Origin: Candidatus Saccharimonadota bacterium
Lineage (GTDB): Bacteria > Patescibacteriota > Saccharimonadia > Saccharimonadales > Saccharimonadaceae
Length of the DNA stretch: 32,000 nt
Reading direction: 5' to 3'
Assembly: GCA_001029695.1 (NCBI GenBank)
Contig: CP011211.1
Location: 480,001 to 512,000, forward strand
Below are positions 1 through 32,000 of this stretch, piece by piece (position 1 is the first letter of the stretch; each line of letters begins with the position of its first letter). Below the pieces are notes generated by a model. The model worked only from the letters and a program-made list of their open reading frames with translations. It made no database searches and was not told the origin of the DNA. A program made the translations under genes and the position numbers.

Positions 1-819
1 AGCAGTAGCAATGGATTTACCTGCCGCCTCTTTATAGCCATACCCTTCGAGGAGGTAACTACGATACTTGCTGATAATAAACAGTGAGTAGTCTATGCCA
101 ACAGCGAGCCCAAGCATCACTGCAAGCACTGGTGTTGTTGCGCTAATATCAATTACTTGACCGAGTGAGAACAATCCTGCCATGCTTACACCCACAGCAA
201 CAAGCGCCGTTACGATTGGCATACCAGCAGACAGCAAGGATCCGAGTGTCATCGCAAGTACGAGCAGCGCGAGAAGCACACCAGCCGCCTCACCAATACC
301 TAAAATCTCTCCAGGTGCTTTATTGATGATATCTCCACCGACTTCAACCGTGAGGTTATTTGCGCGAGCCGACGAAACCAGTTTTTCGATCGCTTCCGTC
401 GTTTCAGTTGGCACCGATCCGTTTTCATTTTTCAGTTGTACCTGTACATACGCAATTGTCTTATCTTCCGAAATCGCTGATGCGTTCTCAAATGGACTAA
501 TCGCTGCCGACACGCCATCAACTTTTTTCACTTCATCTGCAAGTGATGTTATTTGTGGCGTAAAATCTGCGACAGTTTTACCTTCTGGACTAGCGACAAC
601 TATTCGACCAGAGCCTTTTCCAGCGTCGGGGAATAACTCCGCCATGCGATCGATAGCTTTTTGCGCTTGAGTACCAGGAATACTAATCGCATTGCTTGTT
701 GGCTTCATATTCATAGCAGCAAGTGAACCGAGTAGTGCCATAACTACCACCCATATCGACACGACCTGCCACTTATGCGTAAACGCATAATTCCCTAGTT
801 TATGTAAAAAGTTTCCCAT
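1..819 (-). CDS. MMPL/RND-superfamily membrane transporter, N-terminal 273 codons (gene runs off the left edge)
   Basis: Absent from the ORF track because it is open to position 1. My translation from ATG 819-817: MGNFLHKLGNYAFTHKWQVVSIWVVVMALLGSLAAMNMKP..., giving TM1, a soluble loop, then a TM cluster with GLAVGIDYSLFIISKYR (the GxDYxxF motif typical of MMPL domains). The ATG lies 1 nt after the ArsR stop, so the two are probably co-transcribed. Confidence 0.75.
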   Translation of the reverse strand, partial: MGNFLHKLGNYAFTHKWQVVSIWVVVMALLGSLAAMNMKPTSNAISIPGTQAQKAIDRMAELFPDAGKGSGRIVVASPEGKTVADFTPQITSLADEVKKVDGVSAAISPFENASAISEDKTIAYVQVQLKNENGSVPTETTEAIEKLVSSARANNLTVEVGGDIINKAPGEILGIGEAAGVLLALLVLAMTLGSLLSAGMPIVTALVAVGVSMAGLFSLGQVIDISATTPVLAVMLGLAVGIDYSLFIISKYRSYLLEGYGYKEAAGKSIATA

Positions 820-820
820 C

Positions 821-1162
821 TTACTGCTCCTCGCATTGTTTTTTATCTATATACTGTTCGAACTGCTCCACCTGATCTACCAGCTCTCTCATTGGCTCGA
901 CGTAGCGCTTGAAAGTTGGGTGATAATACCGCTTCGTGCCATCACGCTCCTCAACGATAAGCTCCGCCTCACGCAGTATCTTTATATGGTGCGACACTGC
1001 TGGACGCGAAAGTTTTGTTAAGTGAGTCAAGTCGCCAACACTCAATCGCACTTCGCGAGCAAGCAAAAGTAATATACCCTGTCTCGTCTCGTCACCGAGT
1101 GCATTAAATAATGGCCTAGTTCGCTCAAACACTTCTTTGTCTGGACAGTTTATTGTCGTCAT
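821..1162 (-). CDS. ArsR/SmtB-family winged-helix transcriptional regulator
   Basis: 113 aa. Typical ArsR HTH core LSVGDLTHLTKLSRPAVSHHIKILREAELI. Sits directly upstream of the MMPL gene. Confidence 0.85.
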   Translation of the reverse strand: MTTINCPDKEVFERTRPLFNALGDETRQGILLLLAREVRLSVGDLTHLTKLSRPAVSHHIKILREAELIVEERDGTKRYYHPTFKRYVEPMRELVDQVEQFEQYIDKKQCEEQ

Positions 1163-1168
1163 AATTCT

Positions 1169-1201
1169 ATACTACTCCTTTGGTTTAAAAATTTCAACCA
1201 A
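1169..1201 (-). promoter_or_regulatory. arsR promoter (TTGAAA-17-TAGTAT) overlapped by an imperfect palindrome, the candidate ArsR operator
   Basis: Minus strand reads TTGG-TTGAAA-TTTTTAAACCAAAGGAG-TAGTAT-AGAATT-ATG. The 22-nt palindrome TTGGTTTAAAAATTTCAACCAA (1180-1201, 9 of 11 positions symmetric) covers the -35 box and spacer. The -10 box is 6 nt from the ATG. Confidence 0.45.
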
Positions 1202-1252
1202 TAACTCAATTTCACTAAAAATTGCTATACTAGAAAGATACAAGGAGCTACT

Positions 1253-1642
1253 ATGACGAATCAACTTACAAATTACATTCCAGGTGTATGCAACATCAAT
1301 CCCGTCGAAATCCGACGTCGCCGACAAGCAGGTCATATCGGCCTCGTGCTATCAGTTGTCGTTATTGTCGGGCTCATTGCACTCCACGCCCCATGGTACC
1401 TTCGTCTCGTTGCCTTTTTACCGCTCTTCCTATCAGCAACCGGCTATCTACAGGCTCGTCATAAATTCTGCGTCGGGTACGCTAGCGCAGGCATGCAACA
1501 CGCCGACGATGACAGCGCCGCTCTAAAGATTGACGACGCCTCAATGCGAAAAGCAGACACTCTAAAGGCACGTATGATCAATCTGCAGGCTTTTCTTATC
1601 GCAGCCGTCATCACCGGACTGATTGCACTACTCCCACTATAG
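1253..1642 (+). CDS. hypothetical small membrane protein (3 predicted TM segments), divergent from arsR
   Basis: 129-aa ORF. Upstream extended -10 TGCTATACT (1223-1231) and SD AAGGAG 6 nt before the ATG. Hydrophobic segments LVLSVVVIVGLIAL, LVAFLPLFLSATGYL and AFLIAAVITGLIALLPL. No family recognised. Confidence 0.6.
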   Translation: MTNQLTNYIPGVCNINPVEIRRRRQAGHIGLVLSVVVIVGLIALHAPWYLRLVAFLPLFLSATGYLQARHKFCVGYASAGMQHADDDSAALKIDDASMRKADTLKARMINLQAFLIAAVITGLIALLPL

Positions 1643-1655
1643 ACACACGAGGCGA

Positions 1656-2132
1656 CTACAGCCCGCGAGACATCAGCGAGTGAGTGATCGCTGCAGCCAA
1701 CGCATCGGCGCAATCATCAGGCTTAGGCACTTCTTTTAGTCCGAGTTGCATTCGTACCATTTCCTGTACCTGTTTTTTATCTGCTTTGCCGTATCCAGTG
1801 AGTGTCTGCTTTATTTGCATAGGGGTGTATTCGGAAATCGGCAACCTACCTTTACGCCCGGCAAGCATTGCCACACCACGAGCATGCGACACGCTCATCG
1901 CTGTAGTGACATTCTGTCCAAAAAACAATTTCTCAATCGACATCACGTCCGGTTTAGTTTCTTCGATTATCTCAGTAAGGCCATCGTAGATATCTTCGAG
2001 ACGGATATCAAGTGGAGTATGGGCAGGCGTCGTGATTACCCCCGCAGTCACCATCTTTGCTTTTCCAGCGACGACATCTACCACGCCAAAACCCAAAATA
2101 CCCGTACCTGGATCGATGCCAATAATTCTCAT
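1656..2132 (-). CDS. ruvC: crossover junction endodeoxyribonuclease RuvC
   Basis: 158 aa. N-terminus MRIIGIDPGTGILGFGVV and C-terminal DDCADALAAAITH match the RuvC catalytic Asp motifs and fold pattern. Confidence 0.9.
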   Translation of the reverse strand: MRIIGIDPGTGILGFGVVDVVAGKAKMVTAGVITTPAHTPLDIRLEDIYDGLTEIIEETKPDVMSIEKLFFGQNVTTAMSVSHARGVAMLAGRKGRLPISEYTPMQIKQTLTGYGKADKKQVQEMVRMQLGLKEVPKPDDCADALAAAITHSLMSRGL

Positions 2133-2146
2133 TTCTCTAGTATACG

Positions 2147-3892
2147 TTATTTACGACCAGGCAAGATAGTAGCCATAGCCTTTCGGAGCATCGCTCGCAC
2201 CTCCTGCCTCCACTCCCATGCAGCATATCCAAACGCCAGAAGCAGGACACCTCCAAGCGCCCACCATCCGACAAATGACGTAACCCCTTGCTTGATCGGC
2301 TCAACTGCAAAAGCAGCCGCTGGTACTGCCCTCAAGACGGCATTACGACAGCGATTTGTCGCTGGATTACGCTCGCGACCTTCCCCACAATCAGCCAGAC
2401 TTGCGTCATCAGCACTGGCGATTTTCTTGCAACGATTTGTTGCTGGATTCCTAAACTGATCATCAGCACAGATTTTTAATGCTGATACCACCGATGCAAG
2501 TGAACGACATCTATTCGTCTCCTCACTTCTATATTGCCCTTCTTTACACGGACTTAGCCCACCTACAGTCGCAATGGACCGACATCTGTTTGTTTCTTCG
2601 CTGCGATACTGATCTTCACGACAAGGCTTCAGTGTACTCACCACACTGGCACTCCCCATGCCGGGATCAATAGGTGCGAATGTGTTGTCTCCGTCAGGAG
2701 AGGGCACGGCCCACTTCCACGATCCGTCACTTGCATCATACGCCCAAGATCGCCCACTATTCGCCACAGTATCTCCTTTTTCATATGGCGTAGCGTTTGA
2801 TGGATAATCAACCACTCCATACTCATCTTGCAACCATGCCGTACCTGCACTATTTGGCAACGTTACCCTCACTCCATCTTGATTGTGTGAAATAATCGCA
2901 TAGCCTCTCGCAGGGACGATTCCAGCGATTTGTATGCCTGCACTTGTTGATGTTACTTGGCCTGCTTTGAGTCGATAAGCCCCGAGGTTTATAGCAGTAT
3001 CTGTTGGATTATACACTTTTACATAATCAAAACACTGCTGACGAAGATCACCCGCAGTACATGGCTGAGGGTTTGTGTGTAACTCGACAATTCGTAATTC
3101 TATATCCGCACGAGGCTCATACAAACTACTCGTCAGAAATACTCTACTTGTTACTTTTTTAAAATCTACCGCAAAGACACCCGTCCGACGACTTGACGTA
3201 GTGCCTTGTCGCTCATACACACCCTCTTCATTCATCGATTGTATCCGCTCGACAAGTTGCGAACCGTGAAAGACTTCGACAATCACCGATGTCGCGCTCA
3301 CAAGATTTCCACAACCCCTTATAGGATACACGCCCGCATCGGCGGTATACTCACTTGCGAACGTCACCGAATAACCAGGCAGTATGTAGCCCTTCATTGG
3401 AATATTACAGATATCCTCACTATCGTTATCCAGCTGAGACACTCTTATAGTCCAACTATCTACATTAATTGCTCTCGTTGCTGTATTTTTCAGCTCAAGT
3501 GCATCAATGGTATTTTTCGACCCAAACTTTATTGCTGTTATAAGCAAGTCATCTGTGGCTGGAATCGCTACTTGCGTTTTAATAGGATCAGACACAGCTT
3601 GGGTAGCTGAAAAAGGCGCAGACTCGGAGACTTGTTCTGCTTGCGACGTAGTTGAATCCTTAGGAGTGGAGTCGACGCTCTCAGTAGTTCGAGCCTCCTC
3701 ATTGTTAGCCTTATCATCTACTATAGGCGTGGGCTGCGGCTCTGCAATGATCGGCTCAGGTGATGGCGCGACACTAGGAGCATTCAGCAATGGAGCTTCA
3801 ACCAAAAGTGTTTCGTCACTGGCAAACACAGACATAGGCACAAGCGAACAGAGGAGTATCACAATAGCCATGTACTGCATTATCCGTCGCAT
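2147..3892 (-). CDS. secreted, membrane-anchored protein with two lamin-tail-like (LTD) domains and a C-terminal Cys/Arg repeat array
   Basis: 581 aa. Signal peptide MQYMAIVILLCSLVPMSVFA, then a P/S/T-rich linker. Two LTD-like segments (LLITAIKFG...ALELKNTATRAINVDSWTIRV and LRIVELHTNP...DYVKVYNPTDTAINLGAYRL). Four Cys-bounded repeats, then a C-terminal TM (WWALGGVLLLAFGYAAW). SD AAGGA upstream. Confidence 0.7.
   Translation of the reverse strand: MRRIMQYMAIVILLCSLVPMSVFASDETLLVEAPLLNAPSVAPSPEPIIAEPQPTPIVDDKANNEEARTTESVDSTPKDSTTSQAEQVSESAPFSATQAVSDPIKTQVAIPATDDLLITAIKFGSKNTIDALELKNTATRAINVDSWTIRVSQLDNDSEDICNIPMKGYILPGYSVTFASEYTADAGVYPIRGCGNLVSATSVIVEVFHGSQLVERIQSMNEEGVYERQGTTSSRRTGVFAVDFKKVTSRVFLTSSLYEPRADIELRIVELHTNPQPCTAGDLRQQCFDYVKVYNPTDTAINLGAYRLKAGQVTSTSAGIQIAGIVPARGYAIISHNQDGVRVTLPNSAGTAWLQDEYGVVDYPSNATPYEKGDTVANSGRSWAYDASDGSWKWAVPSPDGDNTFAPIDPGMGSASVVSTLKPCREDQYRSEETNRCRSIATVGGLSPCKEGQYRSEETNRCRSLASVVSALKICADDQFRNPATNRCKKIASADDASLADCGEGRERNPATNRCRNAVLRAVPAAAFAVEPIKQGVTSFVGWWALGGVLLLAFGYAAWEWRQEVRAMLRKAMATILPGRK
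2345..2623 (-). repeat. four tandem coding repeats of a C-x3-[QR]-[YFE]-R-x3-T-N-R-C-[RK] module
   Basis: Residues 424-516 of the 581-aa protein: CREDQYRSEETNRCRS, CKEGQYRSEETNRCRS, CADDQFRNPATNRCKK, CGEGRERNPATNRCRN. In each copy the two Cys are 13 residues apart. Copies are separated by short S/A/V linkers. Confidence 0.75.
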
Positions 3893-3925
3893 AGCCCATC
3901 CTTTATGCTTACGTTTTATGTCTTA

Positions 3926-3955
3926 TTTATAGCAAGCTGAAACTTGACTTGTCAA
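3926..3955 (-). promoter_or_regulatory. sigma70-type promoter of the LTD-protein/ruvC unit (TTGACA-18-TATAAA)
   Basis: Minus strand: TTGACA agtcaagtttcagcttgc TATAAA, about 30 nt upstream of SD AAGGA and ATG 3892. It lies immediately after the yebC terminator. Confidence 0.5.
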
Positions 3956-3960
3956 CACGC

Positions 3961-3990
3961 AAAAACACCCCCTTAACTTAGAAGGGGGTG
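3961..3990 (-). terminator. intrinsic terminator downstream of yebC
   Basis: Minus strand: CACCCCCTT-ctaagtt-AAGGGGGTG (9-bp GC-rich stem) followed by TTTTT. Confidence 0.7.
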
Positions 3991-4011
3991 TGGTGTTTAT
4001 CATATAGAGCC

Positions 4012-4734
4012 CTACTCTAGTTCAACAGTGACATCTGCATTCGTGTGAACATTCACTACATCATCCAAATCATCGAGTGCATCAAGTACTTTTAAAAGTT
4101 TTGATGCAGTCTCACTGTCGTCAATCTCAATCTGTCCATTCGCTACATACTGAAGTTCAGCACCCTTTACTTCAAGACCCGCTTCGATGATAGCTGTTCG
4201 CACCTTTGCAAGTTCTTTCTGGTCGGTATAAACGATAATCTCACCATCCTCTTCCACAGCATCTTCCGCCCCCGCATCAAGCACTGTCAGGAGAGCATCT
4301 TCACCGGTTGCCGCAACTTCGATCACACCCTTTCGCGTAAACTGAAACATCACACTACCGGCGTCTGCAATTCGCCCACCATTTTTGGTAAGCGCATTAC
4401 GCACTTCAGGGAATGTTCGGTTTTTGTTGTCAGTTGCCGTCTCGATAATAATACCGATACCGCCAGGCCCCATACCCTCATATGAAATCTCTTCTAGTAC
4501 TGCAGCATTTTTATCACTGACACGATCAATTGCGCGTTGGATGTTATTATTTGGCATGTTTGCTTGTTTTGCTTTTTCGATCGCAAGTGCGAGTGCCGAA
4601 TTCATTGTTGGGTCAACCCCGCCACGGGCAGCAATAGCAATTTGGTTACCGATCTTTGTAAAAACCGCACCTCGTTTTGCATCTTTTGCGCCTTTTTCAC
4701 GCTTAATTGTCGACCATTTGCTGTGTCCTGACAT
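4012..4734 (-). CDS. yebC: YebC/PmpR-family DNA-binding regulatory protein
   Basis: 240 aa. Hallmark N-terminus MSGHSKWSTIKREKGAKDAKRGAVFTKI and conservation along the whole length. Confidence 0.9.
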   Translation of the reverse strand: MSGHSKWSTIKREKGAKDAKRGAVFTKIGNQIAIAARGGVDPTMNSALALAIEKAKQANMPNNNIQRAIDRVSDKNAAVLEEISYEGMGPGGIGIIIETATDNKNRTFPEVRNALTKNGGRIADAGSVMFQFTRKGVIEVAATGEDALLTVLDAGAEDAVEEDGEIIVYTDQKELAKVRTAIIEAGLEVKGAELQYVANGQIEIDDSETASKLLKVLDALDDLDDVVNVHTNADVTVELE

Positions 4735-4771
4735 AGTATTCTCCGCTAGATTTTATAGTGTAATTAGTCTT

Positions 4772-4780
4772 ATTATATCA
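4772..4780 (-). promoter_or_regulatory. extended -10 promoter element TGATATAAT for yebC
   Basis: Minus strand TGATATAAT sits 10 nt after the comEC stop, followed by a ~38-nt leader with SD GGAG before ATG 4734. Confidence 0.45.
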
Positions 4781-4789
4781 GATACCCGC

Positions 4790-6247
4790 CTACTCGACGA
4801 TGTTGCTCTCGCGCAAGCTATATTTCGTCACTCGCCACATGTAGATGCAAGAGATGACAATAACACTGTAACCAACCACCGCTTGCCATGGTTCAATCAT
4901 AACTTCAGACAGCGCCCATGGTAACTTGGCTAAATAATCCGCAACTGCGATCATATACTGGAGTAGCCAGTTCGCTGGTAGTCCAATTATACTGGCAAAA
5001 CTAGGAAAAATCATAGCGCCAACACCCGAAAGAAATGTCAATAGCATCGCGAGCGGCACAAGAGGTAACACGAGCGCATTTGCAAGAACAGCCACCGTAC
5101 TAAACTGACTAAACGCAAGTACTAGAATCGGCAAAGTTGCGATCTGCGCCGCTATCGTCTCCCCTAAGATCTGACGAACCGTACCGGGCTTTTTGTCACC
5201 AAAGAAATATGCCTGGCCGAGAGGCGCAAGGATCATTACACCTGCAAATGCAGTAAAGCTTAATTGCCATCCTAGATCTCCCCAGGCAAAACTTGGATCG
5301 ATGAGCACCGTGACTGCGGCCGCAAATGGCAACAACACGAGTGGGTGAAATTGACGCCCGTAGTACCATGCGAGTAATGACAACCCAGCAACCAAACCTG
5401 CTCGAGACATACTCGGACTAGCACCAGTTATAAGCACGAAACTTCCGATCATGCCGCTCGCCGCAAAAGCCGCCAAATACTTTGATACTCGCACAAACAG
5501 ACGGCGCGCTAGTCGTACTAAAATTGTTAGATTATAGCCGCTCGCAACCACTACATGCGTCAATCCCGCAATCTGTAGTGCCTCATCAAGCTCTGGCGGT
5601 AGCGCACGACGCTGCCCTACTAGATAGCCAATACCCAATGCCGCCTGCGGGTCAGGAATTGCTCGTCGAACCGTGTCTGCAAACCAATCCCGAACCTGCC
5701 TTGCGATGTCACCAGGCTCAGGTCGCTGTACTGTCAGTAGCTTTGCCCGGTAGATTGCAGATGAAAAACTACCAAACCCTTCACTCATTTTCCCATCTAC
5801 TACAACACGGTCGCCACGCTTAATCTCTGCATCCGTCATAATGCTCACCCAAGACTTGCCAGCGATTACATGACCACCGACCTCCAGGTTAGATAAGCGC
5901 AGCACTAGCTCACCTCGCCTCCCAGTATCTGCATCTTCACTTACTAGACCCGTCATCGTCACCGCCGAACCGTACAGTTTTTCATACACAACAAGCTGTG
6001 ACTGTAATACCGAACCACGCCACAATCCGAGAAGCAATCCGCCAACAATGACTAGTAATATAAGATACAAAGAACGACGCCACAGCGCAGTACCAATCAT
6101 AGCCAAACTAGTAAAAAGCCATACATAAGGGGCGAACAACGTCTGATCGACGTATCTCGCCATCACGACACCCACAAGGACACAGACACTCGCAATCGCG
6201 ATTAGCCAAGACGTATGAAGCTTCCTTCGTAGCATCCACCACTGCAT
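4790..6247 (-). CDS. comEC: ComEC/Rec2-family DNA internalisation channel, short form without the C-terminal metallo-beta-lactamase domain
   Basis: 485 aa. N-terminal TMs plus an OB-like soluble insert (VTMTGLVSEDAD...GHVIAGKSWVSI...GDRVVVDGKM), then the polytopic competence domain (GLTHVVVASGYNLTILV, GASPSMSRAG). The protein ends right after the last TM. Confidence 0.8.
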   Translation of the reverse strand: MQWWMLRRKLHTSWLIAIASVCVLVGVVMARYVDQTLFAPYVWLFTSLAMIGTALWRRSLYLILLVIVGGLLLGLWRGSVLQSQLVVYEKLYGSAVTMTGLVSEDADTGRRGELVLRLSNLEVGGHVIAGKSWVSIMTDAEIKRGDRVVVDGKMSEGFGSFSSAIYRAKLLTVQRPEPGDIARQVRDWFADTVRRAIPDPQAALGIGYLVGQRRALPPELDEALQIAGLTHVVVASGYNLTILVRLARRLFVRVSKYLAAFAASGMIGSFVLITGASPSMSRAGLVAGLSLLAWYYGRQFHPLVLLPFAAAVTVLIDPSFAWGDLGWQLSFTAFAGVMILAPLGQAYFFGDKKPGTVRQILGETIAAQIATLPILVLAFSQFSTVAVLANALVLPLVPLAMLLTFLSGVGAMIFPSFASIIGLPANWLLQYMIAVADYLAKLPWALSEVMIEPWQAVVGYSVIVISCIYMWRVTKYSLRESNIVE

Positions 6248-6287
6248 ATAGTCAGCATACTACACCTCGTCGAAATCAAAAATATCG

Positions 6288-6293
6288 TATACT
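6288..6293 (+). promoter_or_regulatory. -10 box TATACT placed 6 nt before the pgl ATG (possible leaderless start)
   Basis: cgTATACTatcactATG. No SD is possible in the 6-nt gap, and no good -35 box was seen. Confidence 0.35.
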
Positions 6294-6299
6294 ATCACT

Positions 6300-7013
6300 A
6301 TGAACTCTCTTCAAATCTTTGAAAATAAACAGGACTTAGCAAACGAAGCAGCCAAGCGCGCCGTCGACATACTGCAAGAAGCCACCCTTCAGTATGGCTC
6401 GGCAACATGGGTACTTGCTGGCGGTACAACCCCAGAGCTAGCCTACAAAGTTATCGCTACTACCTACCTGGACAGTCTCGACTGGTCAAAAGTAATGTTC
6501 GTCATGGGAGATGAACGAATCGCACCACTTACATCTCCAGACAACAACTGGCATGCTGCAGAAGCCGCTCTTCTCCGTCATATTCCCGGCGCAACTTTTC
6601 TACGTCCAATAAGCGACCAGTCCGCCGAAGTAGCTCGTGACGATTACATTATGCAACTAGAGTCACTTCCAAAAAATGCATCTGGCCAACCGCGGCTGGA
6701 CCTCGTATGGCTCGGTGTTGGCGAAGACGGACACACTCTCTCGTTATTTCCGGGCCATCCTGACTTTACTCAGACAGACCGTCTCGTTGCTGCCATTCAT
6801 AACTCGCCTAAGCCACCATCAAACCGTATATCACTGACACTTCACGCACTTATAGGTGCTGAACATTGTGATATTCTCGCTGCCGGCGAAAGCAAGGCAG
6901 ACGCTATTAGCCACGCACTACAACCAGACAATCTCTTGCCTATTGCCCAAGCGGCACGTGCTACATCCGCCAGCTGGCTTATCGATACTGCTGCAGCAAG
7001 TCGTCTTACGTAG
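6300..7013 (+). CDS. pgl: 6-phosphogluconolactonase
   Basis: 237 aa. Motifs LAGGTTP, MGDERIAP and GVGEDGHTLSLFPGHP are typical of the Pgl/NagB fold, and the length fits Pgl. Confidence 0.85.
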   Translation: MNSLQIFENKQDLANEAAKRAVDILQEATLQYGSATWVLAGGTTPELAYKVIATTYLDSLDWSKVMFVMGDERIAPLTSPDNNWHAAEAALLRHIPGATFLRPISDQSAEVARDDYIMQLESLPKNASGQPRLDLVWLGVGEDGHTLSLFPGHPDFTQTDRLVAAIHNSPKPPSNRISLTLHALIGAEHCDILAAGESKADAISHALQPDNLLPIAQAARATSASWLIDTAAASRLT

Positions 7014-7554
7014 ACGGATACGCTTTTTTGATATATTTTAAAATATCCATAAAATCTTGCTTCGTCTGGAAATGCTTCCCCATCGGCACCTTGATGCGCT
7101 CTGCGCCAAGATGAAGCACAATATAGGCAAACTCAGACTGAGGAATGTATGGATCGTTATCGCCCCATACGACTGCCATCTTTTTCTGGTTTGCTTTTAT
7201 ATCATTCCATAGCCACTTCTCGTCAAAATACCCACTTGCTTTTTCAGTCTCGTCTCCAAGATCCGTATAGCTCGGTGATATCAAAATCGATCCTTTGATC
7301 TTTGTTGTTTCTGCGTAGCGCATCGCTGCGACAGCCCCTGAGGAGTAGCCGATAATCACATCGTCTTCACCAATCTTAAGCTCATTTTTCATGTATGGCA
7401 GCCAGTACTTAGCACGCGCCGCGGCTGGATCGGGCATTGTTTCAAATACCGTCTCAAATCCGAGCTTCTCGATTTCACGCTTAAGCCATTCCGCCCATGC
7501 CGAGCGCCAGTCGTCGCCACCGTTGCCATGTATGTAAATAAATCGAGGTTTCAT
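7006..7554 (-). CDS. alpha/beta serine hydrolase, YdeN/RBBP9-like
   Basis: 182 aa. IYIHGNGGDDW, nucleophile elbow GYSSG, late DNDPYIP and a conserved His region. The stop overlaps the pgl stop by 8 nt (convergent). Confidence 0.75.
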   Translation of the reverse strand: MKPRFIYIHGNGGDDWRSAWAEWLKREIEKLGFETVFETMPDPAAARAKYWLPYMKNELKIGEDDVIIGYSSGAVAAMRYAETTKIKGSILISPSYTDLGDETEKASGYFDEKWLWNDIKANQKKMAVVWGDNDPYIPQSEFAYIVLHLGAERIKVPMGKHFQTKQDFMDILKYIKKAYPST

Positions 7555-7560
7555 CTTGTC

Positions 7561-7569
7561 ATAGTAGCA
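7561..7569 (-). promoter_or_regulatory. extended -10 element TGCTACTAT placed 6 nt before the hydrolase ATG
   Basis: Minus strand: gTGCTACTAT-GACAAG-ATG. It lies directly after the tRNA terminator hairpin. Confidence 0.35.
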
Positions 7570-7596
7570 CGTTCAACAACTTCGCATTTATTTTCC

Positions 7597-7645
7597 CCAA
7601 GAAAAAACGTCGACCGGTAGCGAAAATGTCGACGTTTTTTCTTGG
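7597..7645 (-). terminator. 18-bp perfect inverted repeat / intrinsic terminator after tRNA-Lys
   Basis: CCAAGAAAAAACGTCGAC-13 nt-GTCGACGTTTTTTCTTGG. On the minus strand a GC core stem is followed by TTTTTT. The right arm overlaps the encoded CCA end of the tRNA by 3 nt. Confidence 0.65.
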
Positions 7646-7719
7646 AGGGACCACTGGGGCTTGAACCCAGGACACCCTGCTTAAAAGGCAGGTGCTCTAA
7701 CCAGCTGAGCTATGGTCCC
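7643..7719 (-). tRNA. tRNA-Lys (anticodon UUU), CCA encoded
   Basis: Reverse complement folds as a cloverleaf: GGGACCA-TA-GCTC-AGCTGGTTA-GAGC-A-CCTGC-CTTTTAA-GCAGG-GTGTC-CTGGG-TTCAAGC-CCCAG-TGGTCCC-T-CCA (77 nt). Confidence 0.95.
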
Positions 7720-7822
7720 ATAAATATTACTGTGTGTAATGTACTAGCCGGATGGCTTGGTCAACGACAAATAGCCGTAAACTCCTACTAATCTAGCACC
7801 TCCAGGGGTCACCTGTCAATAT

Positions 7823-8302
7823 CTAGTGCTTCTCTTTGCTAATTTTAGGAGTCTTTACAAACAAAAGATCAGCAAGGGCGAGTAAAATACCTGCCGTGAT
7901 AATCCACACTCGATACTCTACCAAAATATCAAACAACCTCTTGCCATCACCTTCAAGGACAAGCGCGCCACCAAGTGGCTCAAGCATAAATGCGAGCGCA
8001 AGGAGCGAAAATACCAGTGCCCCAATTGCCCGCTGCAACTTACTACTATAGGTTGGTCCACTAAAAAGCAGCACTACTGCAGGAAGCAAGATGATAGCAG
8101 CAGCAACGACACTACTCAGAGGCGGCGCAACCAACTCCACCCCCGCTTGCTGCACGATAGGCACCACGTCAGGCGTCCACAAACCACTAAGAGTCGCCCC
8201 TGCAGTCAACGCAAGACCGAGTACACCAAATCGACGCTTGGTAAAAAAGGTCAACGCAAATAGTACAGTGAGTAAAATCAACAAAACAATGGCAACATTC
8301 AT
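7823..8302 (-). CDS. hypothetical integral membrane protein (about 4 TM)
   Basis: 159-aa ORF, strongly hydrophobic. Starts 5 nt after the DUF192 gene stop. No family recognised. Confidence 0.6.
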   Translation of the reverse strand: MNVAIVLLILLTVLFALTFFTKRRFGVLGLALTAGATLSGLWTPDVVPIVQQAGVELVAPPLSSVVAAAIILLPAVVLLFSGPTYSSKLQRAIGALVFSLLALAFMLEPLGGALVLEGDGKRLFDILVEYRVWIITAGILLALADLLFVKTPKISKEKH

Positions 8303-8307
8303 GCTAT

Positions 8308-8793
8308 TTATTGTACTCCTGTCGTATCGACTTCAAATGTCGCCTTTGAAGAAAGTTGGATATTACTTCGTTCGATTGAACCGGCTGGAAACTCCAACAC
8401 GAACCGCGCTACTTTCTTCGGAGTAAACCGTGTTTCAGGGTAGCTATCTGGTTGCGCGTCTTTAACAAGATGCACTACCCTCTTCTCGCTATCGAGCCAC
8501 ACTATATCAATCGGAAATTTCATATCTTTCATCCAGATAGACCACTTGTCTGATTCTGGAAAAACAAATAAACGACCCTCTGTTTTATCGAGTTTTTCGG
8601 TACCAGATAGGCCTTTGTCGCGATTTTCGGGTGTGCTAAGAATTTGCACCTGATACGTACCCCGTCCAATCTGGACAGGTATCTTCTCGGCAGATGCTTG
8701 CTGCTGATCGATAAGCACTCTGATGCCTGCCCACGCCATGGCGCCCACAACAGCAATAACAACAAACCACCAGAGGCCGTTGTTACTTCTCAT
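8308..8793 (-). CDS. DUF192 (COG1430)-family protein with N-terminal membrane anchor/signal
   Basis: 161 aa. N-terminal TM LWWFVVIAVVGAMAWAGI. Core GRLFVFPESDKWSIWMKDMKFPIDIVWLD matches the conserved DUF192 pattern (M.nt..pLDi.fid). Confidence 0.75.
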   Translation of the reverse strand: MRSNNGLWWFVVIAVVGAMAWAGIRVLIDQQQASAEKIPVQIGRGTYQVQILSTPENRDKGLSGTEKLDKTEGRLFVFPESDKWSIWMKDMKFPIDIVWLDSEKRVVHLVKDAQPDSYPETRFTPKKVARFVLEFPAGSIERSNIQLSSKATFEVDTTGVQ

Positions 8794-8846
8794 GCGCTCG
8801 CATCACAAAAATTGTGTGTCATACGCACTATTATAGCAGTTATGCT

Positions 8847-9758
8847 CTATGCGCCGACTTTATCTTTTTTATTGCGGCGTTTTGCATTCATCTCGACATA
8901 TTCTATAACAGCCGTTGCTACATCTCTTTTCGTCACTTTTTCAACCCCAAAGCCAGGGCTTGCGTTCACCTCAAGCACGAGTGGTCCTCGATCGCTACGC
9001 ATCATATCGACACCTGCAATATTCAGTCCCATTGCCTTAGCAGCTTTCACTGCAGTGCGACGCTCCTCTTCAGTCAGCTTAATGACCACTCCCTCACCAC
9101 CCTTATGTAAATTTGAGCGAAAATCATCATCCAGGCTCTGTCGCTTCATACTTGCAACAACACGACTACCAACAACAAACGCACGAATATCCGTCCCAGC
9201 TGATTCTTTGACAAACTCTTGAAGCAGGATATTCGTCCCATCTTCATTTGAAAGATAAAAAGCTTGTAGTACCGATTTTGCAGCCTTCTTTGTCTCAGCG
9301 AGCACGACACCATTTCCATGTGTACCACGAGCAAGTTTAATAATAATCGGTGTTCCGCCAATCTTTTCCAAAAGATCATCGATGTCAGCTGAATTACGAG
9401 ACACCACTGTTTTCGGAATCCCTACACCAGCCTTAGCAAGTAACTGCATACTTCTAAGTTTATCTCTCGATCGATTAATCGCAATTGAGCTTGACACGGT
9501 ATAGACACCCTGCATCTCAAGCTGGCGGACGATCGCAGTGCCATATCGAGTCATATTAGAAGCAATACGAGGAATAATCGCATCAAAAGTACCGAGATCT
9601 TCACCTCTATAGCTAACTGTCGGATTATTCTGTTCAATCGACGCATAGCAATCACGATATTTAATAACGCGAACTTCATGACCACGAGCCTTAGCGACCT
9701 CTTTGAGACGCTTCGTCGAATAATTGCCAGAACCGTTGGAAAGAATTGCAATTTTCAT
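8847..9758 (-). CDS. rimK: RimK-type alpha-L-glutamate ligase (ATP-grasp)
   Basis: 303 aa. Colinear with E. coli RimK as I recall it: MKIAILS..., FDAIIPRI, DKLRSMQLLA, GVVLAET, DIRAFVVG, DFRSNLHKGG, AGVDMMRSDRGPLVLEVNASPG. Basic C-terminal tail. Confidence 0.9.
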   Translation of the reverse strand: MKIAILSNGSGNYSTKRLKEVAKARGHEVRVIKYRDCYASIEQNNPTVSYRGEDLGTFDAIIPRIASNMTRYGTAIVRQLEMQGVYTVSSSIAINRSRDKLRSMQLLAKAGVGIPKTVVSRNSADIDDLLEKIGGTPIIIKLARGTHGNGVVLAETKKAAKSVLQAFYLSNEDGTNILLQEFVKESAGTDIRAFVVGSRVVASMKRQSLDDDFRSNLHKGGEGVVIKLTEEERRTAVKAAKAMGLNIAGVDMMRSDRGPLVLEVNASPGFGVEKVTKRDVATAVIEYVEMNAKRRNKKDKVGA

Positions 9759-10264
9759 AATATTATTCCTTTATCTTTAACATATCTTTGGTGGAAATCG
9801 TACGGACCCTCTGCAAGTTTTCTATTCAGCTGCTTTGTTCTCGCGTTAGACGGCGATCGTCTAACACCTTTTGAAACATCAACTAAAAACTTACCGCTCA
9901 TCGTTCTTCGACCGATAAGAATCTTATAGGTACTATTTGTTCGATCCGATAAATTAAACAATGCTCGTATTCTTCTGCCAGCAATCGTAACCGTAAATTG
10001 AGTTCTATAGCGAACCTCCGACTGACCATTTGAACTCTTGACCTGCGCAACCGAAAAAACCGTCCGTTTAAAAAGCTTGCCGTTGTAATATGGCGAGCCT
10101 TCACCAAATAAAGAAAACCGCAATACTCCATCCCGACCAATCCGAATATTACTTGCCCATATCGCCGAACTATCTGCACCAGTGTCAAGCTTTGCAGGCA
10201 CATCAACCGCCCGCCTACCGATAGACACACGCTCAACTATACCGACGGTCGTTAACTTTGTCAT
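9755..10264 (-). CDS. retropepsin-like aspartic peptidase of the 'ATP-dependent zinc protease' family (PF05618/COG4067; RimB-like)
   Basis: 169 aa. VPAKLDTGADSSAIWA (DTGA active-site motif), VKSSNGQSEVRY, and a later ILIGRR flap-like motif. ATGA overlaps with both neighbouring genes. Confidence 0.8.
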   Translation of the reverse strand: MTKLTTVGIVERVSIGRRAVDVPAKLDTGADSSAIWASNIRIGRDGVLRFSLFGEGSPYYNGKLFKRTVFSVAQVKSSNGQSEVRYRTQFTVTIAGRRIRALFNLSDRTNSTYKILIGRRTMSGKFLVDVSKGVRRSPSNARTKQLNRKLAEGPYDFHQRYVKDKGIIL

Positions 10265-11172
10265 ACGCTAGTCTGCCTCCGTAGTATTAAGCGGATCATG
10301 TCTGCGTACAGCGCGGTCTTCTCCTCAACAAATGAACCCGACGATATCTGAGGTCCATTATTTACTTCGAGTAAATAAGATACGCCAGTCTGAGAGTTAA
10401 TCATCACATCCACGCCCGCAACCTGTATTCGTAGCACCTCGGCTGATCGTCGAGCCATCGCAAGAATGTCTTCACCGATCTGATCAAGTGGAACTACCTC
10501 TGCAATTCCACCCTGGGACGTATTATTGAGATGAGATGACCCATCGCCAACCCTACGTATAGCAAGTACAGGCTTATCTGCCATTACTAAAACTCGTAGA
10601 TCACCGTCGTTAGGAATGAACTCTTGAAGCAAAAAAAAGACGTCCGAATACTGCTCTACAATGGACCGTATCTGTTCAGGAGACGACACGACAAAATTAA
10701 GCCGTCCTTTTGAGCCAAAATTATCCTTCAATACAGCCCTCTCTCCGAGCTCGGCAAAACGACGCTCCATCTCCTCAACTGGACCATAAAATGTTCTAGG
10801 CCAGTTCCTCACCCCTCCAAACCATGATGCAAATTCTGAACTCAATTTATTATCTGGCAGTAGTCTATTCAAGTAGGTGTCTGTGTAGGAAATATTAAAA
10901 TACTCACAGTACGCAGTAATCGCATGAGCCTCGACCGCATAAGATCCAACGTGACGGAATATCACCAAATCGAAGTCACGAATATCGAACCGTTTTTTAG
11001 GATGATAAATAGCGATCGACTCTGAATCGAGCTCAAAAAACAATTCCGATATCTCACAATTCTCAACAATCAAATCATCTTCCAATAATTGTCGAACATT
11101 ACCAGCAAATATATCAGCCAGTTCGAGAGTTCTCTCAGTTTTAGCGCGTGCAATAAGTAAAACCTTTTTCAT
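10261..11172 (-). CDS. divergent RimK-like ATP-grasp ligase (second copy)
   Basis: 303 aa. VLKDNFGSKGRLNFVV, LLQEFIPNDGDLRVLVMADKPVLAIRR, NNTSQGG, VAGVDVMINSQTGVSYLLEVNNGPQ follows the order of ATP-grasp motifs in RimK-type enzymes, but with low similarity to the rimK at 8847-9758. Confidence 0.75.
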   Translation of the reverse strand: MKKVLLIARAKTERTLELADIFAGNVRQLLEDDLIVENCEISELFFELDSESIAIYHPKKRFDIRDFDLVIFRHVGSYAVEAHAITAYCEYFNISYTDTYLNRLLPDNKLSSEFASWFGGVRNWPRTFYGPVEEMERRFAELGERAVLKDNFGSKGRLNFVVSSPEQIRSIVEQYSDVFFLLQEFIPNDGDLRVLVMADKPVLAIRRVGDGSSHLNNTSQGGIAEVVPLDQIGEDILAMARRSAEVLRIQVAGVDVMINSQTGVSYLLEVNNGPQISSGSFVEEKTALYADMIRLILRRQTSV

Positions 11173-11190
11173 CTATTCGATTATAACATT

Positions 11191-12171
11191 TTATTGGGTA
11201 AAATTCAAGTTATTATCTGTCGTATCGACGATCTTGTCGACGATCCAGTGGTTATCTTCGTTACGAGCTGATACATACATCTTAAGGCTCGGCGAGGCGT
11301 TACATTCATTGAACCAATAGTGGCCCTTACTAGCCTCCACTTGGTGGTCCACGATAAACATATCAATCGCCACAAAACCAGCACCAACTGTTGTTGCAAA
11401 CCTCTCGGCAAGCGCTACGTAGGACGCATCGACGTCGCCTCGTAATTCATATAATGAAGCACCTTTAGAGACGAGAGTAGCCCCTGATAATATACGCACT
11501 TCCCCTATCCCAGGGATATCTTCGCTCATAACAACATCTCCAATAAGGTCTACCGTCCATTGTGGGTATATAGCATCACTCAAGATCAGGTCACGTCGTG
11601 TGCTATTTTCTCGTGAGACCAATTGACGCACCGTACTGACTCCATCGCCAATGACTTGAGGGCGTTCTCGTCGCAATACAGACACAACCGCTCCTTCTAG
11701 AATCGTAAAGCGATATTCTTCGCCACCAACCTGCTCTTGAATGATTGCAACTGGAGACTCCCGGTAAGCATGCTTTAGCGCCTGAGGCATTATGTCCATC
11801 GAATTAACTCCAATTGTGACGCCATGCGACTTATAGCTATCGAGCGGCTTCACGACAACCAGTGGATACTGCTTCAAAAAAGCATGCAACTCCTCCATGC
11901 CCATTGAGCGATCAACATACATAGTCTTCGGCGTGCGAATACTTAAGCTACTCGCAAGCTCGTAAGATAAACGCTTATTGTCAGAAATCTGGTGAATAAA
12001 AGCACTATTCATCGGATAGGCCATTTTTTTGCCCGTCACCCAAACTCGACCGTTCGGAGCGATAATACGTATGACTGACTGGCCACTTATCTTAGCATCT
12101 TCTACGATGTAGCCCCGTTCACGTAATCGTGCATACAGACCACCACGTTCGCTTTTTTTAAATATACTCAT
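11191..12171 (-). CDS. ATP-grasp ligase resembling the cyanophycin-synthetase-type ATP-grasp module (third copy)
   Basis: 326 aa. VVVKPLDSYKSHGVTIGV, IIQEQVGGEEYRFTIL, RPQVIGDGVSTVRQLVSRENSTRR, GFVAIDMFIV, WFNECNASPSLKMY. The xVIGDGxSTVxxL segment is characteristic of CphA-like ATP-grasp domains. Confidence 0.7.
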   Translation of the reverse strand: MSIFKKSERGGLYARLRERGYIVEDAKISGQSVIRIIAPNGRVWVTGKKMAYPMNSAFIHQISDNKRLSYELASSLSIRTPKTMYVDRSMGMEELHAFLKQYPLVVVKPLDSYKSHGVTIGVNSMDIMPQALKHAYRESPVAIIQEQVGGEEYRFTILEGAVVSVLRRERPQVIGDGVSTVRQLVSRENSTRRDLILSDAIYPQWTVDLIGDVVMSEDIPGIGEVRILSGATLVSKGASLYELRGDVDASYVALAERFATTVGAGFVAIDMFIVDHQVEASKGHYWFNECNASPSLKMYVSARNEDNHWIVDKIVDTTDNNLNFTQ

Positions 12172-12373
12172 CTACTCATCGTACTCGATTTCAGGCACCA
12201 TTGCTACATACTCATGGTTTGTTTGAGCGAAGCAATGCCCTTTAACGCCTCGTGTGGTCCGTTAAGTACTTGGTGGTCGTGCCGTCTTAGTACTAGTCAG
12301 CACTATATCGCCAATTACTCAATCTTCTCGCGTACATCAGGCTACAGAATGTCTTACAAAAACTCAAGCAATT

Positions 12374-12402
12374 GAAAACCCCGCAACATCGAATTGCGGG
12401 GT
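12374..12402 (-). terminator. intrinsic terminator after the 203-aa gene
   Basis: Minus strand: ACCCCGCAA-ttcgatg-TTGCGGGGT followed by TTTT. Confidence 0.75.
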
Positions 12403-12435
12403 GTGTGCCTGTGTCGGGCTGATCAATTAGAGGGG

Positions 12436-13047
12436 TTAGTTCGGTCGCCCACGTCTCCTTCGACGCTCTCTTGCCTCCTGAAGCCTGACCTTAGCATCTT
12501 CAGCATCCTGCGCACGAGCCGCAGCGAGCGCGCTGGATTCAGCAAAAAAGACGGTCGATCGATGATGCTCGGCGATCGAAGGGCAAATCTCCCGGAGGAG
12601 ACGAAGCACCTCTGAAAGCTCTTTCTGGAGATGATCACTTCTCGAAGCAATCGATACAACGTACTCCTCGAAAGAAGTTGAATCCTCATGACGACGCCAC
12701 TTACCCAGCACCCATGACCTCGTATTGACCTCATGCGGAAATGATCGCAGCCCATGCTCTAACGTCAGATACACATGTGTACCTACGCCAAGCGCTTCAT
12801 TTGCGACGAGCACCCAGGCGGCAGTTCTTTCGCCAGCGCATTCAATCTGCTCAGGCCGAATACTATTGTAGTTAAGCCGCGAGACATATGGGTCTGCTCG
12901 CAGTGCCGAAATTACTGACGGCACAATAGCATCGATCTCCTGCCTCAAAGCAGCGATCGAAGGCAGCGGCGTGAATTCTTCGGCATCACGTCGTCTCTGT
13001 TCTCGATCTGCGTCAAGTCCAAGCAAATAGGCATTAGTCGGATCCAT
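12436..13047 (-). CDS. hypothetical protein, monocistronic orphan with Arg-rich C-terminus
   Basis: 203-aa ORF, the longest of three overlapping ORFs here. Has its own promoter and terminator. SD GAAGGGA upstream. Ends QEARERRRRRGRPN. No family recognised. Confidence 0.6.
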   Translation of the reverse strand: MDPTNAYLLGLDADREQRRRDAEEFTPLPSIAALRQEIDAIVPSVISALRADPYVSRLNYNSIRPEQIECAGERTAAWVLVANEALGVGTHVYLTLEHGLRSFPHEVNTRSWVLGKWRRHEDSTSFEEYVVSIASRSDHLQKELSEVLRLLREICPSIAEHHRSTVFFAESSALAAARAQDAEDAKVRLQEARERRRRRGRPN

Positions 13048-13093
13048 AGCCCGATCCCTTCACTATGTTCATCTGGCCCTTCCAGACTAAACT

Positions 13094-13122
13094 ATTTAAA
13101 CATATATTTGCTATTTAATCAA
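13094..13122 (-). promoter_or_regulatory. promoter TTGATT-17-TTAAAT for the 203-aa gene
   Basis: Minus strand: TTGATT aaatagcaaatatatgt TTAAAT, directly after the stop of the 872-aa gene. Followed by a small hairpin TCTGG-aaggg-CCAGA. Confidence 0.45.
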
Positions 13123-13125
13123 TCA

Positions 13126-15744
13126 CTAGAAGTCTTCTGGAAGAATATCTGGATTAATGGATAGTGCAATACGTTCAAACGCATCCTTACGCTTATCTAG
13201 TGCGCCGCTGAGGTTTGCATTCTTGACGACGCCAAAGATTGCGCGTTCAAGCTTGTCTCGCTCTTCAGCACCAAACAATCCTGGCTCACGCTCTAGAAGC
13301 GAAGCGAGATGCTCAAGTGTATCCTTGTCGGCTTCAACTAGCCCCTTTGAGCCGAATGTATTGCTCTTTACGGCATCGACAAATGCATTCTTAAGTCCGT
13401 TAGAGCCGAATCCTCCCACAACACCCTGGCCGAGCTTATCAAGCAATCCAGCACTAAACTCTCCAGGCTTCTTAGAGTTAGATTTGAGGCCATCAACAAA
13501 TGCAGTTCGCAAGAATTCATCTGATGTCTCACTAAGATCCATGATAGTAGAAAGCTTATGGATTGCTCCAACATCTGGTCCAGACGCAATCTTTTTGATT
13601 GCCACTTCTCGGATTTCAGGATTATTAGCAATACCGCGCACCTCTGCAATACCGCTTGCCAGCTGGAGTAATTCATCGGATTTGAGATTCTTTACGTCAA
13701 TCATGAGCTCAAGGTTCTTGAGACCTTCAGAGCGCTCATTCACACGAGTAGAGAGTGCGCTTGCTACTGCACGTGGCTTGCCGCTAGCTAAATCAATACC
13801 CGCCGCAACCGCCTGCAGATGGTCGCTATTAGTGATGGCATTAGATAGCTGTCTGTTAACGACATAGTCCGCTGACTGCGCCGCACGAGCGTTCATAGCG
13901 ATGTCCTGAGAACTCTGCTTAATCTCTTGGTTGTACGACTCATAGAGTCCATTACTGAGGCCGGCTTTTGCGTTTCGCTTCTGAGTTTCGTCAAGTGCAT
14001 TAATAGCTTGCGCTGACATATCCGCTGCATATGCACTTTCATGTGCAGCACGGGCCATGCGATTGTTGCGACGTCCGACAAATGTCGCTCGTTCACCTGG
14101 AACAATCCCCTGATCATCCATCTCATTAAGCCGCTTCGTATAATGCGCCTCTGAGCGCTTTTCGACAGCAGCCTCGTAATCCTTCAGTTTCGCTTCTTTC
14201 TCATGCTTCTTGTCATGATCACGAAGGGCATAGTTACGAAGGAATTGACGTCTATTGTATATACCTTTTGCTCGATCTTCCGACGCCTGGCTAAGACGCT
14301 GCTTGCGCCTCTCATTAGCCTTGCCTTGACTCCAGTTTCGCGTTCGATCGATAAGCCCCTTGTTTGGATTATTAACAATACCAGCAAGCTTGCCGAGTAG
14401 TCCGCCACTGAATTTAATCAGCATAGGCGTAATTACAATTGGCGCCACCTGAACAAACATACCCAGGAGAACAACGTTCATATTTGAGGCAGTCTGCACA
14501 ATGAGACTTCCCGCTAATTGCGAACCACCAAATATAACCGAAAATATAGGAAAAAGAAGCAGCATTGTCATTAGTAAGTCTTTCCACTTATCGAACCATT
14601 TCTCAGTGTTTGGTAAGAGATACGCGACAAAAGCAAGTGGGGCAACCACAATCAAAATAACGATGAGTGCTTGGCGAGCTGCAAGCACGAGAAGCGCTAC
14701 AAGAACAGCCAATAGCACTCCCAGAAGGAATGGAAGAAGGAGATAAATAAGCCCCGTTACACCCACGCCAGCAACACTCGACAAAGCAAGCTTGGCGGCA
14801 ATTCCACCGGCAACCGCCATCGTTCCGCCGGATAATATAAAGCTCGTCATACTATCCCACGAGATAACTTCGTCGTTCGAGGCACTGTTTGCTCCAAGAA
14901 TATTACCCCTCATGTCAATAAACATCTGCTGCAGTGAATGACCCAGTATATTAGAGATATCGACAGCACCCGCTACGATTACATACGACAGATTAACAAG
15001 TATCGCCGCGATAATAATTCGAGGTAGCATCTTTTTAAGGCTGTAGTTATTAAGACCGCCGCCTGTCACTTGTGAGTAGATGACGATAAGAAATGCTAAC
15101 ACAAACGCAATATTCGCAAATCCACGCATTACTTCCCACATACGATAAATTGGCGTCGTAGAATCAAATGATAGCGGCTTCACGGTAAGATAATCTTTGA
15201 GAAGATCGAAGATAATGTCCATGCCGCTAGCGAGAAAGCGCATCGTTGGACAAATCACCCAACCGATTCCTTTGATCGCACAGGCTGTTACCTCCCCTTG
15301 GTCACTATCATTTCTGCCCGTCGTACCAAACGAGCGGTCTACTTCTCCGCTCTTTGGCTCTAGTCCAATTTGTCGAGCTGTTTGTGGATTTGTGTACGTA
15401 GAAGGAGGACTAAAAGTAAAGCTCTGATACTGAACCGTCGTTGCGTCATTGACATTTGTTCCTGGAGGGAAATACATCACCATGGCACTGTTTTGGTCCG
15501 GCTGCTTATAGACATACACACTAGACCCCGCAGGTATACCAGGGATAGACGCTGTCTCTTTTTCATAGCGTTGACCCTCATAGGTCACAACATCACCGTC
15601 CCAAGCAGCATCAACAGCATAGGCTGTTTGAGGAGAAACAGTAATTGCCCATAAGAGGGCCGACATGATAATGACGGCAAGTGCGGTGGCAATTTTACGG
15701 AGAGAAAAATCGCCGATTGGATTCAATCGGAACACATCCCACAT
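13126..15744 (-). CDS. large polytopic membrane protein, possibly TrbL/VirB6-like, with a long C-terminal cytoplasmic domain
   Basis: 872 aa. Signal/anchor, ~150-aa ectodomain, then 6-8 TMs including QALIVILIVVAPLAFVAYLLPNTEKWFDKWKDLLMTMLLLFPIF (reminiscent of TrbL/VirB6 cores). A ~400-aa charged C-terminal region carries an internal duplication: AFVDGLKSNS / AFVDAVKSNT. Confidence 0.65.
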   Translation of the reverse strand: MWDVFRLNPIGDFSLRKIATALAVIIMSALLWAITVSPQTAYAVDAAWDGDVVTYEGQRYEKETASIPGIPAGSSVYVYKQPDQNSAMVMYFPPGTNVNDATTVQYQSFTFSPPSTYTNPQTARQIGLEPKSGEVDRSFGTTGRNDSDQGEVTACAIKGIGWVICPTMRFLASGMDIIFDLLKDYLTVKPLSFDSTTPIYRMWEVMRGFANIAFVLAFLIVIYSQVTGGGLNNYSLKKMLPRIIIAAILVNLSYVIVAGAVDISNILGHSLQQMFIDMRGNILGANSASNDEVISWDSMTSFILSGGTMAVAGGIAAKLALSSVAGVGVTGLIYLLLPFLLGVLLAVLVALLVLAARQALIVILIVVAPLAFVAYLLPNTEKWFDKWKDLLMTMLLLFPIFSVIFGGSQLAGSLIVQTASNMNVVLLGMFVQVAPIVITPMLIKFSGGLLGKLAGIVNNPNKGLIDRTRNWSQGKANERRKQRLSQASEDRAKGIYNRRQFLRNYALRDHDKKHEKEAKLKDYEAAVEKRSEAHYTKRLNEMDDQGIVPGERATFVGRRNNRMARAAHESAYAADMSAQAINALDETQKRNAKAGLSNGLYESYNQEIKQSSQDIAMNARAAQSADYVVNRQLSNAITNSDHLQAVAAGIDLASGKPRAVASALSTRVNERSEGLKNLELMIDVKNLKSDELLQLASGIAEVRGIANNPEIREVAIKKIASGPDVGAIHKLSTIMDLSETSDEFLRTAFVDGLKSNSKKPGEFSAGLLDKLGQGVVGGFGSNGLKNAFVDAVKSNTFGSKGLVEADKDTLEHLASLLEREPGLFGAEERDKLERAIFGVVKNANLSGALDKRKDAFERIALSINPDILPEDF

Positions 15745-15754
15745 AGCATCTGTT

Positions 15755-15783
15755 ATTATACTATCTTATCGTTATATAATCAA
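15755..15783 (-). promoter_or_regulatory. promoter TTGATT-17-TATAAT for the 872-aa gene
   Basis: Minus strand: TTGATT atataacgataagatag TATAAT, then only 10 nt (no SD) to ATG 15744. Confidence 0.5.
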
Positions 15784-15847
15784 GTATATTGTAATGATGT
15801 GAAAAACACGAGCACTATCGGTAAAAATATAGGACCACCAACAGTGA

Positions 15848-18736
15848 CTATTTGCTCTTTTGCGTCCTCATCAAACGCCAAATCACAAACCCAATTATAA
15901 GTAATCCTAAGAAGCCAAACGCCAAAAAGACGATATCTCGCAGGAAGTAAAGAATGGCAAGCGAAGCAGCACTAAGCCCCCACCACAACGCCCAACTTTG
16001 CTGCCTCATGGCACCAAATATAAGCAATCCAACATGTTCTACCAAGAACAACAGAGCGTAGCCCCCTCCGCTACCCAAAGCATATAGCGCCGTCGAACCC
16101 GTCACCATCGCCATGGCGATGATACATCGTTGCTGTGTCACCGCGTTCCTTAAGAATCCAGCAAGAACAATAGTTATTGCCCAGTAGTGTGCATAAAAAA
16201 CAATATTCAGCTCAGGCAATAACACACCGAGCACGCGCTGCACACCAAGTGTCGCCAAATACACAGCAGCCTCAATGATGCCGTACATTTGTCGTCGGTA
16301 TCCCTCGACAGCCATAATGCCAGCTCCAGCAATAAGCGTCATCGCGGCGGCGATAGGAAGCGGGAAGAATTGCGTTACAATCGCAAATGCAAGGACGACA
16401 CCTGTCGAAACAAGTAAAATATCCGCGCGTTGCGTATCGTGTCTTGAACGTAGTGTCCAATACAGCCCATAAAATAGCATCGCCGTAATCCATGAAATGC
16501 CGATAATCGCCCAGGTCGAATCAAGCCCGAACAATGACCATATTCGCAATCCTGCAACAACCAGAAGAGCATTACCCAGTGCAATTACAAATGGCTTTTC
16601 TTCGATATATGAAGCTACCCACGCAATACCCGCGCAAATCAACAACACTCCAATCCCTTCACCCCCCGAAAGCCCAAGCGACAGTAGTAATGCGATAACA
16701 GTAAAGATAGGGTACGCAACAACTGCGAGACGACGAGCGTTATTCTTCTCTCCTCCAAACAAGCTTGCCTGGCGACGAATCAGTATTGTGATCATTGCCG
16801 CAACAAGCAACAATCCACATGTGAGCTGAGTAACCAAAGTCTGCTGCCATATACCGCCAATAATCGTCACACCGATGCTCATTTGTGTTACAGCAAACGC
16901 CAGGAATGCTCTATTGTATTGTCGGTTATGTGACTGCACGAAGAGCATAATCATATGAAGTGTCGCTCCAACACCTCCAATAAAAAGTGGTCGCCAAGCC
17001 GCTTCAAGATCGATCGTCCAGCTGAGCGCAGTAAGTGAAATCAGCGTCATGATGGACGCAGCAAGTTGAGCGTAGACCTGACGCCAAAGGTACGAAGCAA
17101 GCAGCATATGAAGAGTCGCGACACCAAATATACCTGCGATATACCCCGAATTGCTGCTCATAAGTGCAAGTAGTAGAGATAGTCCGAGTAAAATCATAGC
17201 ACTTATCATGACAAACAACCGCAATGACGTTGATCTCGTGCGCAAGCGATAATACAGCACATGCATGACCCATGCCATACACATAAACAAGATAGCTATC
17301 GCTGCGTACGACCAGACAGGATCAAGCACTTGACGCGTCGTTATGAGCGTCACAAACACCAAAGAAGCCAATCCTACATATCCGTATCGTGCATCTCGCA
17401 GACGAAGCGCAGCTGTGAGCCCCGTAAGTCCAATCAATAATAATGCAAACACTGTAAGGAGCGATGAGTGTGCATCGCTTTGCCAGAATAGCACCGCACC
17501 AAGTTGCAAGCCAAACAGACAGCATATCCACCACTGCTCAACACGACGACGTAGCGTCGTCTGCTTCACTCGTAGCAATGAGTACACCTGCTGTAATGAC
17601 GCTAGAATAAATGCATACCCACCAAACGTAACAATATGATCACTTAATACACCCCAACCAACCAACAGAAGTGTCACATGACCCAACGCACGGATCGCCG
17701 ACTCATACTCAAGACTCCTTGTCTGAAGCCATGCGACAATATAATGGAGTGTTGCAAGGGCAAATAAAACTTGATAACTAACGATATTCATCTGACTATG
17801 CACAAATAGGCTCGCAATAAGTACCAATGGCGTCACAAATTGACCCGTTTGTTCAATTGGCTCTCGAAATACCTCTGGCACCCACTGAGGTTTGACACTT
17901 CCGAGCAGTCCAGCCCCTATTGAAACAATAATAAGCAACGCTAATTGCCAAATAATAAACGTACTCACCGTAGCACCCGCTGCAGCTGCAAGCGATAAAA
18001 GGAATGCCATCGTGAGATAGGAGACGAGCTGACTTTGCAGCTTTATAGCAGCGACAGAGTATGCGATAAGGCCGATAATTGACGTAAGCGCCCAAGCGGC
18101 AACAGAACCGATCTCCGTGTAGCTATATAGAGCGAGCCCCGCAAATGGAACCAATGCCAGGCCAGTACCAAGAAAAGCCATGCCCGCTGGACGCAGCCGC
18201 TCACTACCGGCGTATAGCCCCATACCAACACCGTAAAATACAATGACGATCAACCACACGCCGATCAGCTTCACAATATCAGCAATATCAGTGGCGATAA
18301 ATGCCACTCCAGCAGCAATCAAAAGAAAACTCGCCATATAGAGCAAGATGTTAAGATTACGAATCGAACGCTGCTCTTTTTGAATACTCTCATCGAGAGG
18401 AGGAGCAGCAACCGCTCGCTCTTCTATTGGAGCTACTTCTTGCGCTTCAGAAGTATTGTTCGTAGATTCGTCATACAACACAGCCTCTGCATCGTACACT
18501 GAAGGTTCTAGCGCAGAAGATGATTCAACGACACCATACTTGCCCTGATCAATGAGCGACTGCAATGCCTCGCGGTCAAGCTTTGGTTGTGCCATTTCAT
18601 CTTGAAGCTTTTCGCCAAACGCGCGGTAACCATCCCAATAGCCTCTGCCGTACTGATCATCAGATTCGGGTGATTTGGATCGCACCGCAACCGCGATGAC
18701 GATACCAATAATAATTACAAATAATAAGAATCCCAT
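15848..18736 (-). CDS. very large polytopic membrane protein (more than 20 hydrophobic segments by eye), function unknown
   Basis: 962 aa. N-terminal TM, ~120-aa acidic soluble segment, then almost uninterrupted TM helices to the C-terminus. SD AAGGGAG upstream. General architecture recalls DUF2339-type proteins, but this is not verified. Confidence 0.65.
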   Translation of the reverse strand: MGFLLFVIIIGIVIAVAVRSKSPESDDQYGRGYWDGYRAFGEKLQDEMAQPKLDREALQSLIDQGKYGVVESSSALEPSVYDAEAVLYDESTNNTSEAQEVAPIEERAVAAPPLDESIQKEQRSIRNLNILLYMASFLLIAAGVAFIATDIADIVKLIGVWLIVIVFYGVGMGLYAGSERLRPAGMAFLGTGLALVPFAGLALYSYTEIGSVAAWALTSIIGLIAYSVAAIKLQSQLVSYLTMAFLLSLAAAAGATVSTFIIWQLALLIIVSIGAGLLGSVKPQWVPEVFREPIEQTGQFVTPLVLIASLFVHSQMNIVSYQVLFALATLHYIVAWLQTRSLEYESAIRALGHVTLLLVGWGVLSDHIVTFGGYAFILASLQQVYSLLRVKQTTLRRRVEQWWICCLFGLQLGAVLFWQSDAHSSLLTVFALLLIGLTGLTAALRLRDARYGYVGLASLVFVTLITTRQVLDPVWSYAAIAILFMCMAWVMHVLYYRLRTRSTSLRLFVMISAMILLGLSLLLALMSSNSGYIAGIFGVATLHMLLASYLWRQVYAQLAASIMTLISLTALSWTIDLEAAWRPLFIGGVGATLHMIMLFVQSHNRQYNRAFLAFAVTQMSIGVTIIGGIWQQTLVTQLTCGLLLVAAMITILIRRQASLFGGEKNNARRLAVVAYPIFTVIALLLSLGLSGGEGIGVLLICAGIAWVASYIEEKPFVIALGNALLVVAGLRIWSLFGLDSTWAIIGISWITAMLFYGLYWTLRSRHDTQRADILLVSTGVVLAFAIVTQFFPLPIAAAMTLIAGAGIMAVEGYRRQMYGIIEAAVYLATLGVQRVLGVLLPELNIVFYAHYWAITIVLAGFLRNAVTQQRCIIAMAMVTGSTALYALGSGGGYALLFLVEHVGLLIFGAMRQQSWALWWGLSAASLAILYFLRDIVFLAFGFLGLLIIGFVIWRLMRTQKSK

Positions 18737-18791
18737 TGCTACACTCCCTTATGCGTAGCTTAATTCTAACGTATTTGTATAGACTTGCCTA

Positions 18792-19886
18792 CTAAAAGAG
18801 GCTACGTTTTTTGGCGCCAGTAAACTGCTCGAGAAGTTCTTTTTGCTTCTTTGAGAGTTTCGTTGGCGTATCGACAATAATGCTTACGATATGCGAACCA
18901 CGTGATTCACTACGAAGATGTGGCACACCATGCTTTGAGAGCTTAAAATCAGTACCGCTCTGAGTACCAGCAGGCACTTTCATGCGCACTTTGCCGTCAA
19001 CCGTATCAACGTCGATCTCGGTTCCTAGTGCAGCATCAATCATGTTTACATGTTCTTCGCTCAGAATGATATCACCCTCTCGCGTAAACTTCTTGTGTGC
19101 TTTTACACGAATATGAACATACAGATCACCATGCGATCCACCACCGATTGCCTCGCCACGCTCTTTGAGACGAATCGTCGCTCCATCGTCGATTCCCGCA
19201 GGAATCTTAAGAGTAATTGTCTGCTTGCGACGTTCCGTTCCTTTACCGTGACACACTGTACATACTTTTTCAGGTACTTTACCGGCACCATGACACGTTT
19301 CACAGGTAACCGCTTGTTGCATTTGGCCAAATATCGTATTCATTACTCGCACCTGCTGACCAGCACCCTTACAGGTGTCACATACTTTCATGCTGTAGCC
19401 CGGCTCAACTGTCGTTCCTTTACAGTGAGTACATTCGCTATCAAGATCAAGCTCTATCTCACGCTCATCACCAAATACCGCCTGCTCAAAACTAAGCGTG
19501 ATACTCGTTTCGACGTCGCGCCCCCGCTTTGGTCCGCGTTGAGATTGCTGACCGCCGCCAAAGAATTGCCCAAAAATATCTCCCAGTCCGCCATCGCCAA
19601 AGTCAAAATGAACATTTTGTCCACCAAAGCCTTCAAATGGATTACCGCCAGCACCTCCACCAGATGCGCCACCGACGCCTGCGTGACCAAACTGGTCATA
19701 GCGTTGGCGTTTTTGCTGGTCCTTTAGGACTTCATAGGCTTCATTTATCTCTTTAAACTTCGTCTCATCACCACCTTCTTTATCAGGGTGATGTTTAACT
19801 GCAGCTTTACGAAAAGCCTTTTTAATTTCATCTGCTGATGCCGTTTTACCGACACCCAGTACTTCATAGTAATCGCGCTTGCTCAT
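18792..19886 (-). CDS. dnaJ: molecular chaperone DnaJ (type I, with Zn-finger)
   Basis: 364 aa. J domain DYYEVLGV...HPDK, G/F-rich linker, four CxxCxGxG motifs (CTHCKGTT, CDTCKGAG, CETCHGAG, CTVCHGKG). Confidence 0.93.
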   Translation of the reverse strand: MSKRDYYEVLGVGKTASADEIKKAFRKAAVKHHPDKEGGDETKFKEINEAYEVLKDQQKRQRYDQFGHAGVGGASGGGAGGNPFEGFGGQNVHFDFGDGGLGDIFGQFFGGGQQSQRGPKRGRDVETSITLSFEQAVFGDEREIELDLDSECTHCKGTTVEPGYSMKVCDTCKGAGQQVRVMNTIFGQMQQAVTCETCHGAGKVPEKVCTVCHGKGTERRKQTITLKIPAGIDDGATIRLKERGEAIGGGSHGDLYVHIRVKAHKKFTREGDIILSEEHVNMIDAALGTEIDVDTVDGKVRMKVPAGTQSGTDFKLSKHGVPHLRSESRGSHIVSIIVDTPTKLSKKQKELLEQFTGAKKRSLF

Positions 19887-19893
19887 TACTCTT

Positions 19894-19931
19894 ATTATAA
19901 TAAATTAGCACTCAATATTCAAGAGTGCTAA
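19894..19931 (-). promoter_or_regulatory. perfect CIRCE operator (19905-19931) with embedded dnaJ promoter TTGAAT-17-TATAAT
   Basis: TTAGCACTC-aatattcaa-GAGTGCTAA matches the CIRCE consensus exactly. On the minus strand the spacer holds TTGAAT, with TATAAT 17 nt further on and the ATG 7 nt after that. Confidence 0.9.
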
Positions 19932-19937
19932 TAGATT

Positions 19938-20579
19938 TTACGACCAGCTATTTACGTAGGCTCGCAACTCATCAAGCTGTAAAATATAGCTCTTTCGAGA
20001 ATGCGATACAAGGTTCATACGCTCTAGCTTTTTAAGTTCAGTATTTGCCGTCTCCCTGGAAATACCTAATGCATTGGCAATTTCCTGCTGTGTAATAGCA
20101 ATTTTTAATTGGGTATTATACGGCCGCAACACCACCCCTACGCGGCTCGCCATATATAGGAGTGTATGTGCAATTTTTCCTCCTGCAGTTGGCTGCTCTA
20201 GCGCTTCGACGCGTGACAGCGTAGAGAGTAAAAGTGACGTCACTCGTACCTGCCGAGCATACATACTCTCCGCGTTCTGATTAAGATAGTCCACGTAGTC
20301 CGCACGAGGCACCATGCGTACCGTACAGGAAGTAAATGCCTCATGAAAATATTGGGCCTTTTGCGTCAGCCCTAGCGTGAAGCCTATCGGGAAATCTTCA
20401 TACTTACAGTCAATCGACACAAGTCTTTCACACCCATCAACGGTAATGCCATACGTCTTCACAAGCCCCGATTCTATGACATGCACAGCGTCAGGACGCT
20501 CGCCTTTTAAGAGAATCGTTTCTCCTTTTTTAAAACTGCGGTACGGATACTTATTGAGAAATTTCTGCAGTGCTTCCAT
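19938..20579 (-). CDS. Crp/Fnr-family transcriptional regulator
   Basis: 213 aa. N-terminal cNMP-binding-like beta-barrel (FKKGETILLKGERPDAVHVIESGLVK) and C-terminal HTH (ITQQEIANALGISRETANTELKKLE). Starts 9 nt after the repeat-protein stop, with SD AAGGTG. Confidence 0.85.
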   Translation of the reverse strand: MEALQKFLNKYPYRSFKKGETILLKGERPDAVHVIESGLVKTYGITVDGCERLVSIDCKYEDFPIGFTLGLTQKAQYFHEAFTSCTVRMVPRADYVDYLNQNAESMYARQVRVTSLLLSTLSRVEALEQPTAGGKIAHTLLYMASRVGVVLRPYNTQLKIAITQQEIANALGISRETANTELKKLERMNLVSHSRKSYILQLDELRAYVNSWS

Positions 20580-20588
20580 GATGACACC

Positions 20589-22421
20589 TTAAGCAACAAA
20601 TGCTGCAATACCCTTCCTTCTAAACAATTCGATCAAGAGGCCAAAGCCGACAATCACCGATCCGCCAATCGTCATAGCTACAGAGAATGGATCATTTCGA
20701 GGACTCGCATTTGGCTGCAGGAGGCCATCGCCTTCTATGCTCGCCTCATCAGCCGCACTCGTCGGAGTAGTATTTGCACGCACAAGCTGCGCAGATGTAA
20801 CCTGGTTTTCATGGGCTACGCCACCTGTAAATGGTGCACTACTAGTAGCCGCTCCCTTCGGGGTAAAACCGAAGCGTATCGCAGGGCTTGCCTGCGTCTT
20901 TACTGGCTGCATGGCAGAATTTGGAAGAGTGTCAGGTACATCGAGTGGAATGATTGTACCGTTTTCTGTATTAATGCCAAAGCTGCCGTACCATGATCCA
21001 AAAACATTGATGAAGAGTACCCCGAACCAATCAGTCAGACTAAAACTACTCATACTTATATTAAGCACATTTGCTGAAGCGGTTGCATTTCCGGAAGTCG
21101 CATTGCCTGCCGAAGTATTTCCCGCTACAGTCGCATCACCAGACTGCGCGTTAAGCTCTATGTTATTTTTGATTGAATTTGTCGTGCTTGCTAGTGTCGG
21201 CGATCCTCCACTTGTCGATTGCGTGACACCATTACCAAGTGCTGCTGCAGTAGCACCCATAGGTGCATCCACAATCACCCCTACCCACTTCCCTAGTACA
21301 TTGACAAATACGAGTAAGCTATTGCTCGCAGTGACCTGCCTACCAGTTAGATTAAGTACCGTTAGGTTTGTACTTGCTGTACCACTTGTCGCATCTCCAG
21401 CTGCGGTGTTGTGACTGACATCAGCCTGCCCAGAAGATGCGTTAAGTGCGATAGTGTTGATAATTGACTGCGAGTCTTCACTTACGAGCGGAACAGGACT
21501 TCCACTTGTTGCCGAACTTGATGCAGCGTTTGACGCAATGAGTTGTGGAATAAAGTCTGGTGAAATCAGAATATCACCATCGAGGTTACCGTAAATATTA
21601 ATCGTCCCTATAAATGACTTGTTTGCAGCAATAATTGAATTGATGAGATTCACTACATTCGCCATAGCATGGGCGTCGCCAGAAGTTGCATTACCCGCTG
21701 TCGTGTTGTGTGACACGCTTGCATTACCAGAGGTAGCGGAAACAGATACATTATTGTCAATCGAATTCGTCGTCTCAGTATTGATCGCATTCAAAGAAGG
21801 AGGAGTACTAAGACTATTAATTACAGGCGAGAGCGTAATATCACCCATAACGTTACCGTATATATCGGAAGTAAAGTGTGCGACACCTGAGGTATCACCC
21901 TGTACCGTAGAATGAACCGTATTAATGACCGTCGTACCGCCTACCGCGCTACCCGTAGTAGCGTTTCCAGCTGTCGTATTACCTGATACCTGCGAGTTAC
22001 CCGACGTTGCAGTCGAGTTTTGCGTCACGCCAACTCCATTCGATGAGGTCGTTTCCTGCTGAGAGGTAGAGCTCCCTGTCTGACCGGTCTGCCCCGTGTC
22101 TCGATCGGGCGTTGACGGTGATGAAGATGACTGCTGCGTCTGTATAGGTGTTTCTATGGCAGGTGCAGGGCTCGAAGGCGCCGGGGCAGTCACCGGCTTT
22201 TCATATGATTTCGTTGTAGGGTTATATCCCCATTTTTCACTATCCCAGTGCTGAGTATCTTTATTATAGGTATACGTCGGCTTAACAGGTGCCGCCTCTG
22301 ATGATTGAGCATCCGGCGTCACTTCCGCTGCCATCACTGATGAAAGCGGAAAACCTCCAGCAATCACCATAGCTCCTGCATAAAGCATAGCTACTCTCAT
22401 AATCTTTTTAAACTGTTGCAT
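20589..22421 (-). CDS. secreted S/T/N/G-rich repeat protein with C-terminal membrane anchor (putative surface/adhesin-like)
   Basis: 610 aa. Signal peptide ending VMAAE, P/S/T/Q linker, four ~90-aa repeat modules, C-terminal TM GGSVIVGFGLLIELF followed by RRK. Strong SD GGAGGT 8 nt before the ATG. Confidence 0.7.
   Translation of the reverse strand: MQQFKKIMRVAMLYAGAMVIAGGFPLSSVMAAEVTPDAQSSEAAPVKPTYTYNKDTQHWDSEKWGYNPTTKSYEKPVTAPAPSSPAPAIETPIQTQQSSSSPSTPDRDTGQTGQTGSSTSQQETTSSNGVGVTQNSTATSGNSQVSGNTTAGNATTGSAVGGTTVINTVHSTVQGDTSGVAHFTSDIYGNVMGDITLSPVINSLSTPPSLNAINTETTNSIDNNVSVSATSGNASVSHNTTAGNATSGDAHAMANVVNLINSIIAANKSFIGTINIYGNLDGDILISPDFIPQLIASNAASSSATSGSPVPLVSEDSQSIINTIALNASSGQADVSHNTAAGDATSGTASTNLTVLNLTGRQVTASNSLLVFVNVLGKWVGVIVDAPMGATAAALGNGVTQSTSGGSPTLASTTNSIKNNIELNAQSGDATVAGNTSAGNATSGNATASANVLNISMSSFSLTDWFGVLFINVFGSWYGSFGINTENGTIIPLDVPDTLPNSAMQPVKTQASPAIRFGFTPKGAATSSAPFTGGVAHENQVTSAQLVRANTTPTSAADEASIEGDGLLQPNASPRNDPFSVAMTIGGSVIVGFGLLIELFRRKGIAAFVA
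20970..22031 (-). repeat. four tandem ~90-aa coding repeats
   Basis: Core SG-x-A/S-x-V-[SA]-x-NT-x-AG-[ND]-AT-[ST]-G-x-A. The cores are TSGNSQVSGNTTAGNATTGSA (139-159), TSGNASVSHNTTAGNATSGDA (230-250), SSGQADVSHNTAAGDATSGTA (329-349) and QSGDATVAGNTSAGNATSGNA (426-446). Each is followed by a hydrophobic xN[IV][YFL]Gx[WLV]xG segment. Confidence 0.75.
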
Positions 22422-22637
22422 GATGTCGTACCTCCAACGCCTCGCTCATCCATTTGCTGGCGAGTGCGGAAGAATTCTCACACTTCTCCTCCCACTCATC
22501 ATCCCATTCAGCTATACGTACATACTCTTCGAAATAGTCATCACCAGTGTGTTAATTAAAAATACTCTATTCCGTATCCGTCTTAGCCAAGCAAGCAAGC
22601 AAGGCTTCTAGAAACATCGTATAGATCTCACAAGCTA

Positions 22638-22665
22638 TTGACATATTTTATATATTTGTTATAAT
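22638..22665 (+). promoter_or_regulatory. near-consensus sigma70 promoter TTGACA-16-TATAAT
   Basis: TTGACA (22638-22643), 16-nt AT-rich spacer, TATAAT (22660-22665). About 100 nt upstream of ATG 22766. Confidence 0.6.
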
Positions 22666-22676
22666 AGTGATTAATT

Positions 22677-22745
22677 CCTTGTGGATGCAAGGTGGCTGAT
22701 CGGGAGACCGATCGGACGACATCCGTTTGCCGAGGATTCATCGGC
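22677..22745 (+). promoter_or_regulatory. structured 5' leader with three consecutive hairpins, class unknown
   Basis: CCTTG-tggatg-CAAGG (22677-22692); CTGATCGG-GAGA-CCGATCGG (22696-22715, GNRA-type loop, one G-U pair); GCCGA-ggattca-TCGGC (22729-22745). SD AAGGTG follows. Confidence 0.3.
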
Positions 22746-22765
22746 TCAGTAGAAAGGTGTGACGT

Positions 22766-23131
22766 ATGTCCACCAAACCATTTTGTATATATGTTCCCGT
22801 CGACAAGATCGTTGTCACCAACGGCCCGAGTCTGGCGCAACTGTACTTATTTGACTCATATCAGTACGAAAATGGCGGCAATGCTACACTGACATTTCTT
22901 ACCCCTGCGAGTGATAAAACTTTCACGAGAAAGGTCCGTATTTGGAACTTTGTAAGGCAGGACTGGAGTGAAATTTATAGTCGACCAGAGGTAGGTGTGG
23001 CGGATGGAGAATCATCGTTCAGCTTCGCTTATTGCGGGGAAGATCTTCACTGTTCTTACAACTACAAAACACGTAGAGGGGAGGTGATCATTTCCCACGA
23101 AAACCCCGAAGACAACCCTGACGGCAACTAA
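22766..23131 (+). CDS. hypothetical 121-aa protein (orphan, one of the few plus-strand genes)
   Basis: ORF with SD AAGGTG 8 nt upstream, a strong promoter and a downstream hairpin. No signal peptide, no recognisable family. Confidence 0.55.
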   Translation: MSTKPFCIYVPVDKIVVTNGPSLAQLYLFDSYQYENGGNATLTFLTPASDKTFTRKVRIWNFVRQDWSEIYSRPEVGVADGESSFSFAYCGEDLHCSYNYKTRRGEVIISHENPEDNPDGN

Positions 23132-23135
23132 TATA

Positions 23136-23169
23136 CAAGCCCCGCATCATTAAGTTGATGCGGGGCTTG
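23136..23169. terminator. 14-bp perfect hairpin between the convergent 121-aa gene and dnaK (bidirectional terminator candidate)
   Basis: CAAGCCCCGCATCA-ttaagt-TGATGCGGGGCTTG. U-tracts are weak on both strands. Confidence 0.55.
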
Positions 23170-23195
23170 ACACATTTCTGCGTACTTAGACGATA

Positions 23196-25097
23196 TTACT
23201 TCTCGTCTTTTTTCTCTTCTACAACTTCACCCTCAACAGGCTCATCGTCTTTTTTCTCACCATCCTCAGAAGCAGGTGCGTCTTCTTTGGCAGCTTGTTC
23301 ATACATCTTTGCACCAATTGGCATGATAGCATCATTGAGCGCTTTCACTGCTGCTTCAAGTTCTTCCTTATCAGCATCAGTATTTTCTTTTACCTTTTTA
23401 GCAACTTCGACAGCATCTTTGATAACTTTTACATCATCTTCTGAGATCTTGTCCTTGTACTCGTCAGGCATTTTTTCAGCTTGGTAAATACTGTTCTCTA
23501 GTTGATTGCGACTATCGACAGCTTCACGCTTCTTCTTGTCTTCATCAGCGTGCGCTTCGGCTTCTTTTTGTGCCTTTTCGATATCTTCTTTACTCATGTT
23601 GCCACTATCTTGGATAGTCACAGAGTTTTCTTTACCAGTGCCTTTGTCTTTCGCAGTTACGTTCAAGATACCATTTGCATCAAGACTAAATGTAACTTCA
23701 ATCTGAGGTACGCCGCGAGGTGCTGGTGCGATACCGTCAAGCACAAAACGTCCAAGTGACTTGTTGTCACTGCTCATCTCACGCTCACCCTGCAGAACAT
23801 GAATCTCTACCTGTGGCTGGTTATCCGCAGCAGTTGAGAATGTTTCAGATTTGCTGGTCGGAACCGTACTATTGCGGTCGATGAGTTTCGTGGTTACGCC
23901 ACCCATTGTCTCGATACCAAGTGAAAGTGGAGTGACGTCAAGGAGGAGAACATCTTTTACATCTCCAGCAAGTACACCACCCTGGATCGCCGCACCGACA
24001 GCAACAACTTCATCAGGATTAACACCCTTAAGTGGGTCTTTTCCAAAGATTGACTTTACTTTCTCTACGACAGCTGGCATACGAGTCATACCACCAACAA
24101 GGACGATTTCATCGATATCACTTGCCTTAAGGTCAGCGTCCTTGAGTGCTTTTTCGACAGGCTCTGCAAGTCGATCGATGAGATCCTTCACAAGATCCTC
24201 AAGCTTCGAACGAGTCAATTTGTACTCAAAGTGCTTCGGACCATCTGCATCCGCAGTAATAAACGGCAGGTTGATCTCGTACTCAGGAGTGCTCGAAAGT
24301 TCTTTCTTTGCCTTCTCCGCCTCATCCTTGAGACGCTGCATTGCCGCTTTGTCATTTTTCAAATCGATACCTTCTTCATTTTTGAAGACATCAAGGAAGT
24401 GGTTAACAATACGATTATCGAAGTCCTCACCGCCAAGGTGTGTATCACCGTGTGTTGAGCGAACTTCAAATACGCCGTCGCCTAGCTCAAGTACTGACAC
24501 GTCAAACGTACCACCACCAAGGTCGAATACAACGATCTTTTCTTCTTTTTTCGTATCAAGACCGTAAGCAAGTGCAGCAGCAGTTGGCTCATTGATGATT
24601 CGCTTTACCTCAAGGCCAGCAATCTTACCAGCATCTTTTGTCGCTTGCCTCTGCGAGTCATCGAAGTACGCAGGAACGGTAATAACCGCTTCGGTGACTT
24701 TCTCGCCGAGGAAGGCTTCCGCATCTGCTTTGATCTTTGAAAGAATCATCGCCGACACTTCTTCTGGTGAATAATCTTTGCCGCCTAGTTTAACAGCAAC
24801 GCCATCACCTTTTTTAACGATCTCATATGGCATAATATCGTGGTCTTTTTGAACTTCGTCATCACTAAACTTACGACCGATGAGTCGCTTAACACCGTAA
24901 ATCGTATCCTTTGCATTTGTGACACGCTGACGCTGTGCTACCTGCCCGACGAGTCGATCACCTTTTTTGTTGATAGCGACAACACTTGGTGTTGTTCGAT
25001 TACCTTCAGCGTTTGCGATCACTTCTGGCTTACCCGCTACCATGTACGCAAATGCGCTGTTTGTGGTACCAAGGTCAATTCCAATAATTTTTCCCAT
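23196..25097 (-). CDS. dnaK: molecular chaperone DnaK (Hsp70)
   Basis: 633 aa. [29 protein letters not shown], and an acidic EEKKDEK-type tail. Confidence 0.96.
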
Positions 25098-25154
25098 AAA
25101 TGTATTTACCCTTTCTAATTAGTCATATCTTACTCTAAGAATTCTATATTCATT

Positions 25155-25181
25155 TTAGCACTCTACTATATAGATTGCCAA
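25155..25181 (-). promoter_or_regulatory. second, degenerate CIRCE-like operator at the start of the predicted dnaK 5' UTR
   Basis: TTAGCACTC-tactatata-GATTGCCAA. The left arm is perfect. The right arm has 2 mismatches to the exact complement. It lies immediately downstream of the predicted -10 box. Confidence 0.55.
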
Positions 25182-25188
25182 TACATTC

Positions 25189-25227
25189 ATTATACATAAA
25201 TTAGCACTCTCATGTCAAGAGTGCCAA
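25189..25227 (-). promoter_or_regulatory. CIRCE operator (25201-25227) with embedded dnaK promoter TTGACA-18-TATAAT
   Basis: TTAGCACTC-tcatgtcaa-GAGTGCCAA. On the minus strand the spacer holds TTGACA (25213-25218), with TATAAT at 25189-25194. Confidence 0.85.
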
Positions 25228-25244
25228 TTTATACTTATCAACCC

Positions 25245-27164
25245 CTATTCGTCTCGCATGTCATTGATAGGATTTCGTCGAATATTACGAAGCAACGGGA
25301 AGAGCATTGCCACAAGGCTCGTTATGACAATAAGTCCAAGGACGATAACTATCTCACCTGACCATGGCGTAAACAAGTGGAATGCATTGTTATTATCGAC
25401 ACCAAACGCGAGCTGCGCCTGCACCGTCGCTTCTTTTTGATAAAGAATATCAACCACATACGCGACACCAAGCCCAAGCACCGTTGCAAATATCAGCACG
25501 CGAAGAGCAAGAAGTAGCGTGTAGACTGAATAAATAGACGCTATGTCGAGTCGCTTGGCTCCAATCGCTCGAAATACAGCAGTCTCTCGTCGCCCATCAG
25601 CTATCACCCGTCCAATCGTCCCCGACATGACAATAACAGCTATCGCGGCCACAATACTTGCAACTATCTGGAATCCTTTTGTGATAGCATGTTTGGCGTC
25701 CTCGAGCGCTATACTGTTACTCCCAAAAGACGTAAGCATAAATGGACTCCGTTTGGTGCATTCGCTACTATCAAAACTACATGTCTGCTCTTTTATGAAC
25801 GCTCTCGCCTGATCCGCTGAGTCAAATTCAGCATAATACGTTTGGAACATTGACTCAGCAAAACCAGCCAAAGAACGTGTTTGCAGTAAGTTGCGTAGTT
25901 CGTCGTAATTGGCGGTTTTTTTGAATAAGCCATCAGGAACCGCCCACTGTCCATACAATGATGACGATGCCAGTAGAGTTACGATATCCATAGCAGCTGC
26001 AACAGGCTGTGAAGAAGACTGGGCGCCAGAGCCTGGCGCGTCAGGTGCTACGCCAACGACCTGAAGCTTTAGCTTTCGCTGTGCTGGATCGACGTTTTTA
26101 TTAAAGAGACGCTCAAACTGCTGCTGCTTCTCCATTGCCTGCTTTTCGGTAGTACTACGAGAATCTTTGGTAGTAATAGCATCTCCACAAGTATCTGTCG
26201 CCGGATAACCATACAGCAAACTTGGGGCTGGAGTGTTTTTATCAGATTTCACTTGAGAAGCAACTCGACGCTGCACTTCAATGCTTGCAATCTTCTCCTG
26301 TGACGCGGTATTCCTATAGCAAACATCGATAGATGCGTCCTTAGCGTGTTCCCGGACATACTTCAGTCGCTCTACGCGCTCACTAGCGCTTGCAGTTTTT
26401 GCTAGTGGCTCAAGCTTGAGAAGCTCCTGTACGATACTGTACGGCAAGACAACTGGTATGATGTTCTTTTCAAATTCTGTCTTATGACCAGGCGCCATAA
26501 ACGGATTCGTTAACTGGTCGGGTGAGAGCACGAGTGAATCGCCAATAGGCATACGGCCACTTCTTGAATCAGCATTGTCGAGCTCTTGCTGCTTTCTGCT
26601 ATCAAATTCCTCTTTTCCATCTTTCATCTGTATGAGATTCCCGTCTCGCGGCGCTATGTTCGCACTGCTATAGAAAGCCTTCGCATCGTACTGAAGCGCG
26701 AGCGCACGAAACTCTTTTTCGCCCGCCGACGGATACTTGTCCCGAAATTCTTCAATTGCTTGCTTCGCTGCTGGATGCATCATATTAAGATACGGCTCTT
26801 GATCATCATACGATGTCACGGGTTGAGGTTCCGACTTAGCATCGTACGTAGCACCCATTTTCTTGGCTTGCTTTACTTTATCAGCGATAATGCCATCATT
26901 AATCTGCACTGCTCGAGCTTGGACCTGTTTGTCTTGCATTAGTCCGTTGTTCGCAGGCATCGGCGTACCCGATACTATATATCGAGAACCAAATCCAGCC
27001 TGGCTAAATTCCTCGACACTCTTTATTGTGCCTTGAACAACCGATAGCGTTGCAATCATACCGCCAAACAACAACCCTGCGGTCGTCACTGTAATTGCTG
27101 TTCTCACGCGGCGTGTACGTAGTTTTGCAAGTGCCAAAATAAGCGTATCGCTAAGTCGTATCAT
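25245..27164 (-). CDS. ABC transporter permease, MacB/FtsX-like, with a very large extracytoplasmic domain
   Basis: 639 aa. N-terminal TM (AITVTTAGLLFGGMIATLSVV), a ~450-aa soluble region, and a C-terminal 3-TM FtsX-type bundle with the AIGAKR motif. ATGA overlap with the upstream ATPase gene. Confidence 0.8.
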   Translation of the reverse strand: MIRLSDTLILALAKLRTRRVRTAITVTTAGLLFGGMIATLSVVQGTIKSVEEFSQAGFGSRYIVSGTPMPANNGLMQDKQVQARAVQINDGIIADKVKQAKKMGATYDAKSEPQPVTSYDDQEPYLNMMHPAAKQAIEEFRDKYPSAGEKEFRALALQYDAKAFYSSANIAPRDGNLIQMKDGKEEFDSRKQQELDNADSRSGRMPIGDSLVLSPDQLTNPFMAPGHKTEFEKNIIPVVLPYSIVQELLKLEPLAKTASASERVERLKYVREHAKDASIDVCYRNTASQEKIASIEVQRRVASQVKSDKNTPAPSLLYGYPATDTCGDAITTKDSRSTTEKQAMEKQQQFERLFNKNVDPAQRKLKLQVVGVAPDAPGSGAQSSSQPVAAAMDIVTLLASSSLYGQWAVPDGLFKKTANYDELRNLLQTRSLAGFAESMFQTYYAEFDSADQARAFIKEQTCSFDSSECTKRSPFMLTSFGSNSIALEDAKHAITKGFQIVASIVAAIAVIVMSGTIGRVIADGRRETAVFRAIGAKRLDIASIYSVYTLLLALRVLIFATVLGLGVAYVVDILYQKEATVQAQLAFGVDNNNAFHLFTPWSGEIVIVLGLIVITSLVAMLFPLLRNIRRNPINDMRDE

Positions 27165-27985
27165 ACAATCACCCCGTCTCTCAGTTGAATCTCGCGATCA
27201 GCCCGACGAGCAATCTCTTTATCGTGAGTAACAATAACGATCGTAGTCCCAAACTCAGTACGAATTTTTTCAAACAATTCAATAATCGCCTGGCTATTTA
27301 CACTATCTAGATTACCCGTAGGCTCATCTGCAAGAATAATCTTTGGGTTATTAAACAACGCACGCGCAATTGCCGCTCGCTGCATCTGACCACCTGATAA
27401 CTCTTTCGGAAGATGATCAACACGATCCGCAAGACTAACGGCTGTCGCTAATTCAGAAATCCTGTCTTTTCGATCATGTCGTTTGGAGCGCGCAAACATA
27501 CCAGCAACCTCAAGATTGCGCCCTAACTTCAAGAAAGGCTGCAGATAGAAAAACTGAAATACAAATCCAATTGTCCTCCCGCGAAATTCCGATAACTTTC
27601 GGTCGCTCATTTTTGTAAGCACTACGCCATCAACTGTCACCGAACCTGAAGTAGGCTTATCGAGACCTCCCATCAACTGCAGTAGCGTACTCTTGCCACT
27701 CCCGCTCGATCCTGTGAGTGCGATGAATTCTCCCTCGTACACATCCAAACTCACGCCTTTTAGTGCTTCGACTTTTTGCCTCCCAACCTTGTACGACTTG
27801 GTAAGATCTTGAACCGATAATAACAGCTTCCCTGAATGGGTCGCTTTAATTAGACCTGCCGTTAGTAGTTTTTCGTGCGCTAAATGGTAATCACGAATTG
27901 CCTTTACTGCACCTGCGGCATGGTTATCAAACAAGTCGATAAAGGCTTTGATCTTTTTATCAGATACTTTTTTTGGTCCACCCAT
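27161..27985 (-). CDS. ABC transporter ATP-binding protein (MacB/LolD-type)
   Basis: 274 aa. Walker A GSSGSGKST, signature LSGGQMQR, Walker B ILADEPTGNLD, H-loop VTHD. Carries a ~55-aa N-terminal extension. Confidence 0.9.
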   Translation of the reverse strand: MGGPKKVSDKKIKAFIDLFDNHAAGAVKAIRDYHLAHEKLLTAGLIKATHSGKLLLSVQDLTKSYKVGRQKVEALKGVSLDVYEGEFIALTGSSGSGKSTLLQLMGGLDKPTSGSVTVDGVVLTKMSDRKLSEFRGRTIGFVFQFFYLQPFLKLGRNLEVAGMFARSKRHDRKDRISELATAVSLADRVDHLPKELSGGQMQRAAIARALFNNPKIILADEPTGNLDSVNSQAIIELFEKIRTEFGTTIVIVTHDKEIARRADREIQLRDGVIV

Positions 27986-27996
27986 AAAGTGTTTTT

Positions 27997-28005
27997 AGTA
28001 TACCA
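27997..28005 (-). promoter_or_regulatory. extended -10 element TGGTATACT for the MacB-like pair
   Basis: Minus strand: TGGTATACT, then an 11-nt leader without SD before ATG 27985. Confidence 0.4.
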
Positions 28006-28031
28006 TATGCGATATGAATAAAACTGCAGAA

Positions 28032-28832
28032 CTATTGTGTTGTTTTGCGCTTAAACAACCAGGCTGCGACTGGGATCGATACAATTAAGATACCAAGACT
28101 CCAGACTATCGACCAGAGGATCGAATCCCCCGCTGGCGTACCCACAAGTAGTGCTCGAATCGCATCTACCATATGGCTTACCGGCTGATTTTCGGCAAAC
28201 GGCTTTAGCCACGACGACATACTTTCTGCTGGCACGAACGCAGTACTTGCAAATGTTAGAGGGAAGATGACCACAAATGTTAGCCACTGCACGCCCTCGA
28301 CACTTTTTGCTACCACCCCAACAATTGCAGATAACCACGAGATTGACAGCGTAAATAATGCGAGCAAACCGACAATCGTCAACCATTCGCCGAAATCCGC
28401 TGTCGGTCGAAAGCCAATCACCAATCCCGCAAGTAGCATCACGATAGTCGATATGCCGTTACGGAAAAGATCCGATACGACGTGCCCATTGAGGACAGCG
28501 AGGTTTGACATAGGGAGTGAACGGAAGCGATCAACAATACCTTTTTGTAAATCATTGCAGATCGCAATTGCTGTCGTAGTCGACCCAAATGCAATCGTCT
28601 GTACAATAATTCCCGCCATAAGGAAGTTGACATAACTTCCCCCGCCAGTAGCGATAGCTCCGCCGAATACAGACGTAAATAACACCAAAAACATAATTGG
28701 CTGGAAAAATGTACCGAGGAGTTGATCGGTATTACGAATAATGTGCGTACTACTTCTTCTAATCATCACAAGCGAGTCGACGACCGCTAGTACAAATTTT
28801 GGACGAGTATCTATCTCAAGTTTGACCGCCAT
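28032..28832 (-). CDS. ABC-2-type transporter permease
   Basis: The track ORF starts at 28925, but that extension overlaps the ATPase gene by 92 nt. ATG 28832 (MAVKLEIDTRPKF...) lies 1 nt after the ATPase stop TAG (28836-28834). Six hydrophobic segments typical of ABC-2 permeases. Confidence 0.8.
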   Translation of the reverse strand: MAVKLEIDTRPKFVLAVVDSLVMIRRSSTHIIRNTDQLLGTFFQPIMFLVLFTSVFGGAIATGGGSYVNFLMAGIIVQTIAFGSTTTAIAICNDLQKGIVDRFRSLPMSNLAVLNGHVVSDLFRNGISTIVMLLAGLVIGFRPTADFGEWLTIVGLLALFTLSISWLSAIVGVVAKSVEGVQWLTFVVIFPLTFASTAFVPAESMSSWLKPFAENQPVSHMVDAIRALLVGTPAGDSILWSIVWSLGILIVSIPVAAWLFKRKTTQ

Positions 28833-28833
28833 G

Positions 28834-29793
28834 CTATGCCTTCTCCTCGGAACTATCAGTTTGCTTACCGGTAAGCGACAAGAAAACATCATCAAGTGTC
28901 GGCTTGTGCACCGCCATGGACTCAAATTTTATATCTTCTTTCGCAAGAATATCGAGTACTTGGCGTACGTCGACATTCGTATCCTTGAGGAGGGCAGTCA
29001 CTGTTCGCTCAGTATCATCAGAGTCAAGCAGCTTCTTGCCCAGTGCTTTTTTCGCTGCCGCAAATAGCTTGTCGGAAGCAAAGGTAAGCTCTAGTCGATC
29101 CTTGCCAATCTTTGCTTTGAGCTGCTTCGCTGTTCCCTGAGCGATCACTTTTCCTCCATCAATCACAACTATCTGATCAGCGAGTTGGTCAGCTTCTTCA
29201 AGATACTGTGTCGTCAAAAGAATAGTTGCGCCATTTTGTTTGAGTTTATTAATGATATCCCACATCGCAATTCGCGAACGTGGATCAAGCCCCGTTGTCG
29301 GCTCATCGAGAAAAATGACCGGTGGAGTAGCGATGAGACTAACCGCCAAATCAAGTCGGCGTCGCATACCGCCCGAGTAAGTTTTTGCCGGTCGCCCTGC
29401 CGCCTTTACAAGATCGAAGTCTTCTAACAATTCTTCAGCGCGCGCCTTTGCACTCTCTTTGGTCAAGTGGTATAAACGCCCCATCATCACTAAGTTTTCG
29501 CGACCAGTAAGCATCTCGTCAACCGCCGCAGATTGACCAGTCAAACCGATAACACTACGAACGTCGTCCGCCTCTGAGCGTACATCGTGACCCTCAATCG
29601 ATACTGCTCCTGCGTTGAAACCAAGGAGCGTACTTAATATTCGGACTGTCGTTGTCTTACCTGCACCATTTGGCCCTAGCAGCGCAAGCATCGTACCGCG
29701 CTCAACAGTAAGATCTATGCCTTTTAGAACTTCTGTATCGCCATACGACTTTACAAGTCCTTCTACTTCGATTACTACGTCTTTTTTCGTCAT
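28834..29793 (-). CDS. ABC transporter ATP-binding protein (DrrA/ABC-2 subfamily)
   Basis: 319 aa. Walker A GPNGAGKTT, signature YSGGMRRR, Walker B IFLDEPTTGLD, plus the C-terminal regulatory extension common in this subfamily. Confidence 0.9.
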   Translation of the reverse strand: MTKKDVVIEVEGLVKSYGDTEVLKGIDLTVERGTMLALLGPNGAGKTTTVRILSTLLGFNAGAVSIEGHDVRSEADDVRSVIGLTGQSAAVDEMLTGRENLVMMGRLYHLTKESAKARAEELLEDFDLVKAAGRPAKTYSGGMRRRLDLAVSLIATPPVIFLDEPTTGLDPRSRIAMWDIINKLKQNGATILLTTQYLEEADQLADQIVVIDGGKVIAQGTAKQLKAKIGKDRLELTFASDKLFAAAKKALGKKLLDSDDTERTVTALLKDTNVDVRQVLDILAKEDIKFESMAVHKPTLDDVFLSLTGKQTDSSEEKA

Positions 29794-29832
29794 GCCTTTA
29801 GTGTACTCTTCTAAAAGGCATGAGAAAAGTTT

Positions 29833-30330
29833 TTATTGTCGTGTAACTTTTACCATTGCATGTCGAATAGGCTGACCGTTGAGGGTGTACCCTGCCTGCA
29901 GCTCTTCTGCGATCACTTCTGTCTCACCCTCAGCATCTTCATCAAACTGAATAGCTTCATGCAACTCTGGATTAAAGACCGCTCCCTTGTCTGCCGCAAT
30001 TCGGGCAACACCGAGAGACTCTAGAGACTTTTCAAGATTCTTGACTAAGCTGCCGATGCCCTGTGCCCATTTGTTATCTTTTAGCTCTTCAGGAGTATAG
30101 GTAACCGCGCGCTCAATATTATCGATCACAGGAAGCAGCTTCAACACAGCGCCTGCTTGTCCGGCAGTACGTGCTGCGGTTTTCTCTGCTTCTACACGCT
30201 TACGGTAGTTTTCAAAATCAGCTCGTGTGCGCTGCAAGTCTTGCGTCAATTCACCAAGTTGCTGCTCAAGTTCACTAAACTCATTATTCTCTTCGTTCAC
30301 CGTATTGTCCTGTTCTGACTTCTTTACCAT
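29833..30330 (-). CDS. grpE: nucleotide exchange factor GrpE
   Basis: 165 aa. Coiled-coil N-terminus, RTRADFENYRKR motif, C-terminal beta domain. SD AGAGGAG upstream. Confidence 0.9.
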   Translation of the reverse strand: MVKKSEQDNTVNEENNEFSELEQQLGELTQDLQRTRADFENYRKRVEAEKTAARTAGQAGAVLKLLPVIDNIERAVTYTPEELKDNKWAQGIGSLVKNLEKSLESLGVARIAADKGAVFNPELHEAIQFDEDAEGETEVIAEELQAGYTLNGQPIRHAMVKVTRQ

Positions 30331-30377
30331 CGTTACTCCTCTATCCTTCCCTTAAATTCAACAAATTTCGTTTAGAT

Positions 30378-31091
30378 CTACAACACTTCTTCGAGCATTG
30401 CTCCTGCATGACGCACAAGGCGCATTACCTTGCCGTAGCTCTGTCTTGTCGGCCCAAGCACTCCTATGTAGCTGCGGTCGCTGTACGGAGAGCGAAATCG
30501 ACTAATGATCAGCGTCGCTCCGCTTGTTTTACCAATAGGGTTTTCCGCACCGATAAAGACATTAAGCGGTTCATTTGGTGCAGCTTCTCGAAGCCACGGC
30601 TCAAGGTTATCTAAAAGGCGTGCAACAGCCTGTGTATGATTGCCCTGCATAAACTCCGGTTGACTGAAGAGATTACCCATACCACTCATATATAGCTGGT
30701 CTCCAATCGTCGCAAGCCCCAAGTTGTGAGTAAGGTCAACGAGGCTGTCAACAGCACTACGAATAGCATGATCGGCACGATCTCCGTGTGTGTTTACCCT
30801 TGCATCAAGTGCACGCGTTCCGCGATCAAGCTGCATTGGCTGCGCTTCATTTGCATGAGCGTCATTTAGTGTGTTGACATAAAAACGATAGCCTTGGTCT
30901 GTCGGGATACGACCTGCGCTCGTATGCGGCTGCATAATAAAGCCGAGCTCCTCAAGCTTTACCATTTCACTGCGGATCGTTGCGCTAGAAACACCAAATA
31001 GCTTTGCAAGTGTAATGCTGCCTACAGGCGCAGCAATTTCTGCATACTGCTCAATAATAGCTGCTAGAATTTGAATTTGGCGTTCTGTCAT
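30378..31091 (-). CDS. hrcA: heat-inducible transcription repressor HrcA
   Basis: MTERQIQILAAIIEQYAEIAAPVGS... is the typical HrcA N-terminus. The track start at 31163 is a TTG and would make the coding region include the CIRCE/promoter, so I prefer ATG 31091. Confidence 0.88.
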   Translation of the reverse strand: MTERQIQILAAIIEQYAEIAAPVGSITLAKLFGVSSATIRSEMVKLEELGFIMQPHTSAGRIPTDQGYRFYVNTLNDAHANEAQPMQLDRGTRALDARVNTHGDRADHAIRSAVDSLVDLTHNLGLATIGDQLYMSGMGNLFSQPEFMQGNHTQAVARLLDNLEPWLREAAPNEPLNVFIGAENPIGKTSGATLIISRFRSPYSDRSYIGVLGPTRQSYGKVMRLVRHAGAMLEEVL

Positions 31092-31097
31092 AGCTTC

Positions 31098-31137
31098 AGT
31101 ATAGCGCATTTTGGCACTCTTTTCAATTGAGTGCCAA
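31098..31137 (-). promoter_or_regulatory. CIRCE variant (31111-31137) with embedded hrcA promoter TTGAAA-17-TATACT
   Basis: TTGGCACTC-ttttcaatt-GAGTGCCAA is a perfect palindrome. On the minus strand the spacer holds TTGAAA (31121-31126), TATACT is at 31098-31103, and the ATG follows 6 nt later. Confidence 0.8.
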
Positions 31138-31194
31138 TTAGTGACTATCTCTACGTTACGCAAGTGTAGAAAAATTAGATGTTATACTGTTAGT

Positions 31195-31398
31195 ATGAGC
31201 TTTTTAAGTGATCTAGGCGGACTTTATAGTGAATTTGAAAACACTATCGATACCCTTAAACAAGAGGTTGGTTCGACTTTAGCTGAAGCCGCTACTCAAT
31301 CTAGCGAAATATCCACTGAAGCAACAGACACCGTCAGTCAAGCTGTTGAATCGACAAATGAAACTACTCAAGAGATTAAAGACTCACTCTCGAAATAA
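31195..31398 (+). CDS. hypothetical small acidic S/T/E-rich protein (67 aa)
   Basis: I prefer MSFLSDLGGLYSEFENTIDTLKQEV... from ATG 31195. It is preceded by extended -10 TGTTATACT (31180-31188) with a 6-nt gap. The longer track ORF from 31111 would start inside the hrcA CIRCE. Confidence 0.45.
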   Translation: MSFLSDLGGLYSEFENTIDTLKQEVGSTLAEAATQSSEISTEATDTVSQAVESTNETTQEIKDSLSK

Positions 31399-31421
31399 CA
31401 CTATAGATATACTCGATTATT

Positions 31422-31511
31422 TTACGGATCCGATCGTCTATCTGGAAGGCTGGCGCGCAAGATCATTGCTATCAGTAATAGTACCGCAACAATAAGAAAG
31501 TAATACTTCAT
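31422..31511 (-). CDS. possible 29-aa single-TM micropeptide
   Basis: Below the ORF-track size cutoff. ATG lies 3 nt after the stop of the 71-aa gene. MKYYFLIVAVLLLIAMILRASLPDRRSDP. Confidence 0.3.
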   Translation of the reverse strand: MKYYFLIVAVLLLIAMILRASLPDRRSDP

Positions 31512-31514
31512 GAG

Positions 31515-31730
31515 CTAACTGTTCTTAGTACCACCGTACACTGACCCGCCATAGCCATACTGCGACGTATTCGTCTGTTGCACTGCAGCCTTTTTAGGAG
31601 ACGGGGCAAGTGCCTTTAAAAACGCACTAAGTCCAGTAACCGCCACAACACCAATACCGACATGTTTTAGAAAGTCTTTTCGATCCATCTTTTTTGTAAG
31701 CAGTGTATTGAGCTCTTCTTTAATTGCCAT
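31515..31730 (-). CDS. hypothetical small exported/anchored protein with a Tat-like N-region and G/Y-rich tail
   Basis: 71 aa. MDRKDFLKHVGIGVVAVTGLSAFL resembles a twin-arginine leader (RK in place of RR). The tail is QYGYGGSVYGG. SD AAGGA upstream. Confidence 0.5.
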   Translation of the reverse strand: MAIKEELNTLLTKKMDRKDFLKHVGIGVVAVTGLSAFLKALAPSPKKAAVQQTNTSQYGYGGSVYGGTKNS

Positions 31731-31800
31731 CTTGATCCTTTGTATATTTATACGCTTATGCTCTTATTGAACACCAGGCCGCGATACTTGTCAAACTTAG

Positions 31801-32000
31801 CTAACTTACTAAAAAACCGTCAATAGAGCGGACTGGCGGAGTTGAACGACGAAGACCAGCCGCCGAGACGCTTACCGCAGGTCGTTCAGCTACTACAGGT
31901 TGAGATCGCTGCGGCAGTCGAACCGTTGAGGGAGCGGAGCGTACGCGTGTCGCAGAAAAGCCGTCAACCGCTCTATGAGCTTGCACTTTTTTACTTGTTT
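31801..32000 (-). CDS. 3' end of an ORF open to the right window edge (R/P/S/V-rich tail); identity unknown
   Basis: The reading frame stays open upstream of the GTG at 31986 through position 32000. The peptide contains two xDGF motifs (AVDGF, SIDGF). Low-complexity composition, so it may not be coding. Confidence 0.3.
   Translation of the reverse strand, partial: TSKKVQAHRAVDGFSATRVRSAPSTVRLPQRSQPVVAERPAVSVSAAGLRRSTPPVRSIDGFLVS

Follow-up and report, generated by a model that had tools for sequence, protein, structure and literature searches.

The G domain of cyanophycin synthetase (CphA), the C-terminal domain of GshF and N-acetylglutaminylglutamine synthetase (Ngg) activate the alpha-carboxylate of a peptide end and add one amino acid. 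The S51 peptidase family includes cyanophycinase and PepE. RimK makes poly-alpha-glutamate and glutamylates ribosomal protein S6, RimB cuts poly-glutamate and stimulates RimK, and RimB-RimK hybrids exist (PMC11957791). RimB regulates RimK by binding. In RloABC, the partners of an ATP-grasp ligase are a membrane protein and related peptidases (PMC12239564). Poly-alpha-L-Glx is present in mycobacterial walls (cited in PMC11957791).

A locus in the tiny genome of a member of the Saccharibacteria (TM7) was compared with these systems; the window, the whole stretch of DNA analysed, was 32,000 nt long. The initial annotation had proposed the locus as a candidate for an undescribed system, and no description of it was found in the literature searched. 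The enzymes of the operon probably build and trim a non-ribosomal peptide chain. On balance, we favour a modular RimK/RimB-based system that would write and erase a chain of mixed composition.

Layout of the operon and the downstream membrane genes

The ORF check confirmed four minus-strand genes at the coordinates and lengths first given. The first gene of the operon, G1 (11191..12171, 326 aa), encodes a stand-alone ATP-grasp ligase. It is followed by G2 (10261..11172, 303 aa), a divergent ATP-grasp ligase of the RimK/LysX fold; P (9755..10264, 169 aa), a cytoplasmic retropepsin-like aspartic peptidase of the RimB/RloA family; and K (8847..9758, 303 aa), a bona fide RimK (poly-alpha-L-glutamate / S6-glutamate ligase). 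Re-reading of the sequence gave exactly the junctions claimed earlier: 18 nt between G1 and G2, and ATGA overlaps at the G2 stop and P start (GTATGACA) and at the P stop and K start (TTATGAAA).

Upstream, a strong intrinsic-terminator-like hairpin (12378..12402, minus strand; 10-bp stem with 6 GC pairs, then a T-run) lies 34 nt past the stop of a 203-aa ORF. It closes the upstream unit, so the operon begins at G1. The terminator scan found none inside the G1-G2-P-K cassette and none in the 53-nt gap between K and the next gene. The coupled expression that had been expected is consistent with the overlaps, the terminator 5' of G1 and the lack of one within the cassette.

Downstream of K, on the same strand, lie the genes of a DUF192 protein that is membrane-anchored at its N-terminus (8308..8793; PF02643, E 6e-24; single TM segment, residues 6-24) and, after a gap of 5 nt, of a small 4-TM membrane protein (7823..8302; four hydrophobic segments, Lys-rich C-terminus) with no match in Pfam or NCBIfam. 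These are followed (7601..7719, minus strand) by tRNA-Lys(UUU) at 7643-7719 (ARAGORN, Rfam tRNA) and a hairpin with a T-run, ACGTCGAC...GTCGACGTTTTTT, at ~7601-7640. This hairpin was read by eye; the terminator scanner passed over it, probably because its loop is longer than 8 nt, and with its T-run it probably marks where the transcription unit ends downstream. The best explanation is a single operon of six genes, from G1 through the 4-TM gene. The same operon was found on 21 contigs from several samples.

About 16 distinct Saccharibacteria arrangements of related loci were surveyed. The DUF192 gene came after K in 10 of the 16, including L034 and L035, which have different flanks; every arrangement examined except L028/L029 had a 4-TM homologue after K, either directly or past the DUF192 gene. 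Both genes, which had been suggested as possible members of the unit, are probably co-transcribed with the cassette, and membership is likely for the DUF192 gene.

These genes bear on a reading in which the ligases build a polyanionic peptide of the cell envelope (such as a wall component of the poly-Glx type, or a decoration of peptidoglycan side chains), which the 4-TM protein passes across the membrane and the anchored DUF192 protein processes outside. The recurrence of both genes after K in most arrangements, different flanks included, is in its favour, as are the mycobacterial poly-alpha-L-Glx and the RloABC system of Pseudomonas aeruginosa (PMC12239564), whose operon likewise combines a membrane protein with an ATP-grasp ligase and a PF05618 peptidase. 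The two systems differ in that RloA proteins are secreted, whereas the sequence scan of P found no signal, hydrophobic or TM segment; in that the locus has no RloB-type inactive-transglutaminase 7-TM protein; and in that its ligases are not RloC-type (no TIGR02291 match for G1 or G2). Against an envelope product stand the absence of a signal or TM segment from P, a 4-TM protein without a match to any transporter family, and L028/L029, which have G2 fused to P beside K and neither membrane gene. The stand-alone homologues of the CphA M domain found in sister lineages fit that domain (171-179 bits to TIGR02068 positions 545-860) far better than MurE (77 bits). An envelope polymer is thus very unlikely.

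The peptidase and the RimK

K carried Rimk_N and RimK domains and scored 343.8 bits against NF007764, above the cut-off of 331 bits, so that it had rightly been called an orthodox RimK; its score against the P. aeruginosa RimK (7qyr) was 330 bits. P, described at the outset as a PF05618-type DTGA peptidase, did match PF05618 (E 3.3e-15), with DTGA at residues 27-30 and LIGR close to the C-terminus. In NCBIfam its best match was RloA3 at 55 bits, with RimB at 42 bits; each falls far short of its cut-off (200 bits for the RimB equivalog). The HMM scores of the cassette proteins are far beyond chance. Across Saccharibacteria loci, identity was 65-90% for K and only 26-74% for G1, G2 and P.

The locus therefore resembles Pseudomonas rimABK in its equivalog-level RimK and in a cytoplasmic PF05618 DTG peptidase translationally coupled to it, and the expected logic is the same, with a ligase that adds and an endopeptidase that trims. 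It differs from rimABK in the low RimB score of P, in having no RimA, in its two extra, mutually dissimilar ligases, and in S6 being here a putative acceptor.

The accessory ligases

G2 matched PF08443 (E 5e-15) and scored 73 bits against TIGR00768, under the 143-bit RimK-family cut-off; the Pfam search gave no Rimk_N match. Its AF2 model (pLDDT 91.6) had RimK as the best Foldseek match, including the RimK-RpsF complex 5zk6 (E 4e-16), followed by LysX/ArgX. The RimK fold with a sub-cut-off score bears out its description as a divergent RimK-like ATP-grasp. The family has so far been found in Saccharibacteria only, and some homologues show faint TTL (PF03133) matches. The ATP/Mg ligands K149, Q183, D191, R193, R207, N217, D255, E269 and N271 were invariant. 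In G2, the R-x-N motif of RimK lacks its Arg, so that G2 might act as a weak partner or a non-catalytic one; a conserved SSHLNNTSQGG stands where RimK has the basic loop FRSNLHKGG.

The match of G1 to cyanophycin synthetase is confined to the G domain (TIGR02068 positions 206-469, E 2.6e-30). The G1 family profile found CphA1 (E 1.4e-34) and GshF (E 2.5e-31) in the PDB. With its AF2 model (pLDDT 91), the best 18 Foldseek matches were all CphA1, CphA2 or GshF, the top one being substrate-bound TeCphA1 (TM 0.72). Bit scores against curated cut-offs were 105/850 for CphA, 84/425 for GshF and 82/569 for Ngg. The name CphA-like first given to G1 stands in that G1 is a homologue of the CphA G domain, but GshF and Ngg score about equally; as judged from sequence, G1 stands equally far from CphA-G, GshF-C and Ngg and is not specifically CphA-like. 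Neither accessory ligase matched enzymes of unrelated pathways at a curated level, both lying below every curated cut-off.

The catalytic residues K108, R154, R168, D270, E289 and N291 of G1 were kept, and R154, R168, D270 and E289 were invariant in the family alignment. Both accessory ligases thus have complete ATP and Mg catalytic sets. As a full-length homologue of the backbone-elongating G domain of CphA1/CphA2, G1 keeps the acyl-phosphate-stabilising R309 (as R154) and the Mg-binding D431 and E450, and its K297 corresponds to R458, which binds the incoming alpha-carboxylate; GshF has Met at this last position, where G1 keeps a basic residue. By contrast, the CphA residues that read the Arg branch or Asp are lost (E215 to Q61 and H267 to K114, both variable, and N394 to a hydrophobic residue), G1 has no N domain, and the window has no M domain. 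Wherever it occurred, G1 had RimK and a retropepsin-like peptidase as partners. Both of these are unreported in cyanophycin clusters, and PMC10206079, on cyanophycin, makes no mention of 'RimK' or 'ATP-grasp'. G1 shares its ATP-grasp clade and its reaction type (joining of an amino acid to the alpha-carboxylate of an acyl-amino acid or short peptide) with the GshF C-terminal domain and Ngg; it differs from them in being stand-alone, far under both cut-offs and linked to RimK and a peptidase. Its nearest relatives outside the family were tandem two- or three-ATP-grasp proteins, which shows that ATP-grasp domains do work in series.

One alternative is an ordinary S6-glutamylation locus: K and P would act as RimK and RimB do in Pseudomonas, and G1 and G2 would be redundant Glu ligases or non-catalytic regulators or scaffolds, with no mixed product. 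The equivalog-level, well-conserved K fits this, as do the absence from G2 of the basic loop R211/H215/R216, the RimK-RpsF complex as the best structural neighbour of G2, and the known control of RimK through RimB binding. We nevertheless consider it improbable: every ATP/Mg ligand of G1 and G2 is invariant over deep divergence, which is unexpected for scaffolds, and the ATP-grasp clade of G1 differs from that of RimK.

Related loci, fusions and proposed activity

K was present in all of the ~16 arrangements and P in 15. The exception, L017, lost P together with the catalytic residues of K; its G1, G2 and a third ATP-grasp were intact, which argues against a strict need of the accessory ligases for the product of K. 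The near-constant core consists of K and P, with G1 accessory to it. The close relatives L030-L032 had G2-P-K without G1, while L034 and L035 had only a G1-P fusion and K, without G2. Since G1 and G2 are each dispensable in some relatives, the three ligases need not share one chain. The linkage of the extra ligases to rimK and the peptidase was otherwise kept in the Saccharibacteria arrangements examined.

The accessory slot held G1, G2, the CphA M-domain homologue, other ATP-grasp ligases, MATCAP/S51 peptidases and GNAT. In sister lineages, the M-domain homologue lay between G1 and P, at the place of G2; it was beside G1 in L015-L020 and absent from the window. A PF08014 MATCAP-family peptidase was in the cassette of L009 and L035, Peptidase_S51 in one sister locus, and GNAT genes adjoined G1-P in L034 and L035. 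The M-domain homologue and the S51 peptidase are further likenesses to cyanophycin systems. A slot filled in relatives by a Mur-type side-chain ligase, a LAL-type ligase, a carboxypeptidase and GNAT also speaks against simple S6 glutamylation, since chemically different enzymes there point to different chemistry and not to redundancy.

Fusions took three forms, with DTGA retained in all: P-G2 (L011, L022), G2-P (L028 and many further clusters) and G1-P (six clusters at 50% identity, L034 and L035 among them). Because P occurs fused to G1, and to G2 in either order, both extra ligases are tied to it functionally, beyond gene order. These fusions recall the RimBK hybrids (Desulfotalea psychrophila DP2392; PMC11957791), whose N-terminal-peptidase order matches P-G2; the hybrid orders described include neither G2-P nor G1-P. 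Unlike in the hybrids, the genes are separate in the window, and the ligase fused in relatives is G2 or the CphA-like G1, not RimK, a separate true RimK always adjoining.

That the genes are functionally unrelated neighbours kept by synteny is a highly improbable, already disfavoured explanation. Saccharibacteria genomes are highly syntenic, with dnaJ upstream and comEC downstream conserved at most loci, so gene order alone is weak evidence. The case for a functional unit rests instead on the fusions, the ATGA overlaps and the other contexts of the module in L028 and L035; the placement of G2P-K after RNase III in L028/L029 means that synteny alone does not account for the link. The joint loss in L017 points the same way.

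It is also unlikely that two functions lie side by side, with G2-P-K as a Rim module and G1 apart, making a di-/tripeptide osmolyte or thiol as Ngg (NAGGN) or GshF do, or remaining from a split cyanophycin synthetase whose M partner was lost in this lineage. The near-equal scores of G1 against CphA-G, GshF and Ngg suit this, as do the GNAT genes beside G1-P, which recall the GNAT and ATP-grasp architecture of Ngg, the relatives that keep G2-P-K without G1, and the M-domain homologues that accompany G1 elsewhere. However, six representative clusters have G1 and the RimB-like peptidase joined in one protein, K adjoined G1 in every G1 locus examined, and in the window G1 is 18 nt from G2 in one transcription unit.

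In the favoured modular system, a RimK/RimB module would be expanded by two accessory amino-acid ligases, all acting on one non-ribosomal chain. As to substrates, order of action, acceptor and product, we infer the following. K would add alpha-linked glutamates to the C-terminal carboxylate of an S6 tail or a free Glu chain. G1 would activate the chain-end alpha-carboxylate and add an amino acid, as in its clade. G1 and G2 would probably contribute residues other than those added by K, or lengthen or cap the chain; the result would be the mixed composition of the assembly line or mixed tail first suggested. P, as a RimB-type retropepsin dimer physically attached to a ligase, would cut the chain, and this could serve editing, turnover or the supply of new ends. 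The accessory slot would be modular, with the M-domain homologue (a side-chain ligase), other ATP-grasp ligases, MATCAP/S51 peptidases or GNAT swapped in. Weighed together, a protein tail, S6 first, has slightly under an even chance of being the acceptor, a free peptide or polyamide is nearly as plausible, and some other acceptor is doubtful.

A functional parallel only is seen in the eukaryotic tubulin-tail code (TTL/TTLL, MATCAP/VASH, CCP), where a set of ATP-grasp ligases and dedicated peptidases write and erase residues of an acidic C-terminal tail. The MATCAP-family peptidases of L009 and L035 and the faint TTL matches of some G2 homologues recall it, but the ligases share with TTL only ATP-grasp superfamily ancestry.

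Operon layout and boundaries

ORF calling placed the four cassette genes on the minus strand, exactly where the initial annotation had put them: the CphA-G-like ATP-grasp gene G1 (11191-12171, 326 aa), the divergent RimK-like ligase gene G2 (10261-11172, 303 aa), the PF05618 peptidase gene P (9755-10264, 169 aa) and the RimK gene K (8847-9758, 303 aa). The reported ATGA overlaps between G2 and P and between P and K (4 nt for P/K) and the 18-nt gap between G1 and G2 were likewise seen on the sequence. On the same strand, a DUF192 gene (8308-8793), whose product has one N-terminal TM segment, followed K after a gap of 53 nt, and a 4-TM gene (7823-8302) followed after a further 5 nt.

A strong terminator-like hairpin was found at 12402-12378, directly 3' of an upstream 203-aa ORF, and no terminators were predicted between the cassette genes. 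The sole other terminator call (8080-8068) fell within the 4-TM coding sequence and was weak, with a 5-bp stem. Downstream of the 4-TM gene were a tRNA-Lys (7643-7719) and then a hairpin, read by eye, with a T-run at about 7601-7640. Because of these hairpin positions and the lack of a predicted terminator within the cassette, the transcription unit most likely runs from G1 through the 4-TM gene.

The 203-aa ORF (12436-13047, minus strand), just upstream of the operon's terminator, had no family match and an Arg-rich C-terminus (RERRRRRGRPN); only the closest relatives have one. Two further minus-strand ORFs, 13126-15744 (872 aa) and 15848-18736 (962 aa), lay between dnaJ and the operon, had no Pfam match, and were lineage-specific insertions compared with most other Saccharibacteria loci. 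The central part of the 872-aa protein looked hydrophobic on reading the translation, and it may be a membrane protein. Over the whole window the GC skew was negative in each 1-kb bin and the minus strand held nearly all genes, so the window probably lies inside one replichore with its genes co-oriented with replication.

A nine-codon ORF (MVPEIEYDE, 12172-12201, minus strand), with an acidic C-terminus and a stop that abuts the G1 ATG, was considered as a primer peptide. It was dismissed as a chance ORF, since none of 14 other loci has it before G1, not even L012, the related locus whose G1 is 58% identical.

Family assignment of the four enzymes

K scored above the curated equivalog cut-off of NF007764 (343.8 bits against 331), carried the Rimk_N (PF18030, E 5e-36) and RimK ATP-grasp (PF08443, E 3e-58) domains, and matched Pseudomonas aeruginosa RimK (7qyr) with 330 bits, in agreement with its annotation as an orthodox RimK. 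The poly-Glu-binding residues of the P. aeruginosa enzyme are S7, R8, S14, R64, S68, R189, R211, H215, R216 and N262 (PMC10092738). In the alignment K was identical to 7qyr at S7, S14, R64, R189, R211, H215 and N262, while R8 was changed to N, S68 to N (with S67 adjacent) and R216 to K. K is thus predicted to be a true RimK that retains most of the residues holding poly-Glu. Across the surveyed loci K was 65-90% identical, and G1, G2 and P just 26-74%, which points to strong constraint on the core enzyme and rapid evolution of the accessory ones.

No rpsF was found in the window or in the 35 fetched loci with E. coli and B. subtilis S6 as queries. A scan of all window ORFs of at least 25 aa for acidic C-termini or D/E runs gave one match, a 36-aa ORF nested in another gene, and an acidic substrate encoded in the window was rejected with this as its sole candidate.

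G2 scored 73.4 bits against the TIGR00768 cut-off of 143.4 and had no match to the Rimk_N pre-ATP-grasp domain (PF18030); it passed just the generic RimK ATP-grasp domain model PF08443 (56 against 21). Its AF2 model (pLDDT 91.6) gave RimK structures as the top Foldseek matches (5zk6, 5zct, 4iwx; E about 1e-15), followed by LysX/ArgX, and the RimK-RpsF complex was among the closest structures. These neighbours, RimK and LysX/ArgX, all modify protein C-termini. The ATP/Mg ligands K149, Q183, D191, R193, D255, E269 and N271 were invariant. The basic loop of RimK, F-R-S-N-L-H-(R/K)-G-G (FRSNLHKGG; R211, H215, R216), was missing from G2 and replaced by a conserved, family-specific loop, S-S-H-L-N-N-T-S-Q-G-G (SSHLNNTSQGG), in which R211 corresponds to L215 (H214 adjacent), H215 to S and R216 to Q. 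The description of G2 as a divergent RimK-like ATP-grasp was therefore borne out by a RimK/LysX fold that scores under the family cut-off and lacks the basic loop of RimK.

P matched PF05618 with 56.6 bits (cut-off 27) and carried DTGA at residues 27-30, as the initial annotation had stated, and a LIGR motif of the hydrophobic-hydrophobic-G-R type; both motifs were kept in 11 orthologues and five fusions. It scored below the equivalog cut-off of RimB (NF052261, 42.5 against 200 bits) and below that of RloA3 (54.6 against 210 bits), and P is accordingly classed by profile as a member of the family that is an equivalog of neither. No hydrophobic segment or signal peptide was found in P; it is predicted to be cytoplasmic and is rimK-adjacent, as is RimB.

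G1 covered positions 206-469 only of the cyanophycin synthetase model TIGR02068, with 105 bits against a cut-off of 850, and matched the ATP-grasp parts of GshF and Ngg nearly as well as the cyanophycin synthetase G domain. CphA1, CphA2 and GshF ranked first in both a profile-to-PDB search and Foldseek (pLDDT-91 model), with a TM score of 0.70-0.72 to TeCphA1. Residues were mapped by index-anchored alignment to SuCphA1/TeCphA1 (7lg5). The general catalytic residues were kept (K261 as K108, R309 as R154, D431 as D270, E450 as E289, and R458 as K297, still basic). In CphA1, specificity for the beta-Asp-Arg primer and for the Asp substrate is attributed to E215, H267 and N394 (PMC9427784). In G1 the first is Q61, variable across the family (Q/E/L/C/D/R/V), the second is K114, also variable, and the third is Leu (L/M/I across the family). 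G1 therefore lacks the residues that read the Arg branch and the Asp substrate of cyanophycin. R168, at the site of CphA R323, which binds the Asp beta-carboxylate, was discarded as a marker of an acidic substrate, as GshF has the same Arg and adds glycine.

Since the general catalytic residues are kept and the cyanophycin-specific ones are lost, G1 is best placed as a third, uncharacterised branch of the CphA-G/GshF/Ngg clade, in which every known member joins a single amino acid to a peptide alpha-carboxylate. Its annotation as CphA-like thus held for the G-domain match; GshF and Ngg matched almost equally, and neither the three-domain N-G-M architecture of CphA1 nor its specificity residues were present. 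No Mur-ligase gene was found in the window operon.

Cassette variants and coupling to dnaJ in related Saccharibacteria

An identical operon occurred on 21 contigs, one of them a 568-kb contig in assembly GCA_016000075.1. All related genomes belonged to Saccharibacteria, and about 16 distinct arrangements were annotated. The cassette of the window, G1-G2-P-K, recurred in L012. In L011 and L022 the order was G1, a P-G2 fusion and K; in L009, L013 and L014, MATCAP-G2'-G1-P-K (G2', a variant of G2); in L021, G1-G2'-LAL-type ligase-P-K; and in L007, an S51 peptidase, G1, an unknown protein, a LAL-type ligase and P-K. Fusions of G1 with P preceded K in L034 (after a GNAT gene) and L035 (after GNAT and MATCAP genes). 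G1 was absent from L030-L032 (G2-P-K), and in L028 and L029 a G2-P fusion and K followed RNase III, in unrelated surroundings.

The initial annotation had made the linkage to rimK and the peptidase a point to be checked in relatives. K was found in all the arrangements, and P was missing from L017 only (G1-G2'-ATP-grasp_3-K'). The K' of L017 (11396-12298) lacked the DIR and RSN motifs together with the Lys that binds ATP and the Glu that binds Mg, marking it as a putative pseudo-enzyme. G1, G2 and the third ATP-grasp gene were intact there despite the degenerate K', which cautions that the accessory ligases may act independently of what K makes.

In L015-L020 the arrangement was G1-(353-aa protein)-M-P-K. 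The stand-alone Mur-type ligase M matched the CphA M domain best (TIGR02068 positions 545-860, 171-179 bits), with MurE at 77 bits. These environmental Saccharibacteria thus carried a split, N-domain-less cyanophycin-synthetase-like pair, G1 and an M homologue of 425-434 aa, always immediately preceding the genes for the RimB-like peptidase and RimK (L015:5160-8576, L016:7989-10439, L018:7965-11320, L019:7980-11353, L020:7977-10490). The conserved 353-aa protein between them (L015:6189-7250, L018:8958-10022, L019:8983-10047) had no Pfam, NCBIfam or PDB sequence match; compared with G1 it gave a weak ATP-grasp-like profile match (hhalign 68%), with KPNGG and E-x-N-A-E-P motifs.

dnaJ and comEC flanked the region almost everywhere, and Saccharibacteria are strongly syntenic, so conserved gene order alone proves little. 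However, the peptidase fusions comprised three independent architectures (with G2 in both orders, and with G1), the module was also present in other genomic contexts (L028, L035), and the slot between G1 and P repeatedly held other amide ligases or peptidases and little else (one 300-aa unknown, in L007). The fusions, the start/stop overlaps, the other contexts, the joint loss of P and K catalysis and the contents of the slot argue for one system. The suggestion that the DUF192 and 4-TM genes could belong to the unit stood in part: they were retained with K in L034 and L035 and absent from L028 and L029. They probably belong to the unit, though not as obligatory members.

Four CIRCE inverted repeats were found in the window against 0.01 expected: before dnaJ (19905-19931), before dnaK in two copies (25155-25181 and 25201-25227), and, inside the predicted hrcA ORF, no more than ~50 bp from its TTG start (31111-31137). 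In L016, L018 and L019 the G1 start overlapped the dnaJ stop (TAATG); in L016 and L018 a CIRCE operator lay about 20 nt upstream of dnaJ, and in L030 CIRCE-dnaJ was followed 82 nt later by G2. This coupling in L016, L018 and L030 suggests that the module is probably under heat-shock (HrcA) control in many Saccharibacteria. For the window operon such control was rejected: no CIRCE lay upstream of G1, where dnaJ is parted from G1 by three inserted genes and a terminator, and the dnaJ coupling was confined to other lineages.

Known systems and the candidate product

RimK attaches alpha-Glu residues to the C-terminus of S6 and also synthesises poly-alpha-Glu as a free chain; RimB, a dimeric retropepsin, cleaves stretches of at least five Glu, binds RimK and stimulates polymer synthesis (PMC11957791, PMC10092738). 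The cassette resembles this pair in its expected working and in its predicted true RimK, but P is not classed as a RimB equivalog, and G2 falls outside the RimK family by score and loop. By its gene content the cassette is not RloABC either: RloA is secreted, whereas P has no signal peptide; RloB is an inactive-transglutaminase 7-TM protein, whereas the 4-TM protein had no Pfam match; and the model of the RloC ligase, TIGR02291, matched neither G1 nor G2. A known anti-phage defence system was rejected, PADLOC giving no match for seven proteins, and so was a graspetide (RiPP) maturase, with matches to TIGR04187/TIGR04185 of just 16-30 bits and no precursor gene.

As the best reading of the mechanism, K and P probably act as RimK and RimB do, and G1 and G2, both of which could function while joined to P, would lengthen, cap or diversify the chain by adding other residues. 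The M-type ligase of sister lineages would introduce branches at side-chain carboxylates, and their MATCAP or S51 peptidases would take off terminal residues or dipeptides. A bolder proposal, which we rate as rather unlikely, is that this modular set of ligases and peptidases builds and takes apart a heteropolymeric peptide that may be branched, either as a tail code on S6 or another protein or as a polyamide made by a split synthetase, induced through HrcA in many lineages.

The extreme conservation of K, the structural neighbours of G2, the MATCAP family in the cassettes and the coupling to dnaJ lean towards a protein tail (S6); in the bolder proposal such a tail, on S6 or a different protein, would make the system a bacterial parallel to the tubulin-tail code. 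Towards a free peptide or polyamide lean the characterised relatives of G1, whose substrates are all non-protein peptides, the homologue of the CphA M domain, the S51 peptidase and GNAT, the RimB-stimulated synthesis of free poly-Glu and the downstream membrane proteins. The bolder proposal for this case is a new polyamide of the cyanophycin kind, made by a stand-alone G-type ligase with an M-type or RimK-type ligase, the retropepsin-like peptidase standing in for the CphA1 N domain as the source of primers.

No bacterial system other than RimK/RimB is known to add amino acids to a ribosomal protein, and trim them again, as a dynamic signal, and cyanophycin synthetase is the textbook example of an enzyme that polymerises amino acids without the ribosome. 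The cassette and its relatives combine pieces of both, fused to the same protease, in genomes of about 0.7 Mb, which leave scant room for genes without use. Should the ligases differ in the residues that they add, they would yield a novel kind of protein tail or a novel biopolymer. The stand-alone G- and M-type ligases would serve as compact, engineerable parts for making polyamides. Being translationally coupled behind CIRCE-controlled dnaJ in several species, the locus may also offer a handle on the stress response of epibiotic Saccharibacteria, and the cassette merits experimental follow-up. A full-text literature search found no paper linking Saccharibacteria to RimK or ATP-grasp enzymes; one 2026 preprint goes no further than to mention that some Saccharimonadia MAGs have 'cyanophycin synthetase' and S51 among their annotations.

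A full-library profile search returned more than 100 clusters (50% identity) of stand-alone G1-type proteins and six clusters in which G1 is fused to a C-terminal PF05618 peptidase. The closest G1 relatives beyond the stand-alone family were proteins of 700-1500 aa with two or three tandem G1-like ATP-grasp domains (P0223, P0229, P0236, P0261, P0262, P0264, P0277, P0280 and P0287); most of those scanned had a C-terminal acylphosphatase, and one had N-terminal TPR repeats.
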